From Cyanobacteria bacterium auto_48_18 (GTDB taxonomy: Bacteria > Cyanobacteriota > Vampirovibrionia > Obscuribacterales > Obscuribacteraceae), in NCBI GenBank assembly GCA_036170915.1, contig JAVHQC010000015.1, positions 1-64,000 on the forward strand: DNA of 64,000 nt. The letters are read 5' to 3'. The position numbers and the translations under genes are program-made. Under the pieces are notes generated by a model that saw nothing but the letters and a program-made list of their open reading frames with translations, did no database searches and had not been told where the DNA came from. Shown in pieces: positions 1-64,000 of this stretch; the stretch's first letter is position 1, and each line of letters begins with the position of its first letter.

Positions 1-128
1 CTTCCAAGTACAAATCTCGCCGCCAGATTTATGCGCTATTTAACCGCCGTCAACACTCTGCATGCTTCGCTGCGTTCGGAAACCGGTAGAATATTCGTTG
101 TGCTTAGGATATTGGGAGAATTTCTGAC

Positions 129-848
129 GTGGCTGACGGGTGGTGGCAAAAGCTTGCTCAGAAACTGCGGTCGATGACCGCCGGTAATTTGTCACCAGAA
201 ACAAGCAAGCGAAAACAGCCATCTTTCACGAACTTTCAAATGGTATTTGATCTGACTCGTGAACCGAAGCCGAACTTAGGACTGCCACCAAATGCAATCC
301 CTGGACTGTCCGTCATAAAAGAACTAGTCCGCGGATTGCGCTATCGAACAGTTGATCAGTTGGTCGGGCTTAAGGTAGAGCTGACGTCCATTGAAAAGGC
401 ACCCGATGAACTATGCTCGTTGATTCGTCAGCATGGCATTGACGTTGCGGGAGATATCCAGGATTTAAGCGCAGGTGCGTTTTTGAAATATGGTTTGCTG
501 GATTACGATTTCGTTGTGGTCAGCACCGACTTGGTTGCCGAACGCCAGCGAGTTCGGTTTCTGAAGGATATGGGTCTCTTGTCTGATAAGAAAGACGTCG
601 ACGACTCTGTATTTCCTGATGCGGGGATAGGTTTCCTTGAAGAGATGCTCGATGAAATAAGAAAGAACAAATTGGTGGTCAAGATTTTGCTCGACAGCCA
701 AGGAGCTTATCGCGGAGCGCAAGGAGCGCTACAGGAGCAGTGGATGAACGCTGATCCGGATCAGTACTTCCCATGCGAATTCGTTGTGCGCGATGCTTGT
801 CTCACTAATTGCAGCTTGATTTGGCTAAATAAGCACTTTTATTTGTAG
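129..848 (+). CDS. Hypothetical protein (239 aa)
   Basis: GTG start with GGGAGA SD-like sequence upstream and an in-frame upstream stop; no recognisable motif. Confidence 0.6.
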   Translation: MADGWWQKLAQKLRSMTAGNLSPETSKRKQPSFTNFQMVFDLTREPKPNLGLPPNAIPGLSVIKELVRGLRYRTVDQLVGLKVELTSIEKAPDELCSLIRQHGIDVAGDIQDLSAGAFLKYGLLDYDFVVVSTDLVAERQRVRFLKDMGLLSDKKDVDDSVFPDAGIGFLEEMLDEIRKNKLVVKILLDSQGAYRGAQGALQEQWMNADPDQYFPCEFVVRDACLTNCSLIWLNKHFYL

Positions 849-910
849 ACGGTTGCCTTCTTCCCCACTAATGGCGTGCCACCATCGGTCCGGCGCCCTT
901 AGTCGCACTC

Positions 911-2296
911 TCAAACGTAAAATGATAAACCGATTGCCAGGGCGAGGAAGACTCGGAGCAATTCACATCTGCGGGGCGGAGACAGGCGTGTTTCAACGAC
1001 AGTGGCAATTTCTTTCCGTGCAACGGTCAGTGACCGATGACCTTCTGCCAAAGCTAATAGCAACAAACTGTTGTGCTCAGCTGCTTGTGAGTTGCCTCGG
1101 ATCAGGTTGAGCGTAGTGAGTTCATTCAGCGACTCCATTAGCACTTGGAGGTTTGTAGCCTTCGAGCAGTCTCGTGCCGTGCGCATGGTGAGCGTGGCTA
1201 CTGACAGCTCCTTGGCGAGCGAGCATCCGACGCCAGAGCCAAAGATTGCGAAAAGCGTTAGTGAAGCGAGCGCCCACAAAGGTGTGCTCTCGGCAGAAGT
1301 TTGATGTTTCTCGAAACTTCGGCGGAATAGCTCTGATTGTTCTTTATCACCATTGCGCTGGGCTAAATATTGAATGATTGGTGTGCAAACAAATGGTTCT
1401 TCATCTATTGAAGGCAGAAGACGAGCTGCTTCAGCAAGGAGTCGCTTGGATTCTTGTTTGTTGCTTTCGTCTTGGAGAATCGCCATCTGGGCAAGTGCGT
1501 CAACACACTTGGTGATAGCCTGGTTCTGCTGATATAGCGATAGAGCTTTGTTATGCCAATAGATTGCTTCGGAATCGCGGTTCACTCGACCTTGCCCGCA
1601 GGTGAGTCCGAGGTAGAAATACCTACCAGCCATTTGAGGGCTCTGGCAGCCATACACTGCTGCAACTGCGGCGTTCTTCATGCGAAGAGTGTTAGGGGCC
1701 TCGTGCGTTGTTGAAGAGTGCCACGCCGCCATAGAGCTGTAGCGTCCGCTCGCCTTGTTGTGATTCAAGTCCGGAGCGCTCCGGTAAATGTGTTCTGCGA
1801 GTTCGTATTGTCCGACATCGCTCATCAGGCATGCGAGAGCCTTAGCGCTGTTATCGAAGATGCATGTCGAGAAAAATGCTGAAAATACCAACAACGTCAT
1901 GCAACTTGCAAGCAAGTAACTGACCTGCAACCCGCTTAGGAGCCGGTTTCGCTGGAGAATTTTTGTCCAATCTTTTTCCGGTGCAAAGAGGCGGCGCTCT
2001 TTTTGAGTGCACAGGGCGGTGAAGCCTATTAGCAGCGCCATTACGCCCGCAATGACTAAATCCTGAAAACCAGCTCCCCAGCCAGCATAGAATTGCTGAG
2101 CACAACCGATGCGCTCCCATGCTTTCGAAAGCCAGCTGATAAGCCATAAGGGCAGTGCCAATCGAAGTAGAGCACGATTAACGCCAGACAGAAACGGTAT
2201 GAATCCACTCAGTCGAAAACCGGTGAATTTCCGGAAGAACAAAATGAATTTGGTATTGGCTTTGTGGTTCGACATGTCTTGGGCAAATTTTGCCAT
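911..2296 (-). CDS. Hypothetical membrane protein with a central TPR-like helical region
   Basis: 461-aa ORF with several hydrophobic segments and TPR-like 'EAIYWHNKALSLY' pattern. Confidence 0.6.
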   Translation of the reverse strand: MAKFAQDMSNHKANTKFILFFRKFTGFRLSGFIPFLSGVNRALLRLALPLWLISWLSKAWERIGCAQQFYAGWGAGFQDLVIAGVMALLIGFTALCTQKERRLFAPEKDWTKILQRNRLLSGLQVSYLLASCMTLLVFSAFFSTCIFDNSAKALACLMSDVGQYELAEHIYRSAPDLNHNKASGRYSSMAAWHSSTTHEAPNTLRMKNAAVAAVYGCQSPQMAGRYFYLGLTCGQGRVNRDSEAIYWHNKALSLYQQNQAITKCVDALAQMAILQDESNKQESKRLLAEAARLLPSIDEEPFVCTPIIQYLAQRNGDKEQSELFRRSFEKHQTSAESTPLWALASLTLFAIFGSGVGCSLAKELSVATLTMRTARDCSKATNLQVLMESLNELTTLNLIRGNSQAAEHNSLLLLALAEGHRSLTVARKEIATVVETRLSPPRRCELLRVFLALAIGLSFYV

Positions 2297-2628
2297 TAGG
2301 TCCGCTATGTGGATACAGTGTAATGGTTCAGGTCCAGCTCAACTACCCGGTTTTTCCCACCATACACTGCCTTCAGTTCAGGCTGTAGTAAGGAGAAAAG
2401 TAGCAGAAAGCGGTCCTTCGAGCCGAATCAGATTTCGATTACGTTCAGAAGCCTTGACTCTTTTGTTGCCTCTTCATTGCTCTCGCCCAATTCGAACTTA
2501 GCGACGGCTACTGTCCTCGCAAGTCGGGGCTTTCTGTGTATGCTTAGTCGGAGGTTATGGCCCCTTTCGTGGCCCGTCAATTTCATTTTGGGGAATTGAA
2601 ATCACTTAGTTTGTCAGGATTTTTTGAG

Positions 2629-4341
2629 TCACCAAGTAGCTAGTAATTTTGAAACAAGTTCACGCACTGAATCGTTCTTGCTTTTTTTGTACGATTCGAT
2701 AATTTCCTTCGATGAGTCGCCCTTGATCTTTCCTAGTGCAACTAAGTACGTAATTGCGTTCAAGTCGTTTGGAGGTTCCTCACGGAGGACTTGCACGATA
2801 ACCGGTACTGAGCTTTCATCGCGTAACTGTCCTAGTCCTGCTACTGCGAATCTCTTCATGAAGATGTCTTTTTTGCTTTGCAGAATAGATCTGAATAAGT
2901 CTCGATCTTTCGCACGCGGAAAAGCCGCCAGGTACTGGAGGGAACTCCGGTACCAATCAGTTGATTTCTTCGTGTCGCTTTCTAGCAAGCTTTCGTATAC
3001 GTCTTGAAGTCCATCAATATTGTTTTGTATTAACAGCTCCGTCAACGCAACTGTCCGAAGGTTGGGGTTGCGAATGAGATTTGGCAATTGTTTTGTCAAC
3101 TGGGATGACTTATTTCCATTAAGGCTGACAGCAGCCGAGTATCTTACCGTTGAATCAGAGTCTGAGAGTAACTCTATGAGCAGATTGACACTCTCGTCGT
3201 CCTTTCGGTCCGCCAGAGCGCGAGGGAGTTCGCGCAAAATATTGTGATTTCTCGTTTTCCGAATCGTATGCTTAACAGCATCGAGTAAGCTGTCGGAAGA
3301 TAGTAGTGGTTGGTCGTCCACGAAAAACACATACTCTGAATCAACTTTATTGTCGCGGATCAGCATGAGCCATTTAAGCACTGATTCCTTGCGAGGCGAT
3401 TTCAAATAGGCATCAAGAATGTCCTTTGAAATTTCGGAATTGCTCGGTATCAGAGTGGATAAAAATTCTTGATCGGCTGGCGTCGGACTATTTGCTAAGG
3501 CTTCTAAGGATATTTCTCTGATCGATTCATCCTTAAGCAGGGGGGCTAGAAGTTGCTTCAAATTCCCCATACCCAGCGCTGTAACAGTGGAGATGGCGTA
3601 ACCCTTAATTGATGAGTCCCAGCTTTTAATAGCTTCTCTTATGACTTGCTCGGTCTTCGGGGTAAGTCCTGTTTCTGAAAGGCTCTGAATGGCTAAAATC
3701 TTGGCCTTTTGATTTTTCGAATTGATCTTTTCATAAGCGGTGCGCCGAAGTGATTCCTTGTTCAGTCTCATGTAGAAGGGGAGCATGTGAGCATCGCCAA
3801 ATTCTTCATTCTCGACTAGAAAATCGAAAAGATCAGAAGTGTGACTGTCCTTTAAATAGAGAAGAGCGAGTCCTGCCCAGAGCTTCCCGTCCTTGAAGGA
3901 CTCCCCTTTTGCCGCCTTTAGAAGCAAATCGTTGAACGAGTTATCGCCGACGGAAGCGACTGTTATGTATCCCAAAACGCGCTGATATGGGTTAGAGGAT
4001 TGGAGCAAAGTGCTGATGCTCTTGCCGTAAAATGGTTCGTTCTTGAGCTTTGCAAGCGGGAAGTAAGTTGTCTTCCGTCCTTCAATTGCGTTTGCCAATT
4101 CTGTTGTATCTACTCCGGTCATGACGTACCCTGAGTAGTCGCGGAAAATCTGATTCAGATCATCCTCAGAAAACTTGGACCCTACGGCCTTTTTGAATTC
4201 TTCGATGTATCCCTGATAAGTCTGGCTCTGCGGATTGCTTGAAACAGTCCCACCAACTTGAACCTGCTCAAAATCCATTTGCCCGTGAGCGGAGCAAGTC
4301 GCAAAGAGAAAGACGGTTGCTGTTGTAATGAGGCTTTTCAT
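2629..4341 (-). CDS. Secreted HEAT-repeat protein
   Basis: N-terminal signal peptide (MKSLITTATVFLFATCSAHG) and repeated HEAT/PBS-lyase-like motifs (LLSDSDSTVRYSAAVSL; KRFAVAGLGQLRDESSVPVIVQVL). Confidence 0.7.
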   Translation of the reverse strand: MKSLITTATVFLFATCSAHGQMDFEQVQVGGTVSSNPQSQTYQGYIEEFKKAVGSKFSEDDLNQIFRDYSGYVMTGVDTTELANAIEGRKTTYFPLAKLKNEPFYGKSISTLLQSSNPYQRVLGYITVASVGDNSFNDLLLKAAKGESFKDGKLWAGLALLYLKDSHTSDLFDFLVENEEFGDAHMLPFYMRLNKESLRRTAYEKINSKNQKAKILAIQSLSETGLTPKTEQVIREAIKSWDSSIKGYAISTVTALGMGNLKQLLAPLLKDESIREISLEALANSPTPADQEFLSTLIPSNSEISKDILDAYLKSPRKESVLKWLMLIRDNKVDSEYVFFVDDQPLLSSDSLLDAVKHTIRKTRNHNILRELPRALADRKDDESVNLLIELLSDSDSTVRYSAAVSLNGNKSSQLTKQLPNLIRNPNLRTVALTELLIQNNIDGLQDVYESLLESDTKKSTDWYRSSLQYLAAFPRAKDRDLFRSILQSKKDIFMKRFAVAGLGQLRDESSVPVIVQVLREEPPNDLNAITYLVALGKIKGDSSKEIIESYKKSKNDSVRELVSKLLATW

Positions 4342-4513
4342 GAATGGAAATCGGAACTTGCAAGGGTATTTTCGCCAATCGTAGCACTCGCGGACTTGCG
4401 TTCACTGACGGCTCACCAACAAGTATATTCGCTAGAACGGGTATATTCGCTGTACAGTAAATATTGCGAATACTGTAAATAACGACGTTAGAAAAATCCT
4501 GGATAATCTCCTG

Positions 4514-4545
4514 AAAGCCTCGGCCTGTTTGGGTCGGGGCTTTTT
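4514..4545 (+). terminator. Intrinsic terminator-like hairpin in a divergent intergenic region
   Basis: AAAGCCTCGGCCT-GTTT-GGGTCGGGGCTTTTT: GC-rich stem with G-U pairs and a T-run. Confidence 0.5.
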
Positions 4546-4596
4546 GCTGGGCAATTAGTATCATTAGGTCGTGTCGGGCGGGAGGAGTCGAGTTAC

Positions 4597-5994
4597 GTGT
4601 TCAAGAACGGAAGAAATTTTGACTTCATTATCCTCTCGGCCATGGTTGCGGTCTTTGTGTTTGCAATGACCTCTACAAGTAGCGGCGGCGCGCAGCAAAC
4701 TGCAAAGAGAGGAACTATGTCAGAAGAGCAGCAACAGACCGCATTGGCATTCATAAGTAGTCTCACGAAGGGCGAGTTCCAAGAATCGACCACATATTTC
4801 GATGCCACCATGAAAGCTGCCATGCCGGCTCAGATGGTTAGTCTCGTATGGCAGCAGCTAAATCAAAATGGTAAGTACGCAAAGACTCTTCCTCCGCGCG
4901 TGGAAATAAGCGGTGCTCACACTATCATTCTAACGCCCGCTGTTTTCGGTACAAAGACAGTTGATCTGAAGATTGTCTTCTCTGGAAGTGAAAAGATATC
5001 TGGATTTTTCATAGTGCCACATTCAGATGAATTTAAAGACGCACCATATGTGAAACCATCGACTTTTTCGGAAGAGAAGATCAATGTTGGCGCCGGGAAG
5101 TGGCAATTGGACGGGCACTTAGCTCTTCCTGCGGGAAAGGGACCGTTCCCTGCTGTGATCCTTGTACACGGCTCGGGGCCTAATGATGAAGATGAAACAG
5201 TCGGACCGAACAAGCCGTTCAGGGATCTTTCAGGCGGTCTTGCCTCCAGAGGTATTGCCGTTCTTCGCTATAACAAGCGCACTAAGCAACACGCAAGCAC
5301 TCTGTCTACCCAAGACTTAAAAACTATTACCGTCAAGGAGGAAACTCTGCAAGACGTGCTAGAAGCAGCCAAGGTTTTACGCGGCGATGCTAGGATCGTT
5401 TCGTCAGAAATTTTCGTTATAGGGCATAGTTTGGGAGGGATGCTAGTCCCAAGGATTGCAGCTCAAGATCAGGAGCTGCGCGGTCTAATCATGTTAGCTG
5501 GAGCAAATCAACCGCTTGAAGATGCGATGGTAATGCAGGTCGAGTACATAAATTCTCTTGGTGGTTCTCACTCAAGCGATGACAACAAGTTTCGACACTT
5601 ACTGGAAGAACGCGCGAAAATTAAAGCCCTAACGCAGAAAGATGCTGAGAATGGACCCCTAATATTAGGAGCGTATCCAGCATACTGGTTGGATCTTCGC
5701 GAGCATGATCCATTGCAAGAAATTGGAGAACTGAATAAACCCTTGTTGATTCTGCAGGGTGAGCGTGATTACCAGGTCACCGCTGATGGTGACTTTGAGC
5801 GGTGGAAGGCGGCGGTAGACAAAACTGGAAAAGCTAATCAGTGTCAATTTAAACTCTATCCTGGACTAAATCATCTCTTCATGAGCGGTTCTGGAAAATG
5901 CTCTCCGCAAGAATATGAAATACCATCCCATGTGGACGAAATGGTCATTGACGATATTAGTAAATGGATAAAGAACCAGTGTGTACGTGATTGA
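4597..5994 (+). CDS. Exported alpha/beta hydrolase (esterase/peptidase) with N-terminal DUF3887-like domain
   Basis: GGAGGAG SD before GTG; hydrophobic N-terminus; VHGSGPND, nucleophile GHSLGG, QGERDYQV and LNHLF motifs. Confidence 0.85.
   Translation: MFKNGRNFDFIILSAMVAVFVFAMTSTSSGGAQQTAKRGTMSEEQQQTALAFISSLTKGEFQESTTYFDATMKAAMPAQMVSLVWQQLNQNGKYAKTLPPRVEISGAHTIILTPAVFGTKTVDLKIVFSGSEKISGFFIVPHSDEFKDAPYVKPSTFSEEKINVGAGKWQLDGHLALPAGKGPFPAVILVHGSGPNDEDETVGPNKPFRDLSGGLASRGIAVLRYNKRTKQHASTLSTQDLKTITVKEETLQDVLEAAKVLRGDARIVSSEIFVIGHSLGGMLVPRIAAQDQELRGLIMLAGANQPLEDAMVMQVEYINSLGGSHSSDDNKFRHLLEERAKIKALTQKDAENGPLILGAYPAYWLDLREHDPLQEIGELNKPLLILQGERDYQVTADGDFERWKAAVDKTGKANQCQFKLYPGLNHLFMSGSGKCSPQEYEIPSHVDEMVIDDISKWIKNQCVRD
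5750..5983 (+). repeat. Repeat A, copy 1 (234 bp, 3' end of hydrolase gene)
   Basis: Matches 7466..7699 with 6 substitutions counted by eye and no indels. Confidence 0.95.
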
Positions 5995-6106
5995 CAAGGA
6001 TGGTTTAGTTGCTGTATCTGGAACTCCCATTCCTTTCCCCGTTTCTTATTATACTTTAGCTGGTTTTGGTATAATAAGGATAGGTTGATGCGAACGGAAG
6101 TATCAT

Positions 6107-7285
6107 ATGGATCCGAAGTCGTTCTTAAAGCAAGCGCCAGGCTCATTGAAGCAGATTGAACAGGGATGTTACGCGTTCTTGCCAAACTTACTACCGCCTG
6201 ACATAAAGCTTGATTGGGAACTTGTATCGCTAATCTCGGCGGCCAGTGCGGCTCTGGCAGAGCTTGCTGGAGCAACCAGTGCTTTGCCCAATCCGCATCT
6301 CCTAATTCGACCTTTCATCGGTAGAGAAGCCGTTCTTTCAAGCCGTATTGAAGGAACGCAGGCGTCACTGTCTGATGTTTTGCTTTTTCAAGAATCAGAG
6401 AACAGCTCGCCAGAGAACAATCGAGAAGACATTCTGGAAGTTCTAAATTACATTCATGCACTGGACTATGGGCTCAAAATGTTAGACGAGCTGCCACTTA
6501 GCATTAGATTCATGAGGAATTTACATGGGATTTTGATGAAAGGTGTCCGCGGCGAAAATCAGGCAGCTGGCGAATTGCGCCGTATTCAGAACTGGATAGG
6601 CGCTCCAGGATGTACGAAAAACAATGCCAGGTACGTGCCACCACCGGTTCCAGAAATGAAGCAAGCTTTAAATGATTTGGAGCTATATCTCAATGGAAAG
6701 GACAATTTGCCTGCATTGGTTCGCCTTGCAATAATTCATTATCAGTTTGAAGCAATTCACCCTTTCGTTGATGGAAACGGAAGAATTGGTCGGTTGTTGA
6801 TAACGTTGATACTTTGCAAAGAACAATTATTGCCACAGCCACTACTGTATTTGAGTGCATATTTTGAGAGTCACCGCCAGCAATACTACGACTTGCTTCT
6901 CTCTGTAAGCCAGGAGGGTAATTGGGGCGGGTGGCTATCATTTTTTTTGACAGGTATAATAGAGCAGTCCAAAGACTCTCTATTGCGATCGAAGAAGCTA
7001 GTGGATCTGCAGCATAGATACCGGACGACTCTTCAGTCGTTGCGATCATCCGGTTTGCAGCTTCAACTTTTGGATCATCTATTCGGTGCTCCGTATGTGC
7101 GTGTAAGTACGGTTGCTAATGCGCTGAGCATTACTGTCAGAGCGGCGCAGCTAAATATCGATAAGTTAGTTGAGCAGGGCATCCTCACTGAGCTGACAGG
7201 CGGAAAACGGAATAGAGTTTTTGCAGCAAGGGAAATTTTGAGAATTACAGAATCCGAAAAACTTTTGGACCACGAGCTAATGTAA
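6107..7285 (+). CDS. Fic/DOC family protein (class II, AMPylase-type) with C-terminal HTH
   Basis: Canonical HPFVDGNGRIGR Fic motif; N-terminal inhibitory SSRIEG motif; C-terminal winged-helix-like region. Confidence 0.92.
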   Translation: MDPKSFLKQAPGSLKQIEQGCYAFLPNLLPPDIKLDWELVSLISAASAALAELAGATSALPNPHLLIRPFIGREAVLSSRIEGTQASLSDVLLFQESENSSPENNREDILEVLNYIHALDYGLKMLDELPLSIRFMRNLHGILMKGVRGENQAAGELRRIQNWIGAPGCTKNNARYVPPPVPEMKQALNDLELYLNGKDNLPALVRLAIIHYQFEAIHPFVDGNGRIGRLLITLILCKEQLLPQPLLYLSAYFESHRQQYYDLLLSVSQEGNWGGWLSFFLTGIIEQSKDSLLRSKKLVDLQHRYRTTLQSLRSSGLQLQLLDHLFGAPYVRVSTVANALSITVRAAQLNIDKLVEQGILTELTGGKRNRVFAAREILRITESEKLLDHELM

Positions 7286-7362
7286 GTTTCTGGGAAACCA
7301 ACTATTGGGTTCCCTTGCCTGCTATTAAACCTTGCAGCTAATCACTAACACCGTTACTCTAC

Positions 7363-7454
7363 ACTGCTGTTCACAAGCTACTCTAGTAAGACAGAACTAG
7401 CAATACCGCTAACCGCCGTTCAATAGACGCCTCTAGCAGCGCTTGTCTCCTTCC
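7363..7454. repeat. Repeat B, copy 1 (~92 bp non-coding)
   Basis: About 90% identical to 11928..12020 (ACTGCTGTTCACAA...AGACGCCTCTAGCAGCGCTTGTCTCCTTCC). Confidence 0.93.
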
Positions 7455-7465
7455 TCTTTTGTTTG

Positions 7466-7713
7466 TTCTGCAGGGTGAGCGTGATTACCAGGTCACCGCT
7501 GATGGTGACTTTGAGCGGTGGAAGGCGGCGGTAGACAAAACTGGAAAAGCTAATCAGTGTCAATTTAAACTCTATCCCGGCCTAAATCATCTCTTCATGA
7601 GCGGTTCTGGAAAATGCTCTCCGCAAGAATATGAGAGACCGTCCCATGTGGATGAAATGGTCATTGACGATATTAGTAAATGGATAAAGAACCAGTGTGG
7701 CCAAGTGAAATGA
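7466..7713 (+). pseudogene. Repeat A copy 2: duplicated 3' fragment of the alpha/beta hydrolase gene with a different C-terminus
   Basis: Encodes LQGERDYQV...WIKNQC like the hydrolase C-terminus, then GQVK-stop; lacks the nucleophile and an SD. Confidence 0.85.
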
Positions 7714-7747
7714 CGTGCTCTCGTAGTTTTAGCCAGCGACTCGATCG

Positions 7748-7954
7748 CTAGATCTCTTTATGTTTTGCCCACTTGCCCATTAGCTCGCAAGCTACTGCCA
7801 CCATATCTGGGTCGAATTGTTTTATGTACTCGTCATAAGATTTGAAGCGAGAGTCTGTTCTTAAGGCTTCAAGAATTTCGTCATGAGTTAGCCCGCTGGA
7901 CAGTAGCTCCTGAAGAGCGTCCTGATATTGCGCGAGTAGCGACTGCTTATGCAT
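7748..7954 (-). CDS. 68-aa helical protein, probable MNIO partner
   Basis: Start overlaps the DUF692 stop (ATGCATAA); helical LLAQYQDALQELL...FDPDMVAVACELMGKW pattern. Confidence 0.7.
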   Translation of the reverse strand: MHKQSLLAQYQDALQELLSSGLTHDEILEALRTDSRFKSYDEYIKQFDPDMVAVACELMGKWAKHKEI

Positions 7955-8831
7955 AGGAGAACTCCAAAATCTCTTCTATAGTTTCGAAGTCTTCGCGAAA
8001 TTCTTGTTGCGATTCTGGATCCGTCATGGTGTTGCCCAATCTCTCTAATATTACAAATTCAATATTCGGACAGAGCTTTGGCGCCAGAGCTGCAAGATTG
8101 AAAACCTCTTGTGGCACCCCATCATCATGAGTATCTCGTCGCACCGCAGCTCGGCTGCCAGATACCGATGCGCTCCAAGATCCACCGGACAAATGCAATT
8201 CGCGAACCTTGGACAGTGGATATGAGTTTAGCAGTTCAAGTTCTGGTACGCCAAAATTCGCTACTTGGCAGTAAATATTGTGTAAGTCTAATAGAAGAAA
8301 ACCATCGACAGCTGTAATTAGCTGATCAATAAAATCACCTTGCCGTTTAACATCTTCAAGACCAAATGCAAAGGCCAAATTTTCAAGCCCAACTGTACAT
8401 TGGGTTGCATCTGTGTACCGCTTCAGCATCTCCTTGCCAATGTGAAGCGACTCAGCGTTCATTGGTACTGCCAGCGGTGCGCCGTGAGCAATGGGGCCTG
8501 CTTCCGAAAAGCCAAAATGTTCTGATGCATGAACATACTTTCGACTTTTAAATTCTTGCTGCGTATATGCTAGCCATGCTTCCTGCCTTTCTGAAAACTG
8601 CGCTGAAAGCGGCGATAGATTAACACCGTGCCCGGTGAGCGCATTTGCTTCGCTGTACTTGTTGAGCAATTCGCTGCACCAGGGTTCGACTGCGACGCCG
8701 TTTAGCGGCAGATCAAAACTCCATTCGAGAGCATTTACTTTGTTGCTCTGAAACAATTCATCAGTAGCTTGCCGAAAATCATCGGTCGGCATCAGCGACA
8801 GTCCGAGCTTAGGTTTTTTGCTATTTGACAT
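7947..8831 (-). CDS. DUF692 family multinuclear non-heme iron-dependent oxidative enzyme (MNIO; MbnB/TglH/ChrH family), 294 aa
   Basis: Family motifs in order: HGVNLS, SEHFGF, LENL, LLLDLHNIY, ELHLSGG, DTHD, VILER; ATG at 8831 overlaps the upstream stop (TAATG). Confidence 0.92.
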   Translation of the reverse strand: MSNSKKPKLGLSLMPTDDFRQATDELFQSNKVNALEWSFDLPLNGVAVEPWCSELLNKYSEANALTGHGVNLSPLSAQFSERQEAWLAYTQQEFKSRKYVHASEHFGFSEAGPIAHGAPLAVPMNAESLHIGKEMLKRYTDATQCTVGLENLAFAFGLEDVKRQGDFIDQLITAVDGFLLLDLHNIYCQVANFGVPELELLNSYPLSKVRELHLSGGSWSASVSGSRAAVRRDTHDDGVPQEVFNLAALAPKLCPNIEFVILERLGNTMTDPESQQEFREDFETIEEILEFSYA

Positions 8832-9823
8832 TAGCCCATGCCGCATGATCCCGAGAAAACACTTACTGTTACCCACCAAATAAGGCCTCCACACCTACCA
8901 TGCTGTGGATAAAGAATCTTTTCGTCTTTGCTGTCGACTAATTTGAACAAAGCTTGCTTTTCGCTCTCTGCCTTTTCCACTTTCCCGAGTTTCATATACC
9001 AGAGCGCCAAGTCTCTATGCACCTTCCGCCTCACGTGATCGCCTGGTAACAATCGGTCCACAATCGCAGCGGCTCTTAGCTTCAATTTTTCACTTTCTTT
9101 AAATTCGTTTTCTGTAAAAAGGTTGATAGTTGCAATCTGCTGTGATTGATGGTCGGCTATGTGAATAGGAATAAGACCATAAGCCATCGAATTTAAAATT
9201 GAAGAAACGGCGTAGATTTGTTCACATTCAACAGATGAGCCCGTTTCAGCGGCGTAGAAGGCTGTTTCTAGCACTTTATCGCATTTCTTCATCTCATCAA
9301 AGTTGCCTAACCGCTTATAAAGGCGCGAAGCGATGAAGTACATGTTTAACTTTGCAAACGTGCCTGAAACATTGTCTAGGTGGGTCACTACCTGATGCAG
9401 AGCTTCAGTTGCAAGAACTAAATTTTCAGCTGATATCTCTTGAATGCCAGAATGTAACTCTGTTTTTGGTTTAGCGCTACTGGCTGCCCGTGCTTCAAAA
9501 GAAGCTTGGTTTGCCCACGAGCCCAATTCGTTGTGCCATCTTGAACTGGGCTTGAAGTGTGTTGGTGCACTAATAATATTTGCAAAAGCCGCTTCAGTCT
9601 TGGTCCTATCACCCCCTTTGAGATAACTTCTCGCTAGGCTGAGCAGGCTGTAAGCGCGGATCTCTGGCGAAATTGTTGTGCTATTTGCCAGTTGCTCTAT
9701 TATCGAATCGGTCGATTGCGTTTCGCTTTCAGAAAAAACAGGCAGCTGTGTATTTAAAACTCCGCTTGCAAAAATTATTGCCAGCAGTGCTTTTTTTCGC
9801 TTTAGTTCTCTTATCTGTGTCAA
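8831..9823 (-). CDS. Exported helical protein with C-terminal CGMG, paralogue 3 (putative MNIO substrate)
   Basis: TTG start with AAGGTG SD; signal peptide; shared SILNSMAYGLIP and DHVRRKVHRDLALWY motifs; ends CGGLIWWVTVSVFSGSCGMG. Confidence 0.85.
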   Translation of the reverse strand: MTQIRELKRKKALLAIIFASGVLNTQLPVFSESETQSTDSIIEQLANSTTISPEIRAYSLLSLARSYLKGGDRTKTEAAFANIISAPTHFKPSSRWHNELGSWANQASFEARAASSAKPKTELHSGIQEISAENLVLATEALHQVVTHLDNVSGTFAKLNMYFIASRLYKRLGNFDEMKKCDKVLETAFYAAETGSSVECEQIYAVSSILNSMAYGLIPIHIADHQSQQIATINLFTENEFKESEKLKLRAAAIVDRLLPGDHVRRKVHRDLALWYMKLGKVEKAESEKQALFKLVDSKDEKILYPQHGRCGGLIWWVTVSVFSGSCGMG

Positions 9824-9849
9824 GACTGTCGCACCTTAATTTCCCTGTC

Positions 9850-10839
9850 CTAGCCCATACCGCACAGCATTGTTGACCGTCCTCTGCTTTTTTCCCACCA
9901 AACAAGCTGACCGCATCCAACCGATTGGGGATAAAGAATAGCGTCGTCCTCAATACCGACCAGTTCAAATAGAATCTGCTTTTGTTTTTCAGCAGCTTGC
10001 AATTTGCCAAGTTCTGCGTACCAGAGTGCTAAATCACGGTGAACTTTTCTTCTCACATGATCGGTTGCAGGCAGGCGGTCAGCGTAGGCGACCGCTTTTA
10101 GTTTGAGTTGTTCGCATGCTTTGAAATCGTCTTGTGTAAAGGGTTTCACATGTGATTTATGCGATATGAATTGGTCATCTATTCGCAGAGGAATTAGGCC
10201 GTAAGCCATCGAATTTAAGATTGAAGTGGCTGCTCTAATCTTTTCGTTGTCTTGGGGTGAATTCTCGTCAAATGCATTAGCCAAAACTTTATTACACTTC
10301 CGTAGGCCATCAATATTTCCCAATCTTTGATAAAGGCGCGAGGCTATGAAGTACATACTTAAACTTGTAAACTTATCAGATACCATCTCCACTTGCGTCA
10401 AAGCTTCTTCTAGGGCCCTATTTGCAAGGCCTTCTTCTTCTTCTCGAGGTGTAGCCGTTAGACCCGACTTAATCTCTGCTTTTACTTTGACACCGTGATT
10501 GGCGGAGGGGCCTTCTAATGCCGCCCCGTCAGCCCACGAAACTAGCATGTTCTGCCAGTTCTTGGGTGACATACGCATGTCTAAGTGTCTGACATTGGGC
10601 CCGAATTGTGCTTCCGTTTTAGCTTTGCCATCGGCAATATAGCTTCTTGCAAGGGCAATTAAGTGAAACGCTCGAATCTCCGGCGTTGCAGATGGGTCAT
10701 TTGCAATGGCCTGTATAACTGTACTTTGAGGTTTGGAGTTTTTTTCAGCAAGTGCCGGCACGTGCGAATTGGCCACACTACCTGCAAAAAATATGGCTAG
10801 AAGTGCTTCTTTTCGTTTTGGTTCTTTTGACGGTGTCAA
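9850..10839 (-). CDS. Exported helical protein with C-terminal CGMG, paralogue 2 (putative MNIO substrate)
   Basis: TTG start; signal peptide ending ALA-E; same shared motifs; ends CGQLVWWEKSRGRSTMLCGMG. Confidence 0.85.
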   Translation of the reverse strand: MTPSKEPKRKEALLAIFFAGSVANSHVPALAEKNSKPQSTVIQAIANDPSATPEIRAFHLIALARSYIADGKAKTEAQFGPNVRHLDMRMSPKNWQNMLVSWADGAALEGPSANHGVKVKAEIKSGLTATPREEEEGLANRALEEALTQVEMVSDKFTSLSMYFIASRLYQRLGNIDGLRKCNKVLANAFDENSPQDNEKIRAATSILNSMAYGLIPLRIDDQFISHKSHVKPFTQDDFKACEQLKLKAVAYADRLPATDHVRRKVHRDLALWYAELGKLQAAEKQKQILFELVGIEDDAILYPQSVGCGQLVWWEKSRGRSTMLCGMG

Positions 10840-10866
10840 GATCGTCTCACTTCAATCTCACTTTGC

Positions 10867-11865
10867 TTAGCCCATGCCGCATGAGAATTCACGACCTAGC
10901 CCTGGCTGAGCCTTTTCCCACCAGACCAATTGACCGCATCCTCTGATTTGCGGAATGAGTAAGCTATCATCCTTGGCGCCAACCAATTCGAACAAAACCT
11001 GTTTTTCTCTTTCGGCGCTCTCCGATTTTCCAAGCTCCAAATACCAAAGCGCCAGATCTCGGTGCGCTTTCCTTCTCACGTGATCTGTATGGGCTAGGCG
11101 GTCTGCGAAGGCCGCTGCTCTGAGTTTTAGTTCTTCGCTTGCTTTGAAATCGGCTTCAGTAAAGGGCTTCAATGGTTTCTTTGGCTCCTGTTGATAGTCA
11201 GCTATACGAAGCGGAATAAAACCGTAAGCCATCGAGTTTAAAATTGACGCAGTTGCTTTTATTTGTTCGGAGTCTACAGATGAATTCTTCTCAGATGCCT
11301 GGAAAGCTTCTTCCAAAATTTTGCGGCATTGAAGCATTCCATCAGTGTTACCTAGCTTTTGATACAGACGTGAAGCCATAAAAGTAAAATGCAATTTTGT
11401 AAATATGTCAGGTGAACTGTCAATTAGCGCAAGTGCCTCTTTAATTGCTGAATTAGTGAGACTTGACTCTTCCGCAGCCATTGGCTGCGTAGCCGGCTTC
11501 GTTTGTGCCTTTGTTTTGCCGTAATCTGCATCGCGAGCATCTAAAGAAATTTGTTCAGCCCACGAGACCACGAGCTGATTAAAGTTTTTGGGATACCAAC
11601 TTCTGCTATTTACCACTGGTCCGAATTGCGCTTCCATTTGAGCCTTGCTGCTACCGTTTAGCAAATGATTTGCCACGATGAATAAATAAAGCGCCCTCAT
11701 TTCCGGTTTCGCCTGTGAGTGATTTGTAAGCTGTTGCACAATGGACTCAGTCGACTCAACATTTCGTTCGGATGCCGTCGCCTGATCTGAGCCAATCACA
11801 CTCGCGGCAAAAATTACAGCCAGTAAAGCTTTTCTTCGCAAGAGATTGGAAAATTGGGGTGTCAA
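10867..11865 (-). CDS. Exported helical protein with C-terminal CGMG, paralogue 1 (putative MNIO substrate)
   Basis: TTG start with AAGGGAG SD; signal peptide LRRKALLAVIFAAS...ATA; ends CGQLVWWEKAQPGLGREFSCGMG. Confidence 0.85.
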   Translation of the reverse strand: MTPQFSNLLRRKALLAVIFAASVIGSDQATASERNVESTESIVQQLTNHSQAKPEMRALYLFIVANHLLNGSSKAQMEAQFGPVVNSRSWYPKNFNQLVVSWAEQISLDARDADYGKTKAQTKPATQPMAAEESSLTNSAIKEALALIDSSPDIFTKLHFTFMASRLYQKLGNTDGMLQCRKILEEAFQASEKNSSVDSEQIKATASILNSMAYGFIPLRIADYQQEPKKPLKPFTEADFKASEELKLRAAAFADRLAHTDHVRRKAHRDLALWYLELGKSESAEREKQVLFELVGAKDDSLLIPQIRGCGQLVWWEKAQPGLGREFSCGMG

Positions 11866-11927
11866 CTATTCGGCTCCCTTTCATGCTTTTAGATTCGGCA
11901 GCCAATTAGTGCCACCTTTACCCTGGT

Positions 11928-12020
11928 ACTGCTGTTCACAACCTACCCTAGTTAGACTAAACTAGCAATACCGCTAACCGCTGTTTTGAAAGACGCCTCT
12001 AGCAGCGCTTGTCTCCTTCC
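11928..12020. repeat. Repeat B, copy 2 (~93 bp non-coding)
   Basis: About 90% identical to 7363..7454. Confidence 0.93.
11940..11968 (-). promoter_or_regulatory. Putative sigma70-type promoter of the CGMG/MNIO operon with overlapping palindrome
   Basis: Minus strand TTGCTA-N17-TAGGTT about 75 bp upstream of the TTG start; CTAGTT-N6-AACTAG palindrome spans the -35 and spacer. Confidence 0.5.
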
Positions 12021-12070
12021 AGGCAACGAATTAAACTTGAGATATTGGCCCTTCTAATACACGGCAGTGC

Positions 12071-12787
12071 GTGGATCGAAAGTTCACAGAAAATATGATG
12101 AAGCATATAGCCGACTTCGAGCGGCGACATGGTCGTGTGCCGACTATCCGAGAGTTGGCCCAAGAGTTGAGGGTAAGTACGTCTGGATTGAGAGTCGCAA
12201 TAGGAAAGAACTTGGGACAAGATAAAGTGGATGGTACTTCGGCTTTCCACACTAGCCTTCAGGAAATGTTGTTAGGTAACCGAAATTACAAAAGCCCTCT
12301 GGATATGGACTGGGGGTTGGCTAAGTATCGCGAGATTTTGGTCAGGAACCTCGACGGAACTGAACTTGGTCTGATGCAGACGAAGTTTGCTTTACAGATG
12401 GCAAAAGAACGAGGCCTGGTCCTCTATCCCTTGGACCCGTGCGCCGATCCGCCGGTGGCGATGTTTGTTGACTGTAACAGCCAACAGCAAGATATGTTCC
12501 AAAAACTTGTCCAGAGGCGTGAGGCAAGTAAAAAAGTTAAAGAACTTAAATTACAAATTAGCGCTAACGATTTTCAGACCAAACTTATCACCGCGAAGAA
12601 AGTTCTTGAGAAAGGCGATGAGTTGAGACTCGCTATAAGTCTCAAAAAGAACGAGCTCGATAAAGCAGACATTGCAGTGGCGCTACTGAATCAATTTGCC
12701 ACAGATTTAGGGGAAATAGCAGTGTGGACTGAAGAGCCAAAACTGGAAGGCAAAATTGTTGCAATGAATTTATTTTCCGCCCTTTGA
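12071..12787 (+). CDS. Divergent translation initiation factor IF-3-like protein with an extra N-terminal HTH domain
   Basis: C-terminal ~155 aa follow IF3 (REILVRNLDGTELGLM, ADPPVA, VKELKL, NDFQTKL, LEKGD, EEPKLEGK); N-terminus HGRVPTIRELAQELRVS is HTH-like. Confidence 0.75.
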   Translation: MDRKFTENMMKHIADFERRHGRVPTIRELAQELRVSTSGLRVAIGKNLGQDKVDGTSAFHTSLQEMLLGNRNYKSPLDMDWGLAKYREILVRNLDGTELGLMQTKFALQMAKERGLVLYPLDPCADPPVAMFVDCNSQQQDMFQKLVQRREASKKVKELKLQISANDFQTKLITAKKVLEKGDELRLAISLKKNELDKADIAVALLNQFATDLGEIAVWTEEPKLEGKIVAMNLFSAL

Positions 12788-12889
12788 TTCAGCTTGCACA
12801 AAGTCATCCATAATCGAAAAACCACTCACCAAGGTCTCCGTGATTTTCGAGGGCGATGGTCAACAGCTCTAAATCCAGTATCAGTTTGC

Positions 12890-13318
12890 TCATAACCGAT
12901 CCTTAGGCAAAAACAATGCTGGAGACACTTTAAAATATTCTGCCAGGCGAACTGCCGCTCGCGCGCTCAGTCCTCTCTGTCCGCTTAAGAATGCCGAGAG
13001 GTTTGATTTGTAACCCACACATTCAACAAGGTCAACTTGGCTTAAACCATTTGTTTCCATCAAATGTGCGAGTGCTTCTTGAGGAGTCATTTGATCGGCC
13101 AGTCTCGGAAGACGCTGTTCGTATTGCGCAATCAGATCGCCCAGCACAGCAAGGTAGTCAGATTCGCCGATACTCAAGCTATCGCCACGTGATACAAGCT
13201 TTTTCATTACTTTGACCGCGCTTTCCAAATCAGATTTCTTCCGCAGTGGCACTAGCGGAAAGTCTTCTATCAGTTCCATGTATGCTTGACGGGGTACCGC
13301 TTTGCTCATATCGTGCAC
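12890..13318 (-). CDS. HigA-like antitoxin / XRE-family HTH regulator
   Basis: DYLAVLGDLIAQYE motif, then LAHLMETNGLSQVDL...SNLSAFLSGQRGLS HTH. Confidence 0.8.
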   Translation of the reverse strand: MHDMSKAVPRQAYMELIEDFPLVPLRKKSDLESAVKVMKKLVSRGDSLSIGESDYLAVLGDLIAQYEQRLPRLADQMTPQEALAHLMETNGLSQVDLVECVGYKSNLSAFLSGQRGLSARAAVRLAEYFKVSPALFLPKDRL

Positions 13319-13382
13319 CTGATAGTTTTATTGAGTTCTAACATCAATTCTAAAGCAGAATTGTGCTAACTTACAAATTTTG

Positions 13383-14027
13383 CTAAGATTCTTCTATTGC
13401 TTTCGCCGGTTTGGTGGCATCGATAACTGTTCCGCCAAAGCACCAATCGAGCGTCGATTCGTATCCGCTTTTTGCGTGTGGATAATATGCCGCTACTAGC
13501 GTGACGAAAAAAACAAGTGGTGCATAGATCAGGCAGAGCAGTCCACCCGTTGTATCTAGTGATTTGAGCCCCGGAGAAATATTCATTGTTATAGACGCTA
13601 ACAGCACCGTCATCAACACACTGAAGAGAGCAGCGAAGAAAACCAATACATACTGCCAGAGGCCGCATGATTGCTCGCGGCTCCACATACTTTGACCGGA
13701 GCCGTTGTTGATAATTCCAGTTATCCGTTCACCCGGAGTGTTTGAGTGCAGCCACATTTTAAAAACGAATCGAAGATATAGCAGCGGAAGTGGTGTAAGC
13801 ATCAGCGCAAACAAGATCGACGCGGCGGCGTTTTTCTGCGCCAATGATAGAAAATCTCCGTTGAGAATAAGTATTCCGCCACTGAAAATCTGGCAAATTG
13901 TCGGCGTTAAACAAAATAGACTGGCTATAGTCAAATCGACTAACAGGGCCAATGACCTGCGAATTGACATTGATAATCGATTGCTGATTACAACTGGTTT
14001 AGAGCTTGAGTGCACTTTATTCTTCAA
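13383..14027 (-). CDS. RDD-family-like membrane protein
   Basis: RRSLALLVD and TPGERITGI motifs, several TM segments, C-terminal D...GTV. Confidence 0.6.
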   Translation of the reverse strand: MKNKVHSSSKPVVISNRLSMSIRRSLALLVDLTIASLFCLTPTICQIFSGGILILNGDFLSLAQKNAAASILFALMLTPLPLLYLRFVFKMWLHSNTPGERITGIINNGSGQSMWSREQSCGLWQYVLVFFAALFSVLMTVLLASITMNISPGLKSLDTTGGLLCLIYAPLVFFVTLVAAYYPHAKSGYESTLDWCFGGTVIDATKPAKAIEES

Positions 14028-14048
14028 TTCGAAAAGTCCCGACTGATA

Positions 14049-14924
14049 TTATTGTACGCCTTTCAATATCATCCTCTTTAATTCGGCTTGCGCTCCCCGG
14101 TCGCAGGCACCAGCAAGATTGAAAAGGTGATAGTGCACACTAGGAAGTCCAATTAGCGGCCGTGCGACTAAACCACGTGGAATGGTGCACATAGAATTGA
14201 CAATTGCCAGCCCTAGCCCCAGTTTTGCAAAATGTAGCATAAGTTCCCAGCCGTTGACTTCTACTGCTATTTCCCAGGTCACTCCGGCTGATTGAAGCGC
14301 TGCTGATAGCATCTGGCGATGAGGCCGGTCGGCTGGCGGTACGATCAACTTGCAGTTATCTAAGTCTTTGAGTTGAAGTTTCTTTTTCGTTGCAAGTGGA
14401 TGCGAAGACGGCAATATCAGAACTTGATCAACTCTAAGCAATGGAGTCGACTCTACCCCAGGCGGAGAAATTGACTCTAATGGCGCGACGCCAATATGTG
14501 CTTTTCCCGATTGAATTGCATCGAGAATACCTTCTCGGTTGAGAGTCAAAAGGCTTAGTGGATGTTTTTTTCGTTTTAAAAACTCTTTGATAGATTCGCC
14601 AAGAATATAAAGGTAGGCTCCCTCTCCAGCTGCCAATATTACAGGTTCGTTGTCTGAACCTGTTATTAGTTCATTGAGAAAGACCGTCTTGCGATGTGAA
14701 ATATCTCTACTAAATCTGGCAAGCCGTTTGCCATGTTCTGTCAGTTCAAGACGCCGCCCGATTTTCCTATAGAGCGTCACCCCCATTGCATCACTTAGCT
14801 CCTGAATCTTCATATGCAGCGCTGGCTGTGAGATGTGAAGTTCTTCTGCCGCATGCGTGAAATTGAGCTTGTCTGCGAAGACCAAGAATGATTGGAGAAC
14901 ATCTAAATTGAGCGACGGTACCAT
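14049..14924 (-). CDS. LysR family transcriptional regulator
   Basis: NFTHAAEELHISQPALHMKIQEL HTH plus substrate-binding domain. Confidence 0.93.
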   Translation of the reverse strand: MVPSLNLDVLQSFLVFADKLNFTHAAEELHISQPALHMKIQELSDAMGVTLYRKIGRRLELTEHGKRLARFSRDISHRKTVFLNELITGSDNEPVILAAGEGAYLYILGESIKEFLKRKKHPLSLLTLNREGILDAIQSGKAHIGVAPLESISPPGVESTPLLRVDQVLILPSSHPLATKKKLQLKDLDNCKLIVPPADRPHRQMLSAALQSAGVTWEIAVEVNGWELMLHFAKLGLGLAIVNSMCTIPRGLVARPLIGLPSVHYHLFNLAGACDRGAQAELKRMILKGVQ

Positions 14925-14968
14925 AAGCAGTCCTTATAGCTAATAGGCATATTATAGTTCTTCCTTAT
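14923..14968. promoter_or_regulatory. Two LysR-type T-N11-A boxes in the divergent promoter
   Basis: ATAAG-CAGTC-CTTAT (14923-14937) overlapping the LysR start and ATAGTTCTTCCTTAT (14954-14968). Confidence 0.55.
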
Positions 14969-15012
14969 AGTGTATCAGTGTAAGGTGGATTCATAGACCT
15001 ACTTGGAGATTT

Positions 15013-15564
15013 ATGATGAAAACCGATAGAAAACGCGTGCTGGGTGTGGATATTGGAGGCGTATTAATTGATCGGGTAAACGATAATACTGATACGTCAT
15101 TCTTTGGCCCTAACTTTTTGGACTCGACAGCGGTGGAAGAAGCCTTTGCGTCGCTGAAGCTATTAGTGCAAGCTGGTTTCGAAATACATCTTGTTTCAAA
15201 ATGCGGCGAGAACATCGAACGAAAAACTAGATTATGGCTGGCGCATCACTCGTTTTTTGCAATTACCGGTGTTCCTGAAAGCAATATCTATTTCTGTCGA
15301 AAGCGCTCAGACAAAGCGGCTATTTGCTACGACATTGATGCCAAATATTTCGTGGATGACCGCTTAGAGGTACTCTCTTATTTGGAAAGCGTGCCAAATT
15401 TGTATCTGTTAAATGCAGACCGGCGTGAAGTGGAGAAATTCTCGCAGTTCCTACCAAGTGTTCACCAAATTTCGAGTTGGAAAGAGCTTGTTGCAAGGTT
15501 GTGTGTGGACTTGGAGAAAACTATGCCACTATCGAAATGTACTGCGGTGGAACCGCGTCAGTGA
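15013..15564 (+). CDS. HAD-superfamily (5'-nucleotidase-like) protein
   Basis: Motif I-like VDIGGVL, motif II VS, motif III/IV K...FVDDR. Confidence 0.7.
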   Translation: MMKTDRKRVLGVDIGGVLIDRVNDNTDTSFFGPNFLDSTAVEEAFASLKLLVQAGFEIHLVSKCGENIERKTRLWLAHHSFFAITGVPESNIYFCRKRSDKAAICYDIDAKYFVDDRLEVLSYLESVPNLYLLNADRREVEKFSQFLPSVHQISSWKELVARLCVDLEKTMPLSKCTAVEPRQ

Positions 15565-16066
15565 GCCACACACCGTTCGTGCTGAGAAAAAAGACGTGAC
15601 CATCGTTATGCATTCGTTCTGCATCAACCTTTAGGAGTATTGGAAGACCATAGCGTTCACCCGCAGACAAAGCCGTTTCTTTCGAAACAGAGAGGTGAAC
15701 GTGGTGGCGCTTGCGTTTTTCAAGCCCGTCTTTTTGAATGGAGGCGAGGAATCGATCAGCAGTCCCGTGATAAAGGAAGGCCGGCGGTGCCTTGCGTTCG
15801 TAGCCTAATTCAACGCGCACGGAGTGTCCCTGGCTCGCTCGAATCATCTTGCTGTCTGAGCTCAATGCAAATCGATCCTTTTTATCTTCTCTAACAATTT
15901 CGAGTAATTGATCCATTTCTAACGGCTTACTGTGTTTGCAGCAAGCAGTCAAAAGGATTTCGATCGATACCCAGCCAGCCTCGTCGAGTTGAATGCCAAT
16001 AAGCTCTGGCTTGTGTCTAAGAATCAATGTTAGAAACTTGCTCAAACTCTCATTGTTGTATTTCAT
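15521..16066 (-). CDS. kptA: RNA 2'-phosphotransferase (Tpt1/KptA)
   Basis: SKFLTLILRH, KDRF, IRASQGHS, LYHGT, RHHVHLS, NGVWLT motifs. Confidence 0.93.
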   Translation of the reverse strand: MKYNNESLSKFLTLILRHKPELIGIQLDEAGWVSIEILLTACCKHSKPLEMDQLLEIVREDKKDRFALSSDSKMIRASQGHSVRVELGYERKAPPAFLYHGTADRFLASIQKDGLEKRKRHHVHLSVSKETALSAGERYGLPILLKVDAERMHNDGHVFFLSTNGVWLTDAVPPQYISIVA

Positions 16067-16090
16067 GAACTGGTTTTCTTTGGCGACACT

Positions 16091-17155
16091 TCACACATAC
16101 GGAATAAACCGTTCTTCCTTCAGTTTATCAAACACATCAATGAACGATTCGCTCGATTTCTGATAATCAAGAAAGCCTAGCTTTCTGCTTTTAGACATGT
16201 CGGCAAATGTCTCGAAGGGTCGGCTAAGATCCGAGTCGGTATGCCACCATGACGCGATTTGATCAAGACTTGTAGGAACAAGTTTGTACTTCTCTACAAT
16301 CTTTTCCCAGGTTGGTCCTATATCACGCATCTGATTTTCCAGCGAGTTCACATGGCCAGAATAGCTTCCGACCTTGAGTTCGAAGTATTCGGCCAGTTGC
16401 TGCCACATCCAGTTCCAGCGAAAGGTATCACCGTTGACGGTGTTGAAGGCTTGGTTCTGTGCTGCTTCAGTCGTTGACGATCACACCAGATGACGCGCGA
16501 GCAAGCGTGCATCAGTGACGTCGCAGACGCCGTTGTAAATTGTTGAAGAGCCGGGAAAGGTAAAATCCAATCCTGTTTCTTTGCAAATGGTGGCGTAGGC
16601 GGCTAAGGTCGAGCCCATGTTCATCAGGTTGCCGACCGTGTGCCCGATGATGGTATTGGGCCGATGCACACTCCATGTAAAGCCTTGCTTCTCTGCCTGG
16701 TCGAACAAGATATCTTCTTGGGTGTAATAGAAATTCAATCCGGGTTTACGCGCCTGCTCTTCGCGATATGGTGTCACAACCGGATATTTTCCTGAATCAG
16801 AAAATGACCCAAAATAATGTTTACCGCCGGTGACCAGTGCCACATGAGTCAGGGGATGATCATCCAGTGCCGCCAGCAAGTTTTTAAGCATTGCGCCATT
16901 GACTTCGCAATTGCGCTCTTCTGATTCCATTTTTTGCCAGCTCGTGAAAAATACATGGCTAATTTCTTTGTCCTTAAGCGTCTTCTTCAGTGATGTTGAA
17001 TCCATCAGATCGGCGGCCAGCGAATCGACTCCAGCTATTGTGCATGGTTTACGTGATAAACCATAAGTCTTCCAGTCATCTAGAGGGCCCAGGTGGTTGG
17101 CCAGATTCTGTCCGGTGATACCGGTTACTCCGGCTATAAGGGCGATTTTGCTCAT
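16091..17155 (-). pseudogene. SDR oxidoreductase (progesterone 5-beta-reductase/PRISE-like) interrupted by one in-frame TGA
   Basis: GVTGITG, TGGKHY, NFYY, WSVHRP motifs; TGA at 16481-16483, then the same frame continues SSTTEAAQNQAFNTVNGDTFRWNWMW to 16091. Confidence 0.85.
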
Positions 17156-17290
17156 TTTAGTTTCCCGGGTCCATAAATTCTTACAACGCCACTAAATGTG
17201 GTGCATCGAATAATGCGGTGATCAGCGACCGCAGCTGCGCACCAGCCTTTGCCCTTTATCACGAGCACGGCGGGTAAGTTGAGGAACACA

Positions 17291-17722
17291 CTAATTTCTG
17301 TTGAACACGTTGTAGTCGAAGGAGAACTCAATATCGACCGCTTCGGGAGAGCCGTCAGGGAGATTGTTGAAAGGCGCTGCGTTTTCGATTGCCACAAGCA
17401 TTGCTTTGTCGGCTTCTTCATTGTTTGTAGGCACGGCTACACGTAACTTGCTGACTGTTCCATCACGATGCAGGAGGAACAAAACCTTACCGTATCGCGA
17501 TGTTTTAGATTTCGGTGGAAACCAGGCGCGTTTAATGCGTCTCTGTAGCTTGTCCATAAATGGTCCGTAATCAATCTCTGCTGCTGCATCGCGCGAGATT
17601 GTCGGTTCTTCAGGGCCCTTGCGGCAGCAAGTCTGGCTAGTGGCAACAATGCCCGCGCCAAAAAGAACTGCAGCTACCAGAGCCAGCACCTGCTTGCGGT
17701 CACCAATAGGCTTACTGAGCAT
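17291..17722 (-). CDS. TonB C-terminal domain protein
   Basis: N-terminal membrane anchor; LQRRIKRAWFPP...DGTV...ADKAMLVAIENAAPF...IEFSFDY. Confidence 0.8.
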   Translation of the reverse strand: MLSKPIGDRKQVLALVAAVLFGAGIVATSQTCCRKGPEEPTISRDAAAEIDYGPFMDKLQRRIKRAWFPPKSKTSRYGKVLFLLHRDGTVSKLRVAVPTNNEEADKAMLVAIENAAPFNNLPDGSPEAVDIEFSFDYNVFNRN

Positions 17723-17815
17723 TTTGCACCTGTTATCAAAGAGTTTCGTGCGCTTTACCTATTTTGCACACTATTCTCCCTAAAATCACTGTCAAAAACC
17801 CTGAGAGTCCAAATT

Positions 17816-19036
17816 TTATCTAACTACTGCTTCGCGCGGCACACTTTCTTCCGCTGGTGACACCACGATAAAGTAAACGAGCACCGCCGAGCAAACGAAG
17901 GCAAACATCACTCCGGTCATGGCAAACGCGGTACGTTCGTCATACAGAAAGGCGACGATTGCACTGGAAGCTGCGCCCACAAGCATTTGCGTGAAAGTCA
18001 AAACTGCAGAAGCTACGCCGGCGATTTTGGGCATGGGGTGAAGGCATCCATGAGCAGAATTTGGTGCCACCAGGCCAGCGCTGAATGTACAGAGAAAGAG
18101 GCATGGGAATAATGTTTGCGCTGCTGCGTGACCTGTAGCGGTGACAATCAGGTTGATTAAGGTCGCACCGCAGGCCATTGATAATCCTGCCACAAGTGGC
18201 AGTTTGTGTGGAATGTTTCTTTCACTAAGTTTGCCGTTAACGAAGGCGCCAGTCATGATACCGAATGCGGTGCCGGCAAATAGGTAACCGAATATTTGAT
18301 TTGATAAGCCAAAATTGCCAATCAGCAGCAGGGGTGAATTAGAAACGTAAGCAAACATGCAGCCAAACATCAAAGCATTGACCATGGCATAACCGAAACT
18401 GACGCGGTGGGTCAGCACGGTCAGATAATTTGCCCAGAGAGCGCTCCATGTGAGCGGTTCGAGCTCATGTGTGGCAGACTCGCTGAAACCAAAATAGGTC
18501 ACCGCTAAAATTATTATTCCGCCAATAGTCAAAACCCCGTAAATCCACCGCCAGTCGGCAACGGAGAGGAGCCACGCACCCAACGTGGGTGCAATCATGG
18601 GCGCAAAGCTGCGCAAAATGTTGACATATGAAAGTTTAGCCCGCGCTTCTGACCCTTCGAATAAATCGCGAATCAATGCCATCGATAGTACTGCTGCTGC
18701 CCCTGCTCCAATTCCCTGAATCAATCGGCAAAATAAAAGCAATTCAATTGATGGGGCCAGGGCGCACCCGAGCGCGGCAATTGTGAAAATTAAGCAGCCG
18801 CTAAGTAGTACAGGTCTTCGTCCAAAACGATCGGAAAGGGGGCCGCCTGCGACCGGTGCGATGGCAAAGCCCGCTAAAAACAGGCTCAAAGTCAAAGCTG
18901 CGGCGCCGTCTGAACAATGCAAAGCTTTGCCGATAGTCGTAAGCGCCGGTAGCCCCATATCAATAGATAAAGGAGGTAAGGCTCCCAGCCCTCCAAGAAA
19001 GAGGGTGAAGCCGAGCGAGTGTTTACCGATTGCCAC
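17816..19036 (-). CDS. Bcr/CflA family multidrug efflux MFS transporter
   Basis: PLSIDMGLPAL, GPLSDRFGRRPVLL, RLIQGIG motifs; about 12 TM segments. Confidence 0.9.
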   Translation of the reverse strand: MAIGKHSLGFTLFLGGLGALPPLSIDMGLPALTTIGKALHCSDGAAALTLSLFLAGFAIAPVAGGPLSDRFGRRPVLLSGCLIFTIAALGCALAPSIELLLFCRLIQGIGAGAAAVLSMALIRDLFEGSEARAKLSYVNILRSFAPMIAPTLGAWLLSVADWRWIYGVLTIGGIIILAVTYFGFSESATHELEPLTWSALWANYLTVLTHRVSFGYAMVNALMFGCMFAYVSNSPLLLIGNFGLSNQIFGYLFAGTAFGIMTGAFVNGKLSERNIPHKLPLVAGLSMACGATLINLIVTATGHAAAQTLFPCLFLCTFSAGLVAPNSAHGCLHPMPKIAGVASAVLTFTQMLVGAASSAIVAFLYDERTAFAMTGVMFAFVCSAVLVYFIVVSPAEESVPREAVVR

Positions 19037-19062
19037 AGAGATTCCTTTTGTTACTGCCGGTC

Positions 19063-20142
19063 TTAGTGCGCCGACGTCACCGGCCTTTGAGCCGCAGATT
19101 TCACTAGCTTGTCCACATCATCCATCAGGTCGATGCTGTTCTTACCGGGCGCGAAATTTAGCGCTATATTTAGCTGATCGAGACGCTCAGGCAAATGTTT
19201 TTGCGAAATTTGGCCGAAGATGCGCTTTTCACACCAGGCTACTTTTGTAGTGATGCGGCACGATACCGGTGGTGGTGTTTGCGCTTCGATAATTGCCTCG
19301 TCAGCGGTCGAAGGTGCGTGACTCGGTGCCGATGGTTGTTCGTCACCGGGAGAGCCGGCAGACCGCTGGCGCACCCTTACACCTGCAAAAGGGCCAAAGC
19401 CTGGAGCAAAAAATCCGCCGCCACCAGGAAGGCCCAATAATGCACCACCCATTTTTGCCAGCAGGCCACTGCCACCACTAGCATTACTTGTGCCATTACC
19501 AGCGCCACCACCACCAGAAGCTCCAGATTCTGGATTGTCTTTTGTGGTAGACGTCTGGCCTAATATTTTTTTGTGCAATTTCTTTTCAGCATAGTCTTCC
19601 AAGGCATCTGTGCGATCGCCTAAAGCCTGGCTAGATGAATCTTTCGTAAAAGCACTTACTTCCATACGTGTCAGGCGCTCTGTGAGTTGTTCACCTTCAA
19701 AAGTTTTTCCTAAAATAGCTTGCTCCAGGGCAGTCACCCGTGGATACGAACTACTCATATCCACACTACCCAAAGCAGCACTACTAGTGGTGGCACTACC
19801 ACTTGAGCCTGTCTGATCGGAAGAATCTTGGTCATCGGGCCCCTGGTAACCGGCCGCAGGCACGAACAACTGTTTATGATAAGTTTGCTCAAAGTAGCTC
19901 TCTAACTTATCGGTGCGGTCGCTTAACGCTGCTTTATCTGACGATTTTCCAAAAGCTTTGATTTCTAGTCGCGCCAACCTTTCCGGCAAAGAATCTTCAA
20001 ATTTCTTGCCTAAAATTGTGGTTTCCATGGCCGTTATGCGGGGATAGCTGTCATCGGCCTGAGCCCGCAATGGGCTGGGCGCGAAGAGCAATGGCAATAA
20101 TAAAGCGCTGCTAAGAAAATACTTTTTTCGGTAAGGCCACAC
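19063..20142 (-). CDS. Secreted hypothetical protein with three internal ~50-aa helical repeats
   Basis: Signal peptide; repeats of YPR(I/V)TA.E..ILGK.FE..L.ERL.R.E separated by Ser/Gly-rich linkers. Confidence 0.7.
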   Translation of the reverse strand: MWPYRKKYFLSSALLLPLLFAPSPLRAQADDSYPRITAMETTILGKKFEDSLPERLARLEIKAFGKSSDKAALSDRTDKLESYFEQTYHKQLFVPAAGYQGPDDQDSSDQTGSSGSATTSSAALGSVDMSSSYPRVTALEQAILGKTFEGEQLTERLTRMEVSAFTKDSSSQALGDRTDALEDYAEKKLHKKILGQTSTTKDNPESGASGGGGAGNGTSNASGGSGLLAKMGGALLGLPGGGGFFAPGFGPFAGVRVRQRSAGSPGDEQPSAPSHAPSTADEAIIEAQTPPPVSCRITTKVAWCEKRIFGQISQKHLPERLDQLNIALNFAPGKNSIDLMDDVDKLVKSAAQRPVTSAH

Positions 20143-20207
20143 AACAAAATCCCTTAAGCACTTGTGTGTATCATAAACTACAGACCTGCTTTTAACCCGC
20201 TGTATCT

Positions 20208-20996
20208 TTAATGCTGCTGTGGGTTTTGTTCTGCCGCCGGTGGAGCCGGGTAGTCATTTAGAGCACTCTTGATTTGGCAGTAAAGCGCAGGCAGCCACAA
20301 TGGGTCTGTTTCTTTTGTTTTCGGCAAGGGCAGCGATCGAAAATCGTGTGGCGCGATAATCAGTGGCAGTTGCCTGTCACCGGCGTCGGCGGCGAGCACA
20401 AACAAATCTTCGCTGACTTCGTCACCCATGGCCAGGCAGCCAATTGAGCAGGTATTGCCATGAATGAGAATGTCGCTACCGGGGCTTTCACGGCCGTCAT
20501 CTTTAGCCCGTTGCCAGTCGTCTGCATTTGGATAGTTTAGTCTCAGAGCTAAATGATAAGGGGTATTTGGTTCCAGAGTGAGCTCATAAATTCCCTCAGG
20601 AACCTGGCGATCACCTTCGCGTAGCTTAGGGCCTAATTCGCCGCTGGCTGCCAGTATTGGATAGGTGCAAAGATATTGGTAAGGCCCCGCAGGTGGTGCC
20701 ACATATACTTGCATTTCAGCGGTAGACTTTAGAGCAAACAATGCCATTCGCTGGGGTGGATAAATCAAACTTTTGCTGTTAAATTTGGCTTTAAGTCTAG
20801 CCCGAGCCACATCACCATATGTCGCCAGTTGGTCTTCGACTGTGTACAGAACCTCACTTGGCGCAGCAGGCAAAGCTCTGGCAAAAAGTGGCAGGCGAGC
20901 AAAATAGCTATAGATCCAGCGGCGATATTTTAAAGTCGGCGCGGCTATAGCTATTATTAGAATCAGTCCCACAATTAATTTTTTGCGATGTTTCAC
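20208..20996 (-). CDS. L,D-transpeptidase family protein (YafK/DpaA-like)
   Basis: GPKLREGDRQVPEGIY, LRLNYPN, ILIHG..CSIGC catalytic motif. Confidence 0.85.
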   Translation of the reverse strand: MKHRKKLIVGLILIIAIAAPTLKYRRWIYSYFARLPLFARALPAAPSEVLYTVEDQLATYGDVARARLKAKFNSKSLIYPPQRMALFALKSTAEMQVYVAPPAGPYQYLCTYPILAASGELGPKLREGDRQVPEGIYELTLEPNTPYHLALRLNYPNADDWQRAKDDGRESPGSDILIHGNTCSIGCLAMGDEVSEDLFVLAADAGDRQLPLIIAPHDFRSLPLPKTKETDPLWLPALYCQIKSALNDYPAPPAAEQNPQQH

Positions 20997-21322
20997 AGCA
21001 CGCGCTCATTGCTACCGACGTTTAGCATAGCGCCAATTTAATATGATTGAATAGTTGAAAGTGATATAGTGCAATAAGAATTTCGCATGGAGGGTTGAAC
21101 AATGTTTTCTAAATTGAGCCGCAACCCTTATTGCTTTTAAGAGCCTAAAAATCAATCGATTGAGAGCATGGTCACACGGTGTGTGCCATGTTTGCTTTGC
21201 ACGAAAAAATAGTGCGCACCTCTGCCCACTTTGAGCGCAGGCGCCAGCACCCGAGAGTGCTGGTGCCTGGCAAATAACTTTCACTGGCGCATAGGCTAGT
21301 AATACTTTATTTGGTGGTTTAA

Positions 21323-22669
21323 ATGAAAGCAAAAAAGTTGACTGCGCAGGAATTTGCGCTGGCGGTGCAACTCGGGCTAGGTAGCGCTTTGTTGCACGTG
21401 AAAGAGTATGGTGATGACGGAATTGAATTGATAATTCTGGATGCACTTTTAATTAATTACGTATACGACATGCAAATCGAAGGAGACCGTGTGTATTGGC
21501 TGATGCAGCTGGTGACCTTGAGTGGCCGCGTTAGATTTTATGCAGGGGCGCTCCTGGCAAAATTGCAGAAGAAAAAGAAATACAAGTGTTATGACATGGT
21601 GCAGCAAATCTGTTTGTCGCATTATTTCTTTGAATTAGGATTTATTGAATTTCTCCCGGTGATGTTTTCCAAATTTCGTCAGCTGTCTGCAGCAGGGGGA
21701 GGTGGCATTTGCGGTGTAAAATTGTTTAGAGTAGCCGGCCTTGCTGGTTTAGAATTTGTTGCACAGGTCCTGGGCTCTAATCAAAAAAATATAGAAGATG
21801 ACACTTGCTTTGAGATCTTAGAAGACGCCCGTGAAGAGTTTGGCGAAGAAGTAGTTGACGTGAGGCTGAAGGTCTTATCCTTGAAAAACGACGACATCAG
21901 GCTATTTCTTGATGCCTGTGCTCGTCATCAGGCCAACCGAGAGAAAACCTGCTTGCCCCGCCAAGCTCTCTCTCTGCCTTTTTTAGTTGATGCCCTTGAG
22001 GACGGCAATCAGTCTCGCTTCGCCCATATGAAGTATCGGCGCTTTGGTAGAACAGCATCTGATCAAGATCTTTTTGTGCTTTTCAATATGCTTTTGCACA
22101 CTCAAGACCGAAGAAAACAGTTGGCTTTGCTTAGCGTGTTCGCCTACCGCTCCATGCCTGTATTTGACTCCCAGCTGCTCAATCTTGTCGAATCAGAAAG
22201 TCGCCAGATTCAATGGGCTGCGGCAGAGGTGTTTGCTCATTTCAAAAATGATTTAGTGCGGCGTAAAGCGCTGAAACTATTTCGACAAGGCAGGGAAGAG
22301 ATGATTCCAATCGCTTTGCGTCTTCTTGCGCACAATTACAGGCCTGAGGATGCGGTCAAGATTTTGTCACTTCTCAGATCTATGCAGTCTCGTGAGCATA
22401 TTCACTCAGCGGGGATGCACTTGCGGACGATTGCAGAACATGCCGGCGATAATGAATTGGCTCCATGTTTTCTCTGGCTTTATCACAACGGGCCTGACAG
22501 CTTCTGTCGTGAATCGTTCGTAGAACAGCTTATAGCTTGGAAAAAATGTCCGCCCAAAATTTTGTATGAGTTACAGTGGGATTCTCGAGACGAGACGCAA
22601 TATCTGGCGCGTAATCAGTACAACGCCAGCCAGGTGAGGCTAGTGCAAAAACAGTTGGCTAGTCTCTAA
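21323..22669 (+). CDS. Hypothetical HEAT/ARM-like helical protein
   Basis: 448-aa ORF with helical-repeat pattern; no catalytic motif recognised. Confidence 0.6.
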   Translation: MKAKKLTAQEFALAVQLGLGSALLHVKEYGDDGIELIILDALLINYVYDMQIEGDRVYWLMQLVTLSGRVRFYAGALLAKLQKKKKYKCYDMVQQICLSHYFFELGFIEFLPVMFSKFRQLSAAGGGGICGVKLFRVAGLAGLEFVAQVLGSNQKNIEDDTCFEILEDAREEFGEEVVDVRLKVLSLKNDDIRLFLDACARHQANREKTCLPRQALSLPFLVDALEDGNQSRFAHMKYRRFGRTASDQDLFVLFNMLLHTQDRRKQLALLSVFAYRSMPVFDSQLLNLVESESRQIQWAAAEVFAHFKNDLVRRKALKLFRQGREEMIPIALRLLAHNYRPEDAVKILSLLRSMQSREHIHSAGMHLRTIAEHAGDNELAPCFLWLYHNGPDSFCRESFVEQLIAWKKCPPKILYELQWDSRDETQYLARNQYNASQVRLVQKQLASL

Positions 22670-22804
22670 CCGCTTGTTTCTCATGGCAACATCCTTCTTC
22701 TTGATTTATCGCACCAAAGTGGAAGAATGTTATTACTTGTAAGGCCATCGCTAGAGAATAGTGAGCTGCCGACCAAGAGCATCATTAAACTAAGGCCAAT
22801 TTTT

Positions 22805-23572
22805 ATGACAGCACCAATCGCTCCAGCCCTGAAGGCCCTGCTTAATCAGTTCATCGACTATGCCGGATTGTTCCCCCCTGCGGGGCTTTCGCTTGATCAG
22901 ACCATTGCCAATTATCATTCTTATCAAAATAGTGAGTACTCCTGGATGTTGCGCTGGTTGGTGGTGCCCGCAAAAGATATGGAGAATTTACCCGCATTTT
23001 TAAATGGCCGAGTTGCTTTGCTGGGTGATACCGATCATGTTCGCGCCGCTACCGTAGAAAGCAAAGCTTTAATTTCGGCTGCGCATCCGCTTTACTGTGA
23101 GGTTTCTGACCTGGCTCAACTTAAGTCAATCAAAGATTCAGGATCGTTTGCCAAGCTGCGCACCGGCGGAATTAAATCAGCGGCGATTCCCAGTGTTGAA
23201 GAAGTAGCAGAATTTATTTCAGGCTGTGCTTCTCAGCGACTGCCATTTAAAGCTACTGCTGGTTTGCACCATCCCATTCGTGCCGATTATGCTCTTACTT
23301 ATGACGACGGGGCACCACGTGCGGTGATGCATGGTTTCCTCAATGTTTTAATGGCAAGTGCTTTTGCCTGGCACGGCGAAAAAAATATTTTATCCATACT
23401 TTCCGAAACCGATCCAACCGCATTCACCTTTGATGATCATGCTTCCTGGAAAGGCCGAATGTTGAGCCTTGACCAAATAGAGGACGCCAGACAAAATTTC
23501 ATGCATTCCGTCGGCTCATGTTCGTTTGATGAGCCCGTGCACGACCTTCAGTCCCTGGGTTTGTTTAAATAA
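22805..23572 (+). CDS. Conserved hypothetical protein
   Basis: Conserved-looking IDYAGLFPP, AKLRTGG, FKATAGLHHP, HGFLN and GSCSFDEP blocks; start placed at ATG 22805 (ORF open from 22727). Confidence 0.7.
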   Translation: MTAPIAPALKALLNQFIDYAGLFPPAGLSLDQTIANYHSYQNSEYSWMLRWLVVPAKDMENLPAFLNGRVALLGDTDHVRAATVESKALISAAHPLYCEVSDLAQLKSIKDSGSFAKLRTGGIKSAAIPSVEEVAEFISGCASQRLPFKATAGLHHPIRADYALTYDDGAPRAVMHGFLNVLMASAFAWHGEKNILSILSETDPTAFTFDDHASWKGRMLSLDQIEDARQNFMHSVGSCSFDEPVHDLQSLGLFK

Positions 23573-23676
23573 ATGGTCTGAAAGCCTGGAAATTGGAACT
23601 TTTGGCCTGGCCTTACTTCATATGGAGTAGTTTCCATTTTTTGGGAGCCTTTCACGACCGAATCAAGGTGAGGGTT

Positions 23677-23787
23677 ATGGTTAATAAGATTGTTCTAGCT
23701 GTTTGTTCTACAATTGTGTTGGTTGCCTCGCAGAAAATTATCAGCTGGTTAGAACACAAACTCGAAACCAAAAAAGCCAAAAGTTAA
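23677..23787 (+). CDS. Small hydrophobic protein (36 aa)
   Basis: AGGTGAGG SD before ATG; ends 18 bp before the GMC oxidoreductase. Confidence 0.4.
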   Translation: MVNKIVLAVCSTIVLVASQKIISWLEHKLETKKAKS

Positions 23788-23805
23788 GACGGGTTATAGA
23801 CAGCA

Positions 23806-25509
23806 GTGACCTCAGACGAATTTGACGTTGTAATCGTAGGCAGCGGCTTCGGCGGCTCTGTAATGGCTTATAACCTCTCTAAAGCCGGAATGAAAGTGTG
23901 CCTGTTGGAGCGTGGAAAAACGTATCCGCCAGGCACTTTTCCACGTAGCCTTGATCAGATGAAAGATGCTTTTTGGCAGCCCGACAAAGGACTTCTGGGT
24001 CTATATGACTTTTGGTCTTTTAAAGATTCCGATGCCATCACCTCTAGTGGCTTAGGTGGCGGATCTTTGATTTACGCCAACGTGCTTTTGCGTAAAGATC
24101 CGGAATGGTTTGACGGCTGGCCGATTACGTACCAAGATTTAGCACCTCACTACGATCGAGTAGAGGCAATTCTCAAACCTGTTCCCTATCCTTTTGATAA
24201 GACCCCATATAATCAGACGGTCAAAACAGCCGTGCTTAAAGAAGCTGCAGGCGCAGTTGGTATGCCTTTCGACCTGGTGCCCATTGCCATCACTTTCGGC
24301 AACGATGTCGAGAATCCTGTGCCCGGTGAGCAGTTGCATACACCCGAAAATCTGCATGGTGTCAATCGCTATGGTTGCAGGCTGTGTGGCGAATGTTATT
24401 TAGGTTGTAATTCCGGCTCTAAGAATACACTCGACCTCAATTATTTGACAATGGCCAAAGAGTTAGGTGCTGACCTGCGAATTCTGGCTGAAGTGAAACA
24501 AATGCAACCAATTGAGGGAGGTTATGTTGTCACTTATACCTCGCATGTTTCTAAATCAACTTCTGAAAATCCCATCGGCCTCAAGGCCAAATTTTTAGTG
24601 CTCGCAGCCGGAAGCCTCGGCAGTACATCGCTTCTTTTATACAATCAAAAATGGTTTCCCAATATCAGCAAAGCGCTTGGTACAAGGCTTTCTGGAAACG
24701 GCGATCTGCTAACAGTAGCCATAGGCTGTCAGGAAAAAGTTGAAGATAAAGTGCAGAAGCGAAATGTTCAGCCCTATCTTGGGCCCGTAATTACCGGCGT
24801 TGCACGCAATATTTCGGTCGACAAAAAAACTCGATTTGTGGTCGAAGACTGGACATTTACCACCACTATTATCTGGCTGCTTGAGACGCTCAATGCTAAC
24901 GCCTTAAAATTGCGCTGGCTTAAGTTGGTTGTTAATTATGTCAAAAGCATTTTTGGTTTCCACCGCAATATCAATTTGTCGTATACAGTCAGTGAATTTC
25001 TGGGTGTAGCAGACGGCCTGGTATCTAGCTTTCCCATGGTCGGAATGGGCATAGACGAATCTGATGGTGTTATGGAATTTGATAAAAAATCAAAGGCTCT
25101 TAACTTAAAAATGCCGCGAAAAACTTCAGAAAAATTCTTCGATGCCATTAGAGCGAAAATGAAAGAGATGTCTGATTATCTACAGGCAGGTTTGTTTCTA
25201 GATTATCCAAGCTGGTATTTAAGTAAGACGATTACAGTTCATCCACTCGGCGGTTGTCCTATGGGTGCTACCTGGGAGCAAGGCGTGGTAGACACTCACG
25301 GAGAAGTCTATAATTATCCCAATATGTTTATAGCTGATGGTTCAGTGATGCCGGCTGCTATTGGGCCTAATCCATCCCTGACTATTGCCGCTGTTGCCGA
25401 TCGCTTTTCTGAAAGGGTGATTGAGAAATGGCGGGCTGATAGAAATGTCGCTGATGAAAAACAGATGACGACAGAAATAATTGACGAAAAGGCCGGCAAT
25501 ACTGAGTAA
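23806..25509 (+). CDS. GMC family oxidoreductase (cholesterol oxidase-like)
   Basis: GSGFGGSV FAD motif, GLGGGSLIYANV, CRLCGECYLGC, TVHPLGGC, GPNPSLTIAA. Confidence 0.9.
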   Translation: MTSDEFDVVIVGSGFGGSVMAYNLSKAGMKVCLLERGKTYPPGTFPRSLDQMKDAFWQPDKGLLGLYDFWSFKDSDAITSSGLGGGSLIYANVLLRKDPEWFDGWPITYQDLAPHYDRVEAILKPVPYPFDKTPYNQTVKTAVLKEAAGAVGMPFDLVPIAITFGNDVENPVPGEQLHTPENLHGVNRYGCRLCGECYLGCNSGSKNTLDLNYLTMAKELGADLRILAEVKQMQPIEGGYVVTYTSHVSKSTSENPIGLKAKFLVLAAGSLGSTSLLLYNQKWFPNISKALGTRLSGNGDLLTVAIGCQEKVEDKVQKRNVQPYLGPVITGVARNISVDKKTRFVVEDWTFTTTIIWLLETLNANALKLRWLKLVVNYVKSIFGFHRNINLSYTVSEFLGVADGLVSSFPMVGMGIDESDGVMEFDKKSKALNLKMPRKTSEKFFDAIRAKMKEMSDYLQAGLFLDYPSWYLSKTITVHPLGGCPMGATWEQGVVDTHGEVYNYPNMFIADGSVMPAAIGPNPSLTIAAVADRFSERVIEKWRADRNVADEKQMTTEIIDEKAGNTE

Positions 25510-25537
25510 AGCCGGCCATTCAATTTAGCTATAGCAG

Positions 25538-25999
25538 CTAAGCTGCTGCAGAAGCCGCAGGCTCTTGGGGAAATTCAAGGCAGAAGTGAATGACTGGCAG
25601 ACTGCCAACATAGACTTTGCCCAGGTAGAAGTTTTTGTCTACGAGACGAATTTCATCACGAACAAATTTAGCCAGCAGCGAAGTCTTTGAATAGTCCAGT
25701 GCGATGCATGGCTTTTTATCCATCCAGCTTTGATCTTCATAAACCTTTGCTACCACTGCACTATGGCCGATTGGCAGAATGCGGTTAATTAGCTCCCCTT
25801 TTTTGCTGTCAAAGGTTTTACCCTGCCAAGCTAAAAAGCGAACCATGTGAGAAAGCGAAGAGCCTGCTCGTGAACCTGGAGCAATTAGCGCTGTGCCTTT
25901 GGCAATGCCATGTGGAACCGGGCCACATTCGGCTTCGTTGAACAGCACATCGAGTTCTTTTGGACTCATATTGAGCAGCTGCTCTGCATTCATGGACAT
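25538..25999 (-). CDS. Conserved hypothetical protein
   Basis: WQGKTF, SWMDKKPCIALDYS, VRDEIRLV, YLGK blocks. Confidence 0.65.
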   Translation of the reverse strand: MSMNAEQLLNMSPKELDVLFNEAECGPVPHGIAKGTALIAPGSRAGSSLSHMVRFLAWQGKTFDSKKGELINRILPIGHSAVVAKVYEDQSWMDKKPCIALDYSKTSLLAKFVRDEIRLVDKNFYLGKVYVGSLPVIHFCLEFPQEPAASAAA

Positions 26000-26067
26000 A
26001 CTTTTACCTCAATCGTTTAATATGACTGAGCAATTAGACAGAGCACCTTCCGATTGGTTCCCGAAGG

Positions 26068-27966
26068 TTAACCAATTTGTTCAGGTGGCGGTCGGCGCAC
26101 TGCTGGAAGGGTATGAGTAGACCGAAAATCTCCTGAAGAGTTTACCTCACTGTTAAATTTGCTGCCCGGCGGCAACGATGATTCTCCGTCAAAGCTTGCG
26201 CCTGTCCGGGCCGTCTTCTGTCGTTTGACTGAGTGGCCGAGCCACTTGATCACCAGATTTTCCAAGTTGTCTGCATCAATCGGTTTGCACAAATAATCAT
26301 CCATATTATTGGCCATACACTCTTCGCGCGTACCTTCTAGAGCGTTAGCTGTGATGGCAATAACAGGTGTGAGAATGCCGCGCCTTTGTTGAATTTCTTT
26401 GATAATTTTGGCGGTTTCGAAGCCATTTAAGCGTGGCATCTGGCAGTCGAGAAAGACCATATCATAGTGTTTATTTTTAAAGGCTTGCACGGCTTCAACC
26501 CCATCAGCAGCCAGGTCTACTGCAAAACCTAACTCTTCGAGAAATATAAAGGCCACTTTTTGATTGATTTTGTTATCATCGGCAACTAGAGCGTGCTTTC
26601 TTTCGCCCCTGCGCATTAGTGCGTTAGCCTGCGTAAATTCCAGTGGGTCCAGACCCAGAGTCGTGCTCTGATGCGACCGTGTTTTCGTCTCATTGGCAGT
26701 TGTTCGGTTATCTAGTTTGCTCAGGCAACGGTTGACCGATTGTCGTCGCATTGGCATACTGATGGTAAGCAAGCTGTTAGTGTTTTTTGCACTGCCTTCT
26801 TGGCCGACAATCTGAACTGTTTTTAGACTTTTTGATATGGGAAAGCTTTTGATCAACGCGAGAAATAAATTGCTTTCTTGATCGCCGCGCACCATGTCTA
26901 AGAAAATGACAAAATTTGGGTCTGCCACTGCCGCAGGTGATTGCGCTATGGTCAGGGCCTCATGCGCCGTAGTGACGGTAGAGGTGCTGATATCGAAAGT
27001 TTTGAGAATATCAGCAATGGCAGATTGGCCGTTGTAAAATGGTTCGAGTGTTAACGCTCTTATTTTGCGATACTCTCGTGGTGTCTGATTTGCACCACTT
27101 ACTGAACCCCAGACTTTCTCGATTTCGAGATTCTTTTTTTCAGTGACCGGCAAAGTAAAGCCAAAAGTCGACCCAACGTTAAGTTCACTTTCAACGAACA
27201 GTCGGCCGTTCATAAGCTCTACCAAGCGTTTGCAGATATTCAGGCCTAAGCCCGTACCCTCTTTGCTAATGCTGGCATCTTGAGCTGCTTGGAAAAATGG
27301 TTCAAAGAGATGTGTTTTCATTTCTTCGCTGAGGCCACTGCCGCTGTCTTGAATCTGGAAAGTCAATTGGTCCGCCCCATTGAACGCCAGACCAAAAGAT
27401 ACTTTCAAAATTATTTGACCGCGTTCGGTAAACTTAATTGCATTACTGCAGAGATTAAGTAGAATCTGTCGCAGTCTTTGCGGGTCGCCGATGATGCATT
27501 CCGGTACGTTGCTATCAATGGCTGACAGCAAAAGCAAATTTTTTGATGCGGCTGCAGGAGCCAAAATTTGACCAACACCTTCTACTACTGATATCAAATC
27601 GAATTCCACAGATTCGACGTCAACCTTTCCGGCTTCAATTTTTGAAAGGTGCAGAACGTCGTTGATAATATTGAGTAGTGAAATACCTGATTCTTTTAGT
27701 GTAAGCGCATAATCAGTGGCCTGCGGGTCGAGCTCGCACCTTAGCAGCAGGTCAATCATGGGTAGCATACCGTTTAAAGGTGTGCGTATCTCGTGGCTGA
27801 CATGGGCGACGAAGTCAGATTTTATTTTGAGAGTTTCTTGAAATTGTTGCAGCAGCTGTTTGTATTGAGCTGTTTCTTTGGCGCGTTCTATCTCAAGCAC
27901 TTTCAATTGTGCTTTCGTCAAAACAAGCTCTTCGTGAAGAGCCATCATTTTCTCATCAAAATTCAT
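26068..27966 (-). CDS. Cytoplasmic hybrid histidine kinase (HisKA-HATPase-degenerate REC-REC)
   Basis: SHEIRTPLNG, NLCSNAIKFT, DSGSG, GTGLGL; C-terminal receiver ADDN...FLDCQMP...KP. Confidence 0.92.
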   Translation of the reverse strand: MNFDEKMMALHEELVLTKAQLKVLEIERAKETAQYKQLLQQFQETLKIKSDFVAHVSHEIRTPLNGMLPMIDLLLRCELDPQATDYALTLKESGISLLNIINDVLHLSKIEAGKVDVESVEFDLISVVEGVGQILAPAAASKNLLLLSAIDSNVPECIIGDPQRLRQILLNLCSNAIKFTERGQIILKVSFGLAFNGADQLTFQIQDSGSGLSEEMKTHLFEPFFQAAQDASISKEGTGLGLNICKRLVELMNGRLFVESELNVGSTFGFTLPVTEKKNLEIEKVWGSVSGANQTPREYRKIRALTLEPFYNGQSAIADILKTFDISTSTVTTAHEALTIAQSPAAVADPNFVIFLDMVRGDQESNLFLALIKSFPISKSLKTVQIVGQEGSAKNTNSLLTISMPMRRQSVNRCLSKLDNRTTANETKTRSHQSTTLGLDPLEFTQANALMRRGERKHALVADDNKINQKVAFIFLEELGFAVDLAADGVEAVQAFKNKHYDMVFLDCQMPRLNGFETAKIIKEIQQRRGILTPVIAITANALEGTREECMANNMDDYLCKPIDADNLENLVIKWLGHSVKRQKTARTGASFDGESSLPPGSKFNSEVNSSGDFRSTHTLPAVRRPPPEQIG

Positions 27967-28187
27967 CAGTGCCAGCTCATCATCAGCTGCCGACCTGTGG
28001 TGATTTGGTAGCCCAACGCCTGCGGGCGGGCGCAGCGCGCCCGTAAATACAATGTCGAATGAAACCGGACGAGAATTTGCCTGGACGCGCAGCCCCCGCC
28101 TGTCACCAAGGTAAATTAAGCCAACTTAATTTAATCCTAGCCTGCCGCCCGTGGGATGTCAACGGCATCACGCTCGAATGTTACCCC

Positions 28188-28931
28188 TTATGTCGATAAC
28201 CGCACACGCTTAAGAAGGTCATTGAGCGCTGCTCGGGCAGTAGATTTTTCCGGCAAGATGGTGGCATCTGCAGCGTCTTCTAAAACTTCACGCAGCCTTT
28301 CATATTCTTCTTTGTGAAAGTCCCATTCCTTATCGTCAAGTGCGGATTGCTCTGTGGCTCTCTCCAACAACTCGCCCAAATAAGGTAGAGAAAATTTTTG
28401 GTTGAGGATATTCAGATTGCTTTCAATGGTGGCAGAATTCATCAGGTGCGTGCCTGTCAAAACAATTCTGTAAACCGATAAGAGATCATTGACTTTTTTC
28501 GTATTCTCTTTGCAAAGAAGCTGCCACTGCGCGTCTGCCAGCCCCAGGTAGTGATAACAGTGCAGCCTGGTCAAACAGCTTTTGCCAATTTCTTTCAGCT
28601 CGTCGTGTTGATCGCTAGTTAGAACCACAAGCGGAGAATAAAGCTGCTCCATGACGTGGCCGTTATCGTTCAACATCAGTAGGAAAAACTTTTTTATATC
28701 TTGAGTGCATAAGTCTAATTCTGCATCGTCTGCGGTTTTCGATACTTCCACCAGGTCTTCGGTAGAGTCGAGACCAAGAACTTGTTCTGTGGGCAAAATA
28801 TGAACACCGCGCACTGTAAATTGCATCGACGCTGCAGGCAGCCCATAGAGATGGGCACCATCCATGGTTGCAAATAACAGAGGGTAACCATAATTTTGGA
28901 CGGCTTCTTCAAGCTTTGGTGGAAGATTCAC
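28188..28931 (-). CDS. Predicted nucleotidyltransferase family protein with degenerate catalytic motif
   Basis: GAHLYG...RGVH, KFFLLML..NG.VMEQL.SP, HYLG, YRIVLTG.HLM motifs. Confidence 0.75.
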   Translation of the reverse strand: MNLPPKLEEAVQNYGYPLLFATMDGAHLYGLPAASMQFTVRGVHILPTEQVLGLDSTEDLVEVSKTADDAELDLCTQDIKKFFLLMLNDNGHVMEQLYSPLVVLTSDQHDELKEIGKSCLTRLHCYHYLGLADAQWQLLCKENTKKVNDLLSVYRIVLTGTHLMNSATIESNLNILNQKFSLPYLGELLERATEQSALDDKEWDFHKEEYERLREVLEDAADATILPEKSTARAALNDLLKRVRLST

Positions 28932-29033
28932 GGCTTATTTTCAACCTATTGCCAACGATAATAATTATCGCGCAAAATCAAAAGATGGGTGTAGACTACA
29001 ACGTGTTTTAATATCCTTTTTTGAGGAGTTCAC

Positions 29034-29465
29034 GTGGCCGAAATCGAGACCGACGCTGAAAAGACAATTGCTGATCCTTCTCAAGCGACCAAACCTGCGA
29101 AAGCAGCTAAAATTGCAAAAGTAGATCCGGTAGTCTATGCACTTTATCGCGCCTCCCGTTGTCACGGCTGCGATCGCAAGCTTGAAAAAGGCGAAATTGT
29201 CAAACTCGAGCAAGGCCTCGAAGAACAAAGGGCATTTTGCAGCAAGTGTTCTGAGCTCGATGGTCTTGAGATTTTGCCTAGCGGCAATGCCAAAATCACG
29301 CGGCTGGCTAAGAAATATTCGCCCCGTACCTATGTTGTGATGCGCTGGTCGGAAGTTTGGAAAGCTTACGAACGACAAGGCCTTTTCGTCGAGCCTAAAG
29401 CAATTGACCAGGCTGAAAGCGAGGCCGGCGTCAAACTGCTGAACCGCCCGGCGCGGCAGTGCTGA
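29034..29465 (+). CDS. Zn-finger-like hypothetical protein resembling the N-terminal part of DUF2293 proteins
   Basis: CHGC...CSKC, LPSGNAKITR, YERQGLFVE. Confidence 0.6.
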   Translation: MAEIETDAEKTIADPSQATKPAKAAKIAKVDPVVYALYRASRCHGCDRKLEKGEIVKLEQGLEEQRAFCSKCSELDGLEILPSGNAKITRLAKKYSPRTYVVMRWSEVWKAYERQGLFVEPKAIDQAESEAGVKLLNRPARQC

Positions 29466-29561
29466 GCATCCGTTTAAACTATCTGCTTACCTTAATAAAA
29501 ACTCAGAGACTGGATGAGCTAGTGACGGTCAGTTATTATTAGCCCTCCTTAAGAACTGGGA

Positions 29562-30953
29562 GTGGCTATGCAAACGGTTAAACAGCCTCCGCTTGTGGAA
29601 ACCCCTGAGCATTTTGACTATAGCGTCCACGAGGTCAGTGCTGTGGCGCATGATTTATCGCCGCTCGAGCCTGTGGCCAATGCGCCCTCCCCATGGCATG
29701 TTCTCATTGCCTGCTGGCTTGGTGGTGTCTTCGATGGCATGGACTCTTCGATTTTTGCCATGGTTCTCTTTCCCGCATTGTCTGAACTCTTGCACACTCA
29801 GTCGCATGCAGTGGTCGGCCAGTATGGCTCTTATATCATTGCTCTATTCATGCTCGGTTGGGCCCTGGGCGCCATGATTTTTGGCGCCATGGCCGACAAT
29901 ATTGGTCGGGCAAAAACGCTGACAATCACAATCCTCTTATATGCTATTTGCACAGGCCTGTGCGCTTTTGCTAATAACTGGTGGGAGCTTGGCATTTATC
30001 GCTTTTTGGTCGGCGCTGGTATTGGTGGCGAAATGGGCATTGGCGCTGTACTTTTATCTGAGTGCTGGCCGAGCAAAACCAAAGTTTATGCAGTCAGCGC
30101 TCTGGCTACCTCGCTTGGTGTCGGCTATTTACTGACGGCCTCTCTTAATTTGTGGCTTGGCCACTACGGCTGGCGTTATCTATTTATGGCAGGAATAGTG
30201 CCAGCATTCTTAACTGTGTACATGCGCTTTAAATTGCGTGAGCCGGTGGAGTTTCTCAAAGCTAAAGCGGTGCGCGATCAAGAAAGTGCGAACAGTGGCA
30301 AAAGTATTTTCAAAACCATGTGCATTAATGCAGGTGTTTGCTTCAGAGAGTTATTTACTGCCGAGAACCGCCAAAAGACTATTTCGGTAGCTGCTGTGGC
30401 TAGCGTCGCCATCGTTTGCTGGTGGGCGGTGATTGCTTGGATTCCTGCGTGGATTAATCAGCTCACCGGCGAACTTGCGGTAGAGCAGCGCAGTCATGCC
30501 ATGTTCACTAAAGACATAGGTATGATTTTGTCGGGTTTGCTTGGCGGCATAGCCATAAAAAAATTCGGTTACCGCTGGTCTATGGGTCTCTCGTTTTTCA
30601 TGGCCTATTGTCTTGCCTACGGCATGTTCAATACAGTGCATTCCTTCGGCACGCCGCTATTAATCTGGCTTGTGGCATTAGGCTTTTTCTCGCACCTGCC
30701 ATTTGTTATTCTCTGGACATATCTGCCTGAACTCTATGAAGCAAAAGTGCGCAGCACCGCATTTGGTTTCATTTATAATGCCGGAAGATATGCTGCCGTG
30801 GTGGCAGCGTTGGCTAGCGGCATTTTGATCAATACCTTTGGCGGCTCTTATGCTATGGCGGCGTCAAGCGTGGCAGGGGTTTACCTGGTGGGTATTTTAT
30901 TTGTCTTCTTCATCCCTAAAAAGGGTGAATATCTTGGTGCCGTGGGCCACTAG
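29562..30953 (+). CDS. MFS transporter (aromatic acid/sialate-like)
   Basis: FDGMD, GAMADNIGRAK, GIGGE, PELYEAKVRSTA motifs; about 12 TM segments. Confidence 0.88.
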   Translation: MAMQTVKQPPLVETPEHFDYSVHEVSAVAHDLSPLEPVANAPSPWHVLIACWLGGVFDGMDSSIFAMVLFPALSELLHTQSHAVVGQYGSYIIALFMLGWALGAMIFGAMADNIGRAKTLTITILLYAICTGLCAFANNWWELGIYRFLVGAGIGGEMGIGAVLLSECWPSKTKVYAVSALATSLGVGYLLTASLNLWLGHYGWRYLFMAGIVPAFLTVYMRFKLREPVEFLKAKAVRDQESANSGKSIFKTMCINAGVCFRELFTAENRQKTISVAAVASVAIVCWWAVIAWIPAWINQLTGELAVEQRSHAMFTKDIGMILSGLLGGIAIKKFGYRWSMGLSFFMAYCLAYGMFNTVHSFGTPLLIWLVALGFFSHLPFVILWTYLPELYEAKVRSTAFGFIYNAGRYAAVVAALASGILINTFGGSYAMAASSVAGVYLVGILFVFFIPKKGEYLGAVGH

Positions 30954-31957
30954 TTAGACTTGTTTTTGGTATCAGCGGCGGTGATGCCACCGTTGTTGCC
31001 AAATTGGCCCTGCTGCCAGAGTGTGCCTGCCGCTTCATAACGTAATACTGGTTGTTTGGGCTTGAATTTGCCGATTTTGCCAAATGCTCTTTGAATATTG
31101 CTGCCATGGGGGCCGGAAGTATAATAGTCTTGTTGGACATAACCGGTGAAGCGTTCATCGACGTCTTTAGCATCGGAGAATTTCCAGATATATTCCATCT
31201 GGCTTCTGTAGGGTGGCAAATCTTTGCCTACATCAAGGCCAACCTTAATACCAATCATCTCTTCTCTTGTAATTGGTTTGTCAGGCTTGAACGTTCCGTC
31301 TTTGTAACCGATTGAATAACCGGCATTAGAGAGGGCCTGCACATATTTGTAGGCGGCATTGCTTTCGGGAGTGTCTTTGAATTGTTGTGTGCTCTGCGGG
31401 GCTAGCCGTAATTGTTTGTCTTTGGGCACGATGGCATTGTATGCGCGGTAAAGCCAGGTAATATATTCGCCGCGAGTGATTGGTTGATATGGTTTAAATG
31501 TAGGTGCCAGATCGTCAAAAACGTGTAGCTGAGCCAACTGTTCAATCAATTCTTTGTCGGGTACATCAGCCAGATCTGTAAATTGAACTGTGTTTGTGTT
31601 TGCGCTTGTGCTCGTATTAGTAGCTGCGCTATTTGGATCAGCGGCGCTGTTGGCTTTAGTATTTAAGATTGTAGTATCAATGGTGGTGGCAGTGCCACTG
31701 CCGCTTTCAAGTTGTTTTTTCTTTTGCTCATTTGAATTTTGCATCAGCGTCAACTGCGATTGCAGGCTGGATGTCTGCGCTTTAGCATCGCTCAGTTCGC
31801 GCTTAAGGTCTTCTTTCTCTTTGTCTGCTGCTGAGCTGCAGCCTGCCATGCCGGTCACGCCCGTCATGATCACCATGGCGCCGGCTGCTGCCAGATATTT
31901 GTCTAGAAAGTGTGTCATAGGCCTCGCTTGTGTAAGTCTCTGGAGCTTGTGCAACAT
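30950..31957 (-). CDS. S-layer homology (SLH) domain lipoprotein
   Basis: Lipobox MAGC; coiled coil; SLH motifs FKPYQPITRGE, GYKDGTFKPDKPITREE, FKPKQPVLRYEAA; start may be a downstream ATG. Confidence 0.8.
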   Translation of the reverse strand: MLHKLQRLTQARPMTHFLDKYLAAAGAMVIMTGVTGMAGCSSAADKEKEDLKRELSDAKAQTSSLQSQLTLMQNSNEQKKKQLESGSGTATTIDTTILNTKANSAADPNSAATNTSTSANTNTVQFTDLADVPDKELIEQLAQLHVFDDLAPTFKPYQPITRGEYITWLYRAYNAIVPKDKQLRLAPQSTQQFKDTPESNAAYKYVQALSNAGYSIGYKDGTFKPDKPITREEMIGIKVGLDVGKDLPPYRSQMEYIWKFSDAKDVDERFTGYVQQDYYTSGPHGSNIQRAFGKIGKFKPKQPVLRYEAAGTLWQQGQFGNNGGITAADTKNKSN

Positions 31958-31999
31958 GTTACAGGTAAAGCCTTTTTTTTAGGATGCAAAAATAAGAGA

Positions 32000-32029
32000 A
32001 CACCCCATACCTTTGCAGGAATGGGGTGT
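32000..32029 (-). terminator. Hairpin downstream of the RRM gene, probable terminator
   Basis: ACACCCCAT...ATGGGGTGT inverted repeat followed on the minus strand by TCTCTTATTTTT. Confidence 0.55.
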
Positions 32030-32053
32030 CGCATGGAAAACTTTAGTGGATTC

Positions 32054-32314
32054 TTAGTAGGCTTTCTCTTTAGGCTTGGATGCGTTGACAACAATTTGTC
32101 TGCCATCCACGTCTTTACCGTTCAAGCTGGCAATGGCGGCTTCGGCTTCAGCCTGGCTGCCCATTTCAACAAAAGCGAATCCACGCTTTCTGCCACTGTC
32201 TCTGTCGGTGGGGATTGCCACCGAAACAACTTTGCCGGACTCGGCAAATAGTTCTTCGAGGCTTGTTTCGTCCAGGTTGTAGGAAAGGTTACCTACAAAT
32301 AGCTTATTCTTCAT
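32054..32314 (-). CDS. RRM-domain RNA-binding protein (Rbp family)
   Basis: RNP2 LFVGNL and RNP1 RGFAFVEM. Confidence 0.93.
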   Translation of the reverse strand: MKNKLFVGNLSYNLDETSLEELFAESGKVVSVAIPTDRDSGRKRGFAFVEMGSQAEAEAAIASLNGKDVDGRQIVVNASKPKEKAY

Positions 32315-32518
32315 CTAATCTCCAGCAGTGCGTCTACACCAACACTATTTGGTGCAGCAGGCTCTCTATTTCGGTAGCCTTAATGGAGGAGTATTGCATA
32401 TATTTCACTCTGCTGGAAGTCAATAAATCTCATCGAATCGGCACCGGGATGCTTGGCAAGGCAATTGCGATGTCAGATTCATCCTGTAGACTTGTGTCAT
32501 ACCCAGAGGAGATTCACT

Positions 32519-32740
32519 ATGGCCAAAAAAGTTGACACCGATGCGCCTCCAGCTTTAATTATCGAGTTCAAGACCACCAGCGGCGAAGTCTGGGGCACCA
32601 TCAAGGCTGATGGCAAAGAATTCAAAACCGGATCCACCGGATTTTATGCCAACGGCAAAATCAAAAATCCTAAAAACGGTTCCGCTTATCAAGTTGGTAC
32701 CAATATCATTTTAATAGGCAGCAAAGAGTCAGAGCCTTAA
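32519..32740 (+). CDS. Small conserved hypothetical protein (73 aa)
   Basis: GAGGAG SD before ATG 32519; KEFKTGSTGFYANGKI...YQVG.NIILIGSK. Confidence 0.7.
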   Translation: MAKKVDTDAPPALIIEFKTTSGEVWGTIKADGKEFKTGSTGFYANGKIKNPKNGSAYQVGTNIILIGSKESEP

Positions 32741-32751
32741 GCTTAGCTCGA

Positions 32752-33222
32752 TCAATCTTTTTGGGCAGCGGCGGCGTTCTTCAGCTTTGTGACCGCACGA
32801 TCAAAGGCGCTGGCAAAGCGATGCTTGTCTTTGTCGGTATATTGCTTGGGCCCGCCGGTAATGTCGCCGCTGTCTCTTAGGTCAGTCATCAATGCCCTGA
32901 TTGATACTCGTTCGCCGATGTTTTCTTCAGTGAAAACGTGCCCGCGCGGGTCGATTACAGTCACTTCGTTCGGCACAAGTAGCGCAGCCAACAAAATATC
33001 CTGGGTTATAACGAGATCATTTTTGTCGGCCCTTTCAACAATATATTGATCGGCAATGTCTGCGCCTTTTTCTACCTGTACCGCAGTCAGATACGGAGAA
33101 AGGGGTAACACAATTACTTTGTTGGCGACAAAAACTGCGTCGATGGCCTGTCTGTGACAAGCTTTGACTACAACGTCCTTTACTCCAACCGGGCAGGCGT
33201 CGGCGTCAACCCAAACTTTCAT
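32752..33222 (-). CDS. YaiI/YqxD (DUF188) family protein
   Basis: VDADACPV, ADQYI, LVITQDILLA, DPRG motifs. Confidence 0.9.
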   Translation of the reverse strand: MKVWVDADACPVGVKDVVVKACHRQAIDAVFVANKVIVLPLSPYLTAVQVEKGADIADQYIVERADKNDLVITQDILLAALLVPNEVTVIDPRGHVFTEENIGERVSIRALMTDLRDSGDITGGPKQYTDKDKHRFASAFDRAVTKLKNAAAAQKD

Positions 33223-33335
33223 CGTCTTTTTCCTGGTCTACAAAGTCTCAGCGTTTATACAATAACATCACAAAAGGGCGAATATAGTCACTCTTGAGTG
33301 ACAGCCATAGAATTCGGGCTGTATAATCAGTAGCT

Positions 33336-35186
33336 ATGCCAGTTGCAATCAGTTGCCAGTCTTTAACCAAGTCATTTAGCGCTCGCCCACTCTTCCGCGA
33401 TATTTCGATCACTATTGATGATCGTGAGCGGATTGGTTTGATCGGCCCCAATGGCTCGGGCAAATCTACATTGCTTAAAATTATGGCGGGGCTTTATGAG
33501 CCTGACTCCGGCACCGTCACCACAAGAAAATTTCTCAATATCGCTTATCTGGCTCAAGACAATCCTTATCCGCCTGAGGCAATTCTGCGCGATGTCGTAG
33601 CTGCCTCGCTAGCCGACCAGCATATTGAAGAATCAGAGCTGATTAATCGTGCGGAATATACTCTAAGTACGCTTGGTTTTGAGGAGCTCGATGCTCAGGT
33701 TTCGTCACTATCGGGAGGCTGGCGTAAACGCCTGGCTCTGGCTTGTGCTCTTGTTCGTGAACCTGATTTTCTTTTGCTGGATGAACCAACTAACCACCTC
33801 GATTTAGAGGGCGTTTTATGGTTGGAAGACCTTTTGAAATCTGCCCCCTTTGCTTTCATTCTCGTCAGCCACGATCGCAATTTTCTCGAGAATGTCACCA
33901 ATCGCACGGTGGAATTGAATTCTACTTATAAAGATGGCTATTTAAGCTGCAAGGGCCCCTATAGCTCGTTTCTAGAAGCTCGCGCCGAGTATTTGTCTGC
34001 TCAATCGAACGAGCAGCAAGCGTTGGCCAGCAAAATGCGCAGAGAAGTAGCCTGGCTACAGCGCGGTGCTCGTGCCCGTCAAACCAAGTCGGTGGGTCGC
34101 ATTCGTGAAGCCGGTAAACTCTTCGATGAGTTTGCCGAAGTCAAAGCGCGCAACAATATGACCAGTTCGGTCAATATCGATTTTAGTTCGTCTGGCCGCC
34201 GCACCAAAGAGCTTTTGGTGGCCAAACAAATTGAAAAATCTCTCGGTGGGCGCAAATTGTTTTCCGGCCTTGACTTAGTTTTGAGCCCTAAACAAAAGTT
34301 AGGATTGGTAGGCACCAATGGCAGTGGCAAAACAACTTTGCTGCGCATATTAGCCGATCAGATGCAGCCTGACAAAGGCACCATTAAAAGAGCAGATTTG
34401 CTCAAGATTGTCTGGTTTGATCAAAACCGAGATCAGCTCAATAAAGAAATTACCCTAAAAGAAGCCCTCTGCCCCAGCGGCGATTCGGTTGTTTATCGTG
34501 ATCGACAAATACATGTAATTAGCTGGGCCAAACGGTTTCTCTTCCGCCCCGACCAACTGCCTATGCCTGTCAGTTATTTGTCTGGTGGCGAGCAAGCGCG
34601 AATTTTAATTGCTCGTTTGATGTTGCAGGAAGCAGATTTGCTTATACTCGACGAGCCCACCAACGATCTCGATATTGCTTCGCTTGAAGTTTTGGAAGAA
34701 AGTCTTGAAGATTTCCCTGGTGCCGTTGTTTTAGTCACACATGATCGCTACATGATCGACACTATCTCCACCACTATTCTTGCCCTGGACGGTGAGGGTG
34801 GTGTTTCATTCTTTGCTGATTACGCGCAGTGGGAGTCTACACGGGGCGGCGGCGGAAAAAATAAATCGAAGAATAATTCGAGTTCCGGCAATTCGCCTTC
34901 CAATAGCAATAATAAAATCGGCAGCTCCACTAGTAGTGTGGCTGTAAAAAATCTCAAAGCCTTATCGAATAACGAGAAGAAAGAGCTAGACCAGATCAGC
35001 CTCAAGGTAGAAGAAGCAGAGCACGCATTGCAAGTAGTGCGCAAACGCATGGAAGACCCTAAGGTATCAGCCAATCATGTGAAACTGGCCGAAATGATGG
35101 ACGAATTGCATAAAGCTGAAACTAATGTGGCTAAAGTCTTTGCCCGCTGGGAAGAACTGGAAGCCCGCCAGGCAGCCAATAAGTAA
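33336..35186 (+). CDS. uup: ABC-F family ATPase (Uup-like)
   Basis: Two ABC domains (GPNGSGKS/LSGGW/LLDEPTNHLD; GTNGSGKT/LSGGE/LDEPTNDLD), WLQRGARARQTK linker, C-terminal RWEELE. Confidence 0.88.
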   Translation: MPVAISCQSLTKSFSARPLFRDISITIDDRERIGLIGPNGSGKSTLLKIMAGLYEPDSGTVTTRKFLNIAYLAQDNPYPPEAILRDVVAASLADQHIEESELINRAEYTLSTLGFEELDAQVSSLSGGWRKRLALACALVREPDFLLLDEPTNHLDLEGVLWLEDLLKSAPFAFILVSHDRNFLENVTNRTVELNSTYKDGYLSCKGPYSSFLEARAEYLSAQSNEQQALASKMRREVAWLQRGARARQTKSVGRIREAGKLFDEFAEVKARNNMTSSVNIDFSSSGRRTKELLVAKQIEKSLGGRKLFSGLDLVLSPKQKLGLVGTNGSGKTTLLRILADQMQPDKGTIKRADLLKIVWFDQNRDQLNKEITLKEALCPSGDSVVYRDRQIHVISWAKRFLFRPDQLPMPVSYLSGGEQARILIARLMLQEADLLILDEPTNDLDIASLEVLEESLEDFPGAVVLVTHDRYMIDTISTTILALDGEGGVSFFADYAQWESTRGGGGKNKSKNNSSSGNSPSNSNNKIGSSTSSVAVKNLKALSNNEKKELDQISLKVEEAEHALQVVRKRMEDPKVSANHVKLAEMMDELHKAETNVAKVFARWEELEARQAANK

Positions 35187-35215
35187 GGCCAAGAATTAAG
35201 GCCAAGAATTAAGGC
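35184..35215 (+). repeat. 13-bp tandem repeat, about 2.5 copies
   Basis: TAAGGCCAAGAAT TAAGGCCAAGAAT TAAGGC starting at the uup stop codon. Confidence 0.85.
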
Positions 35216-35396
35216 ATATAGGTAAAGCGAAAAGCCGGTTCAAGCAGAAGTACAAGCTCATTTTGTAGACGCTTTGCAACAAGTTTATTACCTTTCAAGT
35301 GGCCTTCTGCGGCCACGGGGGAACTTCTTGCTTTGCCAGGCGTCTTTTGGAGGACAACGCAAATAGAAATTGGTGTTTGCAATTGAGGACATTTAT

Positions 35397-36029
35397 ATGC
35401 TGACTCGAAAACTATCCACTGCATCTTTGGCTGTTGCCATTGTAGGTCTACAGATGCTTCCGGCATTCGCCCAAACCACTGTTTTAAGCGGTAAAGTGAA
35501 CAGCAGTGCCGCCATGCCGCAACTAGTGCGTCAGGTGCCGGTATACGACACTAATAGAAATACTGTGAGAGTTGTTACTCCTAATCCAAATTCTAGTGCT
35601 GCTGCAAGTGTGCCTCGGCGCGTGTATTCAAGCGGCGCACAAACCAGAACTGTCTATGTTGAAAAACCTGTTTACCGCGATGTCATAGTGCGTGACAATC
35701 GCACCTATTTCCAGAGACATCCAAAAGTTAAAGCTGTTTCCATCGGTGCTGGCGTTGGTGCTGGTGCCGGCGCCTTAACCGGGGTAATTTCAGGTAGTGG
35801 CGTTGTTCGTGGTGCCGCCATTGGTGCAGGTACCGGCGCTGGCGTTGGCCTCGTGCGCAGCAGTCGAACAATGAAACGTCACCCCATTGCTCGTGATACC
35901 GCCACAGGCACTCTGGCTGGTTTGGGCATCGGTGCCGCTTCTGGTCGTGGTGGCAAACGCGCTCTTACTGGCGCAGGTGTGGGTGCGGCAGTTGGTCTTG
36001 GTGTTGGTCTGTTCAAGCATCTCAAATAA
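35397..36029 (+). CDS. Secreted glycine-zipper protein
   Basis: GAGGA SD, signal peptide ending AFA, GAGVGAGAGAL-type repeats. Confidence 0.75.
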   Translation: MLTRKLSTASLAVAIVGLQMLPAFAQTTVLSGKVNSSAAMPQLVRQVPVYDTNRNTVRVVTPNPNSSAAASVPRRVYSSGAQTRTVYVEKPVYRDVIVRDNRTYFQRHPKVKAVSIGAGVGAGAGALTGVISGSGVVRGAAIGAGTGAGVGLVRSSRTMKRHPIARDTATGTLAGLGIGAASGRGGKRALTGAGVGAAVGLGVGLFKHLK

Positions 36030-36052
36030 GACATTGGAGATTAGGCATTAAC

Positions 36053-37117
36053 ATGATTAAGTCGGCAGGCAGCCTTGCATTAGTTTCAATAGCTATCGCT
36101 TCATTGGCTCTGAGTGGATGTTCGAGCGGTGCAAGTGATATGCGCGCGCAAGCGGAAACGCAAATTAAGGCAAATGATTTTGCTGGTGCGGAAAAGACAC
36201 TGAAGCAGGTTTTAGAGAATCAAGAGCGCTCTAAAAGTGGAAGTGACGTATCAATTGCACCGACACTGAACGCGCTTGGTAATTTGTATATTAAGCAAGG
36301 CAAGTACAGCGAAGCCGATGATTTGTTCAAACGTGCCACCAAATTGCAGCATCAAGCTATGGCACCACAACTGGTGGCCCTGGCCGAATCTCTCAATGGT
36401 CAGGGAGTGTCACTGACTCAACAAGGTAAGTTCGAGGCAGCTGAGCAAACACTGCAACAAGCTTTGTCTCTACGCGAAGATAATCTGCCGGCCGGTGCCT
36501 TACCCATTGCCGAAAGCGAAAACAGTCTGGCACAGGTCTATTTTCAAACCGGTCACTATCCTCAAGCCGAAGCGCTCTATAAAGCGGCACAGTCTATCTA
36601 TGAGAAGACCAGTGGAGTAGAATCAGCCGAGGCTGCCAATGTGCGCAACAATTTGGCCAGTCTTTATTATGCTCAGGGTAAATTACAGCAAGCTGAGCCC
36701 ATCTTTAAGTGGTCTGTGTCCATCTTCGAGCGTGCCTCAGGCAAGGATAGTCTTGAAGTAGCCAATGCTTGCAATAACTTGGCCGAGCTTTATCGCGCCC
36801 AGAAGAAATATGCAGAGGCTGAGCCACTCTATGTTCGCGCCCTGGCTATTTACGAAAAAGCTTCGGGCAAGGACAGCCCGGCTGTGGCTACCGCTTGCAA
36901 CAACCTGGCAATTCTTTACCGCACTCAGGGCCGTTTTGCTGACGCTGAGCCATTGTATAAACGCGCCATTGCTATTTACGACGCTAACAGCGGTGTCTCT
37001 AACCAGCAATTTGCCAACGTGCTCGAAAATTATGCCGAACTGATGCAATCTACTGCTCGGCCAACTGAGGCGCAGGAGTTACGAGCGCGAGCTAGCGCCA
37101 AAATTGCCCAGCGCTGA
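36053..37117 (+). CDS. TPR-repeat lipoprotein
   Basis: Lipobox LSGC; 42-aa repeats NNLA.LY..QG.Y.EAEPLY.RAL.I. Confidence 0.9.
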   Translation: MIKSAGSLALVSIAIASLALSGCSSGASDMRAQAETQIKANDFAGAEKTLKQVLENQERSKSGSDVSIAPTLNALGNLYIKQGKYSEADDLFKRATKLQHQAMAPQLVALAESLNGQGVSLTQQGKFEAAEQTLQQALSLREDNLPAGALPIAESENSLAQVYFQTGHYPQAEALYKAAQSIYEKTSGVESAEAANVRNNLASLYYAQGKLQQAEPIFKWSVSIFERASGKDSLEVANACNNLAELYRAQKKYAEAEPLYVRALAIYEKASGKDSPAVATACNNLAILYRTQGRFADAEPLYKRAIAIYDANSGVSNQQFANVLENYAELMQSTARPTEAQELRARASAKIAQR

Positions 37118-37460
37118 GATAGCGTGGCGATAAGTTTTTAATCTAGATAACCGATGAGGTCGCAACCTTTTCAATCTTTCGGCCTCTTACGCAAATATTG
37201 CAGGCGCCTTAATCATGCCTGAAGATTTACTTTTGGCCATGCTTGTTGAAGAAACAGGCCTCTATTACAACGCCCTTGCGGCTCTGCCACTCAATCTGCC
37301 TGAGATTTATCAAGAGCTCTACATGGGCGAACCCGGCGCCTCATATGTCCAGAGCCATTGAAATGCTGCTTAACAGCGGTTTATCTCAGACAGTTTAGCT
37401 TCGATTCCAGTAAGCTATGGTTTTCTCATTGAATATTTTTCACCGGATTCCAAATAGCAA

Positions 37461-38657
37461 ATGCGCTGGCGCTACATCGACAATCAGTCTCAGACGGAAG
37501 TACTCTACCGCAAGCGCGTGCTTGATCAGATTGAAAACTGGTGGCTATCTTTTGCCAAGCGTTCTAAAGAATTTGAATCGCACATTCGCGGACGCAGACC
37601 ATTGCCCATCGAAGAACTGGCCAATTGGGTTGATGATGGGTTGAATAAAATCAACGATAATTTGCTCTGGGAATTATGGCCCGGTGATGATGATACTTGT
37701 TTGTTCATTATCACTCCAGAAATGGACCACTATAAAAGGCCACTAGTTAAAACTATTGTCGAAATGGCGCCTCATATTGAAGGCTGGTCGTTTCTGCCGG
37801 TGCGACCGGCCCTGAGCGTAGATGTGCTGCAATCTATATTTGAGTCTCGCACAGGCCTGAGCATTCCCGAAACTAAAATTAGTTGTGTACGTTCTAGCCG
37901 TAATGTTGTTGACGTCACATTCTTCTCAGACTCGTTCAGCGGCGAAAACGATCGCGAAGATATTGAAACTGCCTATTGTTTGTGTGAATATCTGGTTGGC
38001 GAAGATACGCTCAATAAGTGGATTGGCACCATCACCACACAAGTTATAAACACGAGTGCTGGCCGTATTGTCAGTCTGTTTGCCCGTGATAAGCCAATCG
38101 ATATGACACACACTAAATCACTCTCTGAGTTTGCTCAAGCAGTTGATAAAGTGGTGCTCGAAATAAAGCTGCAAATCGATGATGAGCCGCTGCGTTTGCA
38201 AATTCTGCAACCAGCCGAACTTTTGACATTTGAAGATGCCGCCAGTCATTCAGCAGCAACACGGCGCACTTTCGTTTCGGCCAAGAAAGACATTGTTGAA
38301 TCGATTGTGTTGAACGGCCTTTTCTATTCAGAGCGTTTCACCAAACATGGCGAACGTTTTTGCTACCTGAAAATTACAGGTGGCGAGTTGCTTGTGGCTA
38401 CAGAGTGGTTTGTCAAATTACGCGGGCAAGTTGATCAGCAGCTTCGTGCGGCAGAGGCAGGTTGTGTCTTTGGTTTCGGTCACGACGCTGAGCACCTGTT
38501 TATTGATCTGGCTATAGAAAATTTTGATGAAGCGGTTGTGGTGCTTCGAAATGTGGCACAACAGGAGAAGCTGCCGGTCAATTCGTGGCTTCTATTTTTC
38601 GATACCGAGCTCGAGCAAGAGTGGATTGGACTATTTGGCGAAACTGTAGCTCCCTGA
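37461..38657 (+). CDS. Hypothetical protein
   Basis: 398-aa ORF, first of a co-directional cluster; no firm motif. Confidence 0.65.
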   Translation: MRWRYIDNQSQTEVLYRKRVLDQIENWWLSFAKRSKEFESHIRGRRPLPIEELANWVDDGLNKINDNLLWELWPGDDDTCLFIITPEMDHYKRPLVKTIVEMAPHIEGWSFLPVRPALSVDVLQSIFESRTGLSIPETKISCVRSSRNVVDVTFFSDSFSGENDREDIETAYCLCEYLVGEDTLNKWIGTITTQVINTSAGRIVSLFARDKPIDMTHTKSLSEFAQAVDKVVLEIKLQIDDEPLRLQILQPAELLTFEDAASHSAATRRTFVSAKKDIVESIVLNGLFYSERFTKHGERFCYLKITGGELLVATEWFVKLRGQVDQQLRAAEAGCVFGFGHDAEHLFIDLAIENFDEAVVVLRNVAQQEKLPVNSWLLFFDTELEQEWIGLFGETVAP

Positions 38658-38693
38658 TTTTATTGCCATCGAGTGAAGGTGAGATAAGCATTT

Positions 38694-39242
38694 GTGATAG
38701 AGAAGCCGCTTCTAATTCTTGACCTTGATGAGACTTTGATTCGCGGAGTCAACGAAGCACTTGATCGCGCCCCAGAGATGGTCTTATCTCACTATTTTAT
38801 TTACTATCGACCTCATGTGCGTGAGTTTCTCGCCCACTGCGGCGAGCGTTATACCTTAGGTTTATGGTCGTCTGCCACTAGCAACTACATTGCTCCTATT
38901 GCCAAAGCGTTGTGGAAAGATCTACCGCCTCCTCTATTTGTTTGGGATAGAAGCCGCTGCACTGTGCGTTATGATTTTCACAAAGGCGAGGAATATTTTG
39001 TCAAAGATTTGCGTAAGGTGATGGCTAATGGCGTGGACTTGGCTCGGATGATCATGGTCGACGACGAGTTACGCAAAGTCTCACTGCAAAACGCCAATGC
39101 CCTTTGTGTGCGGCCATTCTTAGGTGACACCGACGATGCTGAACTGCAGCATCTGAGTAAGTACCTTGACTCTATATGTGGTGCGCCAGACTTTCGCAAA
39201 GTAGATAAAACTCACTGGCATCAGTTAAGCGGAATATTTTAA
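38694..39242 (+). CDS. HAD family FCP1/NIF-like phosphatase
   Basis: LDLDETL motif I, RPHVREFL, WSSA, KDL, MVDD. Confidence 0.85.
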   Translation: MIEKPLLILDLDETLIRGVNEALDRAPEMVLSHYFIYYRPHVREFLAHCGERYTLGLWSSATSNYIAPIAKALWKDLPPPLFVWDRSRCTVRYDFHKGEEYFVKDLRKVMANGVDLARMIMVDDELRKVSLQNANALCVRPFLGDTDDAELQHLSKYLDSICGAPDFRKVDKTHWHQLSGIF

Positions 39243-40088
39243 GTGGCAATTTTAGATATTAATGAAGTGCTGGATAGGCATAGTCTCTCTGAGTTTAAAG
39301 AACTTTTTCAGAATCCCGCTTATTCAGTGCGTTTAAAATTTGCCGCGGACAAAACTGAAAATAACCTTTCTCGGGCAGGCGGCAGACCGAGTTTGCCGCC
39401 TGCATTTGATTGGCCTGTGAGCCGCTCGAAGATTCCACTGGCATTCTTGTGTCAAATTGATTTGAGCCAACTCAAGAGCTTTAAAAATTCGTATGAACCA
39501 CTTCCTGCCAGAGGCGTGCTTTCCTTCTTTTATGATGCTTTTGATGGGCCCTGGGGCAATAACATCGAGGATAGTCAGGGCTTTCGTGTATTTTATTTTG
39601 AAGACCCAGCATTATTGAAAAAGACTGATCCACCAGCTAATTTACCGACGACTTCGATTTTTGCACCATGCGCAGTCAGCATGCATGAAGAACTTTCATA
39701 TCCGGCCATTACTGTGGAAATGGCCACCTTGAGCCCGGGCGGCTATGACTATTTTGACGCGTACCTGGCGGCGGCAGAAGAAATTTATGGTGATAGCGTA
39801 ATTCACAGAATGTTTGGCCATGGCCAGGATATAGCCGGCGATTTCAAATTGGATTGTGAAATTGCCAGCACGGGCCTTGAGCTTGATGATGACTTCGATT
39901 TCTCCTCCGCAGAAGGCGATCGATTAGCCCGTGCCTCAGAGCAATGGGTGCTTTTGTTGCAGCTAGACAGCGATGAGCAAGCACAAATGATGTGGGTTGA
40001 TCAAGGCCGACTCTACTTCGCTATTCGCGCCCATGACCTGGCTGCCCGTCGCTTTCACAAAGTATGGATGATCTGTGAAACTCGCTGA
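39243..40088 (+). CDS. YwqG/DUF1963 family protein
   Basis: SRAGGRPSLP, PLAFLCQIDL, GVLSFFY, WVLLLQLDSD, MMWVDQGRLYFAI. Confidence 0.85.
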   Translation: MAILDINEVLDRHSLSEFKELFQNPAYSVRLKFAADKTENNLSRAGGRPSLPPAFDWPVSRSKIPLAFLCQIDLSQLKSFKNSYEPLPARGVLSFFYDAFDGPWGNNIEDSQGFRVFYFEDPALLKKTDPPANLPTTSIFAPCAVSMHEELSYPAITVEMATLSPGGYDYFDAYLAAAEEIYGDSVIHRMFGHGQDIAGDFKLDCEIASTGLELDDDFDFSSAEGDRLARASEQWVLLLQLDSDEQAQMMWVDQGRLYFAIRAHDLAARRFHKVWMICETR

Positions 40089-40188
40089 ACCTGAGCGAGC
40101 ATCTTGGCAGCCCTTGCGCTTGGCTGGTCAAGATAGCTGTTTGACCATGGCTGGGGCAGTGTAGAATCAGACTGTCAGGGAGGACACG

Positions 40189-41506
40189 ATGAGTCTCGGT
40201 TTGTATTTAAAAGGGCAATTTGCCTCAGATAGCTCACGGGCGGCCGAGCCTCCTATTTTCGACCGCAAAAAGCTTGAAGAACTTGAGACCTGGCTGACAA
40301 ACGTTGCTTTTGATGAGCTCGAGTGGAGTCAGTGGACAGACGACGAAGAAGGTAACCCATGCTTGATGGTTCTGCTGCACCCTGGTGCCGAGCCGATTAT
40401 GCTGTCGCCCTGTGAAGATGGCTCGTTACTCGTGGCGGCTGCCACTTCTTCGGCGGGACCTGGATACCACATTTTCGTTTGCGACCTGGTGCGCAAACTG
40501 TCGCAAGTGCACGGCATTGAATGGATAGCCGATGATCAAAACGAATTTGTTGATGAAACAGGCTACTTTGATAGCGGCGACAAAGTCAGGCTCTACAGCG
40601 AGTTTGAGTCATGGATTGGTGCGCTTTCCAAAAGGGTAAAAGAGCTCTCTAAAAATGGTGCTAAATTTCATTTGGCCATGCCATTTGATGGACATCAATT
40701 TGATGTGCCTGAGCCGATTCTGACACAGTTGGGGCCACGCACGCTTGAGTGGCTTGATCTCGTTTCGGCAGAGCCACTCAGCGGCCGCGATATTTTTCCA
40801 TGGTGGGAAGACGGTCATGGTGCGGAGTATCACCTTGGTCGCGCGCTCTGCTATATGTGGAACACAGTGCGCTGGCGCGAACCTCTAACAGAAAAAGAGG
40901 CGGAGCTGCTCGAGCGTATTATGGAGCATCTCGACAGCGCTTACAGTCTTGATCCTGACTTAAAGTACCCATGGAAAGAATGGGCGCAAGTGATTGATTT
41001 TCTCGGTTGCGACTACGAGTACGAAGAGCAAATCGAAACCATGGCCGACAAAGCCTTGAACGCAAAATTAGTGGGCTATCGCCGCCAGGGTGTTCGCAAA
41101 AATCTAGGCGGCGGCTGGTCTGTAGCTGTGCCTGGAAATTTTGTTGAAGAGCTGGAAGAAGGCCAAACATTTTTGGCTTTTGACGAAACCAGAAATGTAA
41201 GGGTTACGTGCATGTCCGCAAGTGACAGCAGCGGCCAAAGTCTGGATGCTTTAGATATTTTGCAGAAGATCAAAGTGATTGACGATCCCCTTAAATATGA
41301 ACACGGGCCAGTGCACGGCCGCGCGTTTTTCGAGAGGGTGTCTGACGAAGAGAGTGCTTTCTGGATGCTGCGCGGAGTATCTGCTGCTCATGGAACTTTT
41401 TCGCAAATTACTATTTGTTTTGAAACAGAATCAGAACAGCTCTGGGCCATCGAAACCTGGAAATCATTAGACCACCGTTCCGCTCAACAAAAACCAGGAC
41501 GCACAC

Positions 41507-41514
<8 letters not shown>
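40189..41514 (+). CDS. Hypothetical acidic protein
   Basis: GGAGG SD; 441 aa; TSSAGPGYH and DETGYF blocks. Confidence 0.7.
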
Positions 41515-44343
<2,829 letters not shown>

Positions 44344-44444
44344 TCATTTCGGTTTCCGTGTACATGTTCCATAAGTTTAGGAGGGGGAGTTTGACCGTCT
44401 CTCGGCACTCCCCTCAATTTCGCTGTTTTGTTTTTCATTTCTAG

Positions 44445-44729
44445 CTATTCCCCAATCCTGGGAACTTTGAAAAATGCGCCTTCTTTCAGCGGCGCGTTTT
44501 CCATGAGCACTTCGCGGCCAAGAGAGCTTATGACAACATCGTCTCTCATTACATTAACCACAGGAATCGGATGTGACATCGGTTCTACACCGGTAGTGTC
44601 AACCTGATTAAGTTCGCCGAAATAATCCATAATGCGGCTGAGCTGCTCGGTAAAGCGCTGGCTTTCGTCTGCAGTCAGGCTTAACCTGGCTAATTTGGCA
44701 ACATGTTGTACGTCTTCTACAGTTATCAT
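44445..44729 (-). CDS. gatC: Asp/Glu-tRNA amidotransferase subunit C
   Basis: VQHVAKLARL, VDTTGVEP, MRDD, FFKVPRI. Confidence 0.95.
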   Translation of the reverse strand: MITVEDVQHVAKLARLSLTADESQRFTEQLSRIMDYFGELNQVDTTGVEPMSHPIPVVNVMRDDVVISSLGREVLMENAPLKEGAFFKVPRIGE

Positions 44730-44798
44730 CTGTTTAGTATGCCAGACACTTGAATAGATCTTCTGGTATTCTCGCAGAAAGAGCCATCGGTGTGAACT

Positions 44799-45830
44799 GT
44801 GATCATAGAGTTAGTTAGTTTAGTTTTGACCCTGGTCTTCATTGTCGCCTCTGCAGAGCTCTTTACAAATGGAATTGAATGGCTCGGTCAGCGTCTTCAA
44901 CTCAGTGAAGGGGTGGTGGGAAGCGTCTTTGCCGCCGTAGGCACGGCCCTCCCTGAGACCCTCATACCGGTAGTCGCCCTGGTCTGCTTCAGCCGCCAGC
45001 ACGGTGTGGAAGTGGGCATCGGCGCCATCGCCGGGGCACCCTTCATGCTCAGCACCCTTACCCTTGGCCTCTGCGGTATCGCCTGTCTGGTATTCACAGC
45101 AACCAAGCGCAGACAACCTGGCATTGAGATAAAAAAGGCAGTTATAGGTCGAGATTTGAAGTTTTTCATCTGCTCGTACACGCTAGCTTTGCTGGCTTCG
45201 TTCCTGCCCGCTCATCCTTTGATTCGCTACTTTGTCGCCGGCGCGCTGGTTTTAATCTATCCCTACTATTTATATATCTGCTTTAAGCATGAGGGGGAAG
45301 TTGGTGAATGCCCCGAGGTCCTTTATCTAGATAGACTGTTTAAAAAAGGGTCGCAGCGACTGCATTTGATCATCACTCAGATTGTGCTGGCTTTGCTTGG
45401 TATTGTGGGCGGTGCCTACATGTTTGTTGGCTGCATTCAGAATCTATCAGACGATTTCAATATTTCGCCACTGGTACTTTCATTGATTGTCACTCCCATC
45501 GCCACTGAGCTGCCTGAAAAAATCAATAGCGTGCTCTGGTTGCGAGGCAATAAAGATACTCTGGCCATCGGCAATGTCACCGGTGCCTTAGTCTTTCAAA
45601 GTTGTTTTCCTGTTGCTTTTGGCGTCGCCTTTACCAGCTGGAATTTAGACCACGGCACCCAGTTGTCTGGAGCCGTAGCCGTTGTCTCAGCGGCTATTTA
45701 TTTGGCTTTTCTTAGTTATGGTCGCTTGAAGCCCGAGCATCTGATGTGCGGTGCCTTAATTTACGCTTGCACCATTGCCACTATTATTCAGTGGGCGCCG
45801 GTTATGCCGCTGCACCACCTCCACCACTAA
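44799..45830 (+). CDS. Sodium:calcium antiporter (CaCA family)
   Basis: Alpha repeats GTALPE and ATELPE; AIGNVTGA; His-rich C-terminus. Confidence 0.88.
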   Translation: MIIELVSLVLTLVFIVASAELFTNGIEWLGQRLQLSEGVVGSVFAAVGTALPETLIPVVALVCFSRQHGVEVGIGAIAGAPFMLSTLTLGLCGIACLVFTATKRRQPGIEIKKAVIGRDLKFFICSYTLALLASFLPAHPLIRYFVAGALVLIYPYYLYICFKHEGEVGECPEVLYLDRLFKKGSQRLHLIITQIVLALLGIVGGAYMFVGCIQNLSDDFNISPLVLSLIVTPIATELPEKINSVLWLRGNKDTLAIGNVTGALVFQSCFPVAFGVAFTSWNLDHGTQLSGAVAVVSAAIYLAFLSYGRLKPEHLMCGALIYACTIATIIQWAPVMPLHHLHH

Positions 45831-45861
45831 GCTGCAAGATGGGCAAGATAAGATGTGAAGC

Positions 45862-46950
45862 TTAGGCCTGGTCTGTGTTTGGGTCAGGCAGAGCGTCTAA
45901 TTTGGTTGAAGTGGTTCTGGCCAGATGCTCATCGTGAGATGGCAAGTTACTCTTGCTGTCAGGGTGAGAACCGTCGGCTGGGTAAAGGAAATCGAGGATT
46001 TCTTTAATCGATGCTGCCACTGGTATGGCAATTAGCATACCAAGAGCGCCCGCCATTACTTCACCACAAAGTACGGCAAAGATAATTGCCAGTGGATGTA
46101 AGTTAATAGCGTGACCAATGAAGCGCGGCACGATTACATAATCTTCGATCAGGCGTGCAATCCAGTAGCCGAGAATAATTTTGATTGCTATGCCCACACC
46201 ATATTGAGATACACCAACTATGGTGGCAATACTGATAGCAAAAAACGGTCCAAGCACTGGAATGATTTCTAAAAAGCCGCTGAGAATTGCAATCAAGAGG
46301 GCATATTTGATATGCAGCCAGAAGTGCAAAATACCGTAGGCAACGCAAGACATTAAAGCAATGAGAAGCAACTGGCCGCGAACATATTTGCTCAACATCA
46401 CATTCATTTGCGATGACAGCTTAATCACCATTTCATGGTTTTTCTTGGGAATAAATCTGAGGCAGAAAAGGCCTACGCGTCTGCTGTCGATGATGAAATA
46501 AATTGACGATACAGTACAGACAAGGACAGCCAGTAAGCTCTTAGAAAGCACACCACCAATGTGCATCAGCTCTTCGGGAGAGCCGATGTTTTGTTCGAGA
46601 CTTCTGGTAATTTCGCCCGCTGTTTTTACGACATCAAGTTGCCAGTTGAAAGTGTCGGACAATTGCTTGACCATGCTGATCACAATTTCGTCACGCTGCG
46701 TGGCCAGTGCCGTAAATTGTTCGATGATTGATTGGCCAAACCAGCTGCTAGTGGCGATGAGCAAGCCGATCATTGAGACATAAATGAGCAGTACCGATAA
46801 ACCGGGCCGGCATCTAAAAGTACTGCTGAACCAATTTACCAGTGGCAACAGAAGGTAGGCAATAATGCCACCAACTATAAAAGGCGGGAAGACTTCTCTA
46901 ATAAAATAGAGAAACCAGAGTAAGAGAAAAACGCCGGTCAGCTTGAGCAT
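45862..46950 (-). CDS. AI-2E family transporter
   Basis: IAYLLLPLV, YVRGQL, IPVLGP, LHPL, GMLIAIPVAA. Confidence 0.9.
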   Translation of the reverse strand: MLKLTGVFLLLWFLYFIREVFPPFIVGGIIAYLLLPLVNWFSSTFRCRPGLSVLLIYVSMIGLLIATSSWFGQSIIEQFTALATQRDEIVISMVKQLSDTFNWQLDVVKTAGEITRSLEQNIGSPEELMHIGGVLSKSLLAVLVCTVSSIYFIIDSRRVGLFCLRFIPKKNHEMVIKLSSQMNVMLSKYVRGQLLLIALMSCVAYGILHFWLHIKYALLIAILSGFLEIIPVLGPFFAISIATIVGVSQYGVGIAIKIILGYWIARLIEDYVIVPRFIGHAINLHPLAIIFAVLCGEVMAGALGMLIAIPVAASIKEILDFLYPADGSHPDSKSNLPSHDEHLARTTSTKLDALPDPNTDQA

Positions 46951-46965
46951 TAATATTCTTCTTTC

Positions 46966-48219
46966 TTAGCCGACTGCAATCGGTTCTTTATTGAGTTCGC
47001 TAAAGTCATGCACTTGAGCACCAACAAGTTTAACCAGTAGCCATGCTGGTCTAAAGCGCTCGCCCTGGGCTTGATGATAGGCCGTGAGTTCTTGCAGGCA
47101 CCAGGCCAGACCTTTTTCTTTAGCCAGGGCCATGAGGCCGATTTTGAACCCGCAACCATTTTGCATAGCAACGTCGATGTCGTCAGCTTCGACGACTTGT
47201 TCTTGCAAACAGTAAATCGACTCGTTGAGCATTGGTAGAATTACACGCAATGCATCAAAGCCATGGGTTTTGGTACCAGATTTAGATGATGGTTGTGCAG
47301 CAGTTTCTTTGTTTGCTTGCGCAATCATTTCTTGCAAAGCTGGATTTATTTTTTTAGCTTCACCCTTAACCGCATTTTTGTCGTGCAAATAGAAACCGGC
47401 ACCCGTTTTTTGCCCCAGCGCACCAGCTGCAACCATTTTGGCCAGCAGTGGTGACGGTGAGAAACGTGGACCATACTGGCTGTACAAGAATTTATTGACA
47501 TGTGCGCATACGTCTATGCCGGTCATGTCGAATAAGGCGAAAGGGCCCATAGGCAGGCCAAACTCAACTACTTTGGCGTCGATTTCTTCTGGTGTTGCCA
47601 AGCCTTCCTGCAAAACATACAGCGCTTCATTCATATAAGTGAAGAGCACGCGGTTAACGAGGAAACCTGGGCATTCCTCAACCTTGACAGGGGTTTTTTG
47701 CATGTCGTGGCAAAGCTCAAGGGCGATTTTTACGGTCTCTTCTGAAGTTTTTACTCCAGGGATAACCTCTACCAGTTTCATAAACTGGGCTGGATTGAAG
47801 AAGTGCATGCCCACAACTTTTTCAGGACGTTTAGTTGCTGCTGCAATTTCAGAAATTGATAAAGCTGAAGTATTAGTGGCAAGAATTGCACGCGCGGGGC
47901 AAATTTCATCAAGAGTCTTGAAAATGTCGAGCTTGACTGAAATTTCTTCGAAAGCCGCTTCAATGACAAGATCGACGTTCTTGAAATCTTCGTAAGAGGT
48001 AGTACCTTTTACAAGAGCAAATAATTTGTCGGCTTCAGGCTGAGCCATGCCTTTTTTTACACGAGAGTCGAACATTTTTTTGATGTTTCCAAGCCCTCTG
48101 TCAACAGCTGCTTGTTCTACATCTTTTAGAAGCACTTCTATGCCGCACTGGCTCAAAACACAGGCAATTCCGCTGCCCATAGCGCCCGCACCGATTACTG
48201 CCGCTCTCTGCACTCTCAT
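46966..48219 (-). CDS. 3-hydroxyacyl-CoA dehydrogenase with duplicated C-terminal domain
   Basis: GAGAMGSG, IEAAFE, ATNTSAL, GMHFFNP, PGFLVNR. Confidence 0.92.
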   Translation of the reverse strand: MRVQRAAVIGAGAMGSGIACVLSQCGIEVLLKDVEQAAVDRGLGNIKKMFDSRVKKGMAQPEADKLFALVKGTTSYEDFKNVDLVIEAAFEEISVKLDIFKTLDEICPARAILATNTSALSISEIAAATKRPEKVVGMHFFNPAQFMKLVEVIPGVKTSEETVKIALELCHDMQKTPVKVEECPGFLVNRVLFTYMNEALYVLQEGLATPEEIDAKVVEFGLPMGPFALFDMTGIDVCAHVNKFLYSQYGPRFSPSPLLAKMVAAGALGQKTGAGFYLHDKNAVKGEAKKINPALQEMIAQANKETAAQPSSKSGTKTHGFDALRVILPMLNESIYCLQEQVVEADDIDVAMQNGCGFKIGLMALAKEKGLAWCLQELTAYHQAQGERFRPAWLLVKLVGAQVHDFSELNKEPIAVG

Positions 48220-48333
48220 ACAAAGTCCTCATGATTATGTCACTGGTTGGCGCTATGCTAGCATCTTTAGGTCACAGCCCCGAAAACCGTCAGCCGGAAT
48301 TTAAGAAATTACAGAAGGACAGAAGGTCAGACT

Positions 48334-49713
48334 ATGTTGACAACGCTCATGAGGAAGACAGATTGTTCGCCGGATGCGGCCACAATCGCCGAGACACCAA
48401 AGCATTTGGGTTGGGTGATGCTTTCAGCGCTAGGCATTGGTGCCACCATCGGTGCTGGCATCTTCGCTATGCCCGGTATTATTGCAGGCAAGGCGGGGCC
48501 AGCTGGAATTCTTTCTTTTCTTCTGACTGGATTCGTCATTATGCTGATTGCATTTTGCTACGAAAAGTTTTCCATTCGTGTACCTCATGGTGTCTCAGCT
48601 TACAGTTATGTTTACCACTCAATTGGCGAATTAGTGGCCTGGATTGTGGCTTTTGGTCTCTTTCTTGAATATAGTTTTGGTGCTTCGGCGGTATCAATTG
48701 CCTGGGGCGAATATTTGAAAAACGCTCTGGGTTTTTCTGTGCCTGCTTTCTGGAGCGGTCCAACAATCGACGCTCAAAATCAATTTCATTTTGGCATCAA
48801 TTTTATTGCCATCGCGGTAATAGCTGTGGTCAGTATTGTTCTTATTTTGGGTGGTGTAAAAAAATCAGCCAAGCTCAATTTTGCTCTTGTAGTGCTGAAA
48901 CTGACACTGCTTGTCACTTTCCTGGCAGTAGGCATTCGGCACGTCAATCCTTCCAACTGGTTTCCCTTTATGCCTTTTGGTTTTGAAGGCGTACTAAAGG
49001 GCGCAGCCACTGCTGTTTTTCCTTTTGTTGGCTTTGATGCTCTCTACACTTTTGCTCGCGAATCGAAGTCGCTTAAAGATACAAAATGGGCGACCTATTC
49101 GTGTGTTGGCATTGTTGCTTTCTTATATGTCACTGTGATGGCGGTGGCAACAGGTTTGGCGCCTTGCTTTATCAACGGTCACCCCAACGAGCTCTTTGTC
49201 GGTTCAGAAGCTGCCGCTCCATTAGCTAAATTGCTAACCGCCGCTGGTGAAGGTTGGACGGCCAAGTTCATCTCGTTTGGAGCGGTGCTCGGTATCTTTA
49301 ATGTACTGCTTGTATTTTGTATGGGTGGCCCGCGCATCTTTCTCAATATGGCCGAAGATGGTCTGCTTCCACCAATCTTTAAGAAGATGAATAACGGTAA
49401 TCCTACCGTTGGTATCATTCTCAACGGTGTAGTGGTGGCAGCCATTGCCGGTTTTGTTCCTTTCGGAAAAATTGCCGATATGATGGTGCTCGGCACACTG
49501 GTGGCATTTATTTTCGTTTGCATCGGGGCGTTAAAGCTTAAGCTGGTTAATCCAATCATTGCCATTGCCGGCGGTGTAGGCTGCGCGATTCTCGCCTGCA
49601 ACCTCGAGAAAGAAGTGTTACAGGTTTATTCAGTCACCCTGCCTGTGGGGCTAATCATCTATTTCTTGTATGGATACAAGAATAGTAAATTGCGGAAGGG
49701 GCAGGGAAAATAG
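48334..49713 (+). CDS. APC family amino acid permease
   Basis: GIGATIGAGIF, AGPA, SAYSY, FVGFD, MAEDGLLP. Confidence 0.9.
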   Translation: MLTTLMRKTDCSPDAATIAETPKHLGWVMLSALGIGATIGAGIFAMPGIIAGKAGPAGILSFLLTGFVIMLIAFCYEKFSIRVPHGVSAYSYVYHSIGELVAWIVAFGLFLEYSFGASAVSIAWGEYLKNALGFSVPAFWSGPTIDAQNQFHFGINFIAIAVIAVVSIVLILGGVKKSAKLNFALVVLKLTLLVTFLAVGIRHVNPSNWFPFMPFGFEGVLKGAATAVFPFVGFDALYTFARESKSLKDTKWATYSCVGIVAFLYVTVMAVATGLAPCFINGHPNELFVGSEAAAPLAKLLTAAGEGWTAKFISFGAVLGIFNVLLVFCMGGPRIFLNMAEDGLLPPIFKKMNNGNPTVGIILNGVVVAAIAGFVPFGKIADMMVLGTLVAFIFVCIGALKLKLVNPIIAIAGGVGCAILACNLEKEVLQVYSVTLPVGLIIYFLYGYKNSKLRKGQGK

Positions 49714-49842
49714 CAGGCTCTTGTGTTGAGTGTTGCGCGCCACTACAAGTGGTGTTGAATTTGCATTAAATGGTCCTGGACGGTAGCGTTACGCCAATCG
49801 GGAACATATAGCGCGTTATCGTAGCACCAGAAATAATGTAAA

Positions 49843-51403
49843 ATGGTCAACAGAGAACCGTGTACAAATAAGTTTCTCTATTTGGTGGTGGACATTTTCC
49901 AGTCTTTCGCCAATACGCAATGGAATCCCGTTCTTCTCAATCTCTTTATAGGCGCCAACCTACTTACCGCGCTGGCCTTCTTGTTTGTGGCAGTTAATCT
50001 CCACAGGCGCAAAGTCGACGAGCGATTAGTTAAGTGGAAGCGCAGCTTGCTCAGCGCAATTATGATTTCTTGCGGTCTCATAGCAATTCTTGAAATCCAC
50101 AACATGGTATCCCGGTCTCTCGCTCACAGCCTGGTTAACTGTAATGAAAGGATTTATTTTTGTTGTCGCAGGGATTTTACTTTCTCGACATTTATTTAAA
50201 ATTGGCTTTCGCCGCAAGACAGATGTGGTCAATGAGATTCAGAATCAGAAAGAGCTGTTTTTGGAGCAGAGAGTGCAAGCTCGTACAGAAAAGCTTGAGG
50301 AGATTCATGCGTTAAGGCTCATCAATGCGGCAAAATTTCGCACTATTTTTGATCAGCAATTCCAACTTACCGGCTTGTTGTCAGCTGACGGAATATTGCT
50401 TGAAGCGAATCAAACAGCTCTGAGTTTTGTCGGCCTGCCCAGGGGGGAGGTAGTTGGTAAGCAATTTTGGCTGACACCATTCTGGACCCAATCTGAAGAG
50501 CAGCATGCTCAACTTAAGGCTGCAATTAAAGATGCGGCTGCTGGTAATTTTGTTCGTTTTGAAACTGAGCATTTTGGCGTTGATGGCCGCATGGACGTAG
50601 ATTTTTCGCTTAAGCCTATCGTTGAAGCAGACGGCACCACTGTTCTCATTGCTGAAGGCCGTGACATAACTGAGCGCAAAAATGCCGAAAAACAGTTAGA
50701 GACACTGGCTCAAGAACTGGCCCGTTCCAACCGCGATCTTCAGCAGTTTGCTCACGCCGCTTCGCATGATCTGCAAGAGCCTTTGCGCACTGTTACGGGC
50801 TTCTGTGCATTGCTGAGCAAAAAATTGGGAAGCGATATTGATTCTGATTCAAAAAAATATTTATCGGTGATTTCCGAAGCCACCGTCCGCATGCAGCAGC
50901 TGATTAAGGCACTCTTACTCTACGCCAGTGTCGGTGCGCAAGACATTGCGTTTGAGAATCTGAACTTAGAAGAGCCATACAAGACTGCTTTGGCTGCACT
51001 GCAAGTATCAATTGACGAATCAGGGGCTGAAATTGTCTGTGATCAGCTGCCGATGGTTCACGGCGATCGGACGCAGTTGACTTTGCTTTTCCAAAATCTA
51101 ATTGGCAACTCAATTAAATTTCGCAGTGCGGCTCCCCCCGAAATTCGAATCAGCGTAAACCAGTTTGCAGACCGGTGGGAACTAATGTTCAGCGACAATG
51201 GTTGCGGGTTTAAAATGGAATATGCTGACCAAATTTTCGTAATTTTTCAGAAGTTGCATTCGCGCGCTAAGTATGAAGGTACTGGAATAGGTCTTGCTAC
51301 TTGTAAGCGAATAATTGAACGACATGGTGGCACAATAAGAGCAGAATCAGAACTCGGTAAGGGGGCTAAATTCATAGTTACCTTCAAAGCAGCAGAGAGC
51401 TAA
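49843..51403 (+). pseudogene. Membrane PAS sensor histidine kinase with an apparent frameshift near 50097
   Basis: TM region is split across ORFs 49843..50199 and 50090..51403; removing one base gives ...ISCGLIAILEITTWYP...; downstream PAS, ASHDLQEPLR, NLIGNSIKF, GTGIGLA. Confidence 0.7.
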
Positions 51404-51408
51404 GAATA

Positions 51409-53346
51409 ATGCGTACTTTAAAAATACTTCTAGTCGAAGATAATCCCGAAGATGTTTTCCTCATGCAAAATACGCTGCTTGAAGCAAAAGTGCCACACGA
51501 GTTGCAAGTGCTCGAAGACGGCGAGGAGGCAATTGATTATTTACTCGGTTTAGCTGCCGGTGACACTACCATCGCGCTAGACCTGGTGGTTCTCGATTTA
51601 AGTTTGCCGAAGCGCAATGGACATGAAGTACTTTCTGAAATAAGAAAGTGTCATGCATTCTTGCAACTGCCTGTGGTGGTCTTAACCACTTCAGAAGACA
51701 TGGAAGATCGAAAGAAAGTTTTAGAGCATGGTGCAAGCTATGTGACCAAGCCGGCTAATCTTGAAAACTTTTTTCGAGTCTTGGAGATTCTCGAAATTGC
51801 CACATATGATTTTGCTGCCAAGCAAAGCGATTTAGAAATTGAATCACCGTTGGAAATATTGGGACCTGAACGCACTAAGGTTCTAGTGGTTGAAGATAAT
51901 CCAAGCGACGTTTTGTTTTTGCAAGAACTACTTAAAGCGGCAGCTTTACCCATTGAATTGACAGTGGTGGAAACCCTCAAATCTGCATTAAAGTACCTCA
52001 GCAACCACACACCCACTATAATTCTGGCCGACTTAGGATTGCCTGATGCTGACGGTTTAGATGTGCTGCTGGGGCTGCAGTCTACAGCTAAGGACTGTCC
52101 AATTGTTATTCTCACTGGCTGTGACGAAGAAAGCGTCGCTGAGCAAGCGCTGCGTCAGGGTGCACAAGATTATCTGGTTAAAGGGCAGTTTGATGAGCGA
52201 ACGCTTTTGCGTTCTTTAAGGTACGCAATTACGCGCAAGCAAGCAGAAGAAAGCGCGCTACGTGCAATGTCATTTGAAAATGTGGTGCTTCAAGAAATTC
52301 TCGAGCATACACCCATCGGAATTGCACGCTTGGATGCCAAAATGAATGTTGTCACTTGCAACCAGATGTTTTCGGATCTTTTAGAAGTCGATAATGCCGC
52401 CACTGTGGGCACTGATATTGTTAGTTTGATTCCAGTTCTAAGTCCTGAAGTCTGGGCTGGAGTCAAGAATGGCACTCCGTTCCGTCTCAATCAGTGTCCC
52501 TTTAAAAAGCGAGTAACGTCAGAAAATATGGTTCTCGATTTAACAGTGTGGCCTATTCGCAGTCGTGACAATGATACTAAGGGTGGTATTGTTCTTGCTC
52601 TTGATATTACCGAACAGATTAAGCTACTTAAACAGCAAGACGACTTTCTTGCATCACTGGCCCATGATATTAAGAACCCACTGCTGGGTGCTGGTCAGAT
52701 TTTAAAATTTTTGAGCAATCCTTCGCTGTCCAAAGAAGATCAAGCCAGTATGGTTTCACTGTTGGAGCAAAGCAACAGCAGTGTTTTGGTGATGTTACAA
52801 AATCTTCTCGAAATTTATCGCTATGAAGCAAACGCAAAATCTTTAGTTTTTGCACCGGTTCAGATTGGTCAACCTATTAATGATGCAGTTACTTTAATGG
52901 CTGCTGCCGCCTTTTCCAAAAATATCAAAGTTGATGTTAACTTGCCGGTGAAGTTGCCACTGATTCAAGCGGAGTGCACCGGCATTGAACGGTTATTCAG
53001 CAATCTGCTCGACAATGCAATACGCTTTTCAAAACAGGACAGCGTGATAACTATTTCTGCCTCTGAACAGTCATGTGACCATACTTTGACTATAGAAGTC
53101 AGCGACACCGGCTCAGGAATGTCAGCTCAACAGCAGGCCGCGATTTTTCAGCGCTTTGGTGAATCGAGTGCAGGTAAATTTAAGGGTGGAATTAGCTCGG
53201 GGCTCGGCTTGTACCTTTGCAAACAAATAGTCGAGTCCAGTAATGGCAGTATCACTTGCCAGAGCGAGCAAGGCGTGGGCACAAAGTTCATTATTCGTTT
53301 TCCGGTAGTGCTTGAGCCAAATTTAAAAGAGGCGCAGACCTGCTAA
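51409..53346 (+). CDS. Hybrid signalling protein REC-REC-PAS-histidine kinase
   Basis: Two receivers (VEDNPED...LDLSLPKRNG; VEDNPSD...ADLGLPD), LAHDIKNPL, NLLDNAIRF, GLGLYLC. Confidence 0.9.
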   Translation: MRTLKILLVEDNPEDVFLMQNTLLEAKVPHELQVLEDGEEAIDYLLGLAAGDTTIALDLVVLDLSLPKRNGHEVLSEIRKCHAFLQLPVVVLTTSEDMEDRKKVLEHGASYVTKPANLENFFRVLEILEIATYDFAAKQSDLEIESPLEILGPERTKVLVVEDNPSDVLFLQELLKAAALPIELTVVETLKSALKYLSNHTPTIILADLGLPDADGLDVLLGLQSTAKDCPIVILTGCDEESVAEQALRQGAQDYLVKGQFDERTLLRSLRYAITRKQAEESALRAMSFENVVLQEILEHTPIGIARLDAKMNVVTCNQMFSDLLEVDNAATVGTDIVSLIPVLSPEVWAGVKNGTPFRLNQCPFKKRVTSENMVLDLTVWPIRSRDNDTKGGIVLALDITEQIKLLKQQDDFLASLAHDIKNPLLGAGQILKFLSNPSLSKEDQASMVSLLEQSNSSVLVMLQNLLEIYRYEANAKSLVFAPVQIGQPINDAVTLMAAAAFSKNIKVDVNLPVKLPLIQAECTGIERLFSNLLDNAIRFSKQDSVITISASEQSCDHTLTIEVSDTGSGMSAQQQAAIFQRFGESSAGKFKGGISSGLGLYLCKQIVESSNGSITCQSEQGVGTKFIIRFPVVLEPNLKEAQTC

Positions 53347-53380
53347 TTGGCCGCTGCTGATGGTCGAGGCATTGGTGTTC

Positions 53381-53740
53381 TTAAAATACTCGACTGCCTA
53401 GTTCCGAACCATCGTCGGGCTTGAGCAGAAGCACGCCACCAGCGTTGACCGCGCTCCCCAATACAAGTACTTCTGAATTGAAGTCGCCAACTTGTTTGCC
53501 TGGGCAATTCATCACACAGGCCACCAGTCTGTTAGTAAGATCATCTAATCGATAGTGCGCTGTGATTTGCGCGCTTGATTGTTTTACACCCAGATCTCCA
53601 AAGTCAATCCAGAGTTTATAAGCTGGCTTTCTCGCCTGGCCAAAAACTTCCGCTTTGATAATTTTCCCGACGCGAATATCGAGGCGCAGGAAAGTATCGA
53701 GGTCTACATTGTCAGAAACTATATTCAAGTTATTTCGCAT
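53381..53740 (-). CDS. csaA: CsaA-like tRNA-binding/export chaperone
   Basis: LDIRVGKI, ARKPAYKLWIDFG, KQSSAQIT, SEVLVLG. Confidence 0.88.
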   Translation of the reverse strand: MRNNLNIVSDNVDLDTFLRLDIRVGKIIKAEVFGQARKPAYKLWIDFGDLGVKQSSAQITAHYRLDDLTNRLVACVMNCPGKQVGDFNSEVLVLGSAVNAGGVLLLKPDDGSELGSRVF

Positions 53741-56684
53741 CCATCCAGTTTTTGCCAGTACCTAAATCTACTTTGAGCGGCACTTTAAGGGGTTGATCAA
53801 GGGTCATTGCTTTTTCTAAGATTACCTTAGTTGCTTCCAGTTCGTCATCCGGCACTTCGAGTACCAGTTCATCGTGCACTTGCATAGTCAGTTTGGCATT
53901 GCTGCCTGCTGCTCTCAAATCCTGATCGAGCCTAATCATGGCCAGTTTCATCAAGTCCGCCGCACTTCCTTGAATTGGAGCATTGCAGGCAGCCCGCTCG
54001 TCTGCTTTGCGGACATTGTCATTGCGATCGTGCAGATGGGTGAAATATCGTCTGCGACCCCACATCGTGCGCGCATAGTTGTTGTTGCGTGCGTCTTCGA
54101 TGGTACCGTGTAAGAAACCCTGCACTTTGGGATAGCGAGCGAAATATTTGTCTATAAAGCCCTGAGCTTCTTTAGTTGATATACCCAGATCAAGACCAGT
54201 AGAGTACGCACCTTGCTGATAAACGAGAGCAAAATTGAGAGTTTTGCCAATGCGTCTTATTTCAGAAGTGACATCTTCAATGGTTAGTTCGTAAATTTCG
54301 CCGGCAGTGCGAGCGTGAATGTCTTGATTTTTTTCAAATGCATCAATCAAAGTTTCATCGCCGCACATGTGCGCCAGTAGCCGCAGTTCTATTTGGGAAT
54401 AGTCGGCGGAAATCAATGATGAGCCAGGAGCAGCCACAAACGCTCGGCGAATGCGGCGACCAACTTCTGTGCGAATAGGAATATTTTGCAAATTTGGATT
54501 AGAGCTGGAGAGTCGGCCGGTGCTGGTAACGGTCTGGTTGAAGTCGCCGTGCAGACGTCCGTCTCTTTCTAAAATCTGCCCTGGCAGCGCGTCGACATAG
54601 GTTGAACGCAACTTGGAAATGTGTCTATACTCGAGCAATTTGGCGATTATCTCATGCTCTTCCTTAAGAGATTCGAGCACAGATGCATCGGTGGAATATC
54701 CTGTTTTGGTTTTACCTTTAGTCTTGAGACCAAGTTCTTCGAACAAAACTTTTTGCAATTGCTGGGTGGAATTTATATTAAAACCGTGACCAGCATGGGC
54801 GTATATTTCGCTTTCAAGCCGGGCAAGTTCGCTGGCCAGCTCATGGGAGAAATTCTTCAGGTAGTCGAGATCGAGGGCCACTCCGGCTTGTTCCATGCGA
54901 GCGAGCACTTCAGCTAAGGGCTGCTCCATTTCGTAAAGCAAAAATTGTTGCTCATCATCTAATAATGGTGCGTAAAATCTTGCCAGTTCTAAACTTAATC
55001 GACTTTGCTCGATGGCGTAGCCCGCCACTGTATCTAGTGGCGCGTCCACAAGAGCAATCTGTTTGCGACCGGTGCCGATTATTTCATCAAGCCGTGGCAT
55101 TTGATAATTCAATACCCTGTCAGCTTGCTCTCGCAAACCGTGCTTGTCATCAGGGTTTAGAATATAGCTGGCTAACATCGTATCGAATACAACTGGACCA
55201 AATTTGATACCCAAGCAAGAGAATACATTAAGCTCAAATTTGGAATTTTGGGCAACTTTGCCGATTTTGGTATTTTCTAAAACAGGCTTTAGTTGTTCGA
55301 TTACGTAGGCTGCTTCAAGTAGAGCAGCACCAGTATGTTTAACCGGCACGTAAGCAGCCTTGAGAGTAGCTTTGCTCTTGTCGCTGTGTTCAAGCAGATC
55401 CAGACGACCTTCTTTGCTGCCCATCAAAGTGTCCCAGGCAAATGTGTAGCCGATTACTTCAGTCTTGAGGCTGTCACCACCTGTAGTCTCAAGAGAAACA
55501 GAAATGAGGCTTTGCATGGAAAGCTCTTTAACTAAGTCGGTCAGTTGTTCTTGCGAAGTAACTACCAGAGGCTCCGGCGCTTGAGCCATTGTAACTGCAT
55601 GGGTGGCTGCTGGGGCGGCATCTGATGAAGAGTCTGCATCAGTGTGTGTGCCGAAGGATAATTTGAGCTGGCCGAAGACAGGCGCGTCTATTGAAGCTTC
55701 TAAACTGGAACCAGCTGACCCGGCGGCTGCTAGCACTTTCATTTCTACAGCTGGAGCTGCTTTCGGCATTTCAGGGACGGACCCATCAGGTGAAAAGCGA
55801 GCCAAAATCTTAGGCAGTCTCGCAGTCAGTTGTTTGAAATTGAGTTTGTCGAAATAGTCTCGCAAGCCTTCTAGTTGCGGCATGCTTAGCCGGCAATGTT
55901 CAAAATCAAATTCGAGTGGCACATCAAGGCGAATGGTAGCCAATCGCTGGCTAACATAGGCAATTTCTTTGCCTTCTATCAATTTGTTTTTCAGCGAAGC
56001 TGATTTGATTTCATCGATATGCTCGTAAATGCCGTCCAGTGTCTGGTAAGCGGCAAGTAGCTGTTGAGCACCTTTACTGCCGATGCCTTTGACTCCAGGA
56101 ATGTTGTCTGAGCTGTCACCACACAGTGCCTTGAAATCAACAACTTGCTCAGGCCAGATACCCATGCGATCGAAAACTTCCTGACGACGGCAATTGACTA
56201 GCCCGTCGTTGGTGGTCAGGTGAATTTCAATTGGAGAATCGTCGCCGTCGACTAACTGAAAAGCATCTTTATCACCGGTCAAAATGATTACTTTGCGACC
56301 TTGTGCCGCCGCTTGTTTAGCGACGGTACCAATCACATCATCAGCTTCAAATCCGGGCAATTCTAAAAGAGGAATTTCAAAAGCTGTAACGCCTTCGCGA
56401 ATAATCGGCCACTGAGTTTTCAAATCATCAGGCATATCAGAGCGATGCGCTTTGTACTGGTCATATTCTATTTTTCGAAAAGTCGGTTCCGAAAGATCAA
56501 AGCAGACGGCCAGCATGTCTGGCCGCTGTTTTTCAATTTGATCAAACAAAGATGTGAAAAAACCATGCACTGCCCAGGTGGGACGACCGTCTTTAGCTTT
56601 CATTCCAGAACGCATGAGCGCATAGAAGGAACGGAAAGCTAAAGAGCTTCCATCAACTAGTACTAGTGTTTCTTGATCAGCCAT
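53730..56684 (-). CDS. polA: DNA polymerase I
   Basis: 5' nuclease (VDGSSLAFR, EADD, GDSSDNIPGV); polymerase motifs TGRLSS, ADYSQIELR, QVHDE. Confidence 0.98.
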   Translation of the reverse strand: MADQETLVLVDGSSLAFRSFYALMRSGMKAKDGRPTWAVHGFFTSLFDQIEKQRPDMLAVCFDLSEPTFRKIEYDQYKAHRSDMPDDLKTQWPIIREGVTAFEIPLLELPGFEADDVIGTVAKQAAAQGRKVIILTGDKDAFQLVDGDDSPIEIHLTTNDGLVNCRRQEVFDRMGIWPEQVVDFKALCGDSSDNIPGVKGIGSKGAQQLLAAYQTLDGIYEHIDEIKSASLKNKLIEGKEIAYVSQRLATIRLDVPLEFDFEHCRLSMPQLEGLRDYFDKLNFKQLTARLPKILARFSPDGSVPEMPKAAPAVEMKVLAAAGSAGSSLEASIDAPVFGQLKLSFGTHTDADSSSDAAPAATHAVTMAQAPEPLVVTSQEQLTDLVKELSMQSLISVSLETTGGDSLKTEVIGYTFAWDTLMGSKEGRLDLLEHSDKSKATLKAAYVPVKHTGAALLEAAYVIEQLKPVLENTKIGKVAQNSKFELNVFSCLGIKFGPVVFDTMLASYILNPDDKHGLREQADRVLNYQMPRLDEIIGTGRKQIALVDAPLDTVAGYAIEQSRLSLELARFYAPLLDDEQQFLLYEMEQPLAEVLARMEQAGVALDLDYLKNFSHELASELARLESEIYAHAGHGFNINSTQQLQKVLFEELGLKTKGKTKTGYSTDASVLESLKEEHEIIAKLLEYRHISKLRSTYVDALPGQILERDGRLHGDFNQTVTSTGRLSSSNPNLQNIPIRTEVGRRIRRAFVAAPGSSLISADYSQIELRLLAHMCGDETLIDAFEKNQDIHARTAGEIYELTIEDVTSEIRRIGKTLNFALVYQQGAYSTGLDLGISTKEAQGFIDKYFARYPKVQGFLHGTIEDARNNNYARTMWGRRRYFTHLHDRNDNVRKADERAACNAPIQGSAADLMKLAMIRLDQDLRAAGSNAKLTMQVHDELVLEVPDDELEATKVILEKAMTLDQPLKVPLKVDLGTGKNWMDAK

Positions 56685-56698
56685 GGTCTTTTACTCTG

Positions 56699-58465
56699 TT
56701 ATTGAACGTCACTGGCAGTGGAGCGCGGACGAGCCGGACCTTGTGATGTAGCCATAGCGCCAGACAAACTTTTACCTTCGCTCAAGCTTGGTGTTTCAAT
56801 ATTGAGCAAGGCTGCAATTGTTGGAGCAATATCAGCTGGGCTGACACTTTCGGTGCGCTTGCCGGGCTCAATTCCGAAACCATGCAAGACTAGAGGCACC
56901 TGACTGTCATATGAGTATGGCGCACCGCTGGCGGTGCCGGAGCTTTCAGAGGAAAAAACATAGCCTGGTTTGGGAATGACATAGCATTCGCCACTGCGGC
57001 CCCAGTAGTAGCTCTTGCGCACGCCTTCAGCGTACGGGCCATTAGGCAATTGATTGGAATAGAGCTGCGCTGATGTGATCACTTCAGCAATTCCAGGTAC
57101 TCCATGGGCAACTTTGGCAGCTAACGCTTCTACATCTGGTTGACGATATTTGTTTTTGTCTATAGCGCTGAAATTGAGATAGAGATTTGGTGGTTCAAAG
57201 GCTTCAATCCAATCGTCTTGGCCAAGGCGATTATCTAATGTGGTATCGAGGAAAGTCTTGAATGATTTGGGATCAATGCGACCCGAATCTAGCCCGCGCT
57301 CTTTGAGAAACTCAGGAATGGCCTGAGCGCCGCGGTTGGCTGTGAAGACAATTAAGCAATTGTTCAATCCGACTTTTTGATCGAGATAACCCAGCAAAGT
57401 GCTCACATCTTTATCCATGCGATAAACGAGATCTTGCGATTCTTGCGAATAAGGACCAAAGTAATTGATCAGTTCGCCGCCTGCCGATAATCCTATGGAA
57501 AGAAAATCAGTGTCACTATGGGTGCCCAGACCTTCTTTTTCAATGGCTTCATGAGCGAGCTCTAGCACCATTTGATTAGCCATAGGTGTCATAGCTAGTG
57601 TCGAGTACGCACCTTCACCGGTGGCAGCACCGCTAATCATGTGCGGAAATGCCTTACCGTCTGACGGTAGCGATTTTTCGTTAGTGAAATCGTCGCGGCT
57701 CGATGCGCCATATGCATTTTCTGGAAGCAGTCTTTGCCATGGCTTGCCAACTAATTTTTCAGCCTGGCGCTGATCATTGTAGGCTTTGACCCAGAGCGGC
57801 AAATCGCGGCTATATTGAGCTGAGCTAACAAAGTTGCCGGTGCGGCTGTCGAACCAGATTGCCATATTGGCCAAGCGTCCACCCAAGAGCAATGCTTGTG
57901 AATCTTTTACTGCCAGCGAAAATACTTTACTTCTACCATTGGTGGCCAATTTCATCTGGTCGCCAATAGTCGTGCCCTGTAGAAACTTAGAGCTTGACCC
58001 GCTGCCATTTGCTCCAGTCAGGGCCGATGCCTCATCAGCAACAGCAGAAATAGCTTTGTCTTTTTTACGATCGAACCATTGATCGGCGACGATGCCGTGA
58101 GCCCATGGGTTGGCTCCCGTAGCGATTGTGGCATCGCCACACGCGCCCTGAGTCGTGGCTTGGTAACGGCAGTTCGTATATGTAGCGCCTGATTCGCTCA
58201 ACCAGCGCAACCCACCCCCTGAAAGTTTGTCCTGAAAACGCATCAAACTGTTATAAGAAAGCTGATCAGCTACCAGCAGTACAACCAACTTTGGTTTGTT
58301 TGCACTTTGAGCCAGAGCTGCAGGTGCGGTGGAGTTAAGCTGAAAAATCCCGGGGGCTCCAAGCGGGACAATTTGAGCCGCAAGCAAAACCGCCAATAAC
58401 GACAGGGGTCTAGCCAGTCGCGACATTAGACCACTCTGTTTTTTATCTTTGCTCAAAGCTGCCAA
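56699..58465 (-). CDS. Alkaline phosphatase superfamily (PafA-like) protein with degenerate active site
   Basis: KPKLVVLLVADQ, IATGA.P..HGI, TTIGDQMK, DFLSIGLS, YSYD..VPL scaffold; metal ligands mostly substituted. Confidence 0.8.
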   Translation of the reverse strand: MAALSKDKKQSGLMSRLARPLSLLAVLLAAQIVPLGAPGIFQLNSTAPAALAQSANKPKLVVLLVADQLSYNSLMRFQDKLSGGGLRWLSESGATYTNCRYQATTQGACGDATIATGANPWAHGIVADQWFDRKKDKAISAVADEASALTGANGSGSSSKFLQGTTIGDQMKLATNGRSKVFSLAVKDSQALLLGGRLANMAIWFDSRTGNFVSSAQYSRDLPLWVKAYNDQRQAEKLVGKPWQRLLPENAYGASSRDDFTNEKSLPSDGKAFPHMISGAATGEGAYSTLAMTPMANQMVLELAHEAIEKEGLGTHSDTDFLSIGLSAGGELINYFGPYSQESQDLVYRMDKDVSTLLGYLDQKVGLNNCLIVFTANRGAQAIPEFLKERGLDSGRIDPKSFKTFLDTTLDNRLGQDDWIEAFEPPNLYLNFSAIDKNKYRQPDVEALAAKVAHGVPGIAEVITSAQLYSNQLPNGPYAEGVRKSYYWGRSGECYVIPKPGYVFSSESSGTASGAPYSYDSQVPLVLHGFGIEPGKRTESVSPADIAPTIAALLNIETPSLSEGKSLSGAMATSQGPARPRSTASDVQ

Positions 58466-58681
58466 GCTTGCTCTCCTTCTGTGTTGCCGTTCCGGTCATC
58501 TATTTTACCGGCAATGCTGCTGACTATGGTTACTTCAAAGGTTACAGTTTGGATCTCTATCTAGCTTGCATTTGTAACGCTCTATCTTGAGATCATTGTA
58601 AATATTGCGAGGCTGGAGCCAACGTTCAATACAATGTAGCCAGGCAGCAAGCTATCAATTTTTCCATCTCAGGAGTTACAC

Positions 58682-59143
58682 ATGAGCGACCGTACCAAAC
58701 TACTGAAAAAAGCTGTATTGACAGGAGTCGGAGCAACCTCCAGCGTCGACCGTGTTAAAGATGCACTTAAAGACGCCATGCAAGACCTTGTCAAAGTAGG
58801 GCAAGATTTGCTGGATGATCTTGAAGAAAAAGGCAAAGTAAAAACTGACTCGGCAGAATCCTTTTTGAAAGGATTTAAAGATGAAGCTGTCAAGCGCACC
58901 GAGGATATGGAGAAGCAAGTTACCTCCAAATTTTCCAAAACTATGAAGAAAGCCGCCAAAGAGTTTGGCTTTGTTACCATGGAGCATTACGAGCAACTGT
59001 TAGAGCGTCTGGCTGTGCTTGAGCATCATGCTGGTATAACTACACCTGAGCACATAGATGATGCTGAGCATGAAGAAGAAAGCGAGCACACCGATACTGA
59101 AACTTCGAGCAAGAAAAAGAAAAGTAAGCGCGCTGACGCGTAA
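58682..59143 (+). CDS. Phasin-like (PHA granule-associated) protein
   Basis: AGGAG SD; LKKAVLTGVGA, L..KGKV, VT.E.YEQL.ERL..LE; acidic and basic tail. Confidence 0.6.
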   Translation: MSDRTKLLKKAVLTGVGATSSVDRVKDALKDAMQDLVKVGQDLLDDLEEKGKVKTDSAESFLKGFKDEAVKRTEDMEKQVTSKFSKTMKKAAKEFGFVTMEHYEQLLERLAVLEHHAGITTPEHIDDAEHEEESEHTDTETSSKKKKSKRADA

Positions 59144-59166
59144 TTTAAATTCTTAAATGCTTTTTT

Positions 59167-59206
59167 GAAGGAGCGCTTTTTATGAGCGCTCCTTCTTTGT
59201 TTTTTC
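59167..59206 (+). terminator. Rho-independent terminator
   Basis: GAAGGAGCGCT-N7-AGCGCTCCTTC followed by TTTGTTTTTT. Confidence 0.85.
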
Positions 59207-59293
59207 TTTTGTTCTGTAATCTTGGTGGAGGCCGCCGTTGGGACTGCCTTCGCTTTTTCTCGATTGAAGTTGTAGTGGGATTTTCTGCGGTTT

Positions 59294-59337
59294 TTCTGAC
59301 AAAAATTAGAGAATTGCCAAATTTATTTTTGTCAGAA
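59294..59337. promoter_or_regulatory. Perfect 13-bp inverted repeat, putative operator
   Basis: TTCTGACAAAAAT-N18-ATTTTTGTCAGAA upstream of the AbiEi-like gene. Confidence 0.5.
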
Positions 59338-59450
59338 TTTCGTCTGAAAATTCCCCTCTGGAGAAAAAGTTTTTTTTCAAACCATTGAACTTTTTCCCGA
59401 AAAATTACGTTGTACATAGAAGCACCTTTTTGAATTGAAGGAGGTTTCTT

Positions 59451-60101
59451 ATGAATTGCTGCCGCGCTTTTATCGTCAGATCATTCCGCTCTCTGCCGCC
59501 AGGCACCATATTTACGACCCGCGATTGTCTGGGCTTCGGTTTTCGAAGAGACAATGTTGATCAAACACTGGCCAGACTTGTTAAAGAAGGAGTTTTGATT
59601 CGCCTGGTACGCGGCGTTTTTGTTGATGCTGCCACAGCGAGGCCGACATATTCGATTCTTGAAATTGCAACAGTAAAGGCAAGTTCTTTTGGAAAAAAAA
59701 TACGCCAGCATAGTGCTGATTCAGCGGCAGAAATTGGCCTGCCCGCTGAAATGAATAAGCACGATACTTTTATTGTCGACGGCGCGACCAGCAGATTTCA
59801 TGTGATTTCAACAGGTAAGAGAGTTGTGTTTCGTATTGCCTGCGAAAAGAAAATGCATCTGGATGATGACAAAGTGGGCAAGATTGTAAGAGGCCTCTGG
59901 CATCTTGGCGAAGAACGAGTGCAATTGCAGATGATCGCAAGGGCCGTGATAACACTTAATCGTGCCGAGTGTAGAAAGATTGTCACTTCAGGAGCCTGGA
60001 TGCCTTACTGGTTGATGAATGCATTCGAAGAAATTTTTGGTCGGAGATTTCTTCCGCCGATGTGGCCAGTACAGCCTTCAGGTCCCCCCGCTGCCATCTA
60101 A
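59451..60101 (+). CDS. DUF6088 / AbiEi-like (type IV TA antitoxin-like) winged-helix protein
   Basis: AAGGAGG SD; IFTTRD...NVDQTLARLVKEGVLIRLVRGVF. Confidence 0.7.
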   Translation: MNCCRAFIVRSFRSLPPGTIFTTRDCLGFGFRRDNVDQTLARLVKEGVLIRLVRGVFVDAATARPTYSILEIATVKASSFGKKIRQHSADSAAEIGLPAEMNKHDTFIVDGATSRFHVISTGKRVVFRIACEKKMHLDDDKVGKIVRGLWHLGEERVQLQMIARAVITLNRAECRKIVTSGAWMPYWLMNAFEEIFGRRFLPPMWPVQPSGPPAAI

Positions 60102-60106
60102 ATCAG

Positions 60107-62686
60107 TTACATCAAAGTGACGTCCACCGGCGGGATTTGCGGAATCCGTTGCCCAGTTTTAGGGTCGGTTAATGTGGCTCCTTGAAGAGCATTTTTCAAC
60201 TGCTCGTCGAGTAGAACCACTGGTGCACGCAGCTGCCATTCACAGGCTAGACTCGGACACTCAGCGTCTGTTTCTTTGTCTTCTTTGGGCTGACACCACC
60301 GCCTGATGTTTGATGCTACAGCTTGCCCTCCGCGCCCTGGTTCACGGCAAGCGACATAATCGCGAGCGAGCACCGACCAACTAACTAAATTTGTGCTGAA
60401 AGCTTTTTGCGCATAAAAGAGCAGTTGGTTTTCACTGACAGGCAGCCCCTTAAACGGATACTCTGCATAACTCTGAGGTGTGGATGATTTTGTCGCACTT
60501 TCAAAATTTGTCGTGTGCAGCGCACGTGAGTCGTAAACTATTGTTTCCGGTGCTGCGGGTAGCACAGGTAGTTCCTCTGCGAGCAGATCTGAAATCGGGC
60601 GACCTTCGGCAAATATTTGAGTGTCAGGCAGTTTTGTGAAGTCGTGTACTCGGCCGAAAACCAATAACTTATCCTGCAGCCATCCTGATTTTGCTGACTT
60701 GCCACTACCCGGAGTTTCCACTTCAAGATCGGCCTGTGCAAAAATTTCTGCTTCCGATAGTGCCACTAAACGCGGTGCAAAGATAAAGCGTTTGCCCAGT
60801 AGAAAAGCCCCCTGTAAACTGGTCGAGTCCATTCTATAAATTCCTGAGCTGCATACTTGCATCAAGCGGTTGCTAAGATCAAATGATTGCCTGGCTGCAG
60901 AAATAGCATTGTTTCTGGCCGTGTGTGCAAATGATAAAACAATCGCCAGCCGTTTTTGTTCAGCCTGTTCATACTCAAGACTTGTTTCCAGGGCGGCAAT
61001 ATCGTCTTTTAGAATTTTGTTTTTAGCTGTTTGTGTTTCTTTGCGCATGCTGTCTTTCATCGACGAAAGATCTGCTTGCTTAAGCACAATGCGATCTCGC
61101 GTGTCGCGAAAAGCTTTATGAGCTGCCAGCTCAACCAGGCGCGCGGTAGCCATGGTATCTTGCGCTGCTAGATTCGTGCCATAAATTTCAGTCAAAAGGT
61201 CGGTGGTCAGCACTCTTTCAAACTTATTGCGACCTGGGGTAAATGCATCGCCTTTACTGTCGACAATCAGTGGCAGCGCTGAAGATGGGTAATTAATGGC
61301 CTGTTCCGAAAAGCAATTGCGCAGCGCTTTTTGACCGGCTTCCTGTGGTCCTGTTTGATGTAAAAATGCCAGCGCACGAGCATCTGTGTCTGAAACCAGA
61401 CAGCTATTAACCGATGATTGCCAGCCAACATTTTCTTCATTGTCGTCACTATCGCTTGCAGCTTTATTGCCGGAGTTAGGCCGACGGGCCTCTAATTTCG
61501 CCCAGGGTGCTTTAACAATCTCGGCTAACCGCTGGGGGTTCACAGGCTCGTTCAATTGCCGCAGCCAGTGATAGAAGGCAATGCTGAGCGCGTCGCGTCC
61601 ATCCATATCAATTAGTACTGGCGCTACAGGCGGTGCTAGTGAACCAGTGCCAGGCACCGGTCCTTTATTGGTTTGTTGCCATTCTCCGTGGCCCGTAAAC
61701 TGGGAGCTCTTAAACAAATCGGCCAGGCAAGTAAAGGTCTGCGGCCTGCCTTGGGGAAACGTTAAAACCAAACAGGTGGGTGCGCCTCTGCTGCCTGTGG
61801 GTACGGTCTTATTAATTGTTTTTGCAAAGCGAAAAGTATCATTACCGCATAATAGACAAAGGCGACGGCGGCTGAGCAGCTTGGCTCGATTCTTACCGGT
61901 GCTGGTTTCGTATTCGGCGGTAATTAAAATTGCCGTAGGCAGCTGCTCTGCTGTGGCCGGGGCAAATTTCTCGACTGCTACCAGCGTGGTGGCATTGGCT
62001 TGCTGATGAAATACTAGCGGTTCATTCTCTGGTATCGGTACTGGTGCCAAAGCGAGTATTGTGCCGTTGCGCACATAGGGTGATTTTAGTTCATTGGGCG
62101 CTGCCGGGATGGTGGTAGCAGAATAGGTCTGCCCCGCCTGGTCAACTATGCCTAGATTAAGTGTTAGTGCCGTTAAGTGACTGCCAGCGCGCGTGTGGTG
62201 CGCCAGGAAGTTTTTAATTTGCAAATAGGTAGAGCCGCCGTGATCTACTTCGGCATTGAGCAAGGCTTTCAACTTATCATTGAGCTTACGCGCCGTGGTT
62301 AAATCGGCCGCGGTTTGTTTACTCATTGCTGAAAGCTGATATTGGTGGCTCACAAGAGCGGCCTGACGCAGCAGTGAAAATACAGTGTTAACGCTGCGAA
62401 TTTTGCCTGCACCGCCGGCGCTTGCAATCGGTTTATCTTGAATGCCGATAGTTCCGAAAGCCGAATCGAATACTGTGGTCGCTGTGAGGTTGTTAACCGC
62501 TATTTCGCCGGCTTTTTCGAGGGGGTCAGCTTCGACATTGTCGATGTTAAACCAGGCCAGGGTCAACACATAAGCGCTGATAAGCCCGCTGGCTGCCAGT
62601 GTCGAAAACCATAAAACGCCTATGGAGCCCCAGTCTATGGTTTTGCTAACAGCCGCAGTTTTATCGTTTGTTTGAGTCTTAACCAA
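60107..62686 (-). CDS. Large hypothetical protein with N-terminal membrane anchor and a coiled coil
   Basis: 859-aa ORF, one N-terminal TM segment; no motif recognised. Confidence 0.7.
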   Translation of the reverse strand: MVKTQTNDKTAAVSKTIDWGSIGVLWFSTLAASGLISAYVLTLAWFNIDNVEADPLEKAGEIAVNNLTATTVFDSAFGTIGIQDKPIASAGGAGKIRSVNTVFSLLRQAALVSHQYQLSAMSKQTAADLTTARKLNDKLKALLNAEVDHGGSTYLQIKNFLAHHTRAGSHLTALTLNLGIVDQAGQTYSATTIPAAPNELKSPYVRNGTILALAPVPIPENEPLVFHQQANATTLVAVEKFAPATAEQLPTAILITAEYETSTGKNRAKLLSRRRLCLLCGNDTFRFAKTINKTVPTGSRGAPTCLVLTFPQGRPQTFTCLADLFKSSQFTGHGEWQQTNKGPVPGTGSLAPPVAPVLIDMDGRDALSIAFYHWLRQLNEPVNPQRLAEIVKAPWAKLEARRPNSGNKAASDSDDNEENVGWQSSVNSCLVSDTDARALAFLHQTGPQEAGQKALRNCFSEQAINYPSSALPLIVDSKGDAFTPGRNKFERVLTTDLLTEIYGTNLAAQDTMATARLVELAAHKAFRDTRDRIVLKQADLSSMKDSMRKETQTAKNKILKDDIAALETSLEYEQAEQKRLAIVLSFAHTARNNAISAARQSFDLSNRLMQVCSSGIYRMDSTSLQGAFLLGKRFIFAPRLVALSEAEIFAQADLEVETPGSGKSAKSGWLQDKLLVFGRVHDFTKLPDTQIFAEGRPISDLLAEELPVLPAAPETIVYDSRALHTTNFESATKSSTPQSYAEYPFKGLPVSENQLLFYAQKAFSTNLVSWSVLARDYVACREPGRGGQAVASNIRRWCQPKEDKETDAECPSLACEWQLRAPVVLLDEQLKNALQGATLTDPKTGQRIPQIPPVDVTLM

Positions 62687-62761
62687 AGGTTGTACGCTTT
62701 AAATTATGCTTGAACCAACTGATTTAATCCTAACACTAAAGGCCCGCCACAAAGAATGGTA

Positions 62762-62839
62762 CTCTGATATTTGAGACTCTGATACCTGGTCCTCTGATAT
62801 TTGATATTGATATTTGATATTGATATTGGTATTGGTATC
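62762..62839. repeat. Low-complexity intergenic repeat
   Basis: CTCTGATA at 62762, 62777 and 62792 (15-bp period) running into (T)TGATAT/TGGTAT units. Confidence 0.8.
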
Positions 62840-63847
62840 ATGCCTGGTGTGGTTATTCGCTTGAAATCATTTCCGCTATTAGCTTTTTGCCTGGCCGCTT
62901 TGTTGACAGCGGCTCCTGCGGCGGAGGCTCTTGGCCAGGTGGACGGCAAGCAGCAAGAGAGCCTGGGCGCGAGGCTGAAAGCGGTAGATTTGCTGATTAA
63001 AGAAGGCTCGCTTTTGCCTGCTCGGTCGGCTGTGGAAAATTTGCTTGGCCAATATCCAGATGATACCGATGTGGCCCTGAGCGCGGCAAGGCTCTACGAA
63101 AAAATGGGCCTGTCCGCTTTCGCTATTATGCAATTTGAAAAGGTCAGGCAGGTGCGGCCACTTTTGGTGGAGCCTCTGGTTGCCCTGTCTAAACTCCATC
63201 TAGAAAATCTCTCCACCGAATTAGCGGTGCGTTTGGCTAGTGAAGCGGTGTCTATGGAGCCAAAATCGAGGGAGGCTCAACTTGCTCTGGTGACCGCTTT
63301 ACTCGCGGCACAATCTGTCAAGCAAGCGCAGAAACAAGCGGTCATTTTAGATCGAATGTACCCAAACGATCCGCGCGTTGAGCACGTTTTGGCCAATGTC
63401 GCTCAAGCTTTTGGTGAAAATAAAAAGGCCATCGCTTTGATGCGCAAAGCATGCGAAGCGCGTCCGGCAGAGCAATCGTGGTGGCTGGAGCTGGCCGAAC
63501 TTTATAGCGCCAACCAAGATTATGAGAAGGCTCAGGAAGTTTTAAAAGGCGTCTTGAGTCGCGATTCTCAATCTTTGAAAGCCTTAGATCGCTTGGCCCA
63601 CTTGAACGAATTTGCTTTACACGATTATATGGCGGCGCGTGCCAATTACGGCCAAATCAAACAGCTGCTGCCAGATTCTACTTCAGCGCAGGCCGGCATG
63701 AACCGCTGCTTGACGAAACAGGGTGACCTGGCGCTCAATTTGCGCAATTTCGTGCGCAGGCTTTTTCGCCTGCGGGCTAATGAGTTTAAAGATGAAGAGG
63801 GCGCAAGCGATTTGCCTGCGCCCGATACTTCATACGGTGCTCAATAA
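62840..63847 (+). CDS. Secreted TPR-repeat protein
   Basis: Signal peptide ending AEA; several TPR motifs; start placed at ATG 62840. Confidence 0.8.
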   Translation: MPGVVIRLKSFPLLAFCLAALLTAAPAAEALGQVDGKQQESLGARLKAVDLLIKEGSLLPARSAVENLLGQYPDDTDVALSAARLYEKMGLSAFAIMQFEKVRQVRPLLVEPLVALSKLHLENLSTELAVRLASEAVSMEPKSREAQLALVTALLAAQSVKQAQKQAVILDRMYPNDPRVEHVLANVAQAFGENKKAIALMRKACEARPAEQSWWLELAELYSANQDYEKAQEVLKGVLSRDSQSLKALDRLAHLNEFALHDYMAARANYGQIKQLLPDSTSAQAGMNRCLTKQGDLALNLRNFVRRLFRLRANEFKDEEGASDLPAPDTSYGAQ

Positions 63848-63863
63848 ATTCAACCTGCTCAGA

Positions 63864-64000
63864 TTACTGGCTGGCTTTGCTCAAGACTCGTTTTGGACCG
63901 TGAATCGGATCTTCAATGACAACGGTTTTGTCGCGAGTTGGTCCTACGCTGACGATTGCCACTGGGCAATCTAATTCTTCAGCGATAAAGTCGAGATAAC
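63864..64000 (-). CDS. purA: Adenylosuccinate synthetase, C-terminal fragment (gene continues beyond the window)
   Basis: Manual translation [48 protein letters not shown] matches the cyanobacterial-type PurA C-terminus. Confidence 0.85.

Follow-up and report, generated by a model that had tools for sequence, protein, structure and literature searches.

Five co-directional ORFs lie between positions 11865 and 7748 on the minus strand of the window, the whole 64,000-nucleotide stretch of DNA that was analysed; in the ORF listing they encode three paralogues of ~330 aa, an MNIO enzyme and a 68-aa protein. From the coordinates, the intergenic gaps between operon genes are 27 and 26 bp, and two overlaps can be read directly in the DNA, TAATG for the A3 stop and MNIO start and ATGCATAA for the MNIO stop and the start of the 68-aa ORF. 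The sequence-only reading had described this layout, and all of it was found again when the sequence was re-read, including the C-G-M-G-stop with which the three paralogues end. The MNIO ORF runs from a GTG (7947-8894, 315 aa); an alternative ATG at 8831 gives a protein of 294 aa. The host is a non-photosynthetic relative of cyanobacteria.

10867..11865, minus strand: paralogue A1, 332 aa, with a signal-like N-terminus, helical-repeat body and type I tail; family profile match E 8e-127
11773..11865, minus strand: A1 putative Sec/SPase-I signal peptide, residues 1-31 (approximate), read by eye from the translation
10870..10938, minus strand: A1 putative modification tail, Cys310 ... Cys329-Gly-Met-Gly, Cys-Cys spacing 19
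9850..10839, minus strand: paralogue A2, 329 aa, built like A1; hairpin Cys309, terminal Cys326
10747..10839, minus strand: A2 putative signal peptide, residues 1-31 (approximate), by eye from the translation
9853..9915, minus strand: A2 putative modification tail, Cys309 ... Cys326-Gly-Met-Gly, spacing 17
8831..9823, minus strand: paralogue A3, 330 aa, built like A1; hairpin Cys311, terminal Cys327; stop overlaps the MNIO start
9731..9823, minus strand: A3 putative signal peptide, residues 1-31 (approximate), by eye from the translation
8834..8893, minus strand: A3 putative modification tail, Cys311 ... Cys327-Gly-Met-Gly, spacing 16
7947..8831, minus strand: MNIO (MelH-like), 294 aa when started at the ATG at 8831; a ChrH/DybH-subfamily core that lacks the C-terminal helical domain
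7748..7954, minus strand: 68-aa MelHc-like protein, the ChrH C-terminal helical domain as a separate gene; start overlaps the MNIO stop

The enzyme matches PF05114 (MbnB_TglH_ChrH) with E 9.1e-27 and 94.4 bits, against a cut-off of 25 (94.1 bits at this locus in a search of the genome), which bears out the earlier DUF692 identification. The best NCBIfam family is MNIO_ChrH (NF050165), matched with E 1e-96 and 324.2 bits over profile positions 1-285 of 363, compared with 77.9 bits for BufB, 65.4 for HvfB, 27.9 for ApyH and 12.1 for MbnB, so the proposed relationship to ChrH also stands. At 324 bits the enzyme lies below the NF050165 equivalog cut-off of 600, fused relatives scoring 318-337 bits, and by this profile measure it is a relative within the ChrH subfamily and not a ChrH equivalog. 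Residues H68, H101, H105, E150, D182, H184, N185, H213, D233, H235 and E263 are invariant in 21/21 homologues, D233 and H235 sitting in an R-R-D-T-H-D-D stretch. We take these His, Asp, Glu and Asn columns, assigned by position, to be candidate metal ligands.

The 68-aa ORF, left unexplained in the sequence-only reading, gave no match when compared alone with the NCBIfam profiles. It is 63% identical to residues 325-384 of a fused 384-aa MNIO (P0079) and 45% identical to residues 322-379 of a fused MNIO encoded elsewhere in the host genome; the C-termini of fused MNIOs match the ChrH profile as far as position 360 of 363. By these alignments the ORF is the counterpart of MelHc, the split-off ChrH C-terminal helical domain (~7.8 kDa), here supplied in trans. 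In the accessible text of PMC13056109, MelHc is a separately encoded ChrH C-terminal domain without which MelH is inactive.

A2 and A3 are 47-51% identical to A1 in the paralogue alignment. Read by eye, the putative A1 signal has a basic n-region, 13 hydrophobic residues and A-T-A before the guessed cut, and that of A2 has A-L-A ahead of its guessed cut; the first 40 residues of A2 have a block pLDDT of 48-55 in the AF2 model. We infer that the paralogues are pre-proteins with Sec-type signal-like N-termini and are exported; the signal of the related protein MelA1 is reported as predicted to be SPI-cleaved (PMC13056109). The A2 model (mean pLDDT 85.4, pTM 0.81) has an all-helical body and a beta-hairpin at 305-313, with strands 305-308 and 311-313, Cys309 at the turn and a low-confidence tail after it. 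Foldseek comparison of this model with structures gave weak TPR-like matches (best E 0.013), and the Pfam TPR matches of the paralogues, including one to TPR_12 in A2, were all sub-threshold. A TPR-like helical-repeat fold is the likely one for the modelled body.

The three tails end in FSCGMG (A1), MLCGMG (A2) and GSCGMG (A3), that is, in xCGMG and not CPxCGMG, and the first Cys of the CPxCGxG motif (-3) is absent from each. The CGMG end had been likened to the CPACGMG of ChrA; the terminal CGMG does match, but the tail lacks the first Cys, the one that closes the ring. A second Cys lies 19 (A1), 17 (A2) or 16 (A3) residues upstream, on the hairpin, which is followed by W-W; in A1 the two Cys stand at -23 and -4 from the protein end.

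A census was drawn up from 256 unique relatives pooled from several homologue searches, 238 of them anchored. CGxG stands at the very end of 232/238 anchored relatives, and a second tail Cys is present in 232/232 of these, a figure that overstates the independent support since the sequences share kinship; measured to the nearest such Cys, the spacing is 17 residues in 153 sequences and lies within 15-22 in 218. Most of the 232 lack the -3 Cys and have instead a conserved Cys at the tip of a beta-hairpin, and this hairpin column is Cys in 218/228 full-length sequences aligned with hmmalign. Between the two tail Cys both sequence and length vary (spacing 15-29), and natural intermediate spacings of 4, 6, 9 and 12 occur among the relatives.

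A different tail, ..FPPxxxCPxCGxG (type II), was found at three related loci, L005, L006 and L015. Its first Cys and the hairpin Cys fall in one column of the profile alignment (hmmalign; L005, L006, L015), and by alignment column the hairpin Cys is the apparent positional homologue of the CPxC Cys. In P0025 and P0117, two representatives of probably one lineage, the hairpin position is Asn and a new Cys is present at -3 (CLGCGMG, CFGCGMG). Neither CGxG nor the hairpin Cys is found in P0066, P0181 and the L018 protein, all full-length and representing two or three lineages; the 78-aa fragment P0208 keeps the hairpin Cys and misses the CGxG end. Judged from these alignments, the hairpin and terminal Cys are shown here to be evolutionarily coupled. 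There is also a third Cys (column 182), present in 199/228 sequences, retained by those that have lost the hairpin Cys and missing from type II; it seems, by its distribution, to be independent of the tail pair.

The order paralogue(s)-MNIO-small ORF, on one strand, recurs at 18 of 21 related loci with 1-6 paralogues each, which suggests that the multi-copy arrays are diversified secreted binding proteins sharing one modified end. No other neighbour family is common to more than 7 of the 21 loci, and no protease or transporter is conserved beside the cluster in this comparison, as had been stated for the operon. The operon pattern is not a matter of chance: 232 relatives end in CGxG, and 18/21 loci share the gene order, carrying both MNIO and the small ORF. 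At L005, L006 and L015, whose MNIOs are 77-78% identical to that of the window, both tail types are encoded upstream of one MNIO/Hc pair; only non-type-II tails are present in 15/18 enzyme-bearing loci and in the window. L018 shares synteny with five cluster-bearing loci; all that is left of the enzyme there is MNIO residues 7-36 joined directly to Hc residues 57-66, a deletion that coincides with the loss of both tail Cys.

A complex of MNIO, Hc and A2(36-329) was predicted with a score of 0.64, the best of 3 controls scoring 0.00. The mark used for this score was reached by 116/157 solved complexes and 2/215 mismatched pairs, a calibration that is only rough here, given that the alignments were our own and the complex had three chains. 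Contacts shared between runs amount to 60% or more, the partner pLDDT is 77 or higher, and the predicted enzyme interface includes A2 residues 307-311 and 326. The prediction supports binding of A2 by MNIO and Hc, at the level of a model and not of a measurement. Memory of a similar complex by the model is unlikely, because a PDB sequence search returned two distant MNIO chains and nothing closer. Linkage, census, AF2 and complex prediction all agree with the earlier proposal that large TPR-like proteins with signal-like N-termini are the likely substrates.

The architecture had been thought undescribed; however, a mel cluster from a Candidatus Melainabacteria MAG is already published (PMC13056109, PNAS 2026), comprising MelA1, a 34-kDa secreted TPR protein, the MNIO MelH, and MelHc. 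The same source, as far as its accessible text goes, describes cyanobacterial and Melainabacteria clusters with 30-40 kDa TPR precursor proteins, an MNIO and a separate C-terminal domain. The window resembles mel in lineage (its relatives are Candidatus Obscuribacterales MAGs), in a TPR-type precursor with a signal peptide (fold and signal both putative in the window) whose 329-332 aa fit the 30-40 kDa class, in a MNIO and C-terminal domain split between two genes, and in having no protease or transporter. It differs in that MelA1 is reported to end in CPACGMG, whereas the window tails are xCGMG, their partner Cys lying 16-19 residues upstream. No protein in our set yields the published LysC fragment mass, 1388.62; a type II tail comes nearest, at 1383.63. 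ChrA/ChrH (chryseobasin) and DybA/DybH (DAG-RiPP) of Bacteroidota share with the window the best-matching enzyme family, the terminal C-G-M-G and the hydantoin and thiol-capture chemistry expected for it, but their substrates are 50-80-residue peptides with CPxCGxG and their enzymes are fused single polypeptides; DybA is also lipidated, unlike the window's proteins, in which no lipobox Cys was seen.

For CPACGMG substrates, a four-electron oxidation leading to a hydantoin and thiol capture, with the ring formed within one chain, is reported (PMC13056109, 10.64898/2026.10.27.762324), and MelA1 undergoes a MelHc-dependent -4 Da modification (PMC13056109). In DybA the first Cys acts last, closing the ring; in DybA C44A the hydantoin is still made and the -4 Da intermediate is captured by any thiol, a glutathione adduct being described both in E. 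coli and in vitro (10.64898/2026.10.27.762324).

The window operon is very probably a Mel-type ChrH-subfamily protein-modifying operon. We further infer that type I tails are modified and that the hairpin Cys closes the ring. The three paralogues would be made as pre-proteins, each with a Sec-type signal-like N-terminus ahead of a TPR-like helical body, and the folded body would be bound in the cytoplasm by the 294-aa MNIO together with the 68-aa protein. The terminal Cys of the C-G-M-G end would be oxidized by four electrons from thiol to thioaldehyde, and a backbone rearrangement with Gly-Met-Gly would then give a hydantoin, the route reported for CPACGMG substrates. Canonical substrates have a Cys at three residues' distance upstream that next attacks, closing a small ring; that Cys is absent here, and the hairpin-tip Cys 16-19 residues upstream would perform the last step. 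The resulting ring of ~18 residues would tether the flexible C-terminal tail to the folded domain ahead of export. To this whole statement, a Mel-type system modifying whole proteins with the hairpin Cys closing an ~18-residue ring, we assign a probability of about 0.5. The generalization falls slightly short of even odds: that most Melainabacteria ChrH-type protein substrates are natural first-Cys-displaced variants, the ring-closing Cys having moved from -3 to a hairpin ~17 residues away, so that one enzyme makes graded ring sizes up to ~18 residues and staples the C-terminus to the folded body. Since Sec exports unfolded chains, a body that is recognized when folded and a loop of ~18 residues at the C-terminus are both hard to square with this route. 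SecY may tolerate loops of this kind.

Alternatively, the same enzyme could act without forming an intramolecular ring: the oxidized C-terminus, a hydantoin with a reactive episulfide-type intermediate, would be trapped by an external thiol or other nucleophile (a small thiol, a component of the cell envelope or a second protein), and the hairpin Cys would serve as a redox switch or in metal binding together with the new thiol. The glutathione adduct seen with DybA C44A, a mimic of tails that lack the first Cys, is what this predicts, and the variable stretch between the two Cys and the low-confidence tail in the model suit it too. It does not account for the gain of a Cys at -3 in just those sequences whose hairpin Cys is gone (P0025, P0117), for the joint disappearance of both Cys (P0066, P0181, L018) or for the alignment column that the hairpin Cys shares with the CPxC Cys, and we regard it as unlikely. 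Less probable still is a covalent dimer, formed when the oxidized C-terminus of one subunit is trapped by the hairpin Cys of its partner. The coupling of the two Cys fits this equally well as a single-chain ring, and MelA1 is reported as dimeric by size-exclusion chromatography and AF3 (PMC13056109); however, canonical substrates, as described, ring-close within one chain, and the predicted complex puts the hairpin and Cys326 of one chain at the enzyme.

The ring closed by the hairpin Cys presupposes that type I proteins are substrates at all. The one protein substrate tested in the accessible text of PMC13056109 is MelA1, of CPACGMG and not type I form, and CPxCGxG is there called conserved across the subfamily. 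It could be argued from this that only type II is modified and that CGMG and the hairpin Cys form a disulfide or structural motif after export. Such a reading would leave the enzyme without a substrate in 15/18 enzyme-bearing loci and in the window, and would not account for the retention of C-G-x-G at the very end of 232/238 anchored sequences, for the L018 enzyme deletion coinciding with the loss of both Cys, or for a complex prediction that passes its controls; we consider it very improbable.

The operon architecture is already in print (2025-26), and what is new is the displaced partner Cys in the substrate tail, a point not made in the literature accessible to us. The common tail of the protein-substrate family is C-x(14-21)-C-G-x-G, as against the subfamily-wide CPxCGxG given in the accessible text of PMC13056109. 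Given the DybA finding that ring closure is the sole task of the first Cys and that any thiol can replace it, the natural tails amount to an experiment on the reach of the last step, and window-type tails could reveal if folded proteins can be stapled by MNIO chemistry. If the graded-ring reading is true, the enzyme would install an intramolecular protein cross-link of a new kind.

Some MNIO substrates are known to be protein-sized, according to the accessible parts of PMC12452194 and PMC11252979. Bufferins (BufA/BufB/BufC) and oxazolins (HvfA/HvfB/HvfC) resemble the window in being MNIO-modified, Cys-targeted precursors with Sec signals, but involve thiooxazole or oxazolone-thioamide chemistry, DUF2063-type partners and other Cys motifs. 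The host genome itself encodes a second ChrH-type system outside the window (contig C15, ~192.7-194.2 kb). Its MNIO is related to that of the window (phmmer E 1.8e-76), but the enzyme is a fused 386-aa protein encoded after a 101-aa precursor ending in DPCPACGRG, the canonical short-peptide form.

Five ORFs, all on the minus strand and in the same direction, occupy 7748-11865:

ORFs of the MNIO operon
10867-11865, minus strand, A1, ORF of 332 aa
9850-10839, minus strand, A2, ORF of 329 aa
8831-9823, minus strand, A3, ORF of 330 aa
7947-8831, minus strand, MNIO (the DUF692/PF05114 enzyme), 294 aa from ATG, or 315 aa if an upstream GTG is used
7748-7954, minus strand, the 68-aa ORF

The three paralogues, which are the likely substrates, are separated by gaps of 27 and 26 bp, as calculated from the coordinates, and the overlaps TAATG and ATGCATAA can both be read in the sequence itself. 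In the paralogue alignment, identity to A1 is 51% for A2 and 47% for A3; all three share a C-G-x-L-[VI]-W-W block and, downstream of it, terminate alike in C-G-M-G-stop. The ORFs, gaps, overlaps and CGMG ends described in the sequence-only reading are thus borne out by the ORF coordinates, the sequence and the alignment. Scans for promoters (3 promoter-like sites versus 6.2 expected by shuffling) and terminators (5 terminator-like sites versus 5.5 expected) were uninformative. Among listed sequencing runs containing this DNA none is of RNA, and the single one is a groundwater metagenome, which may be where the DNA came from.

The 294-aa protein matches PF05114 beyond the cut-off (E = 9.1e-27). 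Its placement relative to ChrH rests on NCBIfam profile scores: the nearest family by far is MNIO_ChrH (E = 1e-96, 324 bits), with lower scores for BufB, HvfB, ApyH and MbnB (78, 65, 28 and 12 bits); no named ChrH or DybH sequence is found among the best 120 of its 2663 homologue matches, all of which are unnamed or of Obscuribacterales type. Since the MNIO_ChrH alignment does not extend past position 285 of the 363 in the profile, and its score falls below the equivalog cut-off of 600, the enzyme is, judged by profile, a ChrH-subfamily core without the ChrH C-terminal domain. The missing domain is, by similarity, the 68-aa ORF, the MelHc-like protein hereafter called Hc. On its own, this ORF gave zero NCBIfam matches and, in Pfam, only a sub-threshold and meaningless match to HNF-1_N. 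Fused forms were found by searching longer proteins with it: the C-termini of two PF05114 proteins (384 and 409 aa) are 63-64% identical to it, residues 322-379 of a 386-aa fused MNIO from the same genome are 45% identical to it, and the fused MNIOs match the ChrH profile as far as position 360 of 363. Eleven MNIO residues that are invariant in an alignment of 21 homologues (H68, H101, H105, E150, D182, H184, N185, H213, D233, H235 and E263) are candidate metal ligands.

The window's genome encodes three MNIOs in total. The 386-aa fused enzyme, with its C-terminal domain, belongs to a second ChrH-type system outside the window (locus L028 8684-10157; contig C15, ~192.7-194.2 kb), where it directly follows a precursor of 101 aa with a signal-like N-terminus and the end DPCPACGRG. 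With this system alongside the window operon, a single genome thus contains both the canonical peptide type and the protein type. The third MNIO (locus L001, contig C16 136119-136904), the top PF05114 match there at 348 bits, is distant from the window's enzyme (phmmer E = 1e-10).

Systems of this type have been described before and characterised by experiment. In Cyanobacteria, TPR precursor proteins of 30-40 kDa are encoded by ChrH-subfamily clusters, and in the mel cluster from a Melainabacteria MAG the 34-kDa MelA1, which carries a signal-peptidase-I signal, acquires a -4 Da modification that requires MelH and MelHc together (PMC13056109, PNAS 2026; preprint PMC12636315). The mel cluster has the same parts as the window operon, so that the architecture, which had been proposed as undescribed, is not new. 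The functional guess made with it was a good one, and its suggestion of a modified protein as the product, in place of a released peptide, fits both PMC13056109 and the neighbourhood analysis. The window operon is a further member of this type, in whose substrates the partner Cys is displaced.

NCBIfam holds no family for A1, A2 or A3, and Pfam gave only sub-threshold TPR matches to them. By eye, each N-terminus has a basic stretch, 12-13 hydrophobic residues and then A-x-A or similar, and looks like a putative Sec/SPase-I signal. The AF2 model of A2, made from 62 relatives, was confident (mean pLDDT 85.4, pTM 0.81), with low confidence for the first 40 residues and the final residue block (57). 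Residues 41-302 are all-helical in the model and are followed by a small beta-hairpin, whose turn between strands 305-308 and 311-313 contains Cys309. A Foldseek search of the PDB with this model gave nothing at E <= 0.001, the best match (E = 0.013) being to generic TPR-like repeats. The window's genome carries exactly three paralogues, A1-A3.

The tails of the three proteins end in FSCGMG, MLCGMG and GSCGMG, and the first Cys of CPxCGxG, given in the ChrH/DybH papers as the motif conserved across the subfamily, is therefore absent. Their tails are of the form ..[YF]PQxxxCGxxxWW-(about 10 variable residues)-CG[MRL]G, here called type I; type II tails, of the form ..FPPxxxCPxCG[MR]G, are carried by seven paralogues that are more remote (profile E values between 1e-15 and 1e-33) at loci L005, L006 and L015. 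At these loci type I copies stand downstream of the type II copies, and the two types share a single MNIO/Hc pair. A census was made of 259 sequences (256 unique), pooled from 75 proteins, 150 of 238 matches at E <= 0.001 and the locus ORFs, using the L-F-x-L-V-G block as anchor. Among the matches listed, 232 of the 256 were anchored and ended in CGxG, and the second tail Cys was present in all 232; the nearest Cys-Cys spacing was 17 in 153 of them, 16 in 16, 18 in 28, 19 in 11 and 20 in 6, with spacings of 2, 3, 4, 6, 9, 12, 15, 21, 22, 27 and 29 in one or a few cases each. The remainder comprised 18 unanchored sequences (four of type II, a small number with divergent tails, and fragments) and 6 that were anchored without a CGxG end. 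In a profile alignment of the 228 listed sequences that reach 280 aa or more, the column of the hairpin Cys (Cys309 in A2, where the terminal CGxG Cys is Cys326) is Cys in 218. Because, in type II, the leading Cys of CPxC aligns to this same column, type I looks like type II with ~14 residues, W-W included, inserted between the two Cys. Thus, among the matches listed, a displaced partner Cys is the majority form in this protein family, whereas the published motif is CPxCGxG; in the accessible main text of the ChrH/DybH literature we did not find wide-spaced tails or ring-size variants described. MelA1, for which CPACGMG is reported, presumably belongs to type II. The mass given for its LysC fragment in the accessible text (1388.62) was unmatched by any C-terminal fragment in the pooled set, the nearest being 1383.63.

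Some paralogues have intermediate spacings, filling the gap between the canonical value of 3 and the usual 17. These are L006 3266-4279 (spacing 6, HGCGNGRFCGMG) and the pooled relatives P0204 (4, CPGMCGLG), P0114 (9), P0198 (12) and P0203 (about 10 by eye; unanchored in the census).

DybH begins by oxidising the second Cys of CPACGMG to a thioaldehyde. Formation of the hydantoin follows, with ring closure by the first Cys as the final step; when the first Cys is replaced by Ala (C44A in DybA) the -4 Da chemistry persists, and the intermediate is captured by glutathione to give an adduct at +303 Da relative to the substrate (bioRxiv preprint 10.64898/2026.10.27.762324). Tails of type I are naturally occurring counterparts of this variant, with the addition of a conserved Cys on a nearby hairpin. 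By this analogy, the best reading is that in type I tails the hairpin Cys would capture the oxidised intermediate of the terminal Cys, giving a ring of ~18 residues that would tether the flexible tail to the protein's folded part. Capture of the oxidised tail by an outside thiol or another target, in the manner of glutathione with the Ala variant, is conceivable but unlikely. MelA1 is a dimer (PMC13056109), and the cross-link might join two subunits of such a dimer, which we consider improbable.

That type I proteins are wholly unmodified appears very improbable, and the structure prediction bears on this point. A three-chain prediction of MNIO, Hc and A2 residues 36-329 scored 0.64 versus 0.00 for the best of 3 controls; among solved complexes 116 of 157 reach the mark, and among mismatched pairs 2 of 215, although this calibration is rough for our own alignments and for three chains. 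Contact agreement between runs was at least 60% and partner pLDDT at least 77. In the confident predicted interface, MNIO loop 218-229 meets substrate helices near residues 58-105; the interface further takes in substrate residues 307-311 and 326 and, on the enzyme side, residues 14, 16, 190-194, 237-241 and 265-268, which include sequence neighbours of the invariant H184, H235 and E263. The prediction supports, rather than demonstrates, binding of A2 by MNIO and Hc and a pose in which the two Cys lie close to the enzyme.

For capture by the hairpin Cys, export has to be considered. The enzyme has no signal peptide, and modification must therefore precede export. The tolerance of the Sec channel for such loops bears on the export of looped substrates, and recognition of a folded body together with a loop of ~18 residues would seem awkward for Sec; the published MelA1 poses the same tension as the window's proteins.

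Natural variants of the two Cys are suggestive of coupling between the hairpin Cys and the terminal CGxG, the events being few and the sequences related, so that they do not amount to statistics. In P0025 and P0117 the hairpin position is Asn, and the ends, CLGCGMG and CFGCGMG, have a Cys gained at -3. P0066, P0181 and the protein of locus L018 have neither the CGxG end nor the hairpin Cys, whose position is taken by His, Ser and His, respectively. At L018, whose upstream and downstream neighbours are common to five cluster-bearing loci, the paralogue that lost both tail Cys adjoins a segment (9022-9143) in which MNIO residues 7-36 (87% identity) abut Hc residues 57-66; no other remnant of the enzyme genes is present at this locus. 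To judge from these matches, the segment is a relic of a deleted MNIO/Hc pair. A counter-example is P0208, a 78-aa fragment that keeps the hairpin Cys while its CGxG end is absent; a further fragment, P0206, ends in CACGMA and has Met at the hairpin position.

A structural disulfide of the hairpin Cys with the Cys of alignment column 182 was also considered, and was discarded. Among the matches listed, column 182 is Cys in 199 of 228 sequences and Tyr in 18, and the Cys is absent from type II. It stays Cys in P0025, P0117, P0066 and the L018 protein, the four sequences checked among those without the hairpin Cys, and does not look like the partner of the hairpin Cys.

A scan of species-representative genomes gave 21 loci, nearly all in Candidatus Obscuribacterales/Obscuribacteraceae MAGs. 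Co-occurrence of the parts was seen in 18 of these, where 1-6 paralogues are followed by an MNIO and a small ORF on a single strand; of the other three, L022 and L023 are single additional copies, their genomes having a full cluster as well (L019 and L021). In the class sample, 22 of 201 genomes matched, the window's own genome counted. The strong matches all fall in one family (18 of its 47 genomes, own genome excluded), and in the window's own genus only 2 of 6 other genomes matched; this is therefore a patchy accessory system. In the neighbourhood analysis of the loci, no flanking gene family was common to more than 7. Decayed extra paralogue copies occur at L010 12297-12562, where two short paralogue-fragment ORFs lie downstream of the small ORF, and in another genome (G190:C3:1110972-1111916), where the copy has an internal TAG.

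Divergent from the operon in the window is a plus-strand gene (12071-12787) for an IF3-like protein with IF3_N and IF3_C domains, whose extra N-terminal ~85 residues have a weak GntR-type HTH match. Beyond the 3' end of the operon, a direct repeat of 241 nt (97% identity) occurs at 5743-5983 and 7459-7699. It duplicates the 3' end of an alpha/beta-hydrolase gene (4597-5994), giving an 84-aa hydrolase fragment ORF (7459-7713), and the two copies are separated by a Fic-family gene (6107-7285; Fic_N and Fic domains). It looks as if an insertion or duplication brought the Fic gene beside the operon's 3' end.
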